The position numbers and the translations under genes were made by a program. A stretch of DNA of 54,656 nucleotides from Chloroflexota bacterium (GTDB lineage Bacteria; Chloroflexota; Dehalococcoidia; Lucifugimonadales; UBA3495). This document shows positions 1 to 54,656 of the stretch, piece by piece (within the stretch, counting starts at the first letter, position 1; each line of letters starts with the position of its first letter). The notes under the pieces are model-generated. The model saw only the letters and a program-made list of their open reading frames with translations, did not search any database and was not told the DNA's origin. The stretch covers positions 1 through 54,656 of the forward strand of contig JAQBVF010000024.1 of assembly GCA_027623675.1 (NCBI GenBank). Direction: 5' to 3'.

Positions 1-20
1 TGACATGTCCCACTCCTTCC
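1..20 (-). other. Probable start of a minus-strand gene running off the window edge
   Basis: Minus strand reads GGAAGGAG-TGGGAC-ATG TCA (SD plus ATG at 6..4); only two codons are visible. Confidence 0.4.
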
Positions 21-91
21 TCACAGCAACAGCTGTGGCTATTTTAGGAGCGGAACTCTCACTTAGCTACCTGTCCGAATTTCCGGGTCCA

Positions 92-116
92 CCTCACGCT
101 ACGCGCTCGGGGTGAC
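92..116 (-). repeat. REP-like GTCA-initiated palindromic unit
   Basis: Minus strand GTCACCCCGAGCGCGTAGCGTGAGG; intergenic; resembles the other GTCA/GCTCATCCTGAGC-type repeats in the window. Confidence 0.35.
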
Positions 117-215
117 TCTCGGTTAGAAAATAAGTGAGGGGGCTGTGGAGACTTTCGGGGCAGTGTCCCCGGCGGGGAAGGTTGGTATGGGGGCGACGCC
201 ACTGGAAAGCCAGCC

Positions 216-689
216 CTATAAGACCAGTATCTTCCCTTCCACTCGCCCCGGCCCCACCTCCAGCAGCCCGATTGACGGCACGACCTTGAACCGCCGTTTG
301 CCTGCCGCCCCTGGGTTGAAGAAGGTTAGCGGTCCGCGCTGTTCATGGAAGGCCATGTGGCTGTGGCCGAAGACAACCGTGTTGGCGCCAGCGTCCAGAT
401 AAGGGGAAAGCCCGGCTTGGTCGCCCTCTTTCGGGACCTTGACGATGTGGGTGAGGTAGATTTGACACCCACCCAAGTTGACGGATTCGACTTCGGGGAA
501 CTGGGACTCGGGCCCTTCCCGGTCGTTGTTGCCCCGCACGGCGGTCACCGGCGCGATCGCCGCTAGCTGCTCGATGATTCGGACCGCGCCGATGTCCCCC
601 GCGTGCAGTATGTGCTCGACGCCATCCAAAAGCGGCGGCACGCGCGGGTCATAGAAGCCGTGGGTGTCGGAAACCACGCCGATCAACAT
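216..689 (-). CDS. Metallophosphoesterase, YfcE/MJ0936 family
   Basis: SDTHG, HAGD, VRGNND, GHSH and NPG motifs; start at 689 preferred over 698. Confidence 0.9.
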   Translation of the reverse strand: MLIGVVSDTHGFYDPRVPPLLDGVEHILHAGDIGAVRIIEQLAAIAPVTAVRGNNDREGPESQFPEVESVNLGGCQIYLTHIVKVPKEGDQAGLSPYLDAGANTVVFGHSHMAFHEQRGPLTFFNPGAAGKRRFKVVPSIGLLEVGPGRVEGKILVL

Positions 690-724
690 GGCCCACATTA
701 TTCCACTTGCGGTATATTAACGCC

Positions 725-1564
725 ATGCCGGAAGCGCCTGACCTGGAAGTCATCAAGGACTATCTGAACGCCGAACTGAAAGACGTTTCGGTGGCGTCGT
801 GCCTGGTGTTGCGGCCCACGGTTGTCCGGTCGCTGACGGGGGAGATGGCCTCTGATCTGCCGGGACGCTGGTTCCTAGACGCCAAGCGCTGGGGCAAGTT
901 CCTGACGCTGCGGTTCTCGGGCGGGCGGAGTCTGGTCATCAACCCCATGCTGACCGGGGCGTTGCAGCACTGCCAGGAGAGCGAACGGGTCCTCAAGAAG
1001 ACCTCGGTGGTACTGACCCTTAACACCGGGATGGACCTGCGGTACCTGGATGACCGGCAGATGGGCAAGGTCTACTTTATAGACAACGGGGAGGACGGTG
1101 GCGACGCCCAGGACGATCAGGTGCCCCAATACACGGAGTTGGGGCCGGACGTACTATCGGGCATCTCCATCGAGGAGTTCCAACAGCGGCTGAAGAAGTA
1201 TAACGGAGAGATCAAGGGCGTCTTGACCCGCGGGGCCTTCATATCGGGCATCGGAAACGCCTATTCCGACGAGATACTGTTCGCCGCCGGAATCTCGCCC
1301 TTCAAGAAATGCCGCGCCCTCAAGCCAGAGGAGTTGCAGGCGCTCCATGCCCAGTGCCGCCAGGTGCTGGAGGAGGCCACGGAGGTTCTGCGGGAGCGCA
1401 TGGGCGGGGTTATCCACAAGAAGTTCCGCGACTTCCTTAAGGTGCACAACAAGGGTGGGCAACCCTGCCCCAGATGCGGCGGCAACATCACTCAATTGAA
1501 CGCCAATCAGCGCATCACCAGCTATTGCCGCCACTGTCAGCCCGGCCTGTTGATACGCAACTAG
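725..1564 (+). CDS. Fpg/Nei-family DNA glycosylase/AP lyase
   Basis: N-terminal MPEAPD (catalytic Pro2 fixes the start at ATG 725), RWGKFL, H2TH motif GIGNAYSDEIL, zinc finger CPRC...YCRHCQ. Confidence 0.92.
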   Translation: MPEAPDLEVIKDYLNAELKDVSVASCLVLRPTVVRSLTGEMASDLPGRWFLDAKRWGKFLTLRFSGGRSLVINPMLTGALQHCQESERVLKKTSVVLTLNTGMDLRYLDDRQMGKVYFIDNGEDGGDAQDDQVPQYTELGPDVLSGISIEEFQQRLKKYNGEIKGVLTRGAFISGIGNAYSDEILFAAGISPFKKCRALKPEELQALHAQCRQVLEEATEVLRERMGGVIHKKFRDFLKVHNKGGQPCPRCGGNITQLNANQRITSYCRHCQPGLLIRN

Positions 1565-1699
1565 CAGATCCGTGCGATCTTCCCCAAAGATTGGGGATGA
1601 GGCCCAACCTGGCCCCACGTTGTTTCAAATAATCGATATTTTATGATAAAGCGGTTATATGAAACGCGGCTTCAGCTTCGACAGGCATGATATTGAGTA

Positions 1700-1729
1700 T
1701 TGACATCGGTCGCCCTGATTCATTAATGT
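1700..1729 (+). promoter_or_regulatory. Candidate sigma70-type promoter of the DUF1800 operon
   Basis: TTGACA (1700-1705), 18-nt spacer, TAATGT (1724-1729) in an AT-rich intergenic region. Confidence 0.5.
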
Positions 1730-1897
1730 TTCCATAAATCGATCGCCGTTGGTTTTTTCTGCCAAAAACCAACGGGTGATTACCGGTTTTCAGCCCGTAA
1801 ACAAGTGTCCGGTGTTACCAAAGTAACCGGATCTGTGTTGGTTGAACAATTTTCACCTTGATCTAGCAGATACCCGTTCATGGAGAAGGAGGAATTA

Positions 1898-3322
1898 ATG
1901 CCTGACGAGAAGATTGCACTGATGGCCCACCTTCTGCGCCGCGCCGGTTATGGGGCGAGCCGCGACGAGATTGAGGCCAGAGTTGCCCAGGGTTACGACA
2001 GCGTGGTCGAGGAACTCTTGAACCCGGGCGACGACCCTGGGATCGACGAAGACCTGATGTACCGCGCCTATCCGTCCTATTTCGACAAGGCCGCCATCGA
2101 GACCGGCCAGACCGAATGGGTCTACCGGATGATCAACAACAAGTACCAATTGAAAGAGAAGATGGCCCTCTTCTGGCATACCATCCTCTGCGCCGGCGAC
2201 AACAAGGTGGACAACGCCCGGACCACGGCGATCCAGATCGATAAGTTCCGGGACATGGGCATGGGCAACTTCAAAGACATGCTCATGATGCTTTCCACCG
2301 ACCCGGCCATGCTCTATTACCTGGACAACATCGAAAGCCACAAGACGGCCGTTAACGAGAACTATGGCCGGGAGCTTTTGGAGCTGTTCTCCATCGGCGT
2401 GGGCATGGACAACGAATTCAACTACACCGAGGACGACGTTAAGGCCTGCGCCCGCGCCTTCACCGGCTGGAACCTGGCCCCGACCATACCGGTATTTCCC
2501 TACGGCCGGACCCCATTTGAGTTCCGCTTCGACCCGGCCGACCACGACTACGGCGAGAAGACCTTCCTGGGCGAGACCGGCAACTGGGACGGCGGAGACA
2601 TCGTAGACATCATCTGCAAGCAGCCAGCCACCGCCCGGTTCGTCGCCCGCAAGCTCTACGACTTCTTTGTCGCCGATGAGCCGCCGGTGCCCTCCTGGCG
2701 CCTGAGCGCGCCTCGTGACCTGGCAGCCATCCAAGCCCTGGAGAAGGCGTATTTCGATTCCGGGTACGAGATCACCGCCATGCTGCGGGTATTGTTCCAC
2801 TCGGACTTCTTCAAGGACGAGAGCGTGCGTTTCGCCAAGGTGAAGAGCCCAGCCGACGTGGTCATCGGGACGATGCGGATGGTGGGCGACCACACCGAGC
2901 CCAAGCCGGGGCTGTTCTTCGTGGCCATGGAGCCCAAGTACATGGGATTGGACCTGATGAACCCGCCCACGGTTGAGGGCTGGCATATGGGCCGGGAGTG
3001 GATCAACAGCGGCAGTCTGATCGACCGAATCAACTTCGCCTCATCCATGCTGGGCAACACCGACCTGCCCGGCGTCAAGAAAATCGTCGATCGGCTGATG
3101 GGTCTGGGCGACGTTCCCACATCCGAGCAATTTCTGAACGGCTGCTTGGACTTGGTCGGCCCCTTGGACCTGGCCGAAGAGACCCGCAGCCAGCTTACCG
3201 AGCACTTGGACGCCGGCGGGGCACTGAAGCACGGCACCGAGTCTGAGCGGAACGACTTCACTAAACGGACCGGCGAGGCTCTGAAGATGATCGCCACCAC
3301 ATCAGAGTTCCAGTTCGGCTAG
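1898..3322 (+). CDS. DUF1800 family protein
   Basis: HLLRRAGYG, LKEKMALFWH, PAMLYYLDN, NENYGRELLELFSIG, ARAFTGW, PPTVEGW motifs; SD AAGGAGG before ATG 1898. Confidence 0.88.
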   Translation: MPDEKIALMAHLLRRAGYGASRDEIEARVAQGYDSVVEELLNPGDDPGIDEDLMYRAYPSYFDKAAIETGQTEWVYRMINNKYQLKEKMALFWHTILCAGDNKVDNARTTAIQIDKFRDMGMGNFKDMLMMLSTDPAMLYYLDNIESHKTAVNENYGRELLELFSIGVGMDNEFNYTEDDVKACARAFTGWNLAPTIPVFPYGRTPFEFRFDPADHDYGEKTFLGETGNWDGGDIVDIICKQPATARFVARKLYDFFVADEPPVPSWRLSAPRDLAAIQALEKAYFDSGYEITAMLRVLFHSDFFKDESVRFAKVKSPADVVIGTMRMVGDHTEPKPGLFFVAMEPKYMGLDLMNPPTVEGWHMGREWINSGSLIDRINFASSMLGNTDLPGVKKIVDRLMGLGDVPTSEQFLNGCLDLVGPLDLAEETRSQLTEHLDAGGALKHGTESERNDFTKRTGEALKMIATTSEFQFG

Positions 3323-3396
3323 GCGGCCCAGTAGACCACGGTCCAAGACCAGACTAGATATTCGCAGTTAACCGATTTATCGGCGGAGGAATAGAG

Positions 3397-4533
3397 ATGG
3401 TATCAACGGTTAAAGATCCAGTCCTGGCAGTTATGTCATTGTCCGGCGGCAATGACGGCATGAACACGGTCATTCCTTACAACAACCCGCTCTACCGGGA
3501 TTACCGCCCCTCGCTTGGTATCCCGGAAGACCAGATCATACCCCTCACCGACCAACTGGGGCTGCACCCGGCCATGGCCCCGTTGAAGAAGTACTGGGAT
3601 GCCGGCAACCTGGCCATAATCCTGGGCGTGGGCTATCCCAACGGCAGCCTGTCCCACTTTCGGTCGATGGACATCTGGGCCACCTGTGAGCCCGACGAAT
3701 TGGGACTTACCGGATGGCTGGGCAGCGTGATTCACGACGTGGACCCCGCCGGCGAAAACGTGCTGACCGGAGTTAACTTCGGCCGCGGACTTCCCCGCTC
3801 TCTGGCCAAAGAAGGTGTGGCCGTGGCGTCCGTGGGTGACTTGAGCACCTACGGGCTGCTCACCGACATCGGCGCGGAGGCCCAGCGGACCGAAGCTTTG
3901 GACCTGTTTGGCCGTATGTACGCCCCAGCCATCGGACAGGGCGCGGTCGACGACTACATCCGCCGCACCGGGATCGAAGCGCTGAAGGGCGCCGACATCC
4001 TCAGCACGGCGCCCGGCATGTACCGTTCCGAGGTTGAGTACGCCAGCAGCGCCATGGGCGGTTACCTCCGCGACATGGCCCAGGTGCACAACGCCGACTT
4101 TGGCGCCAGGGTGTTGTTCACCACGGCTCCCTATAACATCTTCGACACCCACGCCAACCAGTCGGTGGGACACGCCAACCTGTTGCGGGACGTGGCGGTG
4201 AACGTTGATTCGTTCATGACCGACATCCGCCAACTGGGCAAGAGCGACAACGTTACGCTGTTCTTCTACTCTGAGTTCGGGCGGCGGGCCATGGACAACG
4301 GCTCGGGAACGGACCACGGCACCGGCGGAGTGGCCTTCGCCCTGGGCGACCACGTTAAGGGCGGCCTCTACGGCGAGTACCCCTCCCTGGAGGCGGGCAA
4401 GCTGGAAGACGGCGGCAACCTGCAGCACAACGTGGACTTCCGGCAGGCCTACACCACCCTGCTGGACCGGTGGATGGGCTTGGATGCCAAGGCCATCGTC
4501 GGCGGAAGCTACGAAGCCCTGGACTTTATCTAA
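3397..4533 (+). CDS. DUF1501 family protein
   Basis: LSGGNDGMNT, SHFRSMDIW, FDTHANQ, SEFGRR, NGSGTDHG, VKGGLYG, VDFR motifs; adjacent to DUF1800. Confidence 0.88.
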   Translation: MVSTVKDPVLAVMSLSGGNDGMNTVIPYNNPLYRDYRPSLGIPEDQIIPLTDQLGLHPAMAPLKKYWDAGNLAIILGVGYPNGSLSHFRSMDIWATCEPDELGLTGWLGSVIHDVDPAGENVLTGVNFGRGLPRSLAKEGVAVASVGDLSTYGLLTDIGAEAQRTEALDLFGRMYAPAIGQGAVDDYIRRTGIEALKGADILSTAPGMYRSEVEYASSAMGGYLRDMAQVHNADFGARVLFTTAPYNIFDTHANQSVGHANLLRDVAVNVDSFMTDIRQLGKSDNVTLFFYSEFGRRAMDNGSGTDHGTGGVAFALGDHVKGGLYGEYPSLEAGKLEDGGNLQHNVDFRQAYTTLLDRWMGLDAKAIVGGSYEALDFI

Positions 4534-4621
4534 GAGACTAGGCTCTTGAATCATTTCATGGATCTAAGCCTCACCGCGGCCCGGAACTTGCCGCGATGGG
4601 GCGTCGACATTCCGAAGGAGA

Positions 4622-5689
4622 ATGGCAATGGCTAGTGTATTCCTGGGGATAAACGACCGGACGTTCACCTATAGCTTCACCGCCGGCCGGTCCGAGTTTC
4701 AGGGCACCGGGTTCCGCAACCCGATGGACTTCGCCCTGGGACCCGACGACCTGGTTTACGTGGTGAACCGCTCCTATGAGTCGCGGTCAGACGGCACCCG
4801 CATCAACCTCTTCCGCATCGGCGAAGGAAAAGAAGAGTACATCACCGAATTCGGTTCCTACGGCGATCAGCCCGGTCAGTTCATCTGGCCCATGGCCATC
4901 GCCTTGGATAAAGACACCAACGTCTACGTAACCGATGAATGGACCCACCGGATCACAATCTTTAACAAAGATGGCGAGTACCAGAGGCACTGGGGGATTC
5001 ACGGGTCCGGAGACGGTGAGTTGGACCGTCCGGCCGGCATCACCATCAGCAAGGACGAGACCGTCTACGTGGTGGACAGCCGGAACAACCGGGTGCAGAT
5101 GTTCAGCCTGGATGGCAAGCATCTGGGCCAGTTCGGCAGCGCCGGTGAAGGCGAAGGCGAGTTCAATCTGCCTTGGGGCATCTGCCTGGACAAAGAAGGC
5201 AACGTGTTCGTCGCCGACTGGCGCAACGACCGCGTCCAGTCCTTCACCAGCGATGGCAAGTGGCTGGCCACGTTTGGCCGGCCAGGCACCGGTGGAGACT
5301 GCTCCATCGCCAGGGAGCAGGGCGGCATGGCCTACGTCGACGTTCCCGTTGGCCAGTTCAACCGCCCGACCGGTGTCTGCGTCGACGACGACGGCGATAT
5401 CTACATCGCCGACTGGTTGAACAACCGGGTGCAGGTGCTGACGTCCGAGGGCCGGTTCATAACCGAGTTCAACGGGGACGCGGCTCTTTCGGCGCTGGGC
5501 ATCGACAAGATCAAGTCCAACCCGGATATGATTCGGCAGCGCAACGGCGTTCGGGACTTCACCCCCGAGAAGGTGCTGTGGGCGCCCTGCGCGGTGCGCG
5601 TCGACCGCCGAGGCCGCGTCATGATCGCGGACACCTCCCGGCACCGGTTCCAGGTTTACCAGAAGAACGGTGAGCCGGTACTGGTCTAA
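4622..5689 (+). CDS. NHL-repeat beta-propeller protein
   Basis: Repeated F..P.GI.....YV.D..N.RVQ units; SD GAAGGAG. Confidence 0.88.
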   Translation: MAMASVFLGINDRTFTYSFTAGRSEFQGTGFRNPMDFALGPDDLVYVVNRSYESRSDGTRINLFRIGEGKEEYITEFGSYGDQPGQFIWPMAIALDKDTNVYVTDEWTHRITIFNKDGEYQRHWGIHGSGDGELDRPAGITISKDETVYVVDSRNNRVQMFSLDGKHLGQFGSAGEGEGEFNLPWGICLDKEGNVFVADWRNDRVQSFTSDGKWLATFGRPGTGGDCSIAREQGGMAYVDVPVGQFNRPTGVCVDDDGDIYIADWLNNRVQVLTSEGRFITEFNGDAALSALGIDKIKSNPDMIRQRNGVRDFTPEKVLWAPCAVRVDRRGRVMIADTSRHRFQVYQKNGEPVLV

Positions 5690-5807
5690 ACGGCCAGCCA
5701 TGCTGGTTTAGTGGGAAATTCTCTGGCGCTTGGGTGGCTGAACTGCCCAAGCGCCAGTTTTTTTTGGCGCACTCGGCTGTGCCTGGATAACTCAGCCAGA
5801 GACAGGC

Positions 5808-6704
5808 CTAGGCTGGTTCAGGGTCGGGAGGCCGCACCATCAGCACCGGGCGTTCGCAGTGGCGCACCACTCGGTCGGCGATGCTCCCCCACATCAGGGC
5901 TTCGCCGTCCCGCCGAATCAATCGCCTCACTCCGGAGCGGCCATGGGTGGTTATGGCCACCATGCTGGCTTCGGTCTCTTGGGCCACGGCCACTATGGCG
6001 TCGCCCGGCCGGCCTTTACGCACCAGTTCCCGCACCGACGACACCCCTTGGCTGCTCAGCCTCTCATTGACCTTTTCCAGATAATTTTGGGAGGCGGCCT
6101 GTTCGTGCTCGTAGGGGACCATGAGCAGCACCACTTCCAGGTCCAGGTTCTTGGCCAGGGCGACCACGTGGGGAGATATCTGATTCTCGGAAACCGATGA
6201 CCCGTCGAGGGGCATGATGATCGACTTTATGGCTACTTCCGCTTCCGGCGCGTTGTTACCTTCGGTCCCATGCCGAGGCCCATGCCCCGGCCCAGGCCTG
6301 ACCACCAACATGGGTTTGCCGGAGGTGCGGAGCACTTGGTCCATCACGCTGCCCATGACCCAGCGGCCGATGCCCATGCGCCCGTGGGTGGAGATGGCAA
6401 CCAGGGTGTCGGGTTCTTTCCGGGCCTCTCGGGAGATGCAGGCGGCGGGACCGTGTTCCTCCACCAGGCATGAGACGCTCACGTCCAGGTTGCCCAGTGA
6501 GGCCTTCATCCTGTTCAGGTATTCCAGGGCTTGGGTGTGAAGGTTGAGACCGCCGCCAGGTTCCTGCCGGCCTTGGAGGTGGCCGGGGACGATGCGCAAT
6601 AACTCGATGCGTGAGCCGAATGCGCGCCCCAACGCCCGGGTCCAAGGCAGGACCTGTTCAGACAGCCGGGAGCCGTCCAGGGGGACCAGGATCCGTTGAT
6701 ACAT
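5808..6704 (-). CDS. Tandem-domain universal stress protein
   Basis: Two ILVPLDGS...THGR.G...GSV/GSI...P.LVVR USP domains. Confidence 0.9.
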   Translation of the reverse strand: MYQRILVPLDGSRLSEQVLPWTRALGRAFGSRIELLRIVPGHLQGRQEPGGGLNLHTQALEYLNRMKASLGNLDVSVSCLVEEHGPAACISREARKEPDTLVAISTHGRMGIGRWVMGSVMDQVLRTSGKPMLVVRPGPGHGPRHGTEGNNAPEAEVAIKSIIMPLDGSSVSENQISPHVVALAKNLDLEVVLLMVPYEHEQAASQNYLEKVNERLSSQGVSSVRELVRKGRPGDAIVAVAQETEASMVAITTHGRSGVRRLIRRDGEALMWGSIADRVVRHCERPVLMVRPPDPEPA

Positions 6705-6947
6705 GCTTGTGCTCCTTCTCGATGGAGCGCCGTCGTGTGACCTTGCTGCGTTCGGCGGTCACCGCCCTGTCAATCTCCTGATTTTGACTTAATGAATCAA
6801 CTTTTTATTGTTTCAAACTGTAGATCCGCGCGCCAACTCCGTCAATCGCTTTCTGAAGGCATGGCAGGCCGTGGGGCGGCCAAAGCTGGTATGCTGCCAC
6901 TTGGCGCAAAAGGCGACTCAACAGCGATACAGGAGTGGAGAGCAGCC

Positions 6948-7748
6948 ATGACTCAGGACAACCACGACAACGGGCCGGGTTTGGTCGCCCAGCAGGTTTT
7001 TGGCCCTCAGGCGGCGGTCTATGCCACGAGCCAGGTGCACATTCGGGACGACAGTCTGGAGTCGGTGGAGCGCATGGTGGGGGCCGGAGTGGGGTCCAAC
7101 CGCTACGGCTGGACCGTCGATCTGGGCACCGGCGCCGGGTTCACCGCCTTTGCCGTGGCCGGAGTATCGGACCGGGTGGTGGCCAGTGACGTTACCGAGC
7201 CCATGCTGCGCCAGGCCCAGCGCTTGGGGCAGGAACGGGGCATCGCCAACCTGGCTCTGATCCAGAACGCCGCCGAGGCCCTGCCATTTGCCGGCGAGTC
7301 GGTTGACCTGGTCACGTCTCGGGTGTCGGCACACCACTTCAGGGACTTCGAGAAGGCGCTGGATGAGGCCCAACGAGTTCTGAAGCCGGGCGGCTCCTTG
7401 CTCATGGCCGACAGCGTGGCCCCCGAGGACGATGACATCTGCGATTGGATGAACGCCATCGAGCTGCGCCGGGACTTCAGCCATGTCGAGAACCGCAAGA
7501 TATCGCGCATCACCGGGATGCTGACGGAGCGCGGATTCACCGTCATGGAGAACGATTACCCCCGTATCTACCTCCGCTTCAACGAATGGACCGCCCGCAC
7601 CAGGGTCTCGCCGGAGGAGACCGAATCGCTGCGCCGGGACTTCGTCCAAGCCCCTGCCGCCACCCGCGAGTCCTTCCAGGTAGCACCGGTCCACAACGAC
7701 ATTGCCTTCTCCTGGCCCTGCTGGGTGTTCCGCGCGGTTAAGGGGTAG
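6948..7748 (+). CDS. Class I SAM-dependent methyltransferase
   Basis: VDLGTGAG motif I, AEALPF, SAHHF.D, RVLKPGG; SD AGGAG/GGAG before ATG 6948. Confidence 0.85.
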   Translation: MTQDNHDNGPGLVAQQVFGPQAAVYATSQVHIRDDSLESVERMVGAGVGSNRYGWTVDLGTGAGFTAFAVAGVSDRVVASDVTEPMLRQAQRLGQERGIANLALIQNAAEALPFAGESVDLVTSRVSAHHFRDFEKALDEAQRVLKPGGSLLMADSVAPEDDDICDWMNAIELRRDFSHVENRKISRITGMLTERGFTVMENDYPRIYLRFNEWTARTRVSPEETESLRRDFVQAPAATRESFQVAPVHNDIAFSWPCWVFRAVKG

Positions 7749-7751
7749 AAC

Positions 7752-8201
7752 TCAAGGCTTCCTTCTGGATGATTCATACAGTTGGATAAACGCAGACACA
7801 GGTGTCCGTGATACTGCCTCGCCGATCAGGTCAATGGGCAGGTCATCAAGGTTCTTGAACCGGACGCACGACCGGCCCATATCCAACTTCTTCCCAGTGG
7901 CCTTGAACCTCTCGACGAACCATTCCTTTTCGGACTCGCTCCCGTAGATGTTCATCAGATAGACGGTCATGTATGACTTCTGAGAGGCCAGAGCGGCAAA
8001 CACAAGCGGCGACCCGTTGTAGGTCTTCGGGTAGGTCGAGAGGGGTATGATGTAGGAGATCATTCCGTGCTGGAAGGTCTCTTCGTACCCAACCGGCAGG
8101 TTTTCTAAGATCGCGTCACGCACAACGCTAATGGTTTCCCTGCGGTCGTCTTGCAATTGCTGCAAATATCCGCCCACCGTTTGAGCATCTGCCTGCGTCA
8201 T
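7752..8201 (-). CDS. DUF1801-like protein
   Basis: LPVGYEE...GMISY, LASQKSYMTVY, GKKLDMGRSCVRFK. Confidence 0.75.
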   Translation of the reverse strand: MTQADAQTVGGYLQQLQDDRRETISVVRDAILENLPVGYEETFQHGMISYIIPLSTYPKTYNGSPLVFAALASQKSYMTVYLMNIYGSESEKEWFVERFKATGKKLDMGRSCVRFKNLDDLPIDLIGEAVSRTPVSAFIQLYESSRRKP

Positions 8202-8870
8202 TTAACTCCCCCACTCTTCCAGGTTGTAGGCCATGTCCCAGAACCGGCGTTCCAGGCGGACGCTGGTTAGGTAGGCCTGGCCCATGGCGGCCTGCTCGGC
8301 GGGGCCGGCTTCGGCGGCTATGCGGTCGGCCATGTCCCGGATGTGGCGGGCCAGTGCGGCGAACTCCTCCGAGGTGTACATCTGGATCCACCGGGCGTAG
8401 AGGGGCGCGTTCTGGGGCAGGCCCTGTTGCTGCAGATGGTCGCCGATCTCCCAGTAACCCCATTGGCAGGGGAGCAGCGACGCCACCAACTCGCCGAAGC
8501 TGCCCTGGTGGGCTGTCTTGAGCAGGAAACTGGTGTAGGCGACGGTTGTGGGCGCGGCCACCGTGGCCTCCAACTCCTGGGCGCTGATGCCGAACTCCTG
8601 GCAGTAGCCGCGGTGGAGGGCCATCTCCACGTTTAGGGTCTCATCCAGAAGTCCGGCGAACCAGGACATGTCGTCGAGCCGCGGGGCCATCGCCGAGGCC
8701 AAGGCGAGTGTTCGGCTGTAGTCGATTAGGTAGGCGTAGTCCTGGGACACGTAGAACTTGAACTTCTCCACGGGCAGTGAGCCGTCGCCCACGCCGGTGA
8801 CGAAGGGATGGGCCAAGATGGCATCTCGTAACGGTTGAGTCCGCCGTTCAATCTCTGCTATGAAACCCAT
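8202..8870 (-). CDS. tenA: Thiaminase II (aminopyrimidine aminohydrolase)
   Basis: HPFV, FKFYVSQDYAYL, catalytic LLPCQWGY, Y..WI..Y, LE..FWDMAY. Confidence 0.9.
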   Translation of the reverse strand: MGFIAEIERRTQPLRDAILAHPFVTGVGDGSLPVEKFKFYVSQDYAYLIDYSRTLALASAMAPRLDDMSWFAGLLDETLNVEMALHRGYCQEFGISAQELEATVAAPTTVAYTSFLLKTAHQGSFGELVASLLPCQWGYWEIGDHLQQQGLPQNAPLYARWIQMYTSEEFAALARHIRDMADRIAAEAGPAEQAAMGQAYLTSVRLERRFWDMAYNLEEWGS

Positions 8871-9263
8871 TTACGCCCTCGAAGTCCAAGATATTCGTTT
8901 GAGATTGGATGATACTGCCTGGCTTTGTCGCTGAAAGAGGGATATATTTCAGCGGTCATAAGTGGATTGCCACCCTCAACCGATCGCCGCCCGCCGCCTG
9001 GCGGGTGACAACGATTCTAGGAGGGGCGCAGCTGGCAGTCAATTTCAGGCGCGGATCTAGGCACGAAAAGACCAGGGGCAGGCCGCAGACCGGCCCCGCT
9101 TTCCCCTCAGACCGGGCATGCCGTATAATCAAACTGGCCCCACTTATGGGGTTAATTTCGCGTTCCGATCAGCAATGTCCACCGGGATAACCCGACCGAC
9201 ATGGCTGAAACCGCATTCCAATCAGGAATGTCCATCGGGATATTCAAACGGAAGTGACCAACA

Positions 9264-9713
9264 ATGGAAGTAGTTTTCACCCAGGACGTTCCCAATAAAG
9301 CCAGGGCCGGCGAGGTCCGGCGCGTGCCCGACGGTTACGCCCGCAATTATCTTCTGCCCCAGGGGCTGGCGGAGATCGCCACCGCCGAGGTGTTGAAGCG
9401 GATCCACAAGATCACCGCTGTCGGAGACGAGATACGTGTCCGTGAGACAGCCGTCATGGAGGAGTTGGCCCAAGGGTTGGAAGACGTGACCGTCACCCTG
9501 TCAGCCAGAGTCACCCCCACCGGCCGGTACTACGGCGCCATCACCAGCACCCACATCGCCATGGAATTGGCTGAGAAGGTTGGCCGGGAGGTGGAACGAC
9601 GCTGGGTGGAGATCGCCGAGCCGATCCGCGAGCCCGGTGAATACGATGTGACGCTTCGGTTCTCCACCGAAGTCACCGCCACGGTACACGTGAAAGCTGA
9701 GGTGGAAGAATAG
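9264..9713 (+). CDS. rplI: 50S ribosomal protein L9
   Basis: V..GYARNYLLPQGLA, GRYYGAIT, PIREPGEY. Confidence 0.95.
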   Translation: MEVVFTQDVPNKARAGEVRRVPDGYARNYLLPQGLAEIATAEVLKRIHKITAVGDEIRVRETAVMEELAQGLEDVTVTLSARVTPTGRYYGAITSTHIAMELAEKVGREVERRWVEIAEPIREPGEYDVTLRFSTEVTATVHVKAEVEE

Positions 9714-9717
9714 GGCG

Positions 9718-11082
9718 ATGTACGCTGAGAAGCTATTACCCCATGACTTGGAGGCGGAGGAAGCGGTCGTTGGGTCAGTCTTAATAGATGGGGACTGCTT
9801 CTCTCGCGTGGCGCCTTACATCAAAGCTGGCGATTTCTACCGCGAGAGGAATCAGCTTTGTTTCGCCGCCTGTGAGGCCCTCTTCCAACGTGATGAGGCC
9901 ATCGACCAAGTAACCCTGGCCCGGGAGCTTAGCCGCTCCAGCCAGTTGGAAACCGTGGGCGGCATGGCCTATCTCAGCCATCTGATCTCCGTTACCCCCA
10001 CATCGGCCCACTCCGAGCATTATGCCCAGGTGGTGGCCCGGACCGCGACCATGCGGAAGCTCATCGACGTTGCCTCCCGCATCTCGGCCATGGGCTACCA
10101 GGATACCGACGATGTGGACACCACCCTCCGCCAAGCGGAGGATGCTCTGTTCACAATCCGGGGCACCGACACCCAACGGGGTTTCGTGCCGCTGCGGCAG
10201 ATCTACGACCAATACCTGGAAGACCGCGCCGCCATCGCCGATCCGGTGGGCGAAAACACCGGCCCCGTGATGGTGGGATACACCGACATGGACGAGCTCT
10301 TGGGCGGCATCCAGCGGTCGGACTTGGTCATCCTCGGCGCCCGCCCGTCATTGGGCAAAAGCACGTTGGCCCTGAACATCTGCCTGAACGCCGCCAAGAA
10401 CGGCTCTTCGGCGGGGTTCTTCAGCTTGGAGATGAGCCGCGAGCAGCTGGCCCTCCGCATCCTGGCCTCCGAGGCCGAGATTGACTCCCACCGCCTGCGG
10501 CTGGGGTTGTACACCGAGGCTGAAGAACAGCGGATCATCGACGCCATCGGTCAGCTTTCCGACCTGCCGGTATACATCGACGACACGCCCTTCCAGACCA
10601 TGATTGAGATGCGGAGCAAGTCGCGCCGCCTGTCGTTGGAGCATGGGTTGGACCTGCTGGTGGTGGACTATCTGCAGTTGATCCAGGGCCGGAGCGGACG
10701 CAGCGACAACCGGGTACAGGAGATTGGCGAGATATCCCGGTCGCTCAAGATAATGGCCAGGGACCTGAATATCGCCCTAATCACCTGCTCCCAGCTAAGC
10801 CGCGGCGTGGAGCAGCGCACCGGCCACCGGCCGATGCTCTCCGACCTTCGGGACAGCGGAAGCATCGAGCAGGACGCCGACGTGGTGATGTTCCTGCACC
10901 GTGAAGACCTGTATTTCACCGAAGACGAATGGGCCCAGCAGTTTCCGGGCCGGCCCTATCCCAGGAACGTGGCGGACCTGATCGTGGCCAAGCACCGCAA
11001 CGGGCCCACGGGCAATGTGCAGCTCTACTTTAGGGATAACCTGGTCCGCTTCGATTCATTCGCCCGGGTGGACGACTACTAA
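9718..11082 (+). CDS. dnaB: Replicative DNA helicase
   Basis: PHDLEAEEAV, GARPSLGKS, FSLEMS, VDYLQL, SQLSR, SDLRDSGSIEQDAD, AKHRNGP; no intein. Confidence 0.97.
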   Translation: MYAEKLLPHDLEAEEAVVGSVLIDGDCFSRVAPYIKAGDFYRERNQLCFAACEALFQRDEAIDQVTLARELSRSSQLETVGGMAYLSHLISVTPTSAHSEHYAQVVARTATMRKLIDVASRISAMGYQDTDDVDTTLRQAEDALFTIRGTDTQRGFVPLRQIYDQYLEDRAAIADPVGENTGPVMVGYTDMDELLGGIQRSDLVILGARPSLGKSTLALNICLNAAKNGSSAGFFSLEMSREQLALRILASEAEIDSHRLRLGLYTEAEEQRIIDAIGQLSDLPVYIDDTPFQTMIEMRSKSRRLSLEHGLDLLVVDYLQLIQGRSGRSDNRVQEIGEISRSLKIMARDLNIALITCSQLSRGVEQRTGHRPMLSDLRDSGSIEQDADVVMFLHREDLYFTEDEWAQQFPGRPYPRNVADLIVAKHRNGPTGNVQLYFRDNLVRFDSFARVDDY

Positions 11083-11084
11083 TC

Positions 11085-11891
11085 ATGGCGCCTTCGGGGG
11101 CCTCCTCCGGTTTCCCCGGGTTTACCGGGAGCACTCTTTACACACCGGTGCCCAACCCGGTGTTTGGACCGATCTTGGAGGAGATCCAGGACCTGGCCGA
11201 ACTCAAAGTAACCCTGCGCGGCCTGTGGCTGTTTCACCGCCAACGGGGGGCGCACAAGGCCGTTTCACTGAGCGAGTTCCTGGCCGACCGGTCACTGGTT
11301 AAGGGTCTGACGTTAGAAGGCAAGGATGCAGGGGAAGAGATCCGGCGGGGGCTTCGGCTGGCCGTGACACGGGGCACGTTCTTGACCCATAAGTCCGAAG
11401 GGGCGGATTCTGTGTTTCTCCTGAACACCGACGCCGGCCGGCGGGCGGTGGCCGGTCTACAGTCGGGAGAAGTATCGGCCCCCCTTGAGTATGCTGGCAC
11501 AGCCTCCGGCGAGGCCCCGGAATCGGAACGGCCCAACATATTTGCCCTCTATGAGGACTGCATCGGGTCTCTTTCGCCGCTCTTGGCTGAGGAATTGAAA
11601 GAGGCCGAGGCCCGCTACCCCGGCTCCTGGCTCCGGGAGGCTTTCGGGATCGCAGCGGCCGAGAACAAACGCAGTTGGCGTTACGTGGCTGGAATATTGA
11701 GGCGCTGGACGGCCGAGGGCAGGGAGCGACCCAGGGACCAGGCCAGAAGCGAAGATGCCAAGCGGGGAGACGCCGGAAGGGGGGACGATGGAAAGCCTGG
11801 GCGACATTCTGAGACGGATCACGGCCAAAAATATATCGAAGACTACCAACGGCGGCGGGGTGGCCCTCCCGGACAGCGAGCCGGCCGTTGA
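11085..11891 (+). CDS. DnaD/DnaB_2-domain replication protein
   Basis: N-terminal wHTH-like region (ELKVTL); C-terminal NIFALYE...W..EAF..A...NKRSWRYVAGILRRW. Confidence 0.8.
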   Translation: MAPSGASSGFPGFTGSTLYTPVPNPVFGPILEEIQDLAELKVTLRGLWLFHRQRGAHKAVSLSEFLADRSLVKGLTLEGKDAGEEIRRGLRLAVTRGTFLTHKSEGADSVFLLNTDAGRRAVAGLQSGEVSAPLEYAGTASGEAPESERPNIFALYEDCIGSLSPLLAEELKEAEARYPGSWLREAFGIAAAENKRSWRYVAGILRRWTAEGRERPRDQARSEDAKRGDAGRGDDGKPGRHSETDHGQKYIEDYQRRRGGPPGQRAGR

Positions 11892-13170
11892 TCTGTGCCC
11901 CCAGTGCAAGGGCAGCGGCTGGGTAACCCGCCGCGTCCATATCGGCCATCCTGAATTCGGACAGGCCATTCCCTGTTCCTGCCAGGAAACCGAGGACGCC
12001 GGCGCCCGGTCCGCGGCGTTGCGGCGTTACAGCAACCTGGGCGCGCTGTCCAAGATCTCTTTCGCCACCACCGGCCTGGAAGGCACGCTGCCCGACGCCG
12101 CCAACCGGGAGATGTTCAACAAGGGCGTTGCCGCCGCCACCCGGTTCTCCGAGGACCCCCAGGGCTGGCTGGTGTTGACGGGCCCCAGCGGTTGCGGCAA
12201 GACCCACCTGGCCGTGGCCGTCGCCAACCGGTGCATCGAAAGGAACCAGACCACATTCTTCATCGTCGCCGCCGACCTGCTGGACCACCTGAGGTCCGCC
12301 TATTCGCCGGACAACCCCGTTTCATACGACGAATTATTCGAGCAGGTTCGGAACGTCCCCGTTCTGGTTCTGGACGACCTCAGCACCGCCAGCGCCACCC
12401 CCTGGGCGCAAGAAAAGCTGTTCCAGGTGATCAACCACCGCTACAACAATTCGCTGCCCACGGTGGTCACGGTGCGGGGGCCGCTGCAACGGCTAGACGA
12501 CTCCCTGCGGACTCGGCTGGAAGGCTCCGATCCCACCGCCACGGTGGTTCAGTTGGGCAATTTCAATAGCCGTCTCATCATGGGCATCGGCGAGGTCCGC
12601 CCCGAGATGCTGCAGCGGATGACTTTTGAGAATTTCGACACCCAGGGCGGGATGGGGGCCACTCCCGCTGATCAGGAGACGTTGGACCGGGCGCGGCACA
12701 CCGCCGAAACGTTCGCGGCCGATCCGGATGGCTGGCTGCTGGTCAACGGTCCACGCGGTTGCGGCAAGACCCACCTGGCGGTGGCCATCGCCGGGGAACG
12801 CCTCAAGCAGGGCGGCCAGGTTTTCTTCGCATTCGTGCCCACGCTTCTGGACCACCTGCGAGCCACGTTCAGTCCCGACAGCCTGGTGGGCTACGACGAG
12901 CTGTTCGAGCAGATAAACTCGGTGCCGCTGCTGGTGTTGGATGACCTGGGCGCCGAGAGCAGCACGGCCTGGGCCGAGGAGAAGCTCTACCAGATCATCG
13001 TTCACCGGCACGAGGCCCGTTTGCCTACGGTCATCACGACCGTATCCACCATGGACGAACTGGAAGACACCAAGTCCCGGATCGCCTCCCGCTTGGTGGA
13101 CGGCATGGTGGTTGACTGGGTGCTGATAACCGCCCCCAACTACCGCGACCAACGCCGCCGCGGCGGATAG
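11788..13170 (+). CDS. DnaC/IstB-like helicase loader with a Zn-binding region and two tandem AAA+ domains
   Basis: CPQC...CSC; two copies of G..GCGKTHLA (Walker A), LLDHLR, LVLDDL (Walker B) and W..EKL.Q.I.HR; SD before ATG 11788. Confidence 0.85.
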   Translation: MESLGDILRRITAKNISKTTNGGGVALPDSEPAVDLCPQCKGSGWVTRRVHIGHPEFGQAIPCSCQETEDAGARSAALRRYSNLGALSKISFATTGLEGTLPDAANREMFNKGVAAATRFSEDPQGWLVLTGPSGCGKTHLAVAVANRCIERNQTTFFIVAADLLDHLRSAYSPDNPVSYDELFEQVRNVPVLVLDDLSTASATPWAQEKLFQVINHRYNNSLPTVVTVRGPLQRLDDSLRTRLEGSDPTATVVQLGNFNSRLIMGIGEVRPEMLQRMTFENFDTQGGMGATPADQETLDRARHTAETFAADPDGWLLVNGPRGCGKTHLAVAIAGERLKQGGQVFFAFVPTLLDHLRATFSPDSLVGYDELFEQINSVPLLVLDDLGAESSTAWAEEKLYQIIVHRHEARLPTVITTVSTMDELEDTKSRIASRLVDGMVVDWVLITAPNYRDQRRRGG

Positions 13171-13175
13171 GCCGG

Positions 13176-13413
13176 GGCGGGTTATCCGCGAAGCAGCTTG
13201 AGCGGGAGCTTGGGGTGACTTACAAGACGGCGTGGAGAACTCATGGAGCGGACCGACGAACCGCTGGACGGTAAAGGCGAGCTTGGTGAATCCTGCTTCG
13301 CATCGACAGAGCATCTTCGTGGTTACCTGGACGGGTATGCCTGGCCGTACTACCACCGGGATGATGGTCGGGCGATGTTCGAGTTAGCTCTTGTTCGAGC
13401 GGCGAGTCGGTGA
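13176..13413 (+). pseudogene. Internally deleted IS1595-family transposase relic
   Basis: Manual translation: GGLSAKQLERELGVTYKTAWR (13176-13238), frameshift, then LMERTDEPLDGKGELGESCF / ASTEHLRGYLDGYAWPYYHRDDGRAMFELALVRAASR*. These match the IS1595 HTH, the degenerate VE.DE.Y motif and the C-terminal HL..YL.E..WR.N.R motif. Confidence 0.8.
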
Positions 13414-13520
13414 TTTCGTCTCCGCCACCTTGTCTAAGTTCGTCTCAAACTCCTCCTTGTAGGCACAGGAATCTCGTGGTCCTTCGGGGTTTTCTGCGTC
13501 TCTTGTTTCTTTTTGCTCAT
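13384..13520 (-). pseudogene. Frameshifted small ORF converging on the transposase relic
   Basis: MSKKKQETQKTPKDHEIPVPT continues as KEEFETNLDKVAETKSPTRRSNKS* after a one-base shift near 13458; unshifted it stops at 13434. Confidence 0.45.
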
Positions 13521-14307
13521 AAGAAGGGAGCCTTAGCTTATGACTAATTATATGGATACCTTTCGCCTTCGCGTCAAGCGGGCAAGGCAGAATATCACCA
13601 ATTTCGACCGTGTATCCCGGAATTTCTTTGAACCATCCCCGTACAAGGTGATTACCAAGATCAAGCCTCGTGTTAATGATGATTGGCTCGAAATCCATAT
13701 CGAAATTATCAAAGACACTCCGAGAAGCCTCGGGTTCATTTTCGCTGAATGTATTCATAACCTGCGGTCGGTGGTCGATAACGTTATTTGGCAACTCGGA
13801 CAAAAACATGGAACTCCGGACAGAATTTCCTTTCCCGTAACTGTTCATTGCAAATACTTCACCCCCTTGCTCACCGACAAGACCAACACCTTGTCTCTCT
13901 TGCCCACCAAGGCTTTGAAAGTTATCGAGGAGCTCCAGCCGTACCACCGAGGGAATCCTCAAGACCATCCGCTCTGGATTCTCAACCGACTCTGGAACGA
14001 TGACAAGCATCGCACCCCTGTGGTTGTCGCAACAATTAGCAATGACACCGTGCTGGATGTCCAGGCTGGTGGTATCGGCCAATGGTTTGGTCCCATGTCC
14101 TTGGACCATGATTTTCAACTCATGGGTGTTGCCATTCCTAAGTACGTGAAGATCGATCCTGAGTTGCACTTTACCCATGAGGTAATCTTGAAGATAAACG
14201 GGCAAGTCGCAGGGGGAACGAATGCCAGAGAACTCCTCTTGAAGTTGCACGACTTTGTCCGTGATGAAATTGTCGAAAAGTTTAAGCCATTTTTCTGAAT
14301 TAACCAT
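13384..14307 (-). CDS. Candidate antisense overlapping hypothetical protein (307 aa)
   Basis: Stop-free frame codon-aligned with 13540-14298 in lower-GC DNA; SD-like GAAGGGGA just upstream of ATG 14307. Confidence 0.4.
   Translation of the reverse strand: MVNSEKWLKLFDNFITDKVVQLQEEFSGIRSPCDLPVYLQDYLMGKVQLRIDLHVLRNGNTHELKIMVQGHGTKPLADTTSLDIQHGVIANCCDNHRGAMLVIVPESVENPERMVLRIPSVVRLELLDNFQSLGGQERQGVGLVGEQGGEVFAMNSYGKGNSVRSSMFLSELPNNVIDHRPQVMNTFSENEPEASRSVFDNFDMDFEPIIINTRLDLGNHLVRGWFKEIPGYTVEIGDILPCPLDAKAKGIHIISHKLRLPSYEQKETRDAENPEGPRDSCAYKEEFETNLDKVAETKSPTRRSNKS
13540..14298 (+). CDS. Hypothetical cargo protein with HEPN-like motif
   Basis: 252 aa, lower GC than flanks, SD GAAGGGAG; ECIHNLRSVVDN, IEELQPY and LNRLWNDDKHR (Rx6H) motifs. 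Confidence 0.7.
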   Translation: MTNYMDTFRLRVKRARQNITNFDRVSRNFFEPSPYKVITKIKPRVNDDWLEIHIEIIKDTPRSLGFIFAECIHNLRSVVDNVIWQLGQKHGTPDRISFPVTVHCKYFTPLLTDKTNTLSLLPTKALKVIEELQPYHRGNPQDHPLWILNRLWNDDKHRTPVVVATISNDTVLDVQAGGIGQWFGPMSLDHDFQLMGVAIPKYVKIDPELHFTHEVILKINGQVAGGTNARELLLKLHDFVRDEIVEKFKPFF

Positions 14308-14411
14308 TAGTCCCCTTCGTAGGAGTGAGCGACTTATACAGTGAAGTCCTACTCACCTTTACGAAAGGAGAAGATTAAGTCCCCTTTCATAATGCGCCAG
14401 GGGATTTTCAC

Positions 14412-14458
14412 TTGACATCCGCCAAAGCAATGCTATATTTAACTACATGGTTAAATAT
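14412..14458 (+). promoter_or_regulatory. Promoter with overlapping palindromic operator of the ArsR operon
   Basis: TTGACA 14412-14417, TGcTATATT -10 at 14434-14439; perfect inverted repeat ATATTTAAC-N6-GTTAAATAT at 14435-14458 covering the ATG. Confidence 0.8.
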
Positions 14459-14836
14459 CAATCGCGAACGCTGAATTCCACCTTCGCGGCGCTGGCGGAC
14501 CCCACCCGCCGGGCCATATTGGAACGTCTTTCCACCGGCGACTCCTCGGTGTCGGCATTGGCTGAGCCGTTCGACGTTTCACTGCCGGCGATCTCCAAGC
14601 AACTCCGGGTGTTGGAGCGGGCCGGGTTGCTGGTGCAGGAGAAAGACGGCCGGGTGCGCCGCTGCAGATTGGACGCGCAGCCCATGAAGGAAGCGGTTGA
14701 TTGGATAGCCCAGTACCGGCGGTTCTGGGAGGACCAACTGGAATCGCTGGCCGGCTATCTGGAAGACCTGGACCCCGATGATGACGATGTGAGCGAAGAC
14801 CAAAAGCCTGTAGATTCGGAGGGAAGAGACCAATGA
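14447..14836 (+). CDS. ArsR/SmtB family transcriptional regulator
   Basis: FAALADPTRRAIL, SLPAISKQLRVLERAGL, GRVRRC. Confidence 0.92.
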   Translation: MVKYQSRTLNSTFAALADPTRRAILERLSTGDSSVSALAEPFDVSLPAISKQLRVLERAGLLVQEKDGRVRRCRLDAQPMKEAVDWIAQYRRFWEDQLESLAGYLEDLDPDDDDVSEDQKPVDSEGRDQ

Positions 14837-15312
14837 CCAGACCAGCGCCGGAAACGGATATAAGCCTAAAGGTCAGCAGGACCATCAACGCGTCCCGCCG
14901 GCGGGTGTTCGATGCCTGGACCCAGCCGGAGATGCTCCAAAAGTGGTGGGGCGTCCAAGAGAGCTTCACCGTGCCAGTTGCCGAGGTGGACCTGCGGACC
15001 GGCGGCAAGTACCGCCTGGGCATGCAAGACCCGAGCCAATCCGTGCCCTACGTGTGTTATGGCGTCTACCGGGAGGTTGACCCGCCGGCCAAGCTGGTCT
15101 TCACCTGGACGTTGGAGAAGATGCCCGGCGACGATTCGGACTTCGTCCCCGCCGAGACCCTGGTTACGGTTGAGTTCATCGAACGGGGCGACGCCACCGA
15201 GGTGGTGCTGACCCACGAGCGGTTCACCGACGAACCGATGCGGGATGAGCACCAGGGAGGCTGGTCGGGTTGTCTGGATAACCTGGACCGCTTATTTGCG
15301 TCCAGCAGCTAG
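14833..15312 (+). CDS. SRPBCC/AHSA1-like ligand-binding protein
   Basis: VFDAWT.PE...WWG, DLRTGGKY, GVYREV.PP.KLVFTW, H..GW; ATGA overlap with arsR. Confidence 0.88.
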   Translation: MTRPAPETDISLKVSRTINASRRRVFDAWTQPEMLQKWWGVQESFTVPVAEVDLRTGGKYRLGMQDPSQSVPYVCYGVYREVDPPAKLVFTWTLEKMPGDDSDFVPAETLVTVEFIERGDATEVVLTHERFTDEPMRDEHQGGWSGCLDNLDRLFASSS

Positions 15313-15372
15313 GACTTGACCGGAACAGCGCGCAACCCATACGGATAGACCAAGATTTTAGGAGGAAATATC

Positions 15373-15555
15373 ATGGCCAAAGCCATTTATTGCAGCGACA
15401 TGGGAGCCGATTGCGACTTCGTGGCCAGAGGCGAGACGATGGAAGACGTGATGGCGGCGGGGGCCGAGCACGGGAAGGAAGCTCACGGCATGACTGAGAT
15501 CGCCCCGGAGATGGTCGAGAAGATCAAGTCGCTGATTCGCGACGAACCGGCATAA
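15373..15555 (+). CDS. DUF1059-family small metal-binding protein
   Basis: C.DMG.DCDF..RGE, EH..EAHG; strong SD AGGAGG. Confidence 0.8.
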   Translation: MAKAIYCSDMGADCDFVARGETMEDVMAAGAEHGKEAHGMTEIAPEMVEKIKSLIRDEPA

Positions 15556-15581
15556 CCGGCTTTAGGACCTACCGGAAGGCA

Positions 15582-15622
15582 GAAATGAAAGCGGCCTCAA
15601 TATCATGGGCCGCTTTCATTTC
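15582..15622. terminator. Bidirectional intrinsic terminator
   Basis: GAAATGAAAGCGGCC...GGCCGCTTTCATTTC hairpin between convergent genes. Confidence 0.75.
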
Positions 15623-15655
15623 CTTGATGCGGGGTCCGACTTCTTGGCGTAAAAC

Positions 15656-16693
15656 CTAGAGGGGCAGCGCCACCGTCTGGCCGGACTGGGCGCTGCGGGT
15701 CACGGCTTCGGTGAACTCCATGTAGTGGAGGCCTACCTCGAAGGGGGTGCGGGTGATCTTTTCGAGGCCCCTGATACCGTTGCAGAATTCCTCTTCCACC
15801 CGCCACACGGCCCGGCCTTCCTCAGGATTGGGAATCTCGGCCAGTTTCTCGTCGCCACGGCGACCGCCGTAGACGTTCTGGGCGCCGTCCACGTGGATGG
15901 TGCCCTCGCTGCCGTAGATCCAGACGCCGTTGCCCGATGACAGGCCGGTGACGGCGCTGAATTGCATGTTGGCGTGGGCGCCGCTGGCCAACTCGGCGAT
16001 GATGTTCACGTGGTCGGGGATGCTGACATCGACCATCAATCCGTCCTCGTCCTTGCGGCGGGAGACGTTGATCTTGGTCATGGACGTGACTTTTGTGGCC
16101 CGGCCCACCCAGCGGATCATGGCCTCGTACCAGATGCCCATGTTCAAGATGTTGTAGCCGCTGAGGTCGCGGTCGTTGCGCCAGTGCATGGGGCCGCCCT
16201 GGTCCTGGAAGTTGTTGCCCAAAGACTGGACCGATACGCCGATGACGTCGCCGACAAAGCCCTCGGCGATCTTGGCTTGCAAGAGGCGGTCGATCTTGAA
16301 GGTGAGGGGCGAGGGCACGATCTGGGTTGTCAGGTCGGGCCGTAACCGGGAGGCGTCTAGCATCTCCTGGGCTTCCTGGGCGCTGGTGGCCATGCGTGCC
16401 TCGCAGAGCACGTGCTTCCCGGCATCCAAGGCGGCCAGGGTCAGGGTGCGGTGCATGTAGGGCCAGGTGCCGATGCAGACGGCGTCGATGCTGGGGTCTT
16501 CCAGCAAGTCCTGCCAGTTGTCATAGACGTTGGGGATGTTGAACTGGTCGGCCACCACCTGTCCCGATTGGCGGCTGCGGTTGGCCACGGCGGCGATCTC
16601 CAGGCCGTCCACTTTCTGGAAGCCGGGTATGTGCCGGTCCCGGGTGTTGCGTCCCGCGCCGATGAGGCCGAGCCTGATTCCTTCTGAAGCCAT
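15656..16693 (-). CDS. Gfo/Idh/MocA family oxidoreductase
   Basis: GLIGAG Rossmann motif, IDAVCIGTWPYMH, GKHVLCEARMA; SD GGAGG before ATG 16693. Confidence 0.9.
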   Translation of the reverse strand: MASEGIRLGLIGAGRNTRDRHIPGFQKVDGLEIAAVANRSRQSGQVVADQFNIPNVYDNWQDLLEDPSIDAVCIGTWPYMHRTLTLAALDAGKHVLCEARMATSAQEAQEMLDASRLRPDLTTQIVPSPLTFKIDRLLQAKIAEGFVGDVIGVSVQSLGNNFQDQGGPMHWRNDRDLSGYNILNMGIWYEAMIRWVGRATKVTSMTKINVSRRKDEDGLMVDVSIPDHVNIIAELASGAHANMQFSAVTGLSSGNGVWIYGSEGTIHVDGAQNVYGGRRGDEKLAEIPNPEEGRAVWRVEEEFCNGIRGLEKITRTPFEVGLHYMEFTEAVTRSAQSGQTVALPL

Positions 16694-16820
16694 GGCGCCC
16701 TCCAATCTCGTCTGGAAATCATTGATGTGGGTTTCGGGTTAAGCCGGAGGGCAAAGGTCCCAAGCCAAATGTGCCCTCCGTTGTGCCGGAAAAGAGTTGT
16801 CGCGACCGTTTTGCAACCGT

Positions 16821-17888
16821 CTATAGGGGCAGGTGGACCACTTGCCCGGTCTGGGCGCTGCGGGTGACGGCCTCAGTGAACTCCATGTATTGCACCCCCA
16901 CATCGAACGGCGTGTGAGTCACGGCCGCATTGCCCCGGATGGCGTCGATGAAGTCCTGCTCCACCCGCCATTTGCCGCGCTTGTCGTCGGCTATGGGGTG
17001 CTCCTTCAACTGTTCATCGCCGGGCTTTCCGACCAGCACCTTGTCGAAGGGCGGGCCTTCCAACTTGATGGTGCCCTCGCTGCCGAATAGCCACATCTCC
17101 GAGCCGGTCTGCAGGCCCGTGACGGTGCTCCAGCTAAGGTCGCCCTGGACGCCAGACGCGAACTCGCACAGCACGTTGACGTGGTCCGGGACCGACACCC
17201 CGCGCAGGATCCCGTTTTCGTCCTTGCGCTTGTTGGTGAAGACCTTGGTCATGGCCACCACCTTGGTCGCGGGGCCAACGTAGCGCATCAGCGCCTCGTA
17301 CCAGATGCCCATGCCCATGATGTTGTAGCCGCTGAGCTGCCGGTCCTGACGCCAGTGCAGGGGGCCGTCGGTGTTCATGAACGTGTCGGCGCGGTTGGTC
17401 CGGCCGTGGTAGTCGCAGACCCGTAACCGCAACGCAAGCGGCTCGCCCAGGAATCCGTCGGCGATCAGCTCCTGCACGGTCCGGTCGACCTGCAGCGTCT
17501 GGGGCGCGGGGACGATCTGGGTCACCAGGTGCGGGAACTGCCGGGAGGCGTCCAGCATCTCGTGGGCTTCCTGGGCGTCCATGGCCATGCGGGCTTCCGT
17601 TAGGACGTGTTTGTCATTCTCCAGGGCGGACAGCACCAGGGTGCGGTGCATGTAGGGCCAGGTGCCAATGCAGATGGCGTCGATGTCGTCGGCCTCCATC
17701 AGCTCCAGCCAGTTATCGTACACGGTGGGAATCTCGTACTCGCTGGCGATGGCTTCGCCGGACGCGCGGCTGCGGTTGGCCACGGCGACAATCTCAACGC
17801 CTTCTTGTTCGCGAAGGCCGGGGATGTGCCGCAGGCGGGTGTTGGCGCCGGCGCCGATCAGCCCAACGCGGATGATTCCATTCTCCAT
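16821..17888 (-). CDS. Gfo/Idh/MocA family oxidoreductase (tandem paralog)
   Basis: Same motifs (GLIGAG, GTWPYMH, KHVLTEARMA) and a near-identical C-terminus. Confidence 0.9.
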   Translation of the reverse strand: MENGIIRVGLIGAGANTRLRHIPGLREQEGVEIVAVANRSRASGEAIASEYEIPTVYDNWLELMEADDIDAICIGTWPYMHRTLVLSALENDKHVLTEARMAMDAQEAHEMLDASRQFPHLVTQIVPAPQTLQVDRTVQELIADGFLGEPLALRLRVCDYHGRTNRADTFMNTDGPLHWRQDRQLSGYNIMGMGIWYEALMRYVGPATKVVAMTKVFTNKRKDENGILRGVSVPDHVNVLCEFASGVQGDLSWSTVTGLQTGSEMWLFGSEGTIKLEGPPFDKVLVGKPGDEQLKEHPIADDKRGKWRVEQDFIDAIRGNAAVTHTPFDVGVQYMEFTEAVTRSAQTGQVVHLPL

Positions 17889-18083
17889 GAGTACACTCCG
17901 AGGAAGCCTTTAGGCCACCGTCTAGACATAAATCTGAGTAATTCTAGGATAGGCCCGGGGATTAGTCCATAGGCAGCCAACCCGGGACTCTTTCGGGCGG
18001 CGCGTTGCCTGGCGCGAGATTGGTACGCGAGATTGGTATTAGAATACTTCAGGCGAAAGAGTCAACACCAAGGACCCGCGTGA

Positions 18084-18647
18084 GTGCTGGTTTCATTGCT
18101 AAGCAGCTTGGCGATCATCTTCCTGCCCGCCTGGTACCGGATAGCGGGGGATAGCATGCTGCCGTCACTGGCGCACGGCGATCTGGTCTTGGTGGTTAGG
18201 GCGCTGTTCTCGCGGAAGGGAAGCCTGCGCCGGGGCGATGTGGTGGTGTTTGAGCGGCCCGAGAATACCTACGGGTCAGAGGACTCAACCGGGCTCTACA
18301 TCAAGCGGGTGATCGGCCTGCCGGGCGAGGACATCAAAGTGGCCGGTGGCAGGGTGTTCTTGGACGGCGAGATACTGGTTGAGGAATACATCCGGGGGCC
18401 GGGACCCACAGGTGGCGGCGGAATGACGGAGGGGGAGGAGCAGTGGTTGGCCGGTGATGCTGGCGCCGGGACCGGCCGGTTCAGGGAGTGGTTCACCGGC
18501 CCGGATGAGTATTTCCTGTTGGGGGACAACCGGGCCGCCAGCGGCGACAGCCGGGCGTTTGGGCCGGTGCCGGAGCGGTTGATCAAGGGGCGGGCGTGGT
18601 TCCGATGCTGGCCGGTAACCAGGTGGCGTTTCTTCGGCGGCGCCTGA
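18084..18647 (+). CDS. lepB: Signal peptidase I
   Basis: GDSMLPSL (Ser), YIKRVIGLPG (Lys), YFLLGDNR..S.DSR.FG. Confidence 0.85.
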   Translation: MLVSLLSSLAIIFLPAWYRIAGDSMLPSLAHGDLVLVVRALFSRKGSLRRGDVVVFERPENTYGSEDSTGLYIKRVIGLPGEDIKVAGGRVFLDGEILVEEYIRGPGPTGGGGMTEGEEQWLAGDAGAGTGRFREWFTGPDEYFLLGDNRAASGDSRAFGPVPERLIKGRAWFRCWPVTRWRFFGGA

Positions 18648-18757
18648 GGCGTTTGCTCGAAGGTTTCTGCCCGAAGTTACCACGGTAGGCCGGGAACGGT
18701 CTGGCGGCCTACCTTATTCATTCTTTCGCGCTTTCGGGCCGGTTGCGGTGTCGGGGG

Positions 18758-19027
18758 CTAGAGCTCCCAGATATTGCCCACCTGCATCACCATATCGACG
18801 TTGAAGATACTCTCGGCGGGCCAGCCGGTCATCTTGATCCAGTCCTCAAAGTGCTCCTGCTCCACCGCTTCGCACTCGGTGACCAGCTTGCCGCGTTTCA
18901 GGTCGCCGTAGACCTTGAGGATGGTGGTGCGGCGGTCGGGACGCCATTTGCTAACGGCGCTCAGTTTTTCCCGGAACTCTTCCTGGGTCAATCCGGAAAC
19001 GTTGTGTATCGCTAGAAATCGGGCCAT
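18758..19027 (-). CDS. Small hypothetical protein (DUF4242-like)
   Basis: MARFLAIH...GK.V.ECEA...G.P..I..V pattern; SD AAAGGA. Confidence 0.6.
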   Translation of the reverse strand: MARFLAIHNVSGLTQEEFREKLSAVSKWRPDRRTTILKVYGDLKRGKLVTECEAVEQEHFEDWIKMTGWPAESIFNVDMVMQVGNIWEL

Positions 19028-19081
19028 GTCGGTCCTTTACCTCGTCTGGATGTCAGATAAGAAAGCTGAAAGCCGGGCGCG

Positions 19082-19648
19082 CTAGTCCTTTGGCGGCACG
19101 AAGGGATACGGGATGTCCTTTCCGCCCTTTAATGGAAGCACCACGGTGGCGCTGCCGGGCATGCTCTCTACGCCGTCCTGGGTCTTCATTCCCAGGTCCA
19201 TCTCGATGAAGCCCATGCCTTCTTTCTCGTACTTGTTGGTCACGGTGGCCCACACGATGAGGGTGTCGCCGGGAACCAGCATGGCGCGGTGTTCGAAGGC
19301 CGCCTTCCAGGGCCAGCCTTTGGGCAGCGTGAAGTCCTTGAGGTACTGTGGCACCACGCTCTGCTTCCAGGAACCGTGCACCAGGATGCTGGGGTTCTTG
19401 TCGTGGTTCACGCCGAAATCCAAATCGTAATGGATCCGGTGGAAGTTCTCGATGGCCGCGCTCCAGCGGAACAGGTGGGTTGGAGTGGGCGAGTAGATGT
19501 ATTTGGGAAGTTCCATGCCCACTGCCACATCTTCATAGTAGGTCTGAGTCTTGTTCCGCAACTGGTCGGCGGTGGGCCGCTCGTTGTGGGTGACAATCTC
19601 TTCCGGTTTCATCTTTAACAGGTCTTCTAGAGGGACGGTCATGGTCAA
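19082..19648 (-). CDS. MaoC-like hotdog-fold dehydratase subunit
   Basis: YYEDV.VG.ELP, ENFHRIHYD, ILVHG, PGDTL. Confidence 0.8.
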   Translation of the reverse strand: MTMTVPLEDLLKMKPEEIVTHNERPTADQLRNKTQTYYEDVAVGMELPKYIYSPTPTHLFRWSAAIENFHRIHYDLDFGVNHDKNPSILVHGSWKQSVVPQYLKDFTLPKGWPWKAAFEHRAMLVPGDTLIVWATVTNKYEKEGMGFIEMDLGMKTQDGVESMPGSATVVLPLKGGKDIPYPFVPPKD

Positions 19649-19742
19649 ATCCTTATTAGAGTGGTTGCCGCCGGGCTCTCGGTGTGCCAGGTCCCGGGCA
19701 AACGTGCTCGGGTCTCACGTCTTTGGGGTATAGCGCCGTCGT

Positions 19743-20303
19743 TTAGCGCCGTATCGAAGACTGGCGGGTGATACAAAGCACAGCTTTGTTCTGGTTGGTG
19801 TAGGTAACTTCGCGGGTGATGATCAAGAAAGCCTTGCCGTCTCGGCCCACCCGTTCGCGGATGTCGTGGTAGCGGTTCTGGAAGAAGATGACGTCGCCGA
19901 TGCTGGGGTACTGGAAGATCTCAATCTCGTTACCCGCGTTCAGCGTCCGTACCAGGTGGGTGGGAATCTCGGGAAGGGCGCCGGGCCGCTCCACGTTGCC
20001 GATGCCGTCGGACATGGGGTTTTCTTGAAAAGCCTTGGTGATGGCATCATCCTGGTCGGGCCGGATGCGTCCGGTCATATAGCTGACCATGATGGGCGGC
20101 ACGATCACTTCGCCGTAGTGAGTGGTCTTGGCGAAATCCACATCCCAATATCTGGGGTCGGGGTCCATCACAGCCTGTGTAAAACGACGCAGATATTCCA
20201 CGTCCACGGTCCCCCAGGACTCAACCAGTTCGCCCTCGACGCCGATCATGGCTTTGACCTCTGGCGTGAGGACCGACTGAGTTTCTTGAGCCTCTTGAGT
20301 CAT
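19743..20303 (-). CDS. MaoC N-terminal-type dehydratase partner subunit
   Basis: LRRF.QAVMD.DP.YWD, VPP, LNAGNE, YTNQ; SD GGAGG before ATG 20303. Confidence 0.8.
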   Translation of the reverse strand: MTQEAQETQSVLTPEVKAMIGVEGELVESWGTVDVEYLRRFTQAVMDPDPRYWDVDFAKTTHYGEVIVPPIMVSYMTGRIRPDQDDAITKAFQENPMSDGIGNVERPGALPEIPTHLVRTLNAGNEIEIFQYPSIGDVIFFQNRYHDIRERVGRDGKAFLIITREVTYTNQNKAVLCITRQSSIRR

Positions 20304-20545
20304 AGCTGATTTCCTCCGTTGATTTGACGACCTCAGCCTACCGCAGGCTCCCAGATTCGTCAACAAACCTGGCGGAGGCGCGGTCCAAAGTATCCGGAGA
20401 TCCCTTTTGGGAGCCATGTTCCGGCCTGCCAAGGAGCCTTTTGAAGGAGCCTTTGAGGAGGCTGTTTTGCTTGTGAAATCGGTAGCTCTGGGATAACATT
20501 GCGTCCGTGATATCGAACACGGCGGGCGGCTGATGGTCCGCCGGT

Positions 20546-21217
20546 TTGGTCCAGAGATTCGGGGAAGAATTGAGCGTCCACCGGTTATCAAATGCGCGCC
20601 CCATCCCGGAGAGAATCATCCGGCATCTGACCCTTGGAGTAATAGCCGGTCTGGTAGCTTTTTCCGTGGCCTGCGGGGGCAGCGCAACGTCGACACCGCA
20701 GCCCACTCCGGACTCCACCGAAGAAGCCGCACCGACAGCGGCGCCCTCGCCCACCAACTCGCAGACACCGGATGACGCCGCCACGCCTGCCTCCACTCCC
20801 GCAAACGGCTTGGTTCTGGGCGGAATGGTCCGGGTGGGTAGCCTGGATTTCCCGGTTGAGACGGCGGTGAAGGCCGACGACCGGATACGGGGGCTTTCGG
20901 GCCGGGCGTCCTTGGACGCGGGCACGGGCATGTTGTTCATATTCGAGAAGGCGGAACGGCTCCGTTTCTGGATGAGGGAGATGGAGATTCCCCTGGACAT
21001 GGTCTGGATCAGCGAGGACTGCCGGGTGGTGGACGTGTCAGAGAATGTTCCCTTCCCGGACCCCGAGACGTCACTGGAAGACCTGCCCCGTTATGCGCCG
21101 GAATCTCCGGCCAAATACGTTCTCGAGATCAACGGCGGCGAGGCGGCGGACCTGGGATTGGGCGTGGGCGATGAAGTGGAATTTCTAAACGCCATCGCCG
21201 GCCGATTCGACTGCTGA
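20546..21217 (+). CDS. DUF192-domain lipoprotein (start uncertain)
   Basis: Lipobox SVAC, Pro/Thr linker, RGLSGR, GMLFIF, FWM...IPLD..WI, YVLEINGG. Confidence 0.8.
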   Translation: MVQRFGEELSVHRLSNARPIPERIIRHLTLGVIAGLVAFSVACGGSATSTPQPTPDSTEEAAPTAAPSPTNSQTPDDAATPASTPANGLVLGGMVRVGSLDFPVETAVKADDRIRGLSGRASLDAGTGMLFIFEKAERLRFWMREMEIPLDMVWISEDCRVVDVSENVPFPDPETSLEDLPRYAPESPAKYVLEINGGEAADLGLGVGDEVEFLNAIAGRFDC

Positions 21218-21272
21218 CCGGATAAAACCCGATCAGATCACTAGCTAAACCACGCAGAGAGGGACCCCCACA

Positions 21273-22199
21273 ATGGACATCCTGGTATCCGGTTCAATGG
21301 CTTATGACCGCATCATGGACTTTGACGGCAAGTTCTCCGACCACATCTTGCCGGACCAACTCCATATGATCAACGTGAGTTTCACCGTCAACAGCCTCAC
21401 CGAGAATTTCGGCGGCACGGCGGGAAACATCGCCTATTCATTGTCGCTGCTGGGCGAGAAACCGCGGATCTTGGCCACCATTGGCCAGGACTACCACCGA
21501 TATTTCGAGTGGTTGGAGCAGATCAAAGTTCCCACGGCGGACATACGGATCGTGGAGGAGGAACTCACCGCCGGGGCGTACATCACCTCCGACACTCAGA
21601 GCAACCAGATCACCGGGTTCAATCCGGGCGCTATGAAACACCAGTCCGGTTTCGACTTCAGCACGGTTGACCCCAACGACTGCCTGGCCATCGTGGCCCC
21701 AGGTAACTTGAGTGATATGGCCGAGTACACCGCCGAGCACCAGAAGCGGGGCATCTTCTCCATCTTCGATCCCGGCCAGTCTCTGCCCGCCTGGCAGCCC
21801 GATGCCCTTGCCAGGTGCATCAGCCAATCCCGGATGTTGGTCTGCAACGACTATGAGATGGAGTTGATCTCCAACGCCACCGGCATGTCCCGGGTGCAGG
21901 TGGCGGAGACGGTCGACACCATCGTGGTGACCAAGGGCGGCGACGGCTGCGACATCGTGACCACCAGCGGCACGGTGTCGGTTCCGGTGGTGCCGGCCGA
22001 TGACGCGGTGGACCCGACCGGCGCCGGAGATGCCTTCAGAGGCGGCCTGATCAAGGGGCTGGTCGAGGGAGTCGGCATCGAACGGGCCGTGCAGATGGGC
22101 AACGTGGCCGGCCACTACGCCGTTCGAAAGCTGGGAACGCAGCAGTACAGTTTCACCATGGACGAGTTCAACGCCAAGTTGAAGCAGGCCTTCGGTTAG
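21273..22199 (+). CDS. PfkB-family carbohydrate/nucleoside kinase (adenosine kinase-like)
   Basis: SGSMAYD, GGTAGNIAY, FDPGQ, DPTGAGDAFRGG. Confidence 0.88.
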   Translation: MDILVSGSMAYDRIMDFDGKFSDHILPDQLHMINVSFTVNSLTENFGGTAGNIAYSLSLLGEKPRILATIGQDYHRYFEWLEQIKVPTADIRIVEEELTAGAYITSDTQSNQITGFNPGAMKHQSGFDFSTVDPNDCLAIVAPGNLSDMAEYTAEHQKRGIFSIFDPGQSLPAWQPDALARCISQSRMLVCNDYEMELISNATGMSRVQVAETVDTIVVTKGGDGCDIVTTSGTVSVPVVPADDAVDPTGAGDAFRGGLIKGLVEGVGIERAVQMGNVAGHYAVRKLGTQQYSFTMDEFNAKLKQAFG

Positions 22200-22326
22200 G
22201 GTCCCGGTGGCTCCGCGTAAAGCTGGAGCCGATTGCCTTGGTCAACGGCGTCGGCTACAATTCCACCGGTTCGTGCAGCCCTCCGTGTGAAGCCCTCTGA
22301 AAGTACAAGAGGAGACCGACCGTAAC

Positions 22327-23550
22327 GTGACTTCCACCCAATCGCACCAGGCCCCCCTCACTCACGGTCCACTGGATGGAGTGAAGGTGCTGGACCTGAG
22401 CGAAGACATCGCCGGGTCGTTCTGCGGCCGCTTGCTGGCCGACTACGGGGCCGACGTTCTCAAGATTGAGCCGCCCACCGGGGCCGCCCTGCGCCGGATG
22501 GGGCCGTTCTTCGGCGACGACCCGCACCCGGAGAAAAGCCTCTTCTATCTGGTGATGAACCTGAACAAGAAGGGCGCCACGTTGAACCTGGAGACCGTCA
22601 CCGGTCAGAAGATACTGAAGCGTCTGGTCCCCCACGTGGACGTGGTCATCGAATCCTACCGCCCCGGCTACCTGGCCGGCCTTGGCGTGGGTTACGACGA
22701 CCTGGTTGCCGAAAACCCATCGCTGATCATGACCTCCATCACGCCCTTCGGCCAGACCGGCCCCTACAGCCAGTACCAGGGAGAGGAAGTGGTCAGTTAC
22801 GCCATGGGACTGATAATGAGCATCAGCGGGATACAGGGCGAGGAGCCGCTGAAACACGGCGGCTTCCAAGCGCAGTACGAGGGCGGACTGAACGGCGCGG
22901 CATCGACCTCCATGGCCCTGTTCATGCAGGGCAACACCGGGGAGGGCCAGCACATCGACGTTTCCGTAACCGAGTGCGTGGCCTCGACGGCCATGGCCAC
23001 CCAGACCATGTATCCCTTCATGGGCGGCACGCTGCCGCGGCGGCGGCCTTCGGGCAGCAACTTCGGCCACCCCATGCCCTGCAAAGACGGCTGGATCATC
23101 GTCCAGACCGGCGGCGGCGCGACCTGGGACACCATCGCCGATTTCTTTGGCGACCCCCGGTTGAAGGAGCCCAAGTTCGCCGAGCCAGCCCAACGCATCA
23201 GGAACACCGTGGAGTTGGACCAGGTGGTGTTGGAGTCCATCAAAGAACGCGGCAAGTGGGACTTGTTCACCAAAGCAGCCGAGGCCCGGATGCTGTTCGG
23301 ACTGGTCCAGACGCCCTCGGAACTGTTGGAGTGTCCCCAATTGGAGTCCCGCAACTTCTACCGCGATGTGGACCATCCGGTTATCGGCAAGGTAAAGGTG
23401 CCGGCGGTATTGTTCAACCTGAGCCTCACTCCGTACCAGTACACCGGCCCGGCCCCAACCCTGGGTCAGCACAACGCGGAGATCTACGTGGACGGCCTGG
23501 AATACACGCGCGAGGATTACGTTCGCTTAAGGCAACTAAACGTGATCTAA
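22327..23550 (+). CDS. Class III (CaiB/BaiF) CoA transferase subunit, catalytic Asp apparently absent
   Basis: PLDGVKVLDL, LADYGADV.KIE, NLNKK, GEGQHIDVS, APTLGQHN; FQAQY where the catalytic Asp is expected. Confidence 0.88.
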   Translation: MTSTQSHQAPLTHGPLDGVKVLDLSEDIAGSFCGRLLADYGADVLKIEPPTGAALRRMGPFFGDDPHPEKSLFYLVMNLNKKGATLNLETVTGQKILKRLVPHVDVVIESYRPGYLAGLGVGYDDLVAENPSLIMTSITPFGQTGPYSQYQGEEVVSYAMGLIMSISGIQGEEPLKHGGFQAQYEGGLNGAASTSMALFMQGNTGEGQHIDVSVTECVASTAMATQTMYPFMGGTLPRRRPSGSNFGHPMPCKDGWIIVQTGGGATWDTIADFFGDPRLKEPKFAEPAQRIRNTVELDQVVLESIKERGKWDLFTKAAEARMLFGLVQTPSELLECPQLESRNFYRDVDHPVIGKVKVPAVLFNLSLTPYQYTGPAPTLGQHNAEIYVDGLEYTREDYVRLRQLNVI

Positions 23551-23554
23551 CCTT

Positions 23555-23602
23555 GCCAAGATCAGGGCCAAGATCAGGGCCAAGATCAGGGCCAAGATCG
23601 GG
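23555..23602. repeat. Tandem repeat, 4 x 12 bp
   Basis: GCCAAGATCAGG x3 then GCCAAGATCGGG. Confidence 0.9.
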
Positions 23603-23619
23603 AATAACTTAGCCATGCG

Positions 23620-23646
23620 GTGGTTCGATAGGCTCACCATGAGCGG
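23620..23646 (+). repeat. REP-like repeat, copy 1
   Basis: GTGGTTCGATAGGCTCACCATGAGCGG; aligns with 44929 and 48688. Confidence 0.7.
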
Positions 23647-23812
23647 AATATGGGACTTTTGAATCGGGGTACAAAAAGAATCAAGACACACTCATGGTTG
23701 GCGAAAGAAACGACCGCCAGATTGTGAATCGACAACATTCTCAACCGCTCATCATGATACTGTCGAAGGACGGGCATCAGGCAAGCGGCAATAAAAAGCA
23801 GAAGGATCAAAC

Positions 23813-25168
23813 ATGGCCCGGTTACCCCTGGAAGGCATCCGAATAATCGACTCAACCTACGTGTTCGCCCTGCCCTATGCCGGCGGCTTGCTGGCCGACA
23901 TGGGCGCCGAGGTCATCAAGGTTGAAGGACCAGGCCGTCCCGATGTCACGCGCACCGGCGGCTACGCCGGGGCATTCCCCGAGAACGACCTGGGCGAGGA
24001 CTGGTGGAACCGGCCTTCCACCTACAATCTGATCCACAGGGGCAAGAAATCGATAACCCTGGACATGACCGACTCGCGAGGGCGGGACATGTTCCGTGAC
24101 TTGATCAAGGTCAGCGACGTGGTGATGGAGAACTTCACCCCCCGGGTGATGCGCAGTTGGGACCTGGACTATCCCAACATGAAGAAGCTTAAGCCCGACA
24201 TCATCATGGTCTCCAACACCGGTTACGGCCACGGTGGCGGCCCCTACTCCAGTTACCCGGCCCAGGCGACCACCCAAGAGGCGACCCACGGGCATTGCTG
24301 GATCACCGGCTACAAAGACCTGGGTCCGGCCAAGGCGGGGGCGTCATTCGTGGACTTTCTCTCGACCTGGACCGCTTTGTTCGCCATCGGCACGGCGCTG
24401 CGCTACCGCAACAAGACCGGGCAGGGCCAGTGGGCCGACATCGGCATGTACCAGGCTGGCGTGATGTTTATGTCGGAATACATCCTGGATGCCCAGGTCA
24501 ACGGACGCGAGGGCGGCCGCATCGGCAACCGGCACCCCTACCGGGCGCCTCAGGGTTGCTACCGGGCTTTGGGCGACGACCAGTGGATCACGCTTTCGGT
24601 TGGCGACGACGAGAGCTGGGCCGGAATGTGCCGCCTGATGGGCCGGCCGGAACTGGCCGCCGACCCTGATTACGCTGACCTTCTTTCTAGGCAGCGGAAC
24701 CACGACCAGCTGGACTCGTTGATTCAGGGCTGGACCTCGGGCGTGGACAAGTACGAGTTGATGCACGCGCTTCAGGGTGTGGGCATCCCAGCGGGTCCGG
24801 TGCTGAACAGCAAAGACATCCACTACGACCCACAGTTCAAGAGCCGCGGCTTCCTCGAGCGGGTGGACTATCCCAAGGAGCGTCAGATGGGCTCCCGAAT
24901 GTTCATCGGCCGACCCTACAAGTTCTCCAACAGTCCCTTGGCCATCCAGGGTCCGTCCCCGACGTTCGGCCAGCACAACGACGATGTCCTGCAGGGCCTG
25001 CTGGGCGTGGACGGCGAGACCTACCAGAGTCTGGTCAACGACGCGGTCATCGCCCAGGTGCCGACCACCGGCGAGGCGACGCCAAGGGTGCCCCAGACCG
25101 AGGCGCTGGAACGCGGTTTGCTGGCCGACTGGGACCCCGACTACCTGAATAGTCTGGGCTTGGCGTAA
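23813..25168 (+). CDS. Class III (CaiB/BaiF) CoA transferase
   Basis: PLEGIRIID, LADMGAEVIKVE, ENFTPRVM, catalytic SFVD, GQGQ, PTFGQHN. Confidence 0.9.
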   Translation: MARLPLEGIRIIDSTYVFALPYAGGLLADMGAEVIKVEGPGRPDVTRTGGYAGAFPENDLGEDWWNRPSTYNLIHRGKKSITLDMTDSRGRDMFRDLIKVSDVVMENFTPRVMRSWDLDYPNMKKLKPDIIMVSNTGYGHGGGPYSSYPAQATTQEATHGHCWITGYKDLGPAKAGASFVDFLSTWTALFAIGTALRYRNKTGQGQWADIGMYQAGVMFMSEYILDAQVNGREGGRIGNRHPYRAPQGCYRALGDDQWITLSVGDDESWAGMCRLMGRPELAADPDYADLLSRQRNHDQLDSLIQGWTSGVDKYELMHALQGVGIPAGPVLNSKDIHYDPQFKSRGFLERVDYPKERQMGSRMFIGRPYKFSNSPLAIQGPSPTFGQHNDDVLQGLLGVDGETYQSLVNDAVIAQVPTTGEATPRVPQTEALERGLLADWDPDYLNSLGLA

Positions 25169-25295
25169 TCCCCGACGGCGGCGCTGTGGCGGGTTTCGGC
25201 GGCGCTTGCGATTCCTTGACACCCTCAAAACCCCAGGGCTAAGCTACCTATGCTTAGGCTTAGACCCAGGCGACCCTAGACCTCCCTATTCTTGG

Positions 25296-25370
25296 GGGCC
25301 CGTAGCTCATTGGTAGAGCAGACGGCTCATAACCGTCTGGTAGTTGGTTCGATCCCAACCGGGCCCACCA
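25296..25370 (+). tRNA. tRNA-Ile2 (CAT, lysidine type); elongator Met less likely
   Basis: Acceptor stem GGGCCCG/CGGGCCC-A-CCA; anticodon arm GACGG-CTCATAA-CCGTC; GGTTCGAT T-loop; upstream TTGACA-18-TAAGCT. Confidence 0.9.
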
Positions 25371-25417
25371 TTTTGTTTCTTTCATCAGCCCAGCGCTTCA
25401 AGGAAATTGGTATACCC

Positions 25418-26092
25418 ATGAAAACCGTTGCCGCTTTGATATTTGAGGGGATGGCGCCTCTGGACCTGTTTGGGCCGATACAGGTGTTCAACGTTGCCTG
25501 CACGCCCAGAGAAGACGACCCCAGCAAGCCCGACACGGCCAAGCCGCTCTACCGGGTGATCACCGTGGGCAAGGAGCAGGGTCCGGTGGCGACCGGGTCC
25601 AACGGATCAGGGCCGGTGGTGGTGGCGGAACACGGCATCAACGACGATTTCGACTTTGATATCCTGCTGGTCCCCGGCGGCGGCGGCACCCGCACTCTGG
25701 TCGCCGACCCGGACTTCATCAAGTCGCTGTCCGCTGTCTGCCAACGGGCCGGAGTCGTGGCGTCGGTCTGCACCGGGGCCGCGCTGTTGGCCCGTACCAA
25801 GATCCTGGACAACAAGGCCGCCACCAGCAACAAGACCGCTTGGAACTGGGTGCTGACCCAGGGCGAGAATGTCGCCTGGGACCCGTCGCCCCGGTGGGTG
25901 GACCTAGTGGACAAGAGCACCGGCAAGGGAATCATCACCTCCGCCGGAGTCTCCGCGGGCATCGACATGACCCTGGCCCTGGTGGCCGACCTGGACGGAG
26001 AGGATGTCGCCGAGAACGCCGCCGTGTTTATCGAGCACCACCGCGTCAAGAACCCGGCCAACGACACCTTTGCCTACCTGGCGGCCCAATAA
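25418..26092 (+). CDS. DJ-1/PfpI family protein
   Basis: LDLFGP, DILLVPGG.GTR, SVCTGA, ITSAGVSAGIDM; the ORF-track start overlaps the tRNA, so ATG 25418 is used. Confidence 0.88.
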   Translation: MKTVAALIFEGMAPLDLFGPIQVFNVACTPREDDPSKPDTAKPLYRVITVGKEQGPVATGSNGSGPVVVAEHGINDDFDFDILLVPGGGGTRTLVADPDFIKSLSAVCQRAGVVASVCTGAALLARTKILDNKAATSNKTAWNWVLTQGENVAWDPSPRWVDLVDKSTGKGIITSAGVSAGIDMTLALVADLDGEDVAENAAVFIEHHRVKNPANDTFAYLAAQ

Positions 26093-26422
26093 CTTCTGAT
26101 TGGCGCACTTGGCTGGCACGACCGGAGGGCCCATGAGCGTGGAGTTTGAGATATCGGACGTGTCGAGGCCCCTGTCCGAGAGCCGCTTCGACGAGTTGTT
26201 CTCTCCTGGCCCGGACGGCTTCGGGCCCAGGTGGCGTTCCGTGGTGCGTGACTTGCTCATCACCTCGTAGCCTCGCTCCTGAAGCAGTGCCTTGCCCAAC
26301 CCAGGCTCCATTGACACCCGGCGGCGCCACTGCTAGATTTTGGCATCCTCCGTTGGCTTGGAATCCGCCCCATGCTTGGCCTGGCCGAGCGATGGAAACG
26401 GAGTAGCTAGGAGCGATGCGTT

Positions 26423-27319
26423 ATGACCGATAAGAACATCTCTTGCGCGTTCGGAGTGGACCTGGACGCCGTCGGCGGTTGGCTGGGATCCTATGGCGGC
26501 GAGGACTCGCCCGACGATATCTCAAGGGGCATGTTCGCCGGCGAGGTGGGCACTCCCCGCCTGCTCAAGCTGTTTGACCGGCTTGGGATCAAGACCACCT
26601 GGTTCGTTCCCGGCCATTCGATGCAGACCTTCCCCGTAGAATGCGATCTGATCGTCAGCGGCGGCCACGAGATTGGGCTGCACGGCTACTCCCACGAGAA
26701 CCCCATAGCCATGTCGCCGGAGCAAGAGGAAGACGTACTGCTTCGGTGCATCGACCTGATCACCGAGGTTTCCGGCCGGCGGCCCACCGGCTACGTGGCC
26801 CCCTGGTGGGAGTTCAGCCACGTGACCAACGAGCTGCTGCAGAAGAACGGCATCAAGTATGACCATAGCCTGATGCACCGCGATTTTGAGTGCTACTACG
26901 TGCGCAAAGGCGACCGGTGGACCAAGATCGACTACTCCCAGCCGGCCGAGCATTGGATGCACGCCCTGGTGCGGGGGGAAGAGACCGACCTGGTGGAGAT
27001 TCCGGCCAACTGGTACCTGGACGACCTGCCGCCGATGATGTTCATCAAGGGCGCGCCCAACAGCCACGGGTTCGTCAATCCAAGAGACATCGAGCAGATG
27101 TGGCGCGACCAATTCGACTTCGTGTACCGTGAGTACGACGAGGCGGTCTTCCCGATTACCATCCACCCCGATGTGAGCGGCCGGCCCCAGGTGCTGCTGA
27201 TGCTGGAACGGCTGACCGAATATATCACGTCCCACGACGGGGTCCGGTTCCTGACTTTCGACCAGATCGCCGATGAATTCTTGGCCAACCATCCACGAGA
27301 GATACTGGAGAAGAGATAA
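26423..27319 (+). CDS. CE4 polysaccharide deacetylase (PgdA/PuuE-like)
   Basis: [43 protein letters not shown]. Confidence 0.88.
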
Positions 27320-28731
27320 TGGCGAGAGAGATCCTACGCGCGCTGCTGCCCATCGCCGGACTGCCGGAGGCGCGCGCCAATGAACCGACACTCACCGGCG
27401 GCGGCGACCCGATAATCCCAACTCCCTTCCGGGTGGGGGACGCCAGCACGGCCGCCCTTGCCGCGGTTGGACTGGCCGTGTCCGACCTGTGGGAAACCCG
27501 CACCGGCCGCCAGCAGGAAGTGTCGGTGGATGCCCGCCGGGCAACGGCCTCGCTCCGCAGCGGCAAGTACCTGAAGATGGACAGCGCCGGCGTCTCCACC
27601 GATCGCAACCCCGTGATGGGCGTGTACCCGGCAAAGGACGGGCGCTGGAGCTACCTGCACTGCAACTTTCCCAATCACCGCGCTGCCGCCATGAGCGTGC
27701 TGGGCGTGGCCGAAGACAAGGCCGCCGTGACCAAGGCGGTGGCCGGTTGGGACGCGCTGGAGCTTGAGGAGGCCATCATCGCGGCCAAGGGCGCGGGCGG
27801 CATGGTGCGCACCATGGACGAATGGGCCAAGCACCCGCAAGCCGCCGCAATCGCCACCCTGCCCCTGCTGGAGATCGTCAAGATTGGCGAGGCCCCGCCC
27901 GAGGCCCTGCCCGAAGGCAGCCGGCCCTTGTCGGGAGTTAGGGTGCTGGACCTGACGCGGGTGCTGGCCGGGCCGACCTGCGCCCGCACGCTGGCGGAAC
28001 ACGGCGCCGACGTCATGAAGATCACCGGCGCGCACCTGCCGAACATCGGCTACCAGGAATATGACACCGGACACGGCAAGCTGAACGCCAACCTCGACCT
28101 GCGCGAGCAGAAGGACATTGAAACTCTGCACGGGTTGGTGCGGCAGAGCGACGTGTTCTCCCAAGGTTACCGGCCCGGCACTCTCGGCAGCCGGGGCTTG
28201 TCGCCGGAGGAACTGGCCGAGATACGGCCCGGCCTGGTCTATGTTTCACTATGCGCGTTCAGCCATGTTGGTCCTTGGGCGTCGCGCCGCGGCTTCGACA
28301 CGGTGGTGCAGACGGTCAGCGGCATCACCAGCCGCCAGGGCGACCTGTTCCCAGGCGCGGAACCCGGCCCCCAGTTCTACCCGGTGTCGGCCATCGACTA
28401 CCTCACGGGCTACCTGATGGCGTTTGGCGCGTGCGTGGCGCTGGAACGCCGGACCCGAGAGGGCGGCAGTTGGCTGGTGCGCATATCCCTGGCCCAGGTG
28501 GGACGCTGGCTGGTCGAGCATGGCCAGATCCCCGAGTCGGCCCTCAAGAACGTCGCCAGCGAGTTCACACCCGAAGAGATTGCAAGCTGGTCGATGGTGA
28601 GCGAAACGCCCATGGGCCGGCTGGGGCATCTGGCGCCGGTCATCGGCCTTTCGGAGACGCCGCCGCGCTGGGCACGCCCTTCAGTGCCGCTGGGCTACCA
28701 CGACCCGGTGTGGCCCGAGCGGAGCAAGTAG
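27319..28731 (+). CDS. Class III CoA transferase, two-module type
   Basis: Degenerate N-terminal module, then PLSGVRVLDLTRVLAGP, DVFSQGYRPG, RRGFD, AIDY; TAATG overlap with the upstream gene. Confidence 0.85.
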   Translation: MAREILRALLPIAGLPEARANEPTLTGGGDPIIPTPFRVGDASTAALAAVGLAVSDLWETRTGRQQEVSVDARRATASLRSGKYLKMDSAGVSTDRNPVMGVYPAKDGRWSYLHCNFPNHRAAAMSVLGVAEDKAAVTKAVAGWDALELEEAIIAAKGAGGMVRTMDEWAKHPQAAAIATLPLLEIVKIGEAPPEALPEGSRPLSGVRVLDLTRVLAGPTCARTLAEHGADVMKITGAHLPNIGYQEYDTGHGKLNANLDLREQKDIETLHGLVRQSDVFSQGYRPGTLGSRGLSPEELAEIRPGLVYVSLCAFSHVGPWASRRGFDTVVQTVSGITSRQGDLFPGAEPGPQFYPVSAIDYLTGYLMAFGACVALERRTREGGSWLVRISLAQVGRWLVEHGQIPESALKNVASEFTPEEIASWSMVSETPMGRLGHLAPVIGLSETPPRWARPSVPLGYHDPVWPERSK

Positions 28732-28756
28732 CCGCCGGACCTGAGGGCAGAGACAA

Positions 28757-28805
28757 AGAAGAACCCCCGTACTCCCAAGGGAGGGCGGGGGTTCTTCTGC
28801 TTTTA
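28757..28805. terminator. Intrinsic terminator
   Basis: AGAAGAACCCCCG...CGGGGGTTCTTCT followed by a T-rich tract, between convergent genes. Confidence 0.7.
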
Positions 28806-28833
28806 AAGGTGACCCGGTTCGGTTTGGCGTTGG

Positions 28834-29205
28834 CTACTTAGACCCGTACATGGGCTTGAAGAAGCTGTGCAGGTAGTTGCGGCCGTGGGCCCACGAGTGG
28901 CAGCGGCGCAGCACCGGCTCGGGGATCTTCTCACCCGACTTGTGGGTGATGCGGAAGGCTTCGTAATTTCGCAGCTCCGGCGGAACGTCCAGGGTAAAGA
29001 TCAACTCGCACTCTGACGCCTCCAAGAACAGCTTCAACGAATCGAAGCCCTTGGGTTTGGTGTTGGGAGTCTGGTAAACGAACAACTCGGTGGCGCCGAC
29101 CAACTCGTCCAAGTGGTCGTTGCCGTTGCCGCGGCCTCCGCCCTGACGCAACTGGGCCCGGGTGATACCGGAGCCGGTCAGGCTGCCTCGTCCTCGAAGT
29201 GTCAT
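28834..29205 (-). CDS. Hypothetical protein
   Basis: 123-aa ORF with host-like codon usage; SD GGGAG. Confidence 0.6.
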   Translation of the reverse strand: MTLRGRGSLTGSGITRAQLRQGGGRGNGNDHLDELVGATELFVYQTPNTKPKGFDSLKLFLEASECELIFTLDVPPELRNYEAFRITHKSGEKIPEPVLRRCHSWAHGRNYLHSFFKPMYGSK

Positions 29206-29325
29206 GGTAGATGCTCCCGCTAAGGCTTATGAGCCTGTCTTCACCTATGGTACCCGATCTGGAAGCCATGTTAGGCCGGCTACCCTTCCGTCCTCAGGAA
29301 ATCCGGCTATGGCGGCCGGTGGCGG

Positions 29326-30228
29326 TTAGGGGAATAGGGCCCAGCCTTCCATGTCGGTCTCGGCCTTGAAGAAATGACCCTCGGCGCTGGTCACGTATAG
29401 GGTGGAGCGCCCGGGACCGCCGAAGACGCAGTTGGTGGGTCGGATGCAAGGCACCGGGTGGGTCTCGATGACGCGGCCCTTGGGGTCGAAGACATAGATC
29501 AGCGGGCCGGGGCCGGACTGGGGCCAGCCGGCGGTGGCGACGATGTTGCCCTCACGGTCCAGACACATGCCGTCGATGCCGCGCTGGGCATGCCGCTTGT
29601 TGGTGCCAAAGGCATGGAGGGTGTCGTACGGGCCAAGGGAGCCGTCGTCGCGGATAGGATAGGCGCGCAGCTCGCGGTCGATGCTGGCGTCCTCGCTGTT
29701 GCTCTCGGCCACGTACAGGGTCTTGCCGTCGATGGACACTAGGATGCCGTTGGGCATGGTGCTATCGGTCTCTACCCTGGCCACCGAGTAGCTGCCGTCG
29801 GCTTGGGCGGTGGCGCAGAGCACGGCCCGGTGGTCCAGTTCTTGGACCTCGGTGGCGTCGATGTTGGTGGCGTTCCAGGGGTTGGTGAACCAGATGCGGC
29901 CCTGGCGGTCCACGGCCAGGTCGTTGGGGGTGTTCAGTTTCTTGCCCTCAACCTGGTCGGCGACAACCACGTTGTTGCCGTCGGGGTCGAAACGGAGGAT
30001 GGCGCGGCCACCGGAGCAGCAGCCAAACAGGTTGCCCTTCTCGTCGTGGGCCAGGCCGTTGGTGCGGTTCGTACCCTCGCGCCAAACGGTGATCTCGTCG
30101 GTCTTTACGTCGCAGCGCATGATGCGGCTGGCGGCGATATGGGTGAAGAGCAGGTTCTCGCCGTCCCAGACGGGGCCTTCTGTAACGCTGCCGTAGGGCT
30201 TGTTAAGCAACTGGAATCGCCAACTCAT
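29326..30228 (-). CDS. SMP-30/gluconolactonase family protein
   Basis: TEGPVW, TNGL, LNTPNDL, PNGI, IDGMCLD..GN, PTNCVFGG. Confidence 0.9.
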   Translation of the reverse strand: MSWRFQLLNKPYGSVTEGPVWDGENLLFTHIAASRIMRCDVKTDEITVWREGTNRTNGLAHDEKGNLFGCCSGGRAILRFDPDGNNVVVADQVEGKKLNTPNDLAVDRQGRIWFTNPWNATNIDATEVQELDHRAVLCATAQADGSYSVARVETDSTMPNGILVSIDGKTLYVAESNSEDASIDRELRAYPIRDDGSLGPYDTLHAFGTNKRHAQRGIDGMCLDREGNIVATAGWPQSGPGPLIYVFDPKGRVIETHPVPCIRPTNCVFGGPGRSTLYVTSAEGHFFKAETDMEGWALFP

Positions 30229-30399
30229 GGGCGTGTCCCTCCGTAACTCGTGAGTAATTCCGGGGCTGTTAATCTAGGCGCAGATTGTAGCAGACGGCAG
30301 GCACAGGCACAAACGGCAGTGTCAAAGCGCAGGGCGGGTGTATACTTTTTGGAGCGGCTGTTTTTAGGCGCTATCCGTATCTGAGGAAACTGGAACCCA

Positions 30400-31002
30400 T
30401 TGTCACGAGTTGGTAGAGAGATAATCGAAGCGGTGGTCCTGGCGGTGGTGGTGTTCATGCTGCTGCAGACCACGGTGCGGAACTTCAAGGTCGATGGCTC
30501 CAGCATGGACCCCACGTTGGAGGGCGGCCAGTACCTGCTGGTCAACCGCCTGGTTTACCAGCAGCTCGACCTGCGGCGGCTCTCCAGGATCGTGCCGTTC
30601 TGGCAGGTGGACGAGGAGTCTTCCCGGTTCGCGGTCCACGCACCCAAGCGTGGGGAGGTCATCGTATTCCGGTTTCCCCGGGACCCGAGCAAGGACTTCG
30701 TTAAGCGGGTGGTTGGGCTGCCCGGTGAAGTTGTTGAGATGAGAGACGGTACGGTGTTCATCAACGGCGCTGCATTGGATGAGCCGTACCTGTTCGAGAG
30801 TGACCATTCCAGCGCACCGCCGACACTGATGGGGGAAGGCGAGTATTACGTTCTGGGTGACAACCGCTCGCACAGCAACGATTCAAGGAGCTGGGGCGCC
30901 GTGCCGGAGGCCAACCTGCTGGGGAAAGTGTGGATGGTTTACTGGCCCGTGCCGGGAATGCAGATCCTGAACATAATGGACCGGATTCCCGGACTGGGCT
31001 AG
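30400..31002 (+). CDS. lepB: Signal peptidase I
   Basis: N-terminal TM, GSSMDPTL, FVKRVVGLPG, YVLGDNRSHSNDSRSWG. Confidence 0.92.
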   Translation: MSRVGREIIEAVVLAVVVFMLLQTTVRNFKVDGSSMDPTLEGGQYLLVNRLVYQQLDLRRLSRIVPFWQVDEESSRFAVHAPKRGEVIVFRFPRDPSKDFVKRVVGLPGEVVEMRDGTVFINGAALDEPYLFESDHSSAPPTLMGEGEYYVLGDNRSHSNDSRSWGAVPEANLLGKVWMVYWPVPGMQILNIMDRIPGLG

Positions 31003-31039
31003 TTTTTCTCGGGATTTTGGGCCGGGGCCTAGCGGCAGC

Positions 31040-31363
31040 CTAGCTGTTGGGCGGTCCGATTAATATGTCGTCACCCTCGATCTGCACCTGAAAGACGCGG
31101 ACGCTCGTATTGGCCGGCGGGGCGATCGGCTCTCCGGTGATGGCGTTGAACGCGCCGCCGTGGAGCGGGCATTCGACCTCCTTACCCCTCAATTCGCCGT
31201 CGGATAGGCACGCATAGGCGTGGGAACACATATCGTCGATGGCGTGGATGGTACCGTCGATGTTGGACACCAACACCTGTTGGTCGGAGACCTCCACTCC
31301 AATCATTTCACCGGGACGAAGGTCGCTTACCTGGGCCACTTTGACAAAGCCTGGGTCGGCCAT
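31040..31363 (-). CDS. Rieske-type [2Fe-2S] ferredoxin
   Basis: CSH...ECPLHG. Confidence 0.9.
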   Translation of the reverse strand: MADPGFVKVAQVSDLRPGEMIGVEVSDQQVLVSNIDGTIHAIDDMCSHAYACLSDGELRGKEVECPLHGGAFNAITGEPIAPPANTSVRVFQVQIEGDDILIGPPNS

Positions 31364-31475
31364 GATTATCTCTACTCCTGTGCCGGGTTGGATGCTGATT
31401 CGAATTATGTCACATTATAGGGGAGCGGCCGGGCCGAATTGAAGGGCAGGGCTGGTCAATTCGGGTCTGCGTCTG

Positions 31476-31505
31476 TGGACAGTCCGGTAAACCGTTATCT
31501 ATAAT
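31476..31505 (+). promoter_or_regulatory. Promoter of tRNA-Ser
   Basis: TGGACA-18-TATAAT. Confidence 0.6.
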
Positions 31506-31584
31506 GGCTGATGTCTCAGAGTTTTCGGCCACTTGCGGCATGCGGTGCAACCGGGTTCTCTGGGCGGGTTGATCCCGCCAAGCT

Positions 31585-31674
31585 GGAGAGGTGCCGGAGT
31601 GGACGAACGGGCGCGACTGGAAATCGCGTAGGGGAGCAATCTTCTCGCGGGTTCGAATCCCGCCCTCTCCGCCA
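31585..31674 (+). tRNA. tRNA-Ser (GGA)
   Basis: GGAGAGG/CCTCTCC-G-CCA acceptor stem, CGCGA-CTGGAAA-TCGCG anticodon arm, long variable arm, GGTTCGAATCC. Confidence 0.95.
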
Positions 31675-31755
31675 CCGTCTTCTGCCGCGGTATCCTCACC
31701 GAAGCCCATCTCTCCCGCCATCGCCGATCCCGAGCGCCTCCGGAGCCCTTAGTTT

Positions 31756-32199
31756 ATGGGAAAGTCTTGGCTGCTGATCGCCTTGTGTGTTTTGGCGGCC
31801 GCCCTCGTCGGTTGTGGTTCTGAGCGCGGGACCGTGGGCGCCCCGAAGCCGCCCACGCCGCAGGCAGAGGCGACGTACCCTCCCTTGAGGGCCACCGTCT
31901 CCACCAAAGCGCCAACGGAAACCCCTGCCGCCGTCCCGACACCGACGATGGTGCCTATCTTGAGACTGATGTCGGGGTGGGTTGTAACGGCGATTGAACG
32001 TAATTCAACGGAGATAGAATTGTTGCGTGTGCGCCATGAGAGCGGTGAAATCTGGGAGTTTGTTACCGATGGACCCATCGGTATAGATGCCGCGCACCTA
32101 TTGCTCCACCGCGATACCGGAGAAAGGGTTGAGGTAGGTTTCCTAGACCGGGACGGCTTTCTAATCGCTCTGGTGGTCAACGACCTTCCTACCCGATAA
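31756..32199 (+). CDS. Hypothetical lipoprotein, possibly truncated
   Basis: Lipobox LVGC, Pro/Thr linker, small domain with HL..H; coding-like sequence continues past the stop. Confidence 0.6.
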   Translation: MGKSWLLIALCVLAAALVGCGSERGTVGAPKPPTPQAEATYPPLRATVSTKAPTETPAAVPTPTMVPILRLMSGWVVTAIERNSTEIELLRVRHESGEIWEFVTDGPIGIDAAHLLLHRDTGERVEVGFLDRDGFLIALVVNDLPTR

Positions 32200-32748
32200 A
32201 CTGCTCCAACTTCCGCAGCGTTGCCAGTCCCAATCTTCATCGCGACACCGCCGCCAGCCAGCACCGGGCTATCGGCGCCTGTACCGGACATTCCCGATGA
32301 TTGGATAGCAACCACAGAATTAGGAGCCGTAACCGCGTACCTAGTTGATCGTTGATTCAACAGGGTTTGTTGAGATACCGCCTTTAAGCTCCGTTGGATG
32401 GGGAGCAAAGAACCTTTAAAGTGCCACCCTTGTTATCCATAACCAGGGCGCCACGTTAGCACGAACCGGTGAAATTTGGCTGGTGTCTGACCCGGCTGGC
32501 TACGAGGCACAGGGACCGAGCATTGGAGTCGGGATGCAGGCGTCCATCGTTGCTGATGATTGGCCCACTGTTTCAGCGGTTCCCTGAAAACGTGGTCACC
32601 AGAGCAATTTGGTAAATGTGCGCGAATCGGTTTCGATGTCGACGGAAAAGGAATCAGCATGCCCCTGCCCCATCCATGATTGGCGGTCGGAATCGAGATC
32701 AATCCCGGCTGTCGAAAATCACCGGGTAACCCCAAAATCACGTGATGG

Positions 32749-33741
32749 TCACATGCCCAGGCTCTTATATACCTCTGGGTTGGCGATCTGCTCCATGCGT
32801 TCGCCGTTCAGGCCGGCCACCAGGTTCCTGGCCGCCAGCAGATGCATCTCCCGGCGGGACCGGTTGGATGCGCTGCCGATGTGGGGCAGGATCACCACGT
32901 TGTTCAGGGCGAGGATGGGGTGGTCCGGGGGAACGGGTTCGGGGTCGAAAACGTCCAGGCCGGCGCCGGCGATCCAGCCTTCGTTCAACGCCTTGTAGAG
33001 GGCGCCGGTGTCGATCACCGCGCCGCGGGAGAGGTTGACCAGGATGGCGGTAGGCTTCATCTTCTTGAGTTGCTTCTCACCGATGAACTTGTGAGTTTCC
33101 GGGGTCAACGGCACGTGGATGGAAACGAAGTCGCTCTTGGCCAGCACCTGGTTCATTGAGGCGTACTTGAATCCGTACTCGGCCTCCAACTCAGGCTTCC
33201 TGGTGCGCGAGTGGTACATCACCTTCATGTCGAAGCCCAAGCCCCGCTTGGCGGTCTCCAGGCCGATGCCGCCCATCCCCAAGATGCCCAGCGTGCTCCC
33301 GTTGACCTCCGAACCGAGCCAGAACATGGGGTGGTGGGATATCTTCCAGTTGCCCTCCCGGACCCATTTGTCGCTTTCCACCACGCGGCGCGCGGTGGCC
33401 AGCAGCAGGGCAAAGGCCAGATCGGCGGTGGACTTGGCCAGGACGCCGGGGGTAAAGCCGACCATGATCTCCCGCCTGGTGGCTTCGGCGAGGTCGATGT
33501 TGTCCAGTCCCACGGCCACCTGGCTGAGTACCCTCAGTTTTGGCGCGGCGTCCAACAGCGGGCCGTCGATGCGGTCCATGACGTTGATGAGGGCGCCGTC
33601 CATCTCCGAGAGCGCCTCTTTCAGTTGCTCGGGAGAAGGCGGTTCGTCATCGGGCCACAGTTCCAATTCAGCCGACTTTTCGATGAGGTCGAGGGCGTCG
33701 GGGAATATCTGCCGGGTGACGTAGACGCGGGGTTTAAACAT
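32749..33741 (-). CDS. D-2-hydroxyacid dehydrogenase (glyoxylate/D-glycerate reductase-like)
   Basis: AVGLDNID, TPGVL, GMGGIG, SDFVSIHVPL, N.SRG, AGLDVFDPEP, PHIGSA. Confidence 0.92.
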   Translation of the reverse strand: MFKPRVYVTRQIFPDALDLIEKSAELELWPDDEPPSPEQLKEALSEMDGALINVMDRIDGPLLDAAPKLRVLSQVAVGLDNIDLAEATRREIMVGFTPGVLAKSTADLAFALLLATARRVVESDKWVREGNWKISHHPMFWLGSEVNGSTLGILGMGGIGLETAKRGLGFDMKVMYHSRTRKPELEAEYGFKYASMNQVLAKSDFVSIHVPLTPETHKFIGEKQLKKMKPTAILVNLSRGAVIDTGALYKALNEGWIAGAGLDVFDPEPVPPDHPILALNNVVILPHIGSASNRSRREMHLLAARNLVAGLNGERMEQIANPEVYKSLGM

Positions 33742-33917
33742 CGCCTAGATTCATCCTTTTCGTGGATTGGTGCGGCCGCCCCGTAATTGTAGCAAAGGAA
33801 CATCTGAAATTGATGCCTATCGCGGCCACAAACATGAGGCGCGAATGGCTGTTTCCGGTGGAATCCACGGTGCTATACTCTACTGTTGCCCGTGCCTTGG
33901 CATAGAAGCGTCAGGAG

Positions 33918-34883
33918 ATGATCATGGCCCTGTTTTTGAACGACCAAGAAGTGGCCCAACTGCTGCCCATGGACGAGTGCATCGAGGTGCTTGACCTGGC
34001 ATTCACCCAGGCGGGAGAGGGCAAGGTGGACAACCGCCCCAGGAACCGGATACGCATGCCGGGCGGGTTCTTCCACTTCATGGCGGCGGCCAACGGCGGG
34101 CAGGGTGTGTTCGGATACAAGGCCTACCCGTCGTTCAGCGGGCCTGGCTCAGCCAAGATGATCGTTATGCTGTACGACTATGAGACCGGCGGGCTGCTCT
34201 CATGCATGGAGGCGGGTCGGCTGGGGCAGATACGCACCGGGGCAGCCAGCGGTCTGGCCACCAAGTACATGGCCAAGCCGGACGCGGCGACGGTGGCGGT
34301 GATCGGGTCGGGCTTCCAGGCCCGCTCCCAACTTGAGGCTGTCTGCGCGGTCAGGGACATCAAGGGGGTCCGGGTGTTCAGCCGCCGGGAGGAACGCCGC
34401 GAGCGATTCGCCGAGCGCAGCAGCGAGAGTCTCAAGGTTGACGTTAAAGCCGTGGCCACCGCCCAGGAGTGCGTGGAGGGGGCTGATGTGGTGATAGTTA
34501 TAACCTCGGCCCGGGAGCCGGCGCTGCTGGGTGAATGGCTGTCGCCCGGCGCTCATATCAACGCCGCCGGAGGGAACCATTGGATGCGGCGGGAGATCGA
34601 TGAGGAGGCGGTGCTGCGGTCCGACGTGATTGTGGTGGATAACCTCGAGCAGGCAAAGATAGAGTGCGGTGACCTGCTATGGTTGGAACCCAGGGGCAGT
34701 TTCCGTTGGGATATGGCCCACGAACTGCAGGATGTCGTCGCGGGGCGGGTCAACGGACGCCCATCCGCCAACTCGATCACTCTGTTCGAGTCCATGGGTC
34801 TGGCGCTGGAGGATATCGCGGCGGCCAAGCTGGTCTACGACAAGGCCAAGGAACAGGGTATCGGGCAAGAACTTCCCTTCTAG
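33918..34883 (+). CDS. Ornithine cyclodeaminase/mu-crystallin family protein
   Basis: LGQIRTGAASG, IGSGFQA, GAHINAAG, ITLFESMGLALEDI. Confidence 0.9.
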   Translation: MIMALFLNDQEVAQLLPMDECIEVLDLAFTQAGEGKVDNRPRNRIRMPGGFFHFMAAANGGQGVFGYKAYPSFSGPGSAKMIVMLYDYETGGLLSCMEAGRLGQIRTGAASGLATKYMAKPDAATVAVIGSGFQARSQLEAVCAVRDIKGVRVFSRREERRERFAERSSESLKVDVKAVATAQECVEGADVVIVITSAREPALLGEWLSPGAHINAAGGNHWMRREIDEEAVLRSDVIVVDNLEQAKIECGDLLWLEPRGSFRWDMAHELQDVVAGRVNGRPSANSITLFESMGLALEDIAAAKLVYDKAKEQGIGQELPF

Positions 34884-34954
34884 GGCATAGAACGGGGTTG
34901 GCGAGTGATTCTGGCAATCATTCAGGCGCCGATGTTGGTAATGGTTGCATGAAA

Positions 34955-34983
34955 ATGGCGGCAGCTAAAGTAGCTGCCGCCAT
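34955..34983. terminator. Hairpin between convergent genes
   Basis: ATGGCGGCAGCTA-AAG-TAGCTGCCGCCAT. Confidence 0.7.
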
Positions 34984-35033
34984 AAACAATGGAATCACTT
35001 TCGTGGCTAGAGAGAGACTCTCCAGGGCGCGAT

Positions 35034-35228
35034 TTAGAAGCCGAGAGGGCCGGTGCGCCTGACGGGCTCGCTTTCCACCAGCTTTTGCTCGGTGCGTTGT
35101 TTCTCGGTCATGGCGGGGCCGGACAGCCAGTCGTAGGCTGCTACGATGCCCTCTTCCATGTGGTGAATCACTTCACCCAAGTGACGAATGTTCGAGTGGC
35201 CGTTGTTGTTCTTGTGTACTTTTTCCAT
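35034..35228 (-). CDS. Small hypothetical protein (64 aa)
   Basis: SD AGGGA, own near-consensus promoter, YDWLSGPAMT core. Confidence 0.6.
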   Translation of the reverse strand: MEKVHKNNNGHSNIRHLGEVIHHMEEGIVAAYDWLSGPAMTEKQRTEQKLVESEPVRRTGPLGF

Positions 35229-35326
35229 TGTGTTCCCTAGCCTTTGGACTTACCTTCCGGATGTACCGGTTAAGCCGGTTAAGTATGTAGTATTGCGATA
35301 ATGATATCGCTACTTAATCTTTATTT

Positions 35327-35355
35327 ATGATATACCAGACACCGTATTGTGTCAA
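35327..35355 (-). promoter_or_regulatory. Sigma70-type promoter of the 64-aa gene
   Basis: Minus strand TTGACA-17-TATCAT. Confidence 0.7.
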
Positions 35356-35797
35356 TGTATATTCCATGCCTGGTCCTATCTCATTTTGTGATAGTACGTA
35401 TCGCACCATAACAGGGTTGCCTTTTTATTCATTTCGCAACCATTCTCTGATATAAGGGAATCGATTGCTGAAAGCGTAACAATCTGCCCATAAATAGTGT
35501 GTTTTATTGTCAACTAAGAACTTCTTGGGGGAACAGACCCATGGAGCTTGCAGCATCCGGATCAGACAGCATCGGACACCAACCAGAAGTCGATTAGGAA
35601 GAAGCGGTGTGGGATCGCCCACTGCACCCGCGTGCCGGCCGGCCGGTTGACTAACATCTTCCGAGTTGCCGGTTCGGATGGTCAGGCTGTCGAACGGGGC
35701 GTCGGCCGCGAGTTTCTTCGCCGCCTCTTCGCGGAAGGACTCTGCTGAACGATATCCCGGAGAGGGGCCGGACTGCGGCCCCTGTGAACCCCAGGTT

Positions 35798-37204
35798 CTA
35801 GAGTCCCAGTTTGCCGGGGTTCATGATGTTATTGGGGTCCAGGGCTTGTTTGATGGCGCGGACCACGTCTTGGCCCACTCCCATCTCCCGCTCCAGCAGG
35901 TGGTTCAGCTTGACGCCCACCCCGTGGCAGTATTCCATGACCCCGCCCATGTCCTGGGCCAACTGAAGCACCTGTTCCACCGTCCGGCCCAGGCGCTCCC
36001 GGGACTCGGCGGGGGCGCCGGACTCGGGGGCGATGAGCATGGAGAAAAGCTCGGGCCGGGACCAGATGGCGTACTCGACGGAGCGCACTCCGGCTTGGGA
36101 CATGATCTGGTCAGCCTGTTCACGGTATTCCAGCACCTTGGAGATGGGGAGGCCGATGTGGAGGTAGTCGAAGCCACGGCGGCCACGCCACCGGCTCCAG
36201 CGCACGCTGCGGGGCTTGCCCAGGGCCGACGCCTTGTAATTCACGGCCGAATCGTGCCGGTGCTCCCAGTAGGTTGCTGCCGGGCCGGGTCCCGCCGGCC
36301 GTCCGCCGTGTTGGACGCAGACCGACATCGCCCGGTCGCGGTTGGCCTGGACGCCTTCTTTGAAGCCCTCGAAGACCAGGTGGAACATGATGCCGTCGTC
36401 TTCCTCTGTCAGGTCCACCAGGGTTGGGCGCACTCCCAGGGCGAAGATCTCGGCTGCCGCGTTGAACCCCTGGTCAAAGGTGTCGAAAGCAACGCCCTCG
36501 AATACCTGGGACTCGGGCAGACGGAACACTCGGACGGTCGCCTTGGTGATGACGCCGAAGACGCCCTCCGAGCCGATGAACAGGTGTTTCAGGCTGGGGC
36601 CGGAAGATTGATTGGGAACCGCCCTGGTCGTCATCACGCGTCCGTCGGGCAGCACCACTTCCAGCGCCACCACCTGGTCTCCCATGGGTCCGTGGGCGCC
36701 GGCCCGGTAGCCGACGCCGTTGGTGGAGATGGTCCCGGCGACGGTGGCGATGGGCACGCTGTAAGGGTCGTGCCCGGGCATCAACCCGTGGGGCAGCAAT
36801 GCGTTATGTAGGTTTTCCAGGACGACGCCCGCTTCCACCTCGGCGGTCATATCCACCGGGTTGATGGCCAGCACCCGGTCCAGCCGTTGCAGGTCCAATA
36901 CGATGCCGCCTCTGGCCGGGACCGTGCCGCCCATCACGCCGGTGCCGGCGCCGAAGGGGATGACCGGGGTGGCCGACCCGTTGGCCAGCCGCAATACGGC
37001 GCGGACGTCATCGGTGGAGCCGGGGCGCGCCACAACATCGGCCAGTCTATCGAAGGATGCTTCGGCCCCGAAGGCCCGGGTGGGTGAGAGAGCGTCGCCT
37101 GAGTAGCGGTCCAGGTCGTAGGGGTCGGTGAGGACGTTGTCCCGGCCCAACGCCTCGATGAGGGAATCGATCAGGGACGGGGGTAAGGCGTTATCTGGCG
37201 TCAA
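35798..37204 (-). CDS. FAD-binding oxidoreductase (GlcD/D-lactate dehydrogenase-like)
   Basis: PFGAGTG, VEAGV, IATVAGTIST, FIGSEGVFGVIT, HGVG, IKQALDPNNIMNPGK; TTG 37204 with SD GGAG preferred over the longer ORF that overlaps cysS. Confidence 0.88.
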   Translation of the reverse strand: MTPDNALPPSLIDSLIEALGRDNVLTDPYDLDRYSGDALSPTRAFGAEASFDRLADVVARPGSTDDVRAVLRLANGSATPVIPFGAGTGVMGGTVPARGGIVLDLQRLDRVLAINPVDMTAEVEAGVVLENLHNALLPHGLMPGHDPYSVPIATVAGTISTNGVGYRAGAHGPMGDQVVALEVVLPDGRVMTTRAVPNQSSGPSLKHLFIGSEGVFGVITKATVRVFRLPESQVFEGVAFDTFDQGFNAAAEIFALGVRPTLVDLTEEDDGIMFHLVFEGFKEGVQANRDRAMSVCVQHGGRPAGPGPAATYWEHRHDSAVNYKASALGKPRSVRWSRWRGRRGFDYLHIGLPISKVLEYREQADQIMSQAGVRSVEYAIWSRPELFSMLIAPESGAPAESRERLGRTVEQVLQLAQDMGGVMEYCHGVGVKLNHLLEREMGVGQDVVRAIKQALDPNNIMNPGKLGL

Positions 37205-37241
37205 GGTCGGCTCCGCTGCGTCCCGTGGCCCGCGGCGTGTC

Positions 37242-37352
37242 CCATCAGGAGTTGGGCCGGCACCGCCAGACGTTGCCCGCCGCCGAGGTTTCGGTTGGTG
37301 GAGCGTTCCATCAGGAGTTGGGGCGGTATTCCCAGATGCTGCCCGCCCCCGA
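37242..37352. repeat. Diverged tandem duplication of the cysS 3' end (66-nt period)
   Basis: CCATCAGGAGTTGGG...CCAGA.G.TGCCCGCC.CCGA at 37242-37286 and 37308-37352. Confidence 0.75.
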
Positions 37353-38795
37353 ATCTTCAACTGAGATGTTCTGGCTGTCCAGCCAGCCGCGGATGTCGTC
37401 GGCCAGCGCGTACTGCTTGTGTTCCCGGCAACTGGCGCGGAGGGCGACCAAGCGGTCGATGTCGGTATCGGACACCGCCGATTCGGGAGATGCCTCTTCG
37501 GCGATCAGGCTCGTCAATTCGACCAGACCGGCCTCGGTGAGCTTGTCCCGCAGGCCGTCCAGGATGGTGGCGTATGACTCGGGGTCGATGTCCATGGCCA
37601 GGTTACGCTCCTCGAAGGTCAAGCCAAGCAGCGAGCCCAGGTCCCTGAGGCAGTCTTGGGCGGCGGCGATGGAGCGTCCGGCGTCGCGCTGCCGGTTCAT
37701 CTCGCGGGCCAGGTCGAATAGGGCCGCCAGCGCCCTCGGTGTGTTCAGGTCGTCGTCCATGCCGGCCATGAACTGTTCCCGGAAGGAACTTGGGTCCATG
37801 GCTTCGCCCTTGGCGCCGGGGTCCGGCCTAAGGGCGTGACGCAGGCGGCTGGCGCTGCGTTCCATGGCGTCGCAGCCCTCGTCGGAGTAGCTGAGCGGGC
37901 TGCGGTAATGGGAGCTGAGGAAGTACAGGCGGATGGAGTCGGGGGTGTACTGGGCCAAGGCCTCTTCCACCGACACCAGGTTGCCCAGTGACTTGCTCAT
38001 CTTGTCTTCGCCCAGTTGCAGCAGACCGTTGTGCACCCAGTAGCGGGAGAATGGGGTCTTGCCGCTGGACGCTTCGCTCTGGGCGATCTCGTTCTCGTGG
38101 TGGGGGAAGATCAGGTCCTGCCCGCCGCCGTGGATGTCCAGCGTGTCGCCCAGATAGGTCATGGCCATGGCGGTGCATTCGATGTGCCAGCCAGGCCGGC
38201 CCGGTCCCCAGGGGCTGTCCCAAGACGGCTCACCAGGGCGCGCGCCCTTCCAGAGGACAAAGTCCATGGGGTGCTCTTTATTCTCGTCCACGTCGATCCG
38301 CGCGCCAGCCTGCATGCCGTCCAGAGTCCGGTGACTCAACTTGCCGTAGTCTTTTTTCTTGGTGACGCGGAAGAACACGTCGCCGCCGCCGGGGTAGGCG
38401 GAGCCGTTATCCACCAGGGTCCGGATGGTCTGGATGATGGGGCCGATCTCCTGGGTGGCGCGGGGGTAGACGTCGGCCCGCTTGATGTTCAGGCGGTCCA
38501 TGGTGCTGTAGAAGTCTTGGATGTAGCGTTCGGCCAGGTCTTCGGGCGAGATGCCCTGTTCTTGGGCGCGCTGGATGATCTTGTCGTCCACGTCGGTGAA
38601 GTTCTGGACGTGACGCACCTGGAAGCCGAGAAATTCCAGATACCGGCGCAGGGTGTCGAAAGCGACGTAGCTGAGGGCGTGGCCCACGTGGGTGGAGGAA
38701 TAAGGAGTAACCCCGCAGACGTACATCTTTACGGTGTTGCCGTCGTCGGGGGCGAACTCTTGGGCATCGCCGCTTAGGGTGTTGTATAACTTCAT
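37311..38795 (-). CDS. cysS: Cysteine--tRNA ligase
   Basis: MYVCGVTPY, HVGH, GRPGWHIEC, DIHGGG.DL.FPHHENE, KMSKSLGN. Confidence 0.97.
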   Translation of the reverse strand: MKLYNTLSGDAQEFAPDDGNTVKMYVCGVTPYSSTHVGHALSYVAFDTLRRYLEFLGFQVRHVQNFTDVDDKIIQRAQEQGISPEDLAERYIQDFYSTMDRLNIKRADVYPRATQEIGPIIQTIRTLVDNGSAYPGGGDVFFRVTKKKDYGKLSHRTLDGMQAGARIDVDENKEHPMDFVLWKGARPGEPSWDSPWGPGRPGWHIECTAMAMTYLGDTLDIHGGGQDLIFPHHENEIAQSEASSGKTPFSRYWVHNGLLQLGEDKMSKSLGNLVSVEEALAQYTPDSIRLYFLSSHYRSPLSYSDEGCDAMERSASRLRHALRPDPGAKGEAMDPSSFREQFMAGMDDDLNTPRALAALFDLAREMNRQRDAGRSIAAAQDCLRDLGSLLGLTFEERNLAMDIDPESYATILDGLRDKLTEAGLVELTSLIAEEASPESAVSDTDIDRLVALRASCREHKQYALADDIRGWLDSQNISVEDSGAGSIWEYRPNS

Positions 38796-38820
38796 GGATC
38801 TACTGCGGACCAGGGCGGGC

Positions 38821-39333
38821 TTAGCGCGGGCCGGATACGATGGTGGCCACGGCGCATGCCGCGATGCCTTCTTCCCTTCCCACGAACCCCATATAGTCGG
38901 TTGTGGTGATCTTTACGCTGACGCGGTCCGGGGAGACGGACAGGCATCTTGCCAGGTTCTCCCGCATCTCGGAACGGAAGGCGCTGAGGCTGGGTTTTTG
39001 CGCCAGTATTGTAGCATCAACGTTTGAGAGCCGCCAACCAGCCTCGCCGACCAGGGCGCCGACCCGCTCCAGCAGGACCAGGCTGGAGATGTCCTTGTAC
39101 TGGGCGTCGCTGGAGGGGAAATGCAGCCCCTTGTCGCCCAGGTTGGCCGCCCCCAGCAGGGCGTCCATGACCGCATGGACCAGCACATCGCCGTCGCTGT
39201 GGCCGGAGAGGCCCTTGTCGTGGGGAACGTCCACGCCGCCCAGCACCAGCCGCCGCCCCCCGGCCAGAGGGTGAGAGTCGAAGCCGATCCCGGACCGGAA
39301 TTCCGAGGGTTCGTTGTTAGCGGGCGTGGTCAT
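38821..39333 (-). CDS. ispF: 2-C-methyl-D-erythritol 2,4-cyclodiphosphate synthase
   Basis: GIGFDSH, GHSDGDVLVHA, GFVGREEGIA. Confidence 0.95.
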   Translation of the reverse strand: MTTPANNEPSEFRSGIGFDSHPLAGGRRLVLGGVDVPHDKGLSGHSDGDVLVHAVMDALLGAANLGDKGLHFPSSDAQYKDISSLVLLERVGALVGEAGWRLSNVDATILAQKPSLSAFRSEMRENLARCLSVSPDRVSVKITTTDYMGFVGREEGIAACAVATIVSGPR

Positions 39334-39369
39334 GCCGCAGGCCAATATCGAATCGAATAGAGGAAACGC

Positions 39370-42045
39370 CTATCTGTATTCCCGGAAATTATCAATCAGC
39401 TCCTTGAACGAGGTCGGTTTGTACTTCTCGAAGCCGTCCTCGTCCACGTAGACGTAATCATATACAACACTACTTTGCACGCGGTTGATGTCTTCGCACC
39501 ACTGCCTTAGCCGCTCCATCTTCAGCGGCACGTCTAGGTCCTCTCGTCCTTTGGTTTCGACGATAAAGGTTTTCTTGTCCGAGACTTTCACCAGAAAATC
39601 CGGGTAATAGTTGGAAATGTTGCCGTCGGCATTGACGTAATCCAGCTTGAAATTCACGGCGAAGTAATTCTTGGCGTAGGCCAGCACCTCGCTATCCTCA
39701 AGAAAACGGGCGAATCTGAGTTCAAGATTGTTGTCACCAACCAGCCTATTGAAAACGCTCTTGCTGGGCACTAAGTAGGGTTGGTCCTTGGTCACGAATG
39801 GGCGGGTCTTGCGTAATTTGATGGTATCGCGAATCTCAGCGTCGCCCTTGCCCATGATGGTCAATTCGTTAATCGCTTTTTTGAAAGTCTCAATCAGTGT
39901 TTTGGTGGCCGCAAGTTCGGACATATTACGGAGGGTGTTGGGGTCTTCCAGGTCAACGGGGCGGTCGAATAATTGGCCTTGGACAAAAGATTTGACCTTG
40001 CCGTACAGCACGTCGTAGCCGCTGACTAGGCGTAGGTCTTTCATGATGGTTTGGCTGAAATAGCCGATCACGCTCCGGTAGTCGGCGATGCCAGCCGTAT
40101 CCAAAACGGTGGTATGGGTGGTCTCGCCGGTGGTGATGTCTTTGAAGATGATCTCACGCTGTTGTTCTTCGGTGAACTGGCGGTAGTTAACCTTGTTGTT
40201 CCCCAGGTCTCCAACTTCCAAACCGGCCAGGTTCTTGTACTCCCGGTACACTCGTGGGGTAAGCACGGGAATTTCAATGTCCAGGGCGTTGAGGTCCTTC
40301 TTCTCGTTTTCATTATCAATTTCCACAACCAAGGGGGTCTTGGGCTGCGTCCCTTCGCCCATGGGCTTGCGCTCCAACTCAACGCCTTCGGCTTGGATGG
40401 ATTCCACAAAGTCCATAAATGCTTCCGTGCCCACCACGCTGACTTCTTCTTTCTCGCTGTCGGGGTACATCTTACGCAGGCCCCGCCCCAGGGTCTGTTC
40501 GGGCAGGATGTTGCTTTTGGCTGAGTATGGGCGCAGCCCAACAATGGTGGTGACATTGCGCACGTCCCATCCCTCTTTGAGCACCATTACGGAGACGATT
40601 GCCTTGTACTTGTTGTCCTGACCGTCGATGGCGTTGGCCAACCCGCGAAGCCGTTCTAGCTCCTCTTTACCTTTGCCCGTCGCCGCTTCGGAAATCTCAC
40701 CGTTGTTTCGGGTGTGAATCACCAGAACCGCGTCCTTCAAGTCGGGGTAATTGCCCTCCAGATACTCGGCAACGTCGTCACAGTTTTGGGTGTCGTCGGT
40801 CATGACAAAAAGGATTGCCTTCTTGCCCATCTTGTCATGCACGGCATAGGCATTGCGCCACTCGATCACGCCCAAGTCGATGTAGTCGGCGTACTTCTCG
40901 GTGTACTTGACACTCTGGCGTTCCACCAGCTTAGCCCGGCTGGGGGCGTCGGGCAGGACCGGGTGCTTGACTATGTTCTGAGAAATGGCTTCCACCAGCG
41001 GGTAATCGGCCACGGTCTGCACGAAGATTGCGCCGTTGTTGTGCCTGGGGGTGGCGGTCACGTCTATTTCAAGTGCCAGGGCGGACCCCTTCTGCTTGAG
41101 CCGGTTGTGGATATCCTCGATGGACTTGAACCAGGCCATCTTGGGGTCGTGAATGTGGTGCGCCTCGTCGTTGAACACTGCCAGCTCGTCAACGTCTCGG
41201 ACAATCATGCCCAGGTCCACCTTGGAGTCGGTGGTCGAGCCGGAGGGCCGTTTGCCCAGGAAATAGTCCATGGTGTTGTCGTCATCGGGTGAGGCGGGAA
41301 CGTCGTCGCCGGCGTAGACGCGGTGGATGTTGGTCAGAAAGATGTTGCCGGTGGGTCTGGTGATGTTTACCTGGTCCTGCTTGTGCAGGGTTAGTTGGAA
41401 ATCGTCACGCCAGTTGCGCCCGTCCACGCCGTTATCGGGCAGCACCGGGTCGGCGAAGAAAATGCGGAGGCCACCGAAATCCCGGTATAGCCGGTCGAGC
41501 ACGATGATGTTGGGGACAATCACCAAAAAGTTACGCGCCAGTTCGGAGTCCGGCTCGTACAGCCTGTGGAAGTAGCTCCAGGCCAGGGCTAGGCTCATGA
41601 CCTTGGTCTTGCCGGTGCCGGTGGCCATCTTTATCACCAGCCTCCGCCAGGTCTCGTCGAACATGCCGGTCGAGACCGCTCCTGAACTATCGAAGCGCAT
41701 CAAGTCGTACTTATCTTTAGCCCTTACGACGTCGTACAGGTAAATGATGGTTTCCAGGGCCTCCCGCTGGGCGAAGTAATACTGGAACTCGGCCATCGCG
41801 CCATCGGACTGGGGCAACAGGTGCGGCGTGTTGAACCACCAATTGAGGAGGCTGCGGCTGGTGTCGGTAGCCCCGGCGTAGCTTTTGTCCCGCCATGCTT
41901 TAACTTGCTTGCGCAGTTCCGGTACCAATGGCGGCAACAACTTGTCCATGGTGGTCTCGCGCAATGCTTCGTCAGCGGGGAACCAACGGATATCCGGGTC
42001 GAGGATCGCGTGGGGGGACTGGGGGAAATCAGGGTGCAGGGCCAT
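39370..42045 (-). CDS. res: Type III restriction endonuclease subunit
   Basis: MATGTGKT, NDEAHH, TATP, LKEGWDV, EQTLGRGLR helicase motifs; C-terminal YYPDF...VETKG nuclease. Confidence 0.9.
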   Translation of the reverse strand: MALHPDFPQSPHAILDPDIRWFPADEALRETTMDKLLPPLVPELRKQVKAWRDKSYAGATDTSRSLLNWWFNTPHLLPQSDGAMAEFQYYFAQREALETIIYLYDVVRAKDKYDLMRFDSSGAVSTGMFDETWRRLVIKMATGTGKTKVMSLALAWSYFHRLYEPDSELARNFLVIVPNIIVLDRLYRDFGGLRIFFADPVLPDNGVDGRNWRDDFQLTLHKQDQVNITRPTGNIFLTNIHRVYAGDDVPASPDDDNTMDYFLGKRPSGSTTDSKVDLGMIVRDVDELAVFNDEAHHIHDPKMAWFKSIEDIHNRLKQKGSALALEIDVTATPRHNNGAIFVQTVADYPLVEAISQNIVKHPVLPDAPSRAKLVERQSVKYTEKYADYIDLGVIEWRNAYAVHDKMGKKAILFVMTDDTQNCDDVAEYLEGNYPDLKDAVLVIHTRNNGEISEAATGKGKEELERLRGLANAIDGQDNKYKAIVSVMVLKEGWDVRNVTTIVGLRPYSAKSNILPEQTLGRGLRKMYPDSEKEEVSVVGTEAFMDFVESIQAEGVELERKPMGEGTQPKTPLVVEIDNENEKKDLNALDIEIPVLTPRVYREYKNLAGLEVGDLGNNKVNYRQFTEEQQREIIFKDITTGETTHTTVLDTAGIADYRSVIGYFSQTIMKDLRLVSGYDVLYGKVKSFVQGQLFDRPVDLEDPNTLRNMSELAATKTLIETFKKAINELTIMGKGDAEIRDTIKLRKTRPFVTKDQPYLVPSKSVFNRLVGDNNLELRFARFLEDSEVLAYAKNYFAVNFKLDYVNADGNISNYYPDFLVKVSDKKTFIVETKGREDLDVPLKMERLRQWCEDINRVQSSVVYDYVYVDEDGFEKYKPTSFKELIDNFREYR

Positions 42046-42129
42046 ATGGCCTAACCTCTTTCAACAGATGATGGGCCTCTGTAATGTCTGTAAATCATAA
42101 AGCTTCTTACCGTCATCGGCGGCCTCCCA

Positions 42130-42482
42130 CTGTCATTTCGACCGAAGGGAGAAATCTTGGCCCCATTCCGAGCTCAAATCTTTCCACGCAGGGTTTTGCT
42201 CATGAACCAAGTTGTTCTTCTTTTCACGACGCCACTTCTTTATTTCCTTCTTTCTTTCCAGTGCCGCCGTGACATCAGTAGTGTGTTCGAAATACACAAG
42301 TTTGCTCACATTGTACTTTTCGGTAAACCCTTTCAGAGCCTTGGTTTTGTGTTCGTAAACCCTTCGTTCGAGGTTGTTCGTAACCCCGACATACATCACC
42401 TTGTTGTTCCAATTGGTCAGCAGATAGACATAGTAGGTTCGTTCCGAGGTCACAAGATTTATCCCTTCGGTCGAAATGACAG
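42130..42482 (-). mobile_element. Putative minimal element: GIY-YIG ORF bounded by 30-bp inverted repeats
   Basis: CTGTCATTTCGACCGAAGGGAGAAATCTTG (42130-42159) matches the reverse complement of 42453-42482 at 29/30 positions; lower GC inside. Confidence 0.7.
42133..42453 (-). CDS. Small GIY-YIG nuclease (UPF0213/YhbQ-like)
   Basis: YYVYLL...MYVGVTNNLERRVYEH, FT.KYNV.KLVYFE, IKKWRREKK, NP.W.DL. Confidence 0.9.
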   Translation of the reverse strand: MTSERTYYVYLLTNWNNKVMYVGVTNNLERRVYEHKTKALKGFTEKYNVSKLVYFEHTTDVTAALERKKEIKKWRREKKNNLVHEQNPAWKDLSSEWGQDFSLRSK

Positions 42483-42500
42483 ATCACGGCGTGATGAAGG

Positions 42501-44807
42501 TTATCTAATAGTTACCTCGACAATCGTCATGGTGTCGTTGCCAAAGATGTCCACGACTTTTACGGCCAACTTGCGCCGCCCCGGAGGACATTCGCGGGCG
42601 ACGCTGGTCAGTTCCAGGGAGCGGTCTTTCTTGGTGCGGAAGGACTGCCATTCGTTCTCGAAGATGTAATCCCCGGTCCAGACCTCTTCGTACTCGGTCA
42701 GGGCCGCTTGTTCGGGCCGCTCCATGCTCGCCATCTGCGCCTGCCTGGCTGGCTCACGCTTGACCCGGATGATCTCCCGCTTGTTCTCGAAATTGAAGTC
42801 CACCGCCCAATAATCGATCCAGTCCGTCCAGTTCTGGGTGAGCAATTCCCGGCTGACCAGGCCGTTGGCGTCTTTGCTCACCTTCACGATTTGACCTTGC
42901 TCCACCACGATCCTGCTAGCCTTATCCTTGAGAGTGGCTTCGGCGTTGGCGATGGAGTCCTGGGAGTAGAAGACGGAGAAATCGGTGAGCTGCACGGGCA
43001 CCTGATTGGCGTTGACGCGGGGCGTGACCTCGATGAATGACACATCGTGGAAGACCACCTGATTGCGGTCCACCGCCCGTTTGTCGAATACCTCAGCGGG
43101 GATGTACTTGGGGGCGATGTCGATGCCCTTGGCTCGGGCCTCGTCCAGCACGTTGGGGAACAGGCCCATCTCGAACTCGAAGCCCAGGATGTCGACCCGG
43201 GTGATGTGCTTCTGGCGGCACTCCAGGATAACCTCTTCCACGTACAGCCGGGTGACCGGCAGGTTGACCGGCCCCACCGCCACCAGCCGCCCGGCCTTCT
43301 TGCCGTGGAAGGTCTGAAATCCGTCGGTCTTTTCGGCCCTATAGGCCCGCAGGATCAGGTCTAGGAAGGCGGCTTCCTTCTCCTGCATCTGTTGCTGCTG
43401 TTCGGCTTCCCGAAGGTTGGGATTCACGCCGATGTAGTGCTGGCGCTCGTACTTGCCCAGGTTGAGGACCTCGAAGGCGCGGTAGTCCTGGCCTTTGGCT
43501 TTCAACTCCCGCTGGACGCCAATCATTCGCTTGCGGGTGGTGTGGATGGCGAATTTACCGAGGTCCGATACGATCCACTTACGGCCCAGCTTTTCGGCTA
43601 CGGCGGCAGTAGTGCCAGAACCGACGAAGAAGTCAGCTACCAAGTCACCCTCGTTGGATGAGGCCTTGATGATTCGGTCGAGCAGGGCCTCGGGTTTTTG
43701 GGTAGGGTAGTTTAATATTTCGGCATTCCTTCCCTTTAGCAGCTTGATATCCACCCACATATTCGTGATGAGTTGGCCTTCATACGAATCGAGGTATATC
43801 TTTTTGTAAACCTGCCTACTCTTATCTTCGGGATAATATATCAATCCTTGGCTGTCGAGTTCCTCCATCGCTTCCCGCGAATAGCGCCACCCGTTTGCTG
43901 GCGTCTTGTACCCTTTAAAGTCATAGTACAAGTTCGCTCGGAAGGTGGGGCTACCGCAGACGTTCAACATGAACCGTCGGCCATCGGGGTCTGACCGCGT
44001 GAACATCTGTTCCACGTAATCTTGATCTGGCTCCATGTAAACCTGATTCCAAATTGGGGAGTCAGTTTTTGAATATAGATAAATTGTGTCGGTGTTTACA
44101 GACATCTTGTTCATGTTGCTCAGCGCAGAGCCGCCTTTTCGCTTCCATATGATCTCGTTGACCATGTTGCGCTCGGAGAAAACCTCACTCAACGCTTGCC
44201 GTATGAAGCTATTGACTCGATAATCGCAGTGCACATATATACTGCCATCATCGGCCAGCAAGTCCCGCATCAGCACCAGCCGCTCGTAGATCATGGCGAT
44301 GAACGAATCCGCGCCCTTGCCCCAGGTGTCCCGGTAGGCGATCTCCTCCAGGATGTTGGGCCGCTTGGTGAAGGTGCCGCCGCCGATCTCGATGTCCATG
44401 CTGAAATCAGCGCCTACGTCGAAGGGCGGGTCGATGTAGATCAGCTTGATGCCGTCCTGGGCTTCGATCTCCTCCCGCAGCGGGCCGTTCTTCAGGCTGG
44501 AGAGGACCAGTTTGTTGTCGCCCCAGATCAGCTTGTTGGTCCAGCCCTTTAGCTGGCGGCCCCGGTCGTCCAGGTCAAACAGGCTCCCCTGCAACCGGGT
44601 GTCCGTCTCGGCGCGGGGCTCGTCCACCTGCTCGATCACCTGAAATGGCAGCACGATGTTGCTGACCTCGTTGGTCTTGCCGTTCCAGACCAACTCAACT
44701 TCCCGCTTGTCCTCGAACAAAAGAAAGCGGTACTTGTCGGGCAGGGGCCGGTCGGCTTCCAGGTAACGGATTATCTCTTGTTGCTCTTGTTCCGTCAGTC
44801 GCGGCAT
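42501..44807 (-). CDS. mod: Type III adenine methyltransferase (Mod, beta class)
   Basis: LIYIDPPF motif [21 protein letters not shown] motif [12 protein letters not shown]-terminus; upstream of res. Confidence 0.9.
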
Positions 44808-44928
44808 GAATCTACCCTACTGCGCCTTTCGTTGGGTGACCGATGGGTTGAATAACTTTACACCACTGACCGGTTCGGTGAACAGCGGCGCGTGTCCATT
44901 CGGGGACCGTGACTGCGCCTAAGTTCGG

Positions 44929-44955
44929 GTCCTTCGACAAGCTCAGGATGAGCGG
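44929..44955 (+). repeat. REP-like repeat, copy 2
   Basis: GTCCTTCGACAAGCTCAGGATGAGCGG at the ispD/mod junction. Confidence 0.75.
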
Positions 44956-44980
44956 ACGGAGGGCGGTAGTGTTGTTGGAA

Positions 44981-45673
44981 TCAGGTGGTGGACGACGCCT
45001 TCAAGAACGCTTCGGCGATGATCAGGTCGCCGGCGGTGGTGACTTTGATGTTCTCGTAGGCGCCCAGGAACATCTTTACGGGGTGGCCTTGGGCTTCGAC
45101 CATGGCGGCGTCGTCGGTCACGTCGCCGGCGTGGGTGCGGTGGGTCTCCAGCAGCAGGCCGTAGCGGAACACCTGCGGGGTTTGGGCGGCCCAGAGGAGG
45201 GAGCGGTCGGGGGTGTCGCTGACCATCTGTTCGTCTGAAACCAGCTTGATGGTGTCTTTCACGGGCACTCCGGCCACGGCCGACCCGCATTCGGCGGCGG
45301 CGTCCAGTCCGCGTTGCAGCATGGCTTCATCGAAGCAGGGGCGGGCGCCGTCGTGGACTATCACCCAGCCGCAGGGCGCCAGTTGTTCCAGCCCGTTCCG
45401 CACCGAGTCCTGGCGTCTTTGGCCGCCGGCGCAGACCTGGGCAACCTTGCGGTAGTTCTGTCGCCGGACCAGTTCTTGGCCGCGTTCCACGGAGTCTTCG
45501 GCCAGGACCAAGACGATCTGGCTGATGCGGGGGGAGGACTCGAGGCGGCCCAGGGTATGGGCGATCAGGGGCAGGCCAAGGATGGGGGCAAAGGTCTTGT
45601 CCACGCCTCCCATCCTGGTGCTGCGCCCGGCAGCCACCACTATCGCGCCTACATCGGTCAACGGGGCAGTCAA
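44981..45673 (-). CDS. ispD: 2-C-methyl-D-erythritol 4-phosphate cytidylyltransferase
   Basis: AAGRSTRMG..DK, GG.RRQDSV, VHDGARP, AQTPQVF, TDDA, NIKVTT. Confidence 0.95.
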   Translation of the reverse strand: MTAPLTDVGAIVVAAGRSTRMGGVDKTFAPILGLPLIAHTLGRLESSPRISQIVLVLAEDSVERGQELVRRQNYRKVAQVCAGGQRRQDSVRNGLEQLAPCGWVIVHDGARPCFDEAMLQRGLDAAAECGSAVAGVPVKDTIKLVSDEQMVSDTPDRSLLWAAQTPQVFRYGLLLETHRTHAGDVTDDAAMVEAQGHPVKMFLGAYENIKVTTAGDLIIAEAFLKASSTT

Positions 45674-45866
45674 CTGGGCGTTGCCTTGAGGGCGAGGGTG
45701 TTGAACCGGCCCGCCGGTCCAAGGCGTGACAAACTTGGCACCCTGAGCTGGCGAAGGGTCTCGTTCTTTGAATCTGAGTGGTCACGAGTCAAGATAGGCT
45801 TCGTCGTTGCACTCCTCTGAATGACACGTTTGGACAAGGGCTGCTCCGGTGGCCACCGGCTAAGGC

Positions 45867-47000
45867 CTATTCGCCTCTGGGTTGGGCGAAGATGATTCGG
45901 CCGGCCGCGGTCTGCAGCACCCTGGTCACGGCCACATCATGGAACGCGTTCAGGTAGCGCCGGCCGCCTTCGACCACCACCATGGTGCCGTCGTCCAGGT
46001 AGGCGACGCCCTGGCCGACTTCCTTGCCCTCTTGGACTATGTTCACCCGCAGCTCTTCGCCGGGGAGAACGATGGACTTGAGGGCGTTGGCCAACTCGTT
46101 AACGTTCAAGACTTGGACGCCCTGCAGTTCGGCCACGCGGTTCAGGTTGTAGTCGGTGGTGAGGATGGACGCTTTCATCTCCCGGGCCAGCTGGACCAGG
46201 ACGGCGTCGACTTCCTTGCCGTTCTCCACGCCTACGTCCAATACCTGTAACGGGACAGACTCGTCTTTCCGCAGCTTGCCCAGTACCTCCAGGCCACGGC
46301 GGCCCCGGTTGCGCCGCAGCGGGTCACTGGAGTCGGCGATGTGGCGCAGTTCATCCAAGACGAAGCGGGGGACCACCAGCGAGCCCTCGAGGAATCCGGT
46401 GATGCTGAGATCGGCGATCCGGCCGTCGATGATCGCGCTGGTATCCACCAGGATATTGCCGTTGCGCGACGATTTCTGAGACTTGACCTTGTCGGCCTTG
46501 CCGGTCCAGCCGTTGCTGTTGGAGCCTTTGGCGTGGCCGTTCGTGCTGCCGATAGTGCCGTATGACTCCACTACGGAATCTAGGCTGGGAAACAGCGCGC
46601 GGACGTCCCGTTCCCGCTGCACGCCAAGCCAGAGTCCGAAGAGGCCCAGCGTGACGTTCACGATGACCGGCACGGCCCATCCGGCCCAACCGGGCAGCGT
46701 ATAGAGCGGGATGGATATGAGCGAGGCGACGACCAGGCCCACGAGTAAGCCGGCCGTGGCTGAGATCAATGCCGAGCCGCGTATGGAGTCGATATATCTT
46801 GCGCTGATGCGCCAGGACGTGAGGAAAAGGTAGGGGATTAAAACTCCCCCGATCATTGCGCCGGCCAGGGTTAGTGCGAGGCCCCAGGGTAAGAATTCTT
46901 CGTTATCTGAATATGATTCCGAAAGATAGAGTCCGAGCCGCCAGCCAATTACCCCAAGACCCCCGGCGCTCAATATTCTGAGCATCCAAAGGGCCACCAT
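45867..47000 (-). CDS. yacL: Membrane PIN/TRAM-domain protein (YacL family)
   Basis: N-terminal TM helices; DTSAIIDGRI, FVLDELR, TDYNLN, QGVAYLDDGTMVVVE, QTAAGRIIFA. Confidence 0.9.
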   Translation of the reverse strand: MVALWMLRILSAGGLGVIGWRLGLYLSESYSDNEEFLPWGLALTLAGAMIGGVLIPYLFLTSWRISARYIDSIRGSALISATAGLLVGLVVASLISIPLYTLPGWAGWAVPVIVNVTLGLFGLWLGVQRERDVRALFPSLDSVVESYGTIGSTNGHAKGSNSNGWTGKADKVKSQKSSRNGNILVDTSAIIDGRIADLSITGFLEGSLVVPRFVLDELRHIADSSDPLRRNRGRRGLEVLGKLRKDESVPLQVLDVGVENGKEVDAVLVQLAREMKASILTTDYNLNRVAELQGVQVLNVNELANALKSIVLPGEELRVNIVQEGKEVGQGVAYLDDGTMVVVEGGRRYLNAFHDVAVTRVLQTAAGRIIFAQPRGE

Positions 47001-47569
47001 TTGAGGTTACCTCCTTGCCAGCCGCGGCACGGGCATCGGGCCAACCGTGCCGACAACACTGGACGGATAATTTGTTAATTATGCGGGATTCCGAGCTTAG
47101 AGATGCGATAACGGCGGTGATCAGACTACGATCGATGTGCTGGTCACATCCTAGTCTCGCCGCCGCCGTGGGCCTTGTCTCTCAAGCCGTTTGGGATGTA
47201 TCTGCTCCGGCCCGGCCGCCGGTTTGCCTGATGGATGGGTTTTCCGTGGATTATTCACGGGATTTCCCGTCGAATCTCCGCGGTCCCGCTCCGGCCGGTA
47301 GCCCCGTTTTTAGGGCGCTACGGGCTGCGAATCAGCCTTGATTACGAGAAACGTCTTTCAGGACCCGACATAATTGAGAATAGCACATGTACCCATACCG
47401 GGGAAGGTATTTTTTAGGAGTCGGCCCTGATGGACCGGCCGACTGGCCCCATCGCATCGTCTGGGCTGTCCGTCGGTGTCGATTCTGCTGAACCGTCGTA
47501 TACTCCGGGTCTCGATCCGACAAAGACTGCGGTCTCAGGCACAACTTATACAGCATGTGGAGTTGATCC

Positions 47570-48580
47570 ATGACTAGCGAAAGCAAGCCGAGGGTGTATC
47601 TGGTGGCCACCGGGGGTAGCATCTCGTTCGTGGGGCGCAACCGGACCGATTACACCAACTATAGCTACGACGGCAAACACCTGACCATCGAGGAAATGCT
47701 TGACCGGGTGCCGGAGGTCCACGGGTTTGCCGACGTTCGCGCCGAGCAGTTCTTGAACCTGGGGAGCACTGATGTCACGCCGGACCATTGGTTGGGCCTG
47801 GCCAAGCGGATCAACCAGATATTCCGAGACGACCCCCAGGCGGCGGGCGTGGCGGTGACCCACGGCACGGCGACGCTGGAAGAGACGGCCTACTTCCTAA
47901 ACCTAACGGTTAAGAGCGCCAAGCCGGTGGTCATTACCGGGGCCATGCGCCCACCCACCGGCCTGGGGACCGACTCCGACGTTAATCTGATCGATTGCAT
48001 CAGGGTGGCGGCGGCCCCTCAGTCGGCGGGCCGGGGAGTGCTGACGGTGTTGAACAACCAAGTCCAGGCGGCCAGAGATGTGACCAAGACCAACAGCTAC
48101 CGGCTGGAGACCTTTCAAGCCCCAGATTTCGGGTTCTTGGGTTACGCCGACTCGGACGAGGAAGTGGTCTTCTACCGCCGCCCGGACCGGGCGCACACGG
48201 TTGATTCGGAGTTTGATGTTTCTGGCGTTGACCGGCTGCCCAGGGTGGACATTGCGCCCGCGTATGCCGGCGCCGACGGACTGGTGATCAAGGCCCTGGC
48301 CCAAGCGGGCGTGGACGGCCTGGTGGCCGCCGGGTTGGGCAGCGGCGGTTCGCCACCACCGTTCATGGCGGCCCTCAAGGAAGTATCGGAGGCCGGCCTC
48401 CCGGTGGTGATCGCCACCCATACAGGCAGCGGTCGGGTTATGCTCACCCGCCGCTTCACCGAGGACGGCTACATCGTGGCGGACAACCTGACCCCCAAGA
48501 AGGCCCGCATCCTGCTCATGCTAGCCCTAACGGCCACCGAGGACAAATCAGAGATCCAGCGCATGATGCTGCGGTATTGA
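47570..48580 (+). CDS. Asparaginase/glutaminase family amidohydrolase
   Basis: ATGGSIS, THGTATLEETAYFL, TGAMRP, ARDVTKT, L.P.KARILL.LAL. Confidence 0.88.
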   Translation: MTSESKPRVYLVATGGSISFVGRNRTDYTNYSYDGKHLTIEEMLDRVPEVHGFADVRAEQFLNLGSTDVTPDHWLGLAKRINQIFRDDPQAAGVAVTHGTATLEETAYFLNLTVKSAKPVVITGAMRPPTGLGTDSDVNLIDCIRVAAAPQSAGRGVLTVLNNQVQAARDVTKTNSYRLETFQAPDFGFLGYADSDEEVVFYRRPDRAHTVDSEFDVSGVDRLPRVDIAPAYAGADGLVIKALAQAGVDGLVAAGLGSGGSPPPFMAALKEVSEAGLPVVIATHTGSGRVMLTRRFTEDGYIVADNLTPKKARILLMLALTATEDKSEIQRMMLRY

Positions 48581-48687
48581 GGCGTGGCTCACGCGTGACC
48601 TTTCCAGGGCCCCGCGCGTGGTGGGCCGGTCGAACCACGTTTACGGGACAAGCCAACCCTGTCCCCGCCATGAAATTGACTGACGCA

Positions 48688-48714
48688 GTCCTTCGACAGG
48701 CCCAGGATGAGCGG
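48688..48714 (+). repeat. REP-like repeat, copy 3
   Basis: GTCCTTCGACAGGCCCAGGATGAGCGG. Confidence 0.75.
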
Positions 48715-48803
48715 GTCGGGGTCAAGTACTTGTTACCACGAGCGTGATGCCAAAGACGCTTGCTTTTAATGGCCGAACGAGATTCGAATGGGTGAATAAA
48801 CAA

Positions 48804-48830
48804 GAAGGGCCACGATAAGTGGCCCTTCTT
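48804..48830. terminator. Hairpin between convergent genes
   Basis: GAAGGGCCAC-GATAA-GTGGCCCTTC. Confidence 0.65.
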
Positions 48831-48876
48831 GTAGTTCGCGGACTACCGGTTGTTCCCTTACTCGGGAGCCGCCCGT

Positions 48877-50112
48877 CTAGGCGCGGTCGGGGGCGCCTTC
48901 GATCTCGTGGTAAAGATCGTCTTCGGAGATGACGTTGTTCTTCTTCATGGCTGCGATCTCTTCGGGCGAGTATCCCAAGATGCCGGAGAGGACCTCGTCG
49001 TTGTGCTGGCCGACCTTGGGGGTGACGCCGATGTTCACCGGTGTGCGGGAGAAGTGCCAGTAGTCTCCCGATACGGCAATGGTCCCGGCCAGGAAGTCGT
49101 CCACCTCGACCATGGCGCGGCGCTCCCAGGGATGGGGGTCGGCCTCGGCCATTGGGATGTCGTTCACCGGGGCGGCGACAACGTCGTGCTCGGTGAAGTG
49201 GGCGATGGCCTGCTCCATGGTCATGGTCATCAGCAATTCGTGCAAGGCCTCGTTCACGATGGCGGCGTTCTTGGCCCGCTCGGGGCGGGTATTGAACCTC
49301 GGGTCCTCCAGCCACTCGGGCTTGCCCAGGGCGTTGCAGACCCGGTACCAGTGGTGCTGGTCGCCGGCGGAAAGCAGTACCCAGCCCTCTTTGCATTCGT
49401 AGATGCCCGATGGCGGAGCCGAGGAGTTGGAGTCGCCGCGCTTGGGTTTGATCCCGGAACCGTGGTAGGCCGTGATGGGAATCTCGGTCATGGAATAGCC
49501 GGTGTCGGCCAGGCAGACGTCCATGGACTGGCCTTCTCCGGAAATCTCCCTCTCGTGCAGTGCGGCCAAGCACCCGATGGCGGCGTGGAGGGAGGTGATG
49601 CGGTCGATGATGGGCACGCCGGTGCGGATGGGAGGCATGCCATCGTCGCCGGTGAGCATGGTGATTCCCGACATGGTCTGACCGATGGGGTCGTAGCCGA
49701 TCTGGTCTTTGTAGGGACCGAACTGGCCGTAGGCGGACACGTTGACCATGATGATGCGGGGGTTGAGTTTCTTGAGTTCCTCATAGCCGAAGCCCATCTT
49801 CTCGATGGTGCCGGGCCGGAAGTTCTGGACCAGGACATCGGAGACTTTGATCAGCTTGCGAAGCGCCTCCTTGCCCTCTTCCTTGCGAAGGTCCATGGCC
49901 AGGGACTTCTTGCCCGAGTTGTACTGGACCCAGTAGGATGACTGCTTCTTGACCCAGGGGCCGTGGTAGCGGGTTTCCTCTCCGCCCAATCGCTCAACCT
50001 TGATGACCTCAGCGCCCATGCGGGCCAGCACTTGGGCACAACGGGGGCCGGCCTGATGGCGCCCCAAGTCGATGACGCGGACATTCTCCAGAGGATGGTT
50101 CATTGCAGCCAT
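48877..50112 (-). CDS. Class III (CaiB/BaiF) CoA transferase
   Basis: PLENVRVIDL, NSGKKS, QNFRPG, GYD, catalytic PIID, GEGQ, PKVGQHN. Confidence 0.9.
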   Translation of the reverse strand: MAAMNHPLENVRVIDLGRHQAGPRCAQVLARMGAEVIKVERLGGEETRYHGPWVKKQSSYWVQYNSGKKSLAMDLRKEEGKEALRKLIKVSDVLVQNFRPGTIEKMGFGYEELKKLNPRIIMVNVSAYGQFGPYKDQIGYDPIGQTMSGITMLTGDDGMPPIRTGVPIIDRITSLHAAIGCLAALHEREISGEGQSMDVCLADTGYSMTEIPITAYHGSGIKPKRGDSNSSAPPSGIYECKEGWVLLSAGDQHHWYRVCNALGKPEWLEDPRFNTRPERAKNAAIVNEALHELLMTMTMEQAIAHFTEHDVVAAPVNDIPMAEADPHPWERRAMVEVDDFLAGTIAVSGDYWHFSRTPVNIGVTPKVGQHNDEVLSGILGYSPEEIAAMKKNNVISEDDLYHEIEGAPDRA

Positions 50113-50359
50113 GTGGGAAAGACCCCCTTCAGGTTTTCAGAATTTCTGATCGTGCGCCCGGGCCCGCTGATGTATTAGAACGCGGGAATCCGGACGCCGA
50201 GATACGTCTAGTCCAAGTTTTCAGGATGGGGGCAATTGTAAGACCGGTTCTGAGAAAGAGCAAGATGTGGGAAGGGCTCGGTCTGAGGACGCAGGTAGGA
50301 AGGCGGGTCTGTGGCAGTGATGTGGAGCGGATGGGTGGGTGTTGGGTTGAACGAATACG

Positions 50360-50390
50360 AGCGGCCCGGACCGGTCCGGTCCGGGCCGCT
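50360..50390. terminator. GC-rich hairpin downstream of the small Zn-ribbon gene
   Basis: AGCGGCCCGGACCG-GTC-CGGTCCGGGCCGCT. Confidence 0.6.
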
Positions 50391-50404
50391 TTCCTGTCAG
50401 GCGT

Positions 50405-50611
50405 TCAGGCTGCGATTTCGGTCAGCACCCTGATGGGTTCATCTGACCGCAGCACGTGGACTTTGCCGAAGGGGTGCTCCGATCTGATCTTGTCTTCTTC
50501 TTCGACCGTCAGGTAGTGTCCGCACTGGAGGCAGTCGATGTAATTTCCATAGATGTCGGCGTTGTCGTACAGGTCTCCGAAACACCGGGGACAGCTCTTT
50601 AGCCAGAACAT
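50405..50611 (-). CDS. Small zinc-ribbon protein
   Basis: CPRC.GDL...CLQCG; SD GAGGAGG. Confidence 0.75.
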   Translation of the reverse strand: MFWLKSCPRCFGDLYDNADIYGNYIDCLQCGHYLTVEEEDKIRSEHPFGKVHVLRSDEPIRVLTEIAA

Positions 50612-50794
50612 TATTAGACCTCCTCGAGCGAATCAACGCCGATCAACCATTCACGGGACCGTTTTGCATGGCTTGGGGTGGAGTTGGCGGCCTGGCCCCA
50701 ATAATCATTGATCCCATTGCGTTGAAACCACACTACATGACCAAGAATTACGTCTGAGTTACTGTGTGTTCCAGGGGAGTATTTCCGGCATTAT

Positions 50795-51667
50795 CTAGTG
50801 GCCGTGACCTCCGTTCTCTTCGTGCTCTTCTTCGTGGGCCGTGCCCGTGAGTTCCTCCAACTCGTGGGCGGCGTCGCTAAGACTGCCCGATGCCAGAAGC
50901 CCTTGAATCTCCGCCACCTGGCTTGCCGCCGCCGGGTCGTCGCCGAGCCGGGCCATAAGGTGGTCCAGTTGGTGTTGGGCGCCCTCGATGTCATCGATCA
51001 AGATCGAAGACCGGGCCAGGCTGGCGTGCATCGCGGAAGGGGTTAGGTCCTCCACTTGGACCCCGGCCAGCATGTTTTCAACGATGTGGGCCGCTTCGTG
51101 TAATTCCCCTTCCTCGGCGAGTTTCTTGGCCTCTTTCATCTGAGACAAATGCTGCCCGGTCACCTGGCCGATGATGTGATCTATATGGTGGACCGCCTCA
51201 TCGCCGGAGTCCTCCTCCAACGCGAATAGAACCATCCAATGGTGTTGGGCCAGCATCTCTCCTGGGTTGGACTCGCTCATGTGAGCATGTTCCCCGGCCA
51301 GGGTTTCTACGTAGTCGGCGATCTGGGCGAGCTCTTCGTTGGAGACCACCGACGGCGGGAACACCGGCATCAGGCCCAAAGGCGCCCTGACCTGACGCCT
51401 CACCTGGCCGCCGGTATGCCCGGATAATGCCGGAGCGATGCCTGTGCCTTCTCCGTTGGCCCCGTGGCAGGCCGCGCAGCCTTTGGCGGTGAAGAGTTGT
51501 TGTCCTTCAGATGTATTGGCCGCCGTATCGGCCACCGGTTGACCACTGGGTGCGGCTGACGCCGGGGACTCATTCGGCGACGCGTCTCCATAGCCCCCGC
51601 AGGCTGCCAGAAGCAAAACGATACCGGCCGTCAGGCCCGAAAGCCCCATGAGCTTCATGGTGTACAC
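50795..51667 (-). CDS. Mono-haem cytochrome c lipoprotein with a His-rich helical C-terminal domain
   Basis: Lipobox LAAC, CAACHG, APAL, MPVF distal Met; His-rich repeats and tail. Confidence 0.82.
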   Translation of the reverse strand: MYTMKLMGLSGLTAGIVLLLAACGGYGDASPNESPASAAPSGQPVADTAANTSEGQQLFTAKGCAACHGANGEGTGIAPALSGHTGGQVRRQVRAPLGLMPVFPPSVVSNEELAQIADYVETLAGEHAHMSESNPGEMLAQHHWMVLFALEEDSGDEAVHHIDHIIGQVTGQHLSQMKEAKKLAEEGELHEAAHIVENMLAGVQVEDLTPSAMHASLARSSILIDDIEGAQHQLDHLMARLGDDPAAASQVAEIQGLLASGSLSDAAHELEELTGTAHEEEHEENGGHGH

Positions 51668-51826
51668 GTTGTCCTTTCACGATTTCGAGCGTCCACCCGC
51701 ATCGTGGCGTGGGTTTCGGTTGGCGGATATTGACTGCCGCCTCGGAGAAGTCCCATGAAGCTCATGGACCCAATCAACCGAACGGTTACTCTTCTTCGGT
51801 AGACCAGCGGCCCGCAAGCCTTTGGG

Positions 51827-52414
51827 TCAGGTCTTCCACCACCGTTGGCGGTCTGCAACCGGTATCTCCAGCAAGATCAGGTCTTGGTAGTTGCCCCAGA
51901 AGTCTTTGATCCGGTTTTCCAGGGTGGCTACCTCCTTGAAACCGACCCGCTCGGCGGCGCAAACGGCTTCCTTCTCTCGCTGGGCCACCAGCTCAAACAC
52001 AACCTTGGTCAGGCCCAGGCTGGCGGCGATGTCGAGTATCTCCCTGATCAGCCGTCCGCCCAGGCCCACTTCCCGGTAAGCAGGGTCGACAACGACTCTG
52101 ACCTCGCCCAGATGGCTCCGGGCTGGGGTGCGGTTCAGATGCAGCGTGGCGTCGGCCACGATGGCATCGCCGGCCACCGCCACGATGGGAATCACCTTGG
52201 CGAGGTCCAGATTGGCGGTCCAGCCTTGGATGACCTTGGCGGAGGCCACGTTCTCCTTCAGGTAATAGCGTTCCTCTTCAGGTATACGCTCGAAGAACTC
52301 CAGGAGGCGCACCTTATCATCCGGGTTGAGGGGGCGGACAGATACTTTGTCTCCATCTCGCAGCACGATGTCTTTCGGATAGGATTCGGCGTTGGGTAGT
52401 CCTCTCATCATCAT
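51827..52414 (-). CDS. GNAT family acetyltransferase
   Basis: LRDG..V.VRPL...D, VVDPAYREVGLG acetyl-CoA motif, ERVGF; SD GGAGGT. Confidence 0.85.
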   Translation of the reverse strand: MMMRGLPNAESYPKDIVLRDGDKVSVRPLNPDDKVRLLEFFERIPEEERYYLKENVASAKVIQGWTANLDLAKVIPIVAVAGDAIVADATLHLNRTPARSHLGEVRVVVDPAYREVGLGGRLIREILDIAASLGLTKVVFELVAQREKEAVCAAERVGFKEVATLENRIKDFWGNYQDLILLEIPVADRQRWWKT

Positions 52415-52527
52415 TACCTCCTGGGCGTCAAATTTTAGCCTTCCTACGCTCCCGGAATGCTTTTGAACGTCTCTCCGTGAGGTCGTATTAGCTTTTTAGG
52501 GGGCTGGAGGGGCGGGCCGGCGGGGCG

Positions 52528-52875
52528 CTACAAAGCGGCCTCGCCGGTCTCGCCGGTGCGGACCTTGATAACCTGGCTGATCGGGTAGATAAATATCTTG
52601 CCGTCTCCGATGTTGCCCGTGCGTGAATGCTCGACGATGGTGTCGATGGCTGTCTGAGTTTTATCGTCGGCCACCACCAATTCAAGCTTAACTTTCGGCA
52701 ACATGTCTATCTCGTAGCGGCCCACGCCCCGTGAACCGCCGGCTGTAACTCCCCGTTGGGCGCCACGCCCGGTGACGTTTACGACGTTTAGACCGATCAG
52801 ACCAGCGGCCGCCAAAGCCTCTTTGACGTCGTTCAATTTCTCCGGTCTGATGATCGCTTCCACCTTGTTCATCAT
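52528..52875 (-). CDS. glnB: P-II family nitrogen regulator
   Basis: KVEAIIRPEKL..VKEAL, LPKVKLELVV, RTGNIGDGKIF, VRTGETG; SD GGAGG before ATG ATG. Confidence 0.92.
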   Translation of the reverse strand: MMNKVEAIIRPEKLNDVKEALAAAGLIGLNVVNVTGRGAQRGVTAGGSRGVGRYEIDMLPKVKLELVVADDKTQTAIDTIVEHSRTGNIGDGKIFIYPISQVIKVRTGETGEAAL

Positions 52876-53100
52876 GCCTCCCGACATGTGTAGAATCTTG
52901 TCGCCTGCGCTCCAATTTCCTTGCTGGACCGGCGGTCTGGAATCTGTCCGGAATCTGTCCAGTAACCCGAGGTTGCGCGGCACGTTTTCAAGCTTGACGA
53001 ATCGAAGAAGAGTTAGCAAGGGCCGTTTGCTGGGTTTCCAACGGCTGACCGGACGATTCGACTGGGCTGGTCGGCGGCCAACGATTGCGAAGGAACCAAA

Positions 53101-53526
53101 TCAAGAATCGGAGCTTTCCGCGACCCTAGAGTCTTCCAGATTATTTCGCCTTTCGGGACCGTGTTTGACTGCCAGGGTGATCCACTTGGCCAACTTGGCG
53201 GTGTCGGCGTCTTTAAGAAGGTAGCCGTTCACCCCTGCCTGGTAAGCTTGTCGCCGTTCGTTAGGGTCCAGGTATGAAGTGAGAATGGCCACCGTTGCCT
53301 GTTTGTCGGCGGCGAGCGCCCTTCGGCACAGGTCTATGCCGTCCGCCCGCTTCATCTTGGTGTCTATCAGCACTACGTCTGGACTGAGGCCGGCGATGTC
53401 ACGTATCGCCTCCTCGCCGTTGCCGGTGGACCCAACCACGTCCATGTTAGCCAGGGACGATAGCCGCCTGGCTAGGATCTCGCGTGCTGGGCGATGTTCG
53501 TCAATCAGAAAGATCCGGATGTTCAT
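53101..53526 (-). CDS. Stand-alone response regulator receiver protein
   Basis: LIDEH, PDVVLID, DGIDL, ILTS, GYLLK; no output domain. Confidence 0.8.
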   Translation of the reverse strand: MNIRIFLIDEHRPAREILARRLSSLANMDVVGSTGNGEEAIRDIAGLSPDVVLIDTKMKRADGIDLCRRALAADKQATVAILTSYLDPNERRQAYQAGVNGYLLKDADTAKLAKWITLAVKHGPERRNNLEDSRVAESSDS

Positions 53527-53699
53527 ATAGTTTTGTTCATGGTCCGAATCCCGGTGGGCTTGGTACCGCCTGCCAAGGATAGATAGGCTTTCGCACATGA
53601 TTGGAAACTTATGTTTCGGCCAATCTCACGATACGTTGGGAGGGCAATAGCCGAGAGTGCCGAATGTAACGCTTCCGGCAGGCCGGTTGGGCATAAAAA

Positions 53700-53732
53700 G
53701 AGGGCCGGATGGTTGAAAACCATCCGGCCCTC
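53700..53732. terminator. Intrinsic terminator of the NarL-type regulator gene
   Basis: GAGGGCCGGATGGTT-GAA-AACCATCCGGCCCTC with a T-tract on the minus strand. Confidence 0.75.
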
Positions 53733-53777
53733 TCAGGAATGCGGTCTGTTTTATGTTTGGCTGTCACGTCGGGATGT

Positions 53778-54437
53778 CTAGGAATTGTATTCCCTTCGGC
53801 CGCGGCGCTCGGCCAGGAATGCCGCCGCTTGGGAACGGCGTGACACTTCAAGCTTGCCCAGGATGTTGCTCACATAGTTCTTGACCGTTTTGTCGCTAAG
53901 ATTTACCTCGCCTGCGATCTCTCGGTTGGTCTGGCCGTCGGCAATCAGTTCCAAGATCCTCTGTTCCTGCTCGGTGAGTTGGGAAAGGACATCCTCGTCC
54001 TTGCCGCGGCGGACCCTTTCCAACACGCTGGCGGTCACATTTGGGTCGAGTAAGGACCGACCCGCGCCCACGCTCCGGATGGCGTCGACAATCTCCTGGG
54101 ACCGAATCTCTTTCAGCAGATAACCGGACGCCCCGGCCATGATGGAGCCCATCACGGCTTCCTCGTCGCTATAAGAGGTGAGCATGAGAACTTTGACGTT
54201 TGCGTTCTCATTGCGGATCTCGCGGCAGGCTTCGATGCCCGAGCCGTCGGGCAGGCGTATGTCCATCACCACCACGTCTGGCATGAATGATCGGGCCTTC
54301 TCCACTGCCTCGGCAACCGTGCCGGCTTCGGCGACCACGGAGAGGTCTTCTTGGCGGGACACCAGCATGGCCAGCCCCTTACGGACTATGTCATGGTCGT
54401 CGACGATCAGTATCTTAAGCTTGTCGTTCGATGCCAT
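53778..54437 (-). CDS. NarL/DevR-type response regulator (REC + LuxR HTH)
   Basis: VDDH, DIRLPDGSG, GASGYLLK, LTEQE..IL, TNREIA, S.KTVKNYVSNIL.KL. Confidence 0.93.
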   Translation of the reverse strand: MASNDKLKILIVDDHDIVRKGLAMLVSRQEDLSVVAEAGTVAEAVEKARSFMPDVVVMDIRLPDGSGIEACREIRNENANVKVLMLTSYSDEEAVMGSIMAGASGYLLKEIRSQEIVDAIRSVGAGRSLLDPNVTASVLERVRRGKDEDVLSQLTEQEQRILELIADGQTNREIAGEVNLSDKTVKNYVSNILGKLEVSRRSQAAAFLAERRGRREYNS

Positions 54438-54656
54438 TGAACTCTCCTTAGATCTTGCGGGTAACCTGGGACTCTTTCCGGTAAACCGGGCCTTGCCGGC
54501 GCGTGGTCTGGCGAATAATCTGCCGGTGTCGCGGCGAGATGACGATATAAGATTACACCAACCGGGGCGGACCGGTGGGTACTGGCATCGGGATGGTTAT
54601 GTCCAACCTCGTGCCGCTGTTCGCGTTGTTCGCGGATCTCAAAGTGCTGTGAACAT

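Follow-up and report, generated by a model that had tools for sequence, protein, structure and literature searches.

A nested gene pair in a decayed IS1595 element

The window, by which we mean the whole 54,656-nucleotide stretch of DNA analysed, contains a 252-residue plus-strand gene nested in a 307-residue minus-strand open reading frame (ORF) (Table 1). A sequence-only reading had placed the two in exact codon register. Its coordinates and frames were confirmed, together with the absence of TTA, CTA and TCA from the 24 Leu and 8 Ser codons of the sense gene, in which A- and T-ending codons are plentiful (35 and 73, respectively). Both ORFs also have the Shine–Dalgarno-like motifs ascribed to them, GGGAG 9 nt upstream of the sense ATG and, at a short spacing of 4 nt from the antisense ATG, AAGGGG; this antisense ATG, as had been seen, lies just past the sense stop. 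The length of 307 residues is partly accidental: the last ~25 residues belong to a frameshifted small gene, and the conserved antisense gene, as judged from sequence, spans about residues 1-256. A search upstream of the antisense ATG found no minus-strand promoter, and no second copy of the cargo gene was found in the same genome.

Table 1. Features of the overlap and its surroundings (window positions unless a locus is named)
Feature	Position	Strand	Remarks
Double AAA+ DnaC/IstB-like ATPase	11755..13170	+	Flank outside the element; chromosomal dnaB cluster
IS1595 transposase remnant	13173..13413	+	HTH piece, then frameshifted, internally deleted C-terminal piece; left end of element lost
Small 47-aa-type gene	13384..13520	-	Frameshifted; 1-nt and 6-nt deletions against L016
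Antisense ORF, variable tail	13384..13539	-	Last ~25 codons are the C-terminal half of the small gene via frameshift
Shine–Dalgarno-like AAGGGAG	13524..13530	+	Ahead of sense ATG
Sense cargo gene	13540..14298	+	252 aa; family without a name
Antisense gene, conserved part	13540..14307	-	Residues 1-256; codon register with sense gene
Antisense ORF, full	14307-13384	-	307 aa; ATG at 14307-14305
Shine–Dalgarno-like AAGGGG	14308..14317	-	4 nt ahead of antisense ATG
Right terminal inverted repeat, degenerate	14333..14357	.	Compared with ends of intact L016-L019, L134 and others
ArsR-type regulator	14447..14836	+	Flank outside the element; own sigma70-like promoter at 14412-14439
IS1595 transposase genes with long in-register reverse ORF	L017:2382-3332, L018:2701-3627, L019:437-1333, L020, L022-L025		

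The gene had been read as insertion-sequence cargo, and it is indeed the passenger of a decayed IS1595 remnant. The HTH piece of the window transposase reaches E 1.8e-4 against NF033547, which is below the cut-off, and the remnant also matches intact relatives at the DNA level; the transposases of intact relatives pass NF033547 with 226 and 218 bits (cut-off 75; E 5e-67 and 1e-64). Both terminal inverted repeats are present in the intact relatives, and the window copy keeps only the degenerate right end. Four fuller copies in related genomes (L016-L019) have an identical layout, with cargo 20-24% identical to that of the window and a reverse frame that is open in all four. The insertion is absent from 8 of 14 relative loci, in which the ATPase and arsR genes lie 110-266 bp apart. 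An IS21 (IstA/IstB) identity of the element was rejected, as the ATPase scores 138 against an IstB cut-off of 200, follows dnaB and remains at the empty site in relatives. This tandem double AAA+ protein (11755-13170), encoded after dnaB and a DnaD-like gene, is easily mislabelled as an IS21 IstB.

Hairpin repeats built of C-runs and G-runs occur at 14355-14412 of the window and in the dnaC-arsR gap of relatives L004, L005, L008-L010 and L012. The same hairpins adjoin the element ends in L016, L018 and L019, and they are possibly a preferred insertion target. In L134, L140 and L176, a TTGACT hexamer that points inward is present in both inverted repeats, and the right repeat, or the sequence just inside it, often holds the antisense start. 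Farther along the window (15656-17888, minus strand) are two tandem, similar oxidoreductase-like paralogs of 349 and 355 aa.

The small minus-strand gene lies between transposase and cargo, overlaps the transposase end in antisense register and encodes a conserved, basic protein of ~47 aa. Of its 19 occurrences outside this genome, 16 are next to a member of this cargo family, and the small gene is itself a candidate antitoxin or regulator. An intact homolog is present at L016:1904-2044, and a 1-nt deletion relative to L016 has turned the C-terminal half of the window copy into the tail of the antisense ORF. In L014 (G019:C92), another member of the genus, a degenerate remnant of the small gene can be seen by eye right after the ATPase stop; the profile gave it no score.

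Reverse frames across the family and its neighbours

Taken alone, the window gene is not beyond chance. Its GC content is 47% and its GC3 0.57, compared with a GC3 of 0.78-0.85 for seven other window genes; the chance that such a gene has an open reverse frame is P=0.099 under host codon usage and 0.04 and 0.08 under two other nulls, and the frame is also open in 25 of 318 host ORFs of 230-280 aa taken from self-trained gene calls. The overlap is therefore established only through homologs.

We extracted 150 distinct genes, dropped 17 and kept 133 of full length (at least 220 codons, with a stop), which dereplication at 60% identity reduced to 109. A gene was called open if TTA, CTA and TCA were all absent beyond codon 15; we adopted this rule once antisense stops had been seen to cluster at the sense N terminus. 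This gave 63 open genes, 33 closed genes (at least two internal antisense stops) and 13 genes with one internal stop that are in neither group. The IS1595-borne class (n=42, window copy included) comprises genes that neighbour an IS1595 transposase or the small gene. Two loci are from unpublished genomes: L131 (G284), which counts among the 109 genes but falls outside both groups, and L195 (G683), which is among the 40 loci compared below for frame integrity. No conclusion rests on either.

The reverse frame is open in 38 of the 42 IS1595-borne genes (<60% identical), for an expectation of 2.7, compared with 13 of 38 genes with neither neighbour and 12 of 29 on short contigs; the Fisher p=1.4e-7 is overstated by kinship. 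Frequent antisense stops in homologs, which the sequence-only reading had named as evidence against itself, are thus not what IS-borne copies have. Openness is found both with a transposase upstream of the cargo in the same orientation and with one downstream in the opposite orientation. It extends to standalone copies and to a copy beside an IS6-like transposase (L158:2265-3173; best match IS6, just under the cut-off), and L030 and L177 have, by eye, an IS6-like neighbour too. Cargo beside IS6-like transposases suggests that the cassette has passed from one IS family to another. Homologs with named records come from, among others, Chloroflexota, Actinomycetota, Acidobacteriota, Dormiibacterota, Pseudomonadota and Bacteroidota; among loci on viral contigs, 4 of 15 are open. 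A phage collection yielded no match, and plasmids yielded three weak ones. One locus, L193 (G676:C140:9008-10640), has two diverged dual-coding genes in tandem, both with open reverse frames.

A quick tree, from which we draw no order of gains or losses, places open genes in many deep lineages; the open label needs 16 changes, 7 of them forced by strong branches. A chance shadow ORF arising from GC-rich codon usage would suit the single-gene P of 0.04-0.10 and the many shadow ORFs in the window. At the family level it is already refuted by the 38 of 42 open frames, by open copies with a GC3 of 0.47-0.53 and by the many deep lineages, so that it could hold only for this decayed copy; we regard it as scarcely credible. 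The high-GC3 explanation, which the sequence-only reading had already judged weaker here than for other shadow ORFs of the window, was rejected.

Codon usage in the 42 IS-borne genes has the same pattern: CTA accounts for 0.001 of 800 CTN codons, TCA for 0.010 of 289 TCN and TTA for 0.01 of 184 TTR, whereas other A-ending codons stand at 0.14-0.23. Out-of-frame copies of these triplets are not depleted (617 versus 632, and 319 versus 297); the purge is in frame only, and general motif avoidance was rejected. An ATG at most 15 codons past the sense stop is found in 34 of 63 open versus 6 of 33 closed genes, and a start with a 4-nt Shine–Dalgarno match, a lax criterion, in 36 of 63 versus 8 of 33. 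The position of the antisense stop is variable among homologs. In none of 40 loci, some of which duplicate earlier ones, does an intact antisense frame lie over a broken sense frame; the converse is common.

The neighbouring transposase behaves in a related way. Among elements with the order transposase, small gene and cargo, 19 of 20 have its reverse frame open, for an expectation of 5.6, as do 4 of 4 related elements with other cargo; in other arrangements the count is 0 of 10. Transposases that are convergent with the cargo or otherwise arranged retain 1-6 TTA, CTA or TCA codons. Given open reverse frames through cargo, small gene and transposase, the minus strand of the small-gene arrangement is a chain of open frames. 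We infer that this strand is a translated antisense transcript, by analogy with the translated reverse-frame RNA proposed for ambigrammatic narnaviruses (PMC8316113, PMC8155312). The reverse frame of the transposase shows no amino-acid constraint; its purpose there is probably continuous translation of the antisense transcript, not a third protein. Several copies have the antisense start and its Shine–Dalgarno motif inside the right inverted repeat, a position that predicts transcription from the flank or from a circle junction.

These observations bear on two further explanations. In the first, the effector cuts tRNAs with UAA, UAG or UGA anticodons, the genes of the element shun TTA, CTA and TCA, and the reverse ORF arises as a side effect. 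In its favour, the purge takes in precisely these three codons and acts in frame only, and RNases are common among HEPN domains (PMC3710099), to which the sense protein may belong. Such avoidance leaves unexplained both the ATG enrichment past the sense stop and the antisense residues, described below, that are conserved where the sense codon is for Val, Ile, Ala, Thr or Arg. The window small gene uses TTA and TCA, the ten transposases in convergent or other arrangements carry such codons as well, and closed homologs retain the DKH motif of the family; we consider this explanation highly improbable. In the second, what matters is ribosome coverage of a long antisense RNA, either as protection from Rho or as a means of stronger transcriptional interference with cargo and transposase, and the apparent residue conservation comes from RNA structure or shared ancestry. 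The open yet unconstrained transposase frame indicates that translation-type selection does act in these elements, and the variable antisense stop fits as well. Whether it accounts for the cargo turns on the constraint on antisense residues.

Amino-acid selection on the antisense frame

The dual-frame selection test proposed with the sequence-only reading returned amino-acid constraint on the antisense frame, both in substitution ratios and in conserved columns. We applied a double-synonym test to disjoint pairs, using transitions only (9 open, 5 closed and 7 transposase pairs); the closest homologs, P0002 and P0003 (74% and 64%), are outside these pairs. In the open pairs, pSN is 295/1336 versus a pSS of 44/117 (pSN/pSS 0.59, p=3.5e-4) and pNN/pNS is 0.40. 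The closed pairs, which have less power, give ratios of 0.86 and 0.70, neither significant, and the transposase pairs give 1.13 and 1.01. Constraint on the antisense frame is weaker than that on the sense frame (0.59 versus 0.22). Divergence at fourfold sites is 0.34 in 17 open pairs versus 0.57 in 34 closed pairs, with sense identities of 0.69 versus 0.68 and pairs that overlap. The reduction falls on Lys (0.11 versus 0.38), Glu, Ala and Pro codons and spares Gln codons, in which the swap is silent on both strands (0.32 versus 0.35).

Individual columns point in the same direction. At sense position 215, GTA or ATA gives an antisense Tyr in 51 of 63 open genes, and at position 137 an antisense Ser is present in 36 of 63, via both TCN and AGY; further antisense columns among the 63 hold Cys (33 genes), His (38 and 31) and Gly (32). 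The antisense residue in several such columns persists across changes of the sense residue (V/I with Tyr, V/M with His and A/T with Cys). When synonymous codons are permuted within genes, the 63 open genes reach z=27 and 19 of their columns exceed z 5, compared with z=6 and one column for the 33 closed genes; after the open genes are subsampled to 33, z=15-22. The excess remains in pairs <30% identical (0.171 versus 0.151, against 0.135 versus 0.129).

The computation shows amino-acid selection on both frames in the family as a whole. Together with the open frames, the antisense constraint supports, at the family level, the earlier proposal that one segment encodes two proteins, and we regard dual coding in the family as very probable. 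Function in the decayed window copy seems likely, with less assurance. Its antisense frame carries the family-conserved Pro36, Tyr42, Gly45, Ser120, Arg123, Leu124, Arg214 and Pro243 and is without the family HxH and Cys residues. Antisense identity to the nearest locus, L028, is 0.29 versus 0.22 expected (z 3.5), and the overall signal is modest (mean z 0.94 over 62 open genes).

Translation of the antisense RNA for its own sake is, on these results, an improbable account of the cargo. The cargo, unlike the transposase, departs from neutral expectation in the double-synonym test, and its conserved antisense residues survive wobble changes by which the sense residue is replaced.

Predicted proteins, possible roles and known systems

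The sense protein has no family in Pfam, NCBIfam or PDB sequences, and the ESM Atlas gave only nameless clusters. PADLOC 2.0 weakly matched 1 of 59 members to PDC-S47 (E 0.005) and did not match the window protein. Family motifs are HNLRS..D, FP, LQPY and DKH. The structural model (pLDDT 90.8) is a four-helix bundle with beta insertions, in which DKH ends helix 3. Foldseek returned nothing at E<=0.001 for this model; the best structural match was the HEPN toxin 5yep (Z 9.0, rmsd 3.9, 127 aligned). Other HEPN entries (8xdj, 4nqf and 2hsb, Z 8.0-8.8) tie with unrelated bundles such as vinculin (Z 8.8) and catenin, so that a HEPN-like fold is a lead only.

A likeness to HEPN RNase toxins (HepT/SO_3166 and relatives) is suggested by the predicted four-helix bundle, inserts between helices 2 and 3, a His ending helix 3 and a conserved Arg/Asp in helix 2. 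Unlike these toxins, the family has N-x-D-K-H-R instead of the conserved R-x4-6-H, a large beta insertion that follows the His, no MNT antitoxin seen next to it and no Pfam match. His157 is present in 96 of 96 homologs (63 open and 33 closed). The window copy has R150-x6-H157, and that Arg is found in 19 of 63 open and 5 of 33 closed genes (24 of 96); the conserved Lys156 and Arg158 could substitute for the motif Arg. HEPN families with altered motifs and with inserts at corresponding positions are among those described in PMC3710099.

The antisense protein had no convincing match in Pfam (two single weak hits among 73 members), NCBIfam, PDB sequences or the ESM Atlas, and Rfam gave no match. 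Of its 37 database hits, the 33 that were aligned look like reverse frames of the same family and so are not independent evidence. Sense and antisense profiles are unrelated to each other. An AlphaFold model of residues 1-256 from 73 sequences has a pLDDT of 70, with 85 of 256 residues at >=90. This pLDDT could be inflated by covariation of the sense protein, which is carried over into any alignment of its reverse frames. A confident beta-rich core is predicted at about residues 7-70, 116-127 and 205-243, with low confidence at 81-93 and 134-169. The structure had no convincing match in Foldseek or in VIA-align (best Z 4.3), which does not in itself establish a new fold. Prediction of the sense–antisense complex scored 0.00 and counts neither for nor against an interaction.

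We favour, at about an even chance, an effector with a modulating partner. The plus strand would encode a HEPN-like protein, predicted to be most likely an RNase effector that acts in phage defence or element addiction. From a start of its own just past the sense stop, and in register with the sense codons, the minus strand would encode a beta-rich accessory protein of ~255 aa, unrelated to the first, that may restrain or gate the effector while the pair is mobile. The overlap would make the two a self-contained, inseparable cassette, apparently picked up by two IS1595 arrangements and by IS6-like elements; once it is immobilised, the accessory frame would often decay and the effector stay. 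Convergent transcription would add mutual repression of both messages. An accessory role fits the antisense frame never being intact over a broken sense frame in the 40 loci, the frequency of the converse and the retention of His157 in closed copies.

A toxin–antitoxin reading, one of those first offered for the pair, is plausible. Loss of the antisense frame recurs among standalone copies. The 33 closed genes among the 109 keep DKH, and inspection of ORFs flanking these diverged homologs found no common neighbour. With His157 kept in 33 of 33 and no obvious common partner gene, the antisense product does not appear to be an obligatory antitoxin. The persistence of the sense gene without the antisense protein would also suit two independent proteins in one segment, the antisense one serving the element or the host, for example as a metal-binding enzyme or a transposition accessory, and not the HEPN-like protein. 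An HxH...C...C set conserved in many antisense proteins suggests a metal site, and the antisense proteins Ins5B/C of IS5 are reported to stimulate transposition (PMC11677980). The putative ligands are absent from the window copy, however; 13 of the 38 copies that lack a nearby IS1595 still have the antisense frame open, and the antisense protein never occurs without an intact sense frame in the 40 loci. We think this reading unlikely, though of some weight. Returning to the effector and its partner, we tentatively propose, as a possibility a little short of even, an old multi-phylum system whose HEPN-like nuclease and controlling partner, a protein of novel structure, occupy opposite strands of the same ~250 codons as one inseparable cassette, with the whole element readable on both strands in one IS1595 lineage.

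The existence of long prokaryotic antisense overlapping genes is disputed, and selection on both strands has rarely been shown in bacteria. A survey of 929 genomes reports that long antiparallel ORFs are mostly without effect on selection on their genes (10.1101/724807). We found no description of the present family in a search of mainly open-access literature; the list of 2,898 stop-avoiding ORFs in 10.1101/724807 or the family alignments of PMC3710099 may include it. From sequence comparison, it appears to be a widespread, mobile, fully overlapping antisense gene pair with both predicted proteins under selection. The family has a built-in control in the open and closed copies of the same gene and in the open, unconstrained transposase frame that adjoins them. 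It also offers a natural test of how two folds can share one sequence and of gene birth by overprinting. Annotation has a blind spot here: in the protein databases searched, each strand has its own entry as a nameless protein. Should the sense protein prove to be a defence nuclease, the partner hidden opposite it would represent a new type of regulator.

The reverse ORF of ambigrammatic narnaviruses, which lies over the RdRp gene, is codon-aligned and avoids the same three codons. It is near full length, stop-free and under selection (PMC8316113). Narnaviruses differ in being RNA viruses of eukaryotes, and double-synonym analysis indicates that their reverse ORF does not encode a functional protein (PMC8155312). 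The cargo passes the type of test that the narnavirus ORF fails, and the IS1595 transposase resembles the narnavirus case. Long antisense ORFs of Pseudomonas aeruginosa are likewise bacterial and are reported to be translated and under purifying selection; they are described as evolutionarily novel, lie inside annotated genes and have expression evidence (PMC8850804). The pair described here, known from sequence alone, differs from them in being nearly coextensive, mobile and present in several phyla. With IS1595 elements that carry passengers, the present elements share the transposase, the terminal inverted repeats (of which the window copy keeps a degenerate right one) and a passenger gene; the window copy differs in its decay, the passenger differs in being dual-coding, and one arrangement of the family has nearly the whole minus strand as a chain of open frames. 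By analogy, the nearest bacterial precedent is ins5A/ins5CB of IS5 in E. coli, an insertion sequence with genes that overlap on the opposite strand (PMC11677980). In IS5, two small proteins lie opposite the transposase (PMC11677980), whereas here a predicted protein of ~255 aa lies opposite a whole passenger gene, its antisense residues are conserved down to 20-30% identity and the reverse frame of the transposase shows no amino-acid constraint.

Follow-up and report, generated by a model that had tools for sequence, protein, structure and literature searches.

Ssn nucleases are small single-domain GIY-YIG proteins of the group cd10448 (GIY-YIG_unchar_3; Chenal et al. 2025, PMC11893778). According to that paper, Ssn binds an oriented hairpin in single-stranded DNA only and cuts a few bases upstream, 5' of the hairpin; the exchanges Y6A, Y17A and E64A in SsnA abolish cutting while binding is kept, and neither RNA nor double-stranded DNA was bound by SsnA. 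Repeats lie on both sides of 42% of the Ssn homologs, and the NTS-ssnA-NTS layout is likened there to insertion sequences, the idea of a mobile element being raised as a hypothesis. In Neisseria meningitidis, the paper presents SsnA as an ssDNA restriction mechanism that limits transformation. Within the reach of our literature search, which left out most subscription papers, this was the only paper on Ssn mobility; neither a demonstration of mobility nor a further paper on Ssn in restriction-modification (R-M) junctions was found.

Three other groups resemble the locus described here in part. The CGTC-tagged REPs, which comprise four families with CGTC-1 being the Neisseria dRS3, are apparently without a dedicated transposase according to Di Nocera et al. 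2013 (PMC3733652); they share with our locus the TGTC head, a stem opening with A-T pairs and the arrangement as inverted dimers, whereas a nuclease gene sits inside the dimer at our locus. REPtrons/RAYT (TnpA-REP) and IS200/IS605 elements also place a small gene between inverted hairpin repeats and use single-stranded DNA as substrate, as the likeness to Ssn predicts here, but their HUH tyrosine transposases can rejoin DNA and our element holds no HUH protein. GIY-YIG homing endonucleases of the I-TevI type are alike in catalytic domain, in the occupation of recurring sites and in signs of spread between alleles; unlike them, our protein has no DNA-binding extension and no intron, and it scores 28.6 bits against TIGR01453, below the cut-off of 56.05.

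The element analysed here lies in a 54,656-nucleotide stretch of DNA from a Chloroflexota bacterium (contig JAQBVF010000024.1 of assembly GCA_027623675.1), hereafter the window, to which all positions refer. We suggest, with a probability of roughly 0.7, that an Ssn gene between inward-facing hairpins entered the mod-res junction of a type III R-M operon as a unit of about 350 bp, and that its product has likely lost the ability to cut.

Anatomy and family of the element

The features of the locus are as follows.
ssn gene, 42133-42453, minus strand: 106-aa single-domain GIY-YIG nuclease with a GTG start; Y10, Y21, G23 and R31 are kept
upstream arm, 42453-42482, minus strand: SRM-like hairpin pointing at ssn and source of the SD-like GAAGGGA
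downstream arm, 42130-42159, plus strand: intact SRM-like hairpin TGTC-ATTTC-GA-CCGAAGG-GA-GAAAT-C; the ORF continues through its complement to TGA
codon 68, 42250-42252, minus strand: AAG (Lys), counterpart of SsnA Glu64
partial repeat head GTCATC, 42112-42117, plus strand: 20 nt outside the downstream arm
possible degenerate head TTCATC, 42493-42498, minus strand: 18 nt outside the upstream arm and beside the mod stop; a weak match with one mismatch
type III mod gene (context), 42501-44807, minus strand
type III res gene (context), 39370-42045, minus strand
R-M island of 5.6 kb (context), 39346-44980, no strand given: between ispF (38821-39345) and ispD (44981-45673)

A previous reading of this DNA from its letters alone (the sequence-only reading) had described two 30-bp arms, identical at 29 of 30 positions, that bound the ORF. 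Indeed, the arms at 42130-42159 and 42453-42482 are 30 nt each, 293 nt apart and 29/30 complementary (97%); their sole mismatch, at position 42461, costs the upstream arm one stem pair and turns the GGGAG usual in the family into GGGAT. The last base of the upstream arm is the G of the ssn GTG start, and the downstream arm encodes the C-terminus QDFSLRSK and the TGA stop. Other parts of that reading also stood. The element has a lower GC content (45.3%) than the genome (60.9%), mod (56.7%) or res (55.6%), and it lies between mod and res, within the 455-bp gap separating them. Pfam and NCBIfam searches gave no match to an HUH Y1 transposase at the element, and no target duplication abuts its ends, the 29-nt flanks sharing at most a 5-mer, 8 and 4 nt away; the transposase and target-site duplication of a classical insertion sequence are thus both missing, as had been claimed. 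Rfam returned one chance match, no promoter-like site was detected, and the single terminator-like site is at chance level. The 84 bp between the element and res (42046-42129) contain an SD-like GGGAGG and a 21-codon minus-strand ORF, and had no match among the fetched loci.

The ssn protein matches the Pfam GIY-YIG family (PF01541) over residues 7-80 with 53.2 bits (cut-off 22.6), a weak T5orf172 match being the only other one, and with 106 aa it has the size of the single-domain GIY-YIG Ssn proteins (<150 aa). As a stand-in for N. meningitidis SsnA in the family test (E<1e-10 over 75% of the length), we used the N. gonorrhoeae ssnA locus, which holds nine NTS matches within 1455 bp. The alignment to this stand-in is gapless, with 40% identity over 85 aa and a pairwise E of 8e-23, inside the limits of the test; within a 7.3-Gb plasmid collection, E was 4e-9. 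A second gapless alignment (42% over 90 aa) was obtained with a protein of Azospirillum lipoferum 4B, a strain among those listed in PMC11893778. A sequence search of the PDB with the ssn protein gave no matches, and in a fold search the best were UvrC GIY-YIG domains (E 0.13, probability 0.99), with none at E<=0.001. On similarity, the protein almost certainly belongs to the Ssn family, and the gapless ssnA alignment together with the CGTC/SRM-type hairpin arms shows the locus to have the repeat-ssn-repeat layout that Chenal et al. described in 2025. The pairing of a GIY-YIG gene with REP-like repeats, which the sequence-only reading had implied to be undescribed, is therefore not new: that paper (PMC11893778) already describes the family, its flanking repeats and the IS-like layout, and the repeat at our locus is a variant outside the published motif.

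With the Ssn/NTS-SRM systems, the locus shares a single-domain GIY-YIG protein of about 100 aa and oriented flanking hairpins with a GTC head and an ATC tail. It differs in the hairpin itself, built here from a stem of 5 bp, a GA/GA mismatch and a second, short stem with a cap, in contrast to the continuous palindrome of the published NTS/SRM. In addition, the arms here overlap the ORF ends, the catalytic Glu is replaced by Lys, the setting is a type III R-M operon, and the repeat of the element's subtype is not expanded in the host.

Repeats around homologous genes and in the host

Homolog statistics were drawn from the 80 best homolog loci. The published SRM pattern, HGTCWYN(0-2)YYVSBRHN(0-5)WNVSBRGN(0-2)RNCYNB, fits the downstream arm with two mismatches and the upstream arm with three; it occurs within 500 bp at one of these loci and on both sides at none, while the positive controls L269 and L270 match it. 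Oriented hairpins with an unpaired GTC head were nevertheless found on both sides of ssn genes. With a looser pattern, repeats no more than 250 bp away stand on both sides at 75 of the 80 loci and face inward at 42, against a background of 0.33 per kb at distances above 1 kb and a rate of 0.018 per kb after shuffling of the loci. The repeat pattern is thus non-random, and flanking repeats are general among the best homologs. Many of these 80 loci carry clusters of repeats in mixed orientation and variable number.

The sequence-only reading had further assigned an internal mini-hairpin to each repeat. Its 5-bp stem is complementary in 174 of 194 homolog repeats, with compensatory types ATTTC/GAAAT (104), ATTCC/GGAAT (33), ATCTC/GAGAT (21), ATCCC/GGGAT (6) and ACTTC/GAAGT (4), counts that do not represent independent events because the repeat copies are related. 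The inner hairpin of the downstream arm is weak (-2.6 kcal/mol, z -0.3), and the upstream arm does not form it. The mini-hairpin is thus backed by covariation among homolog repeats, not by stability.

Likewise, the proposal that the repeats encode SD, start and stop is correct at this locus and applies to the family in part. The same start geometry, a full repeat followed by one base and then a start codon nine codons before Y10, recurs in 16 of the 80 best homologs, so that in part of the family the use of the repeat as a ribosome-binding site is conserved; the ssn start codon itself, however, lies one base past the conserved repeat motif. The stop is taken from the TGA of the repeat in only 5/80. 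In 42/80, the stop follows W97 within three codons, and 34 of 76 homologs read into the downstream repeat in various frames; the 3' overlap of ORF and downstream arm is incidental read-through.

Partial heads (GTCAYY) occur 10-35 nt upstream of 58 of 236 perfect-stem repeats, compared with 190 of 7375 control positions, and peak at 18-24 nt. They may be the footprint of cut-and-repair just 5' of the hairpin.

In the host genome, no other copy of the element's repeat was found with up to two mismatches. The solo repeats that the sequence-only reading had suggested counting are thus missing for this subtype, which argues that the element is not propagating repeats in the host.

The host and its relatives contain further nuclease and hairpin elements. 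A 125-bp element is present in 23 full-length copies (G000 contigs C1, C4, C5, C13, C14, C17, C20 and others); its inverted, SRM-like sibling arms have stems of the ATTCC and ATTCT types, its interior is conserved, and a partial tandem head of 18 nt is often present. Only the arm aligns to our cassette, and we rejected the idea that it is a deletion derivative of it. The host also has two further Ssn genes. The one on C41 (G000:C41:59436-59729, L262) is intact, retains Glu and lies between ATCCT-stem repeats and a tandem array of partial units of about 26 nt; part of its 5' end is repeated after it in decayed form, and it is a candidate active partner of the host repeats. The other (G000:C2:10706-10936, L261) is frameshifted; repeats stand on either side of it, and partial units of 18 nt come after it in a row. 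In a congener, a broken Ssn gene (G012:C6:39962-40246, L263) lies about 1.3 kb upstream of ispF, with ispD not within 12 kb. A second hairpin family (CTCATCCTGAGC.TGTCGAAGG) has 12 genome copies, one at the ispD edge of the island (window 44931-44952, minus strand) and another near 48711 (minus strand). In the congener G016 (L266), repeats of this family lie around another GIY-YIG gene, of 97 aa, that occupies the gap between ispD and ispF. This arrangement suggests a second nuclease-and-hairpin pair.

The mod-res junction and probable movement of the unit

In congeners with readable ispD-ispF loci, the distance between these genes (alignment ends) is 70-215 bp in 10 of 12 cases and 431 and 852 bp in the remaining two; mod or res is present in none of the 12. 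As ispD and ispF adjoin in congeners without mod/res, the 5.6-kb R-M operon is an island; it was probably acquired horizontally, with the element riding in it. A DNA search of 60 relatives yielded no orthologue of the R-M genes.

Among 85 loci fetched by the Res N-terminus, 12 without the mod end in view were dropped, leaving 72 besides ours, including L151 and L180, whose mod ends are doubtful. At 42 of these junctions mod and res are directly adjacent (empty); 30 hold cargo, which is ssn in five (four distinct). The gene is thus not a fixed part of this R-M family; constant presence would have spoken against the sequence-only reading. Across L099-L181, the junction acts as a cargo slot for what, judging from motifs, are presumably nucleotidyltransferase/HEPN-like pairs, KilA-N-like and DinD-like genes and RAYT- or IS200-like transposases, and several ssn copies sit after remnants of other cargo genes. 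A cargo gene that L124 has in full length is truncated in L037, L161 and L167, where the cassette starts just past its GGTYA motif; the left junction is thereby nearly defined, at about 4 nt ahead of TGTCA. We also considered whether the element had split the mod end, as the right flank (TVGGRR-stop) resembles the usual VEVTVGGKK-stop. This idea was rejected: seven other operons share this short VEVx(I/V) mod end, and in two genomes of the same order (L082, L089) CCTCCCAC stands ahead of solo repeats, although it precedes none of 193 homolog repeats.

Eight of the 80 best homolog loci belong to this type III operon family, and at least 19 of the 80 adjoin R-M genes of types I, II or III. This neighborhood could point to an accessory defence function, in which Ssn beside an R-M system cuts incoming hairpin-bearing ssDNA much as SsnA, an ssDNA restriction mechanism in N. 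meningitidis according to PMC11893778, limits transformation in Neisseria. However, up to 61 of the 80 best homologs are found elsewhere, often in housekeeping operons; no PADLOC model matches the element; most related operons lack ssn, present in 5/72 junctions and thus no fixed R-M or defence subunit; the exact 27-mer occurs at only four places, on three viral contigs; and the present copy has lost its catalytic Glu. We therefore consider a defence role very unlikely.

The closest homologs of the ssn protein, 70-78% identical, come from many phyla, while homologs in relatives reach at most 59%. Several observations argue for movement of the gene together with its repeats. Nearest ORFs were scanned on each side at 72 of the 80 best homolog loci, and homologs also occupy junctions that we take, from Pfam matches, to be hisS-aspS, cbiB-cobQ, pntA-pntB, PBP-rodA, mutase-meaB and dapD-dapE. 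The 12 junction-dwelling Ssn proteins were rejected as one clade (p-AU 0.0001, for 45 rows chosen out of 91 and an alignment of 92 columns; 1 to 6 branches are starred), trees having been built without the four of the 80 best homologs that contain internal stops. Moreover, L063 and L015, both outside this type III operon, show 94% and 87% DNA identity to L167, a likeness that on the upstream side extends to the outer end of the repeat and no further (55-56 nt ahead of Y10) and on the downstream side stops at or just past the repeat, 33-42 nt after W97. The unit shared by these sister-clade copies is about 350 bp, similar in size to our element, and the sequence just outside the upstream repeat differs even among copies in the same junction.

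Synonymous differences agree with this picture. Eight sister-clade junction copies form 28 pairs, which are not independent and in which L037/L167 may be one population; in 14 of them the difference is lower in ssn than in res (p<0.01). For L161/L167, the values are 0.08 for ssn and 0.49 for res, and over the sister-clade pairs the two genes are uncorrelated (rho 0.08). Our own copy is more distant from the sister-clade junction copies in ssn (0.56-0.69) than in res (0.38-0.52). Recombination of the R-M operon can also decouple ssn from res.

Such recombination, or larger transfers, might even be the only way in which gene and repeats travel, as passive cargo, the enzyme seeding repeats locally rather than using them as transposon ends. 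The mod-res junction does accept many cargo genes that are unrelated and lack such repeats (of the 30 filled junctions among 72, only 5 have ssn), several junction copies come after cargo remnants, and repeat orientation and number vary among homologs, about half of which lack the clean inward layout. No clean empty site is available either: the 42 junctions without the insert include none near-identical enough to define the junction, the closest empty operon (L099) having 92.5%/82% protein identity; contigs of four runs contain no empty allele of this strain, and an X4 joint across the element gap, considered as an empty site, came from another organism. On the other side, the likeness of L063 and L015 to L167 stops at the repeats despite unrelated contexts, and the sequence just beyond the upstream repeat changes even within one junction, neither of which passive carriage would lead one to expect; we consider it unlikely. 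Based on these comparisons, we suggest that the cassette probably moved as a repeat-bounded unit, for which R-M junctions are a favoured slot. The earlier proposal of a selfish element or REP propagator would then hold for its first half, in that the unit appears to move, but not for the second, as solo repeats are lacking in the host.

State of this copy and a possible route of movement

The sequence-only reading had also noted that a conserved Glu appears as Lys, and that the copy may be impaired. Position 68 is Glu in all 80 best homologs and Lys in none, and is the sole invariant column at which our protein departs. Of the catalytic residues Tyr6, Tyr17 and Glu64 of SsnA, Y10 and Y21 are present while Glu is replaced by Lys68, which aligns to the RE glutamate of the Neisseria protein; the spacing of Y10/Y21/K68 equals that of Y6/Y17/E64. 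An assembly error is not supported, since the contigs of runs X1 and X2 (depths 11.7 and 52.2) agree with the assembly over the whole element and show no other letter at Lys68; the assembly may itself derive from these two runs. Both earlier statements are thus borne out in sequence: judged from the essential SsnA position it affects, the change probably impairs catalysis, leaving a protein that is likely unable to cut. Because Glu is kept in 80/80, Lys68 marks a damaged copy and not another family. The copy bears two signs of decay, Lys68 and the broken stem of the upstream arm.

A protein that has lost cutting might still bind hairpins and have been domesticated, for example to damp res translation or to act on the 125-bp repeats of the host. 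SsnA E64A still binds (PMC11893778), every other invariant column is retained in our protein, and 23 full-length copies of the sibling repeat element are there to be bound. Set against this, Lys68 recurs in none of the 80 best homologs, the upstream arm is damaged too, none of the 12 congeners with readable ispD-ispF has the island, and SsnA binds neither RNA nor dsDNA according to that paper. We regard a service to host or operon as highly improbable.

Returning to a mobile unit that has since decayed, we envisage that it reached the mod-res junction as a repeat-to-repeat piece of about 350 bp. Given inward-facing arms, an active copy would be expected to cut just outside each end, on opposite strands, when the DNA is single-stranded, as might occur at a replication fork or during transformation or conjugation; the binding and cutting part of this scheme is carried over by analogy from SsnA. 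GIY-YIG enzymes are hydrolytic and, to our knowledge, have no joining chemistry. Being unable to rejoin DNA, they would leave it to host repair or recombination to finish the move by copying the unit into a new site. Operon gene junctions may tolerate the unit because its upstream arm supplies a ribosome-binding site and the unit is read in the same direction as the operon. That Ssn cleavage itself drives the movement is conceivable, although we would put it at slightly less than even odds.

More tentatively still, such repeat-ssn-repeat units of about 350 bp might move autonomously and rank among the smallest mobile elements known: a purely hydrolytic GIY-YIG nuclease would make its cuts beyond the two hairpins, and host repair would complete the transfer. 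Ssn would then be the missing mobiliser of CGTC REPs, and mod-res a hot spot colonised repeatedly, with homing-like spread between R-M alleles.

As a single locus, the element has little weight, being probably a dead member of a family published in 2025. The comparison with other loci nevertheless deserves to be kept: CGTC REPs were reported to have no transposase of their own (PMC3733652), and movement of NTS-ssnA-NTS was only hypothesised (PMC11893778). The sister clade (L167, L161, L063, L015 and others) offers a sharply bounded 350-bp unit with Glu intact, which occurs both at unrelated sites and within R-M operons that predate it, and these units are ready material for a mobility assay. 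For the family at large, the GA-mismatch hairpin indicates that the published motif undercounts Ssn targets, and thereby points to a wider set of ssDNA specificities for tools.
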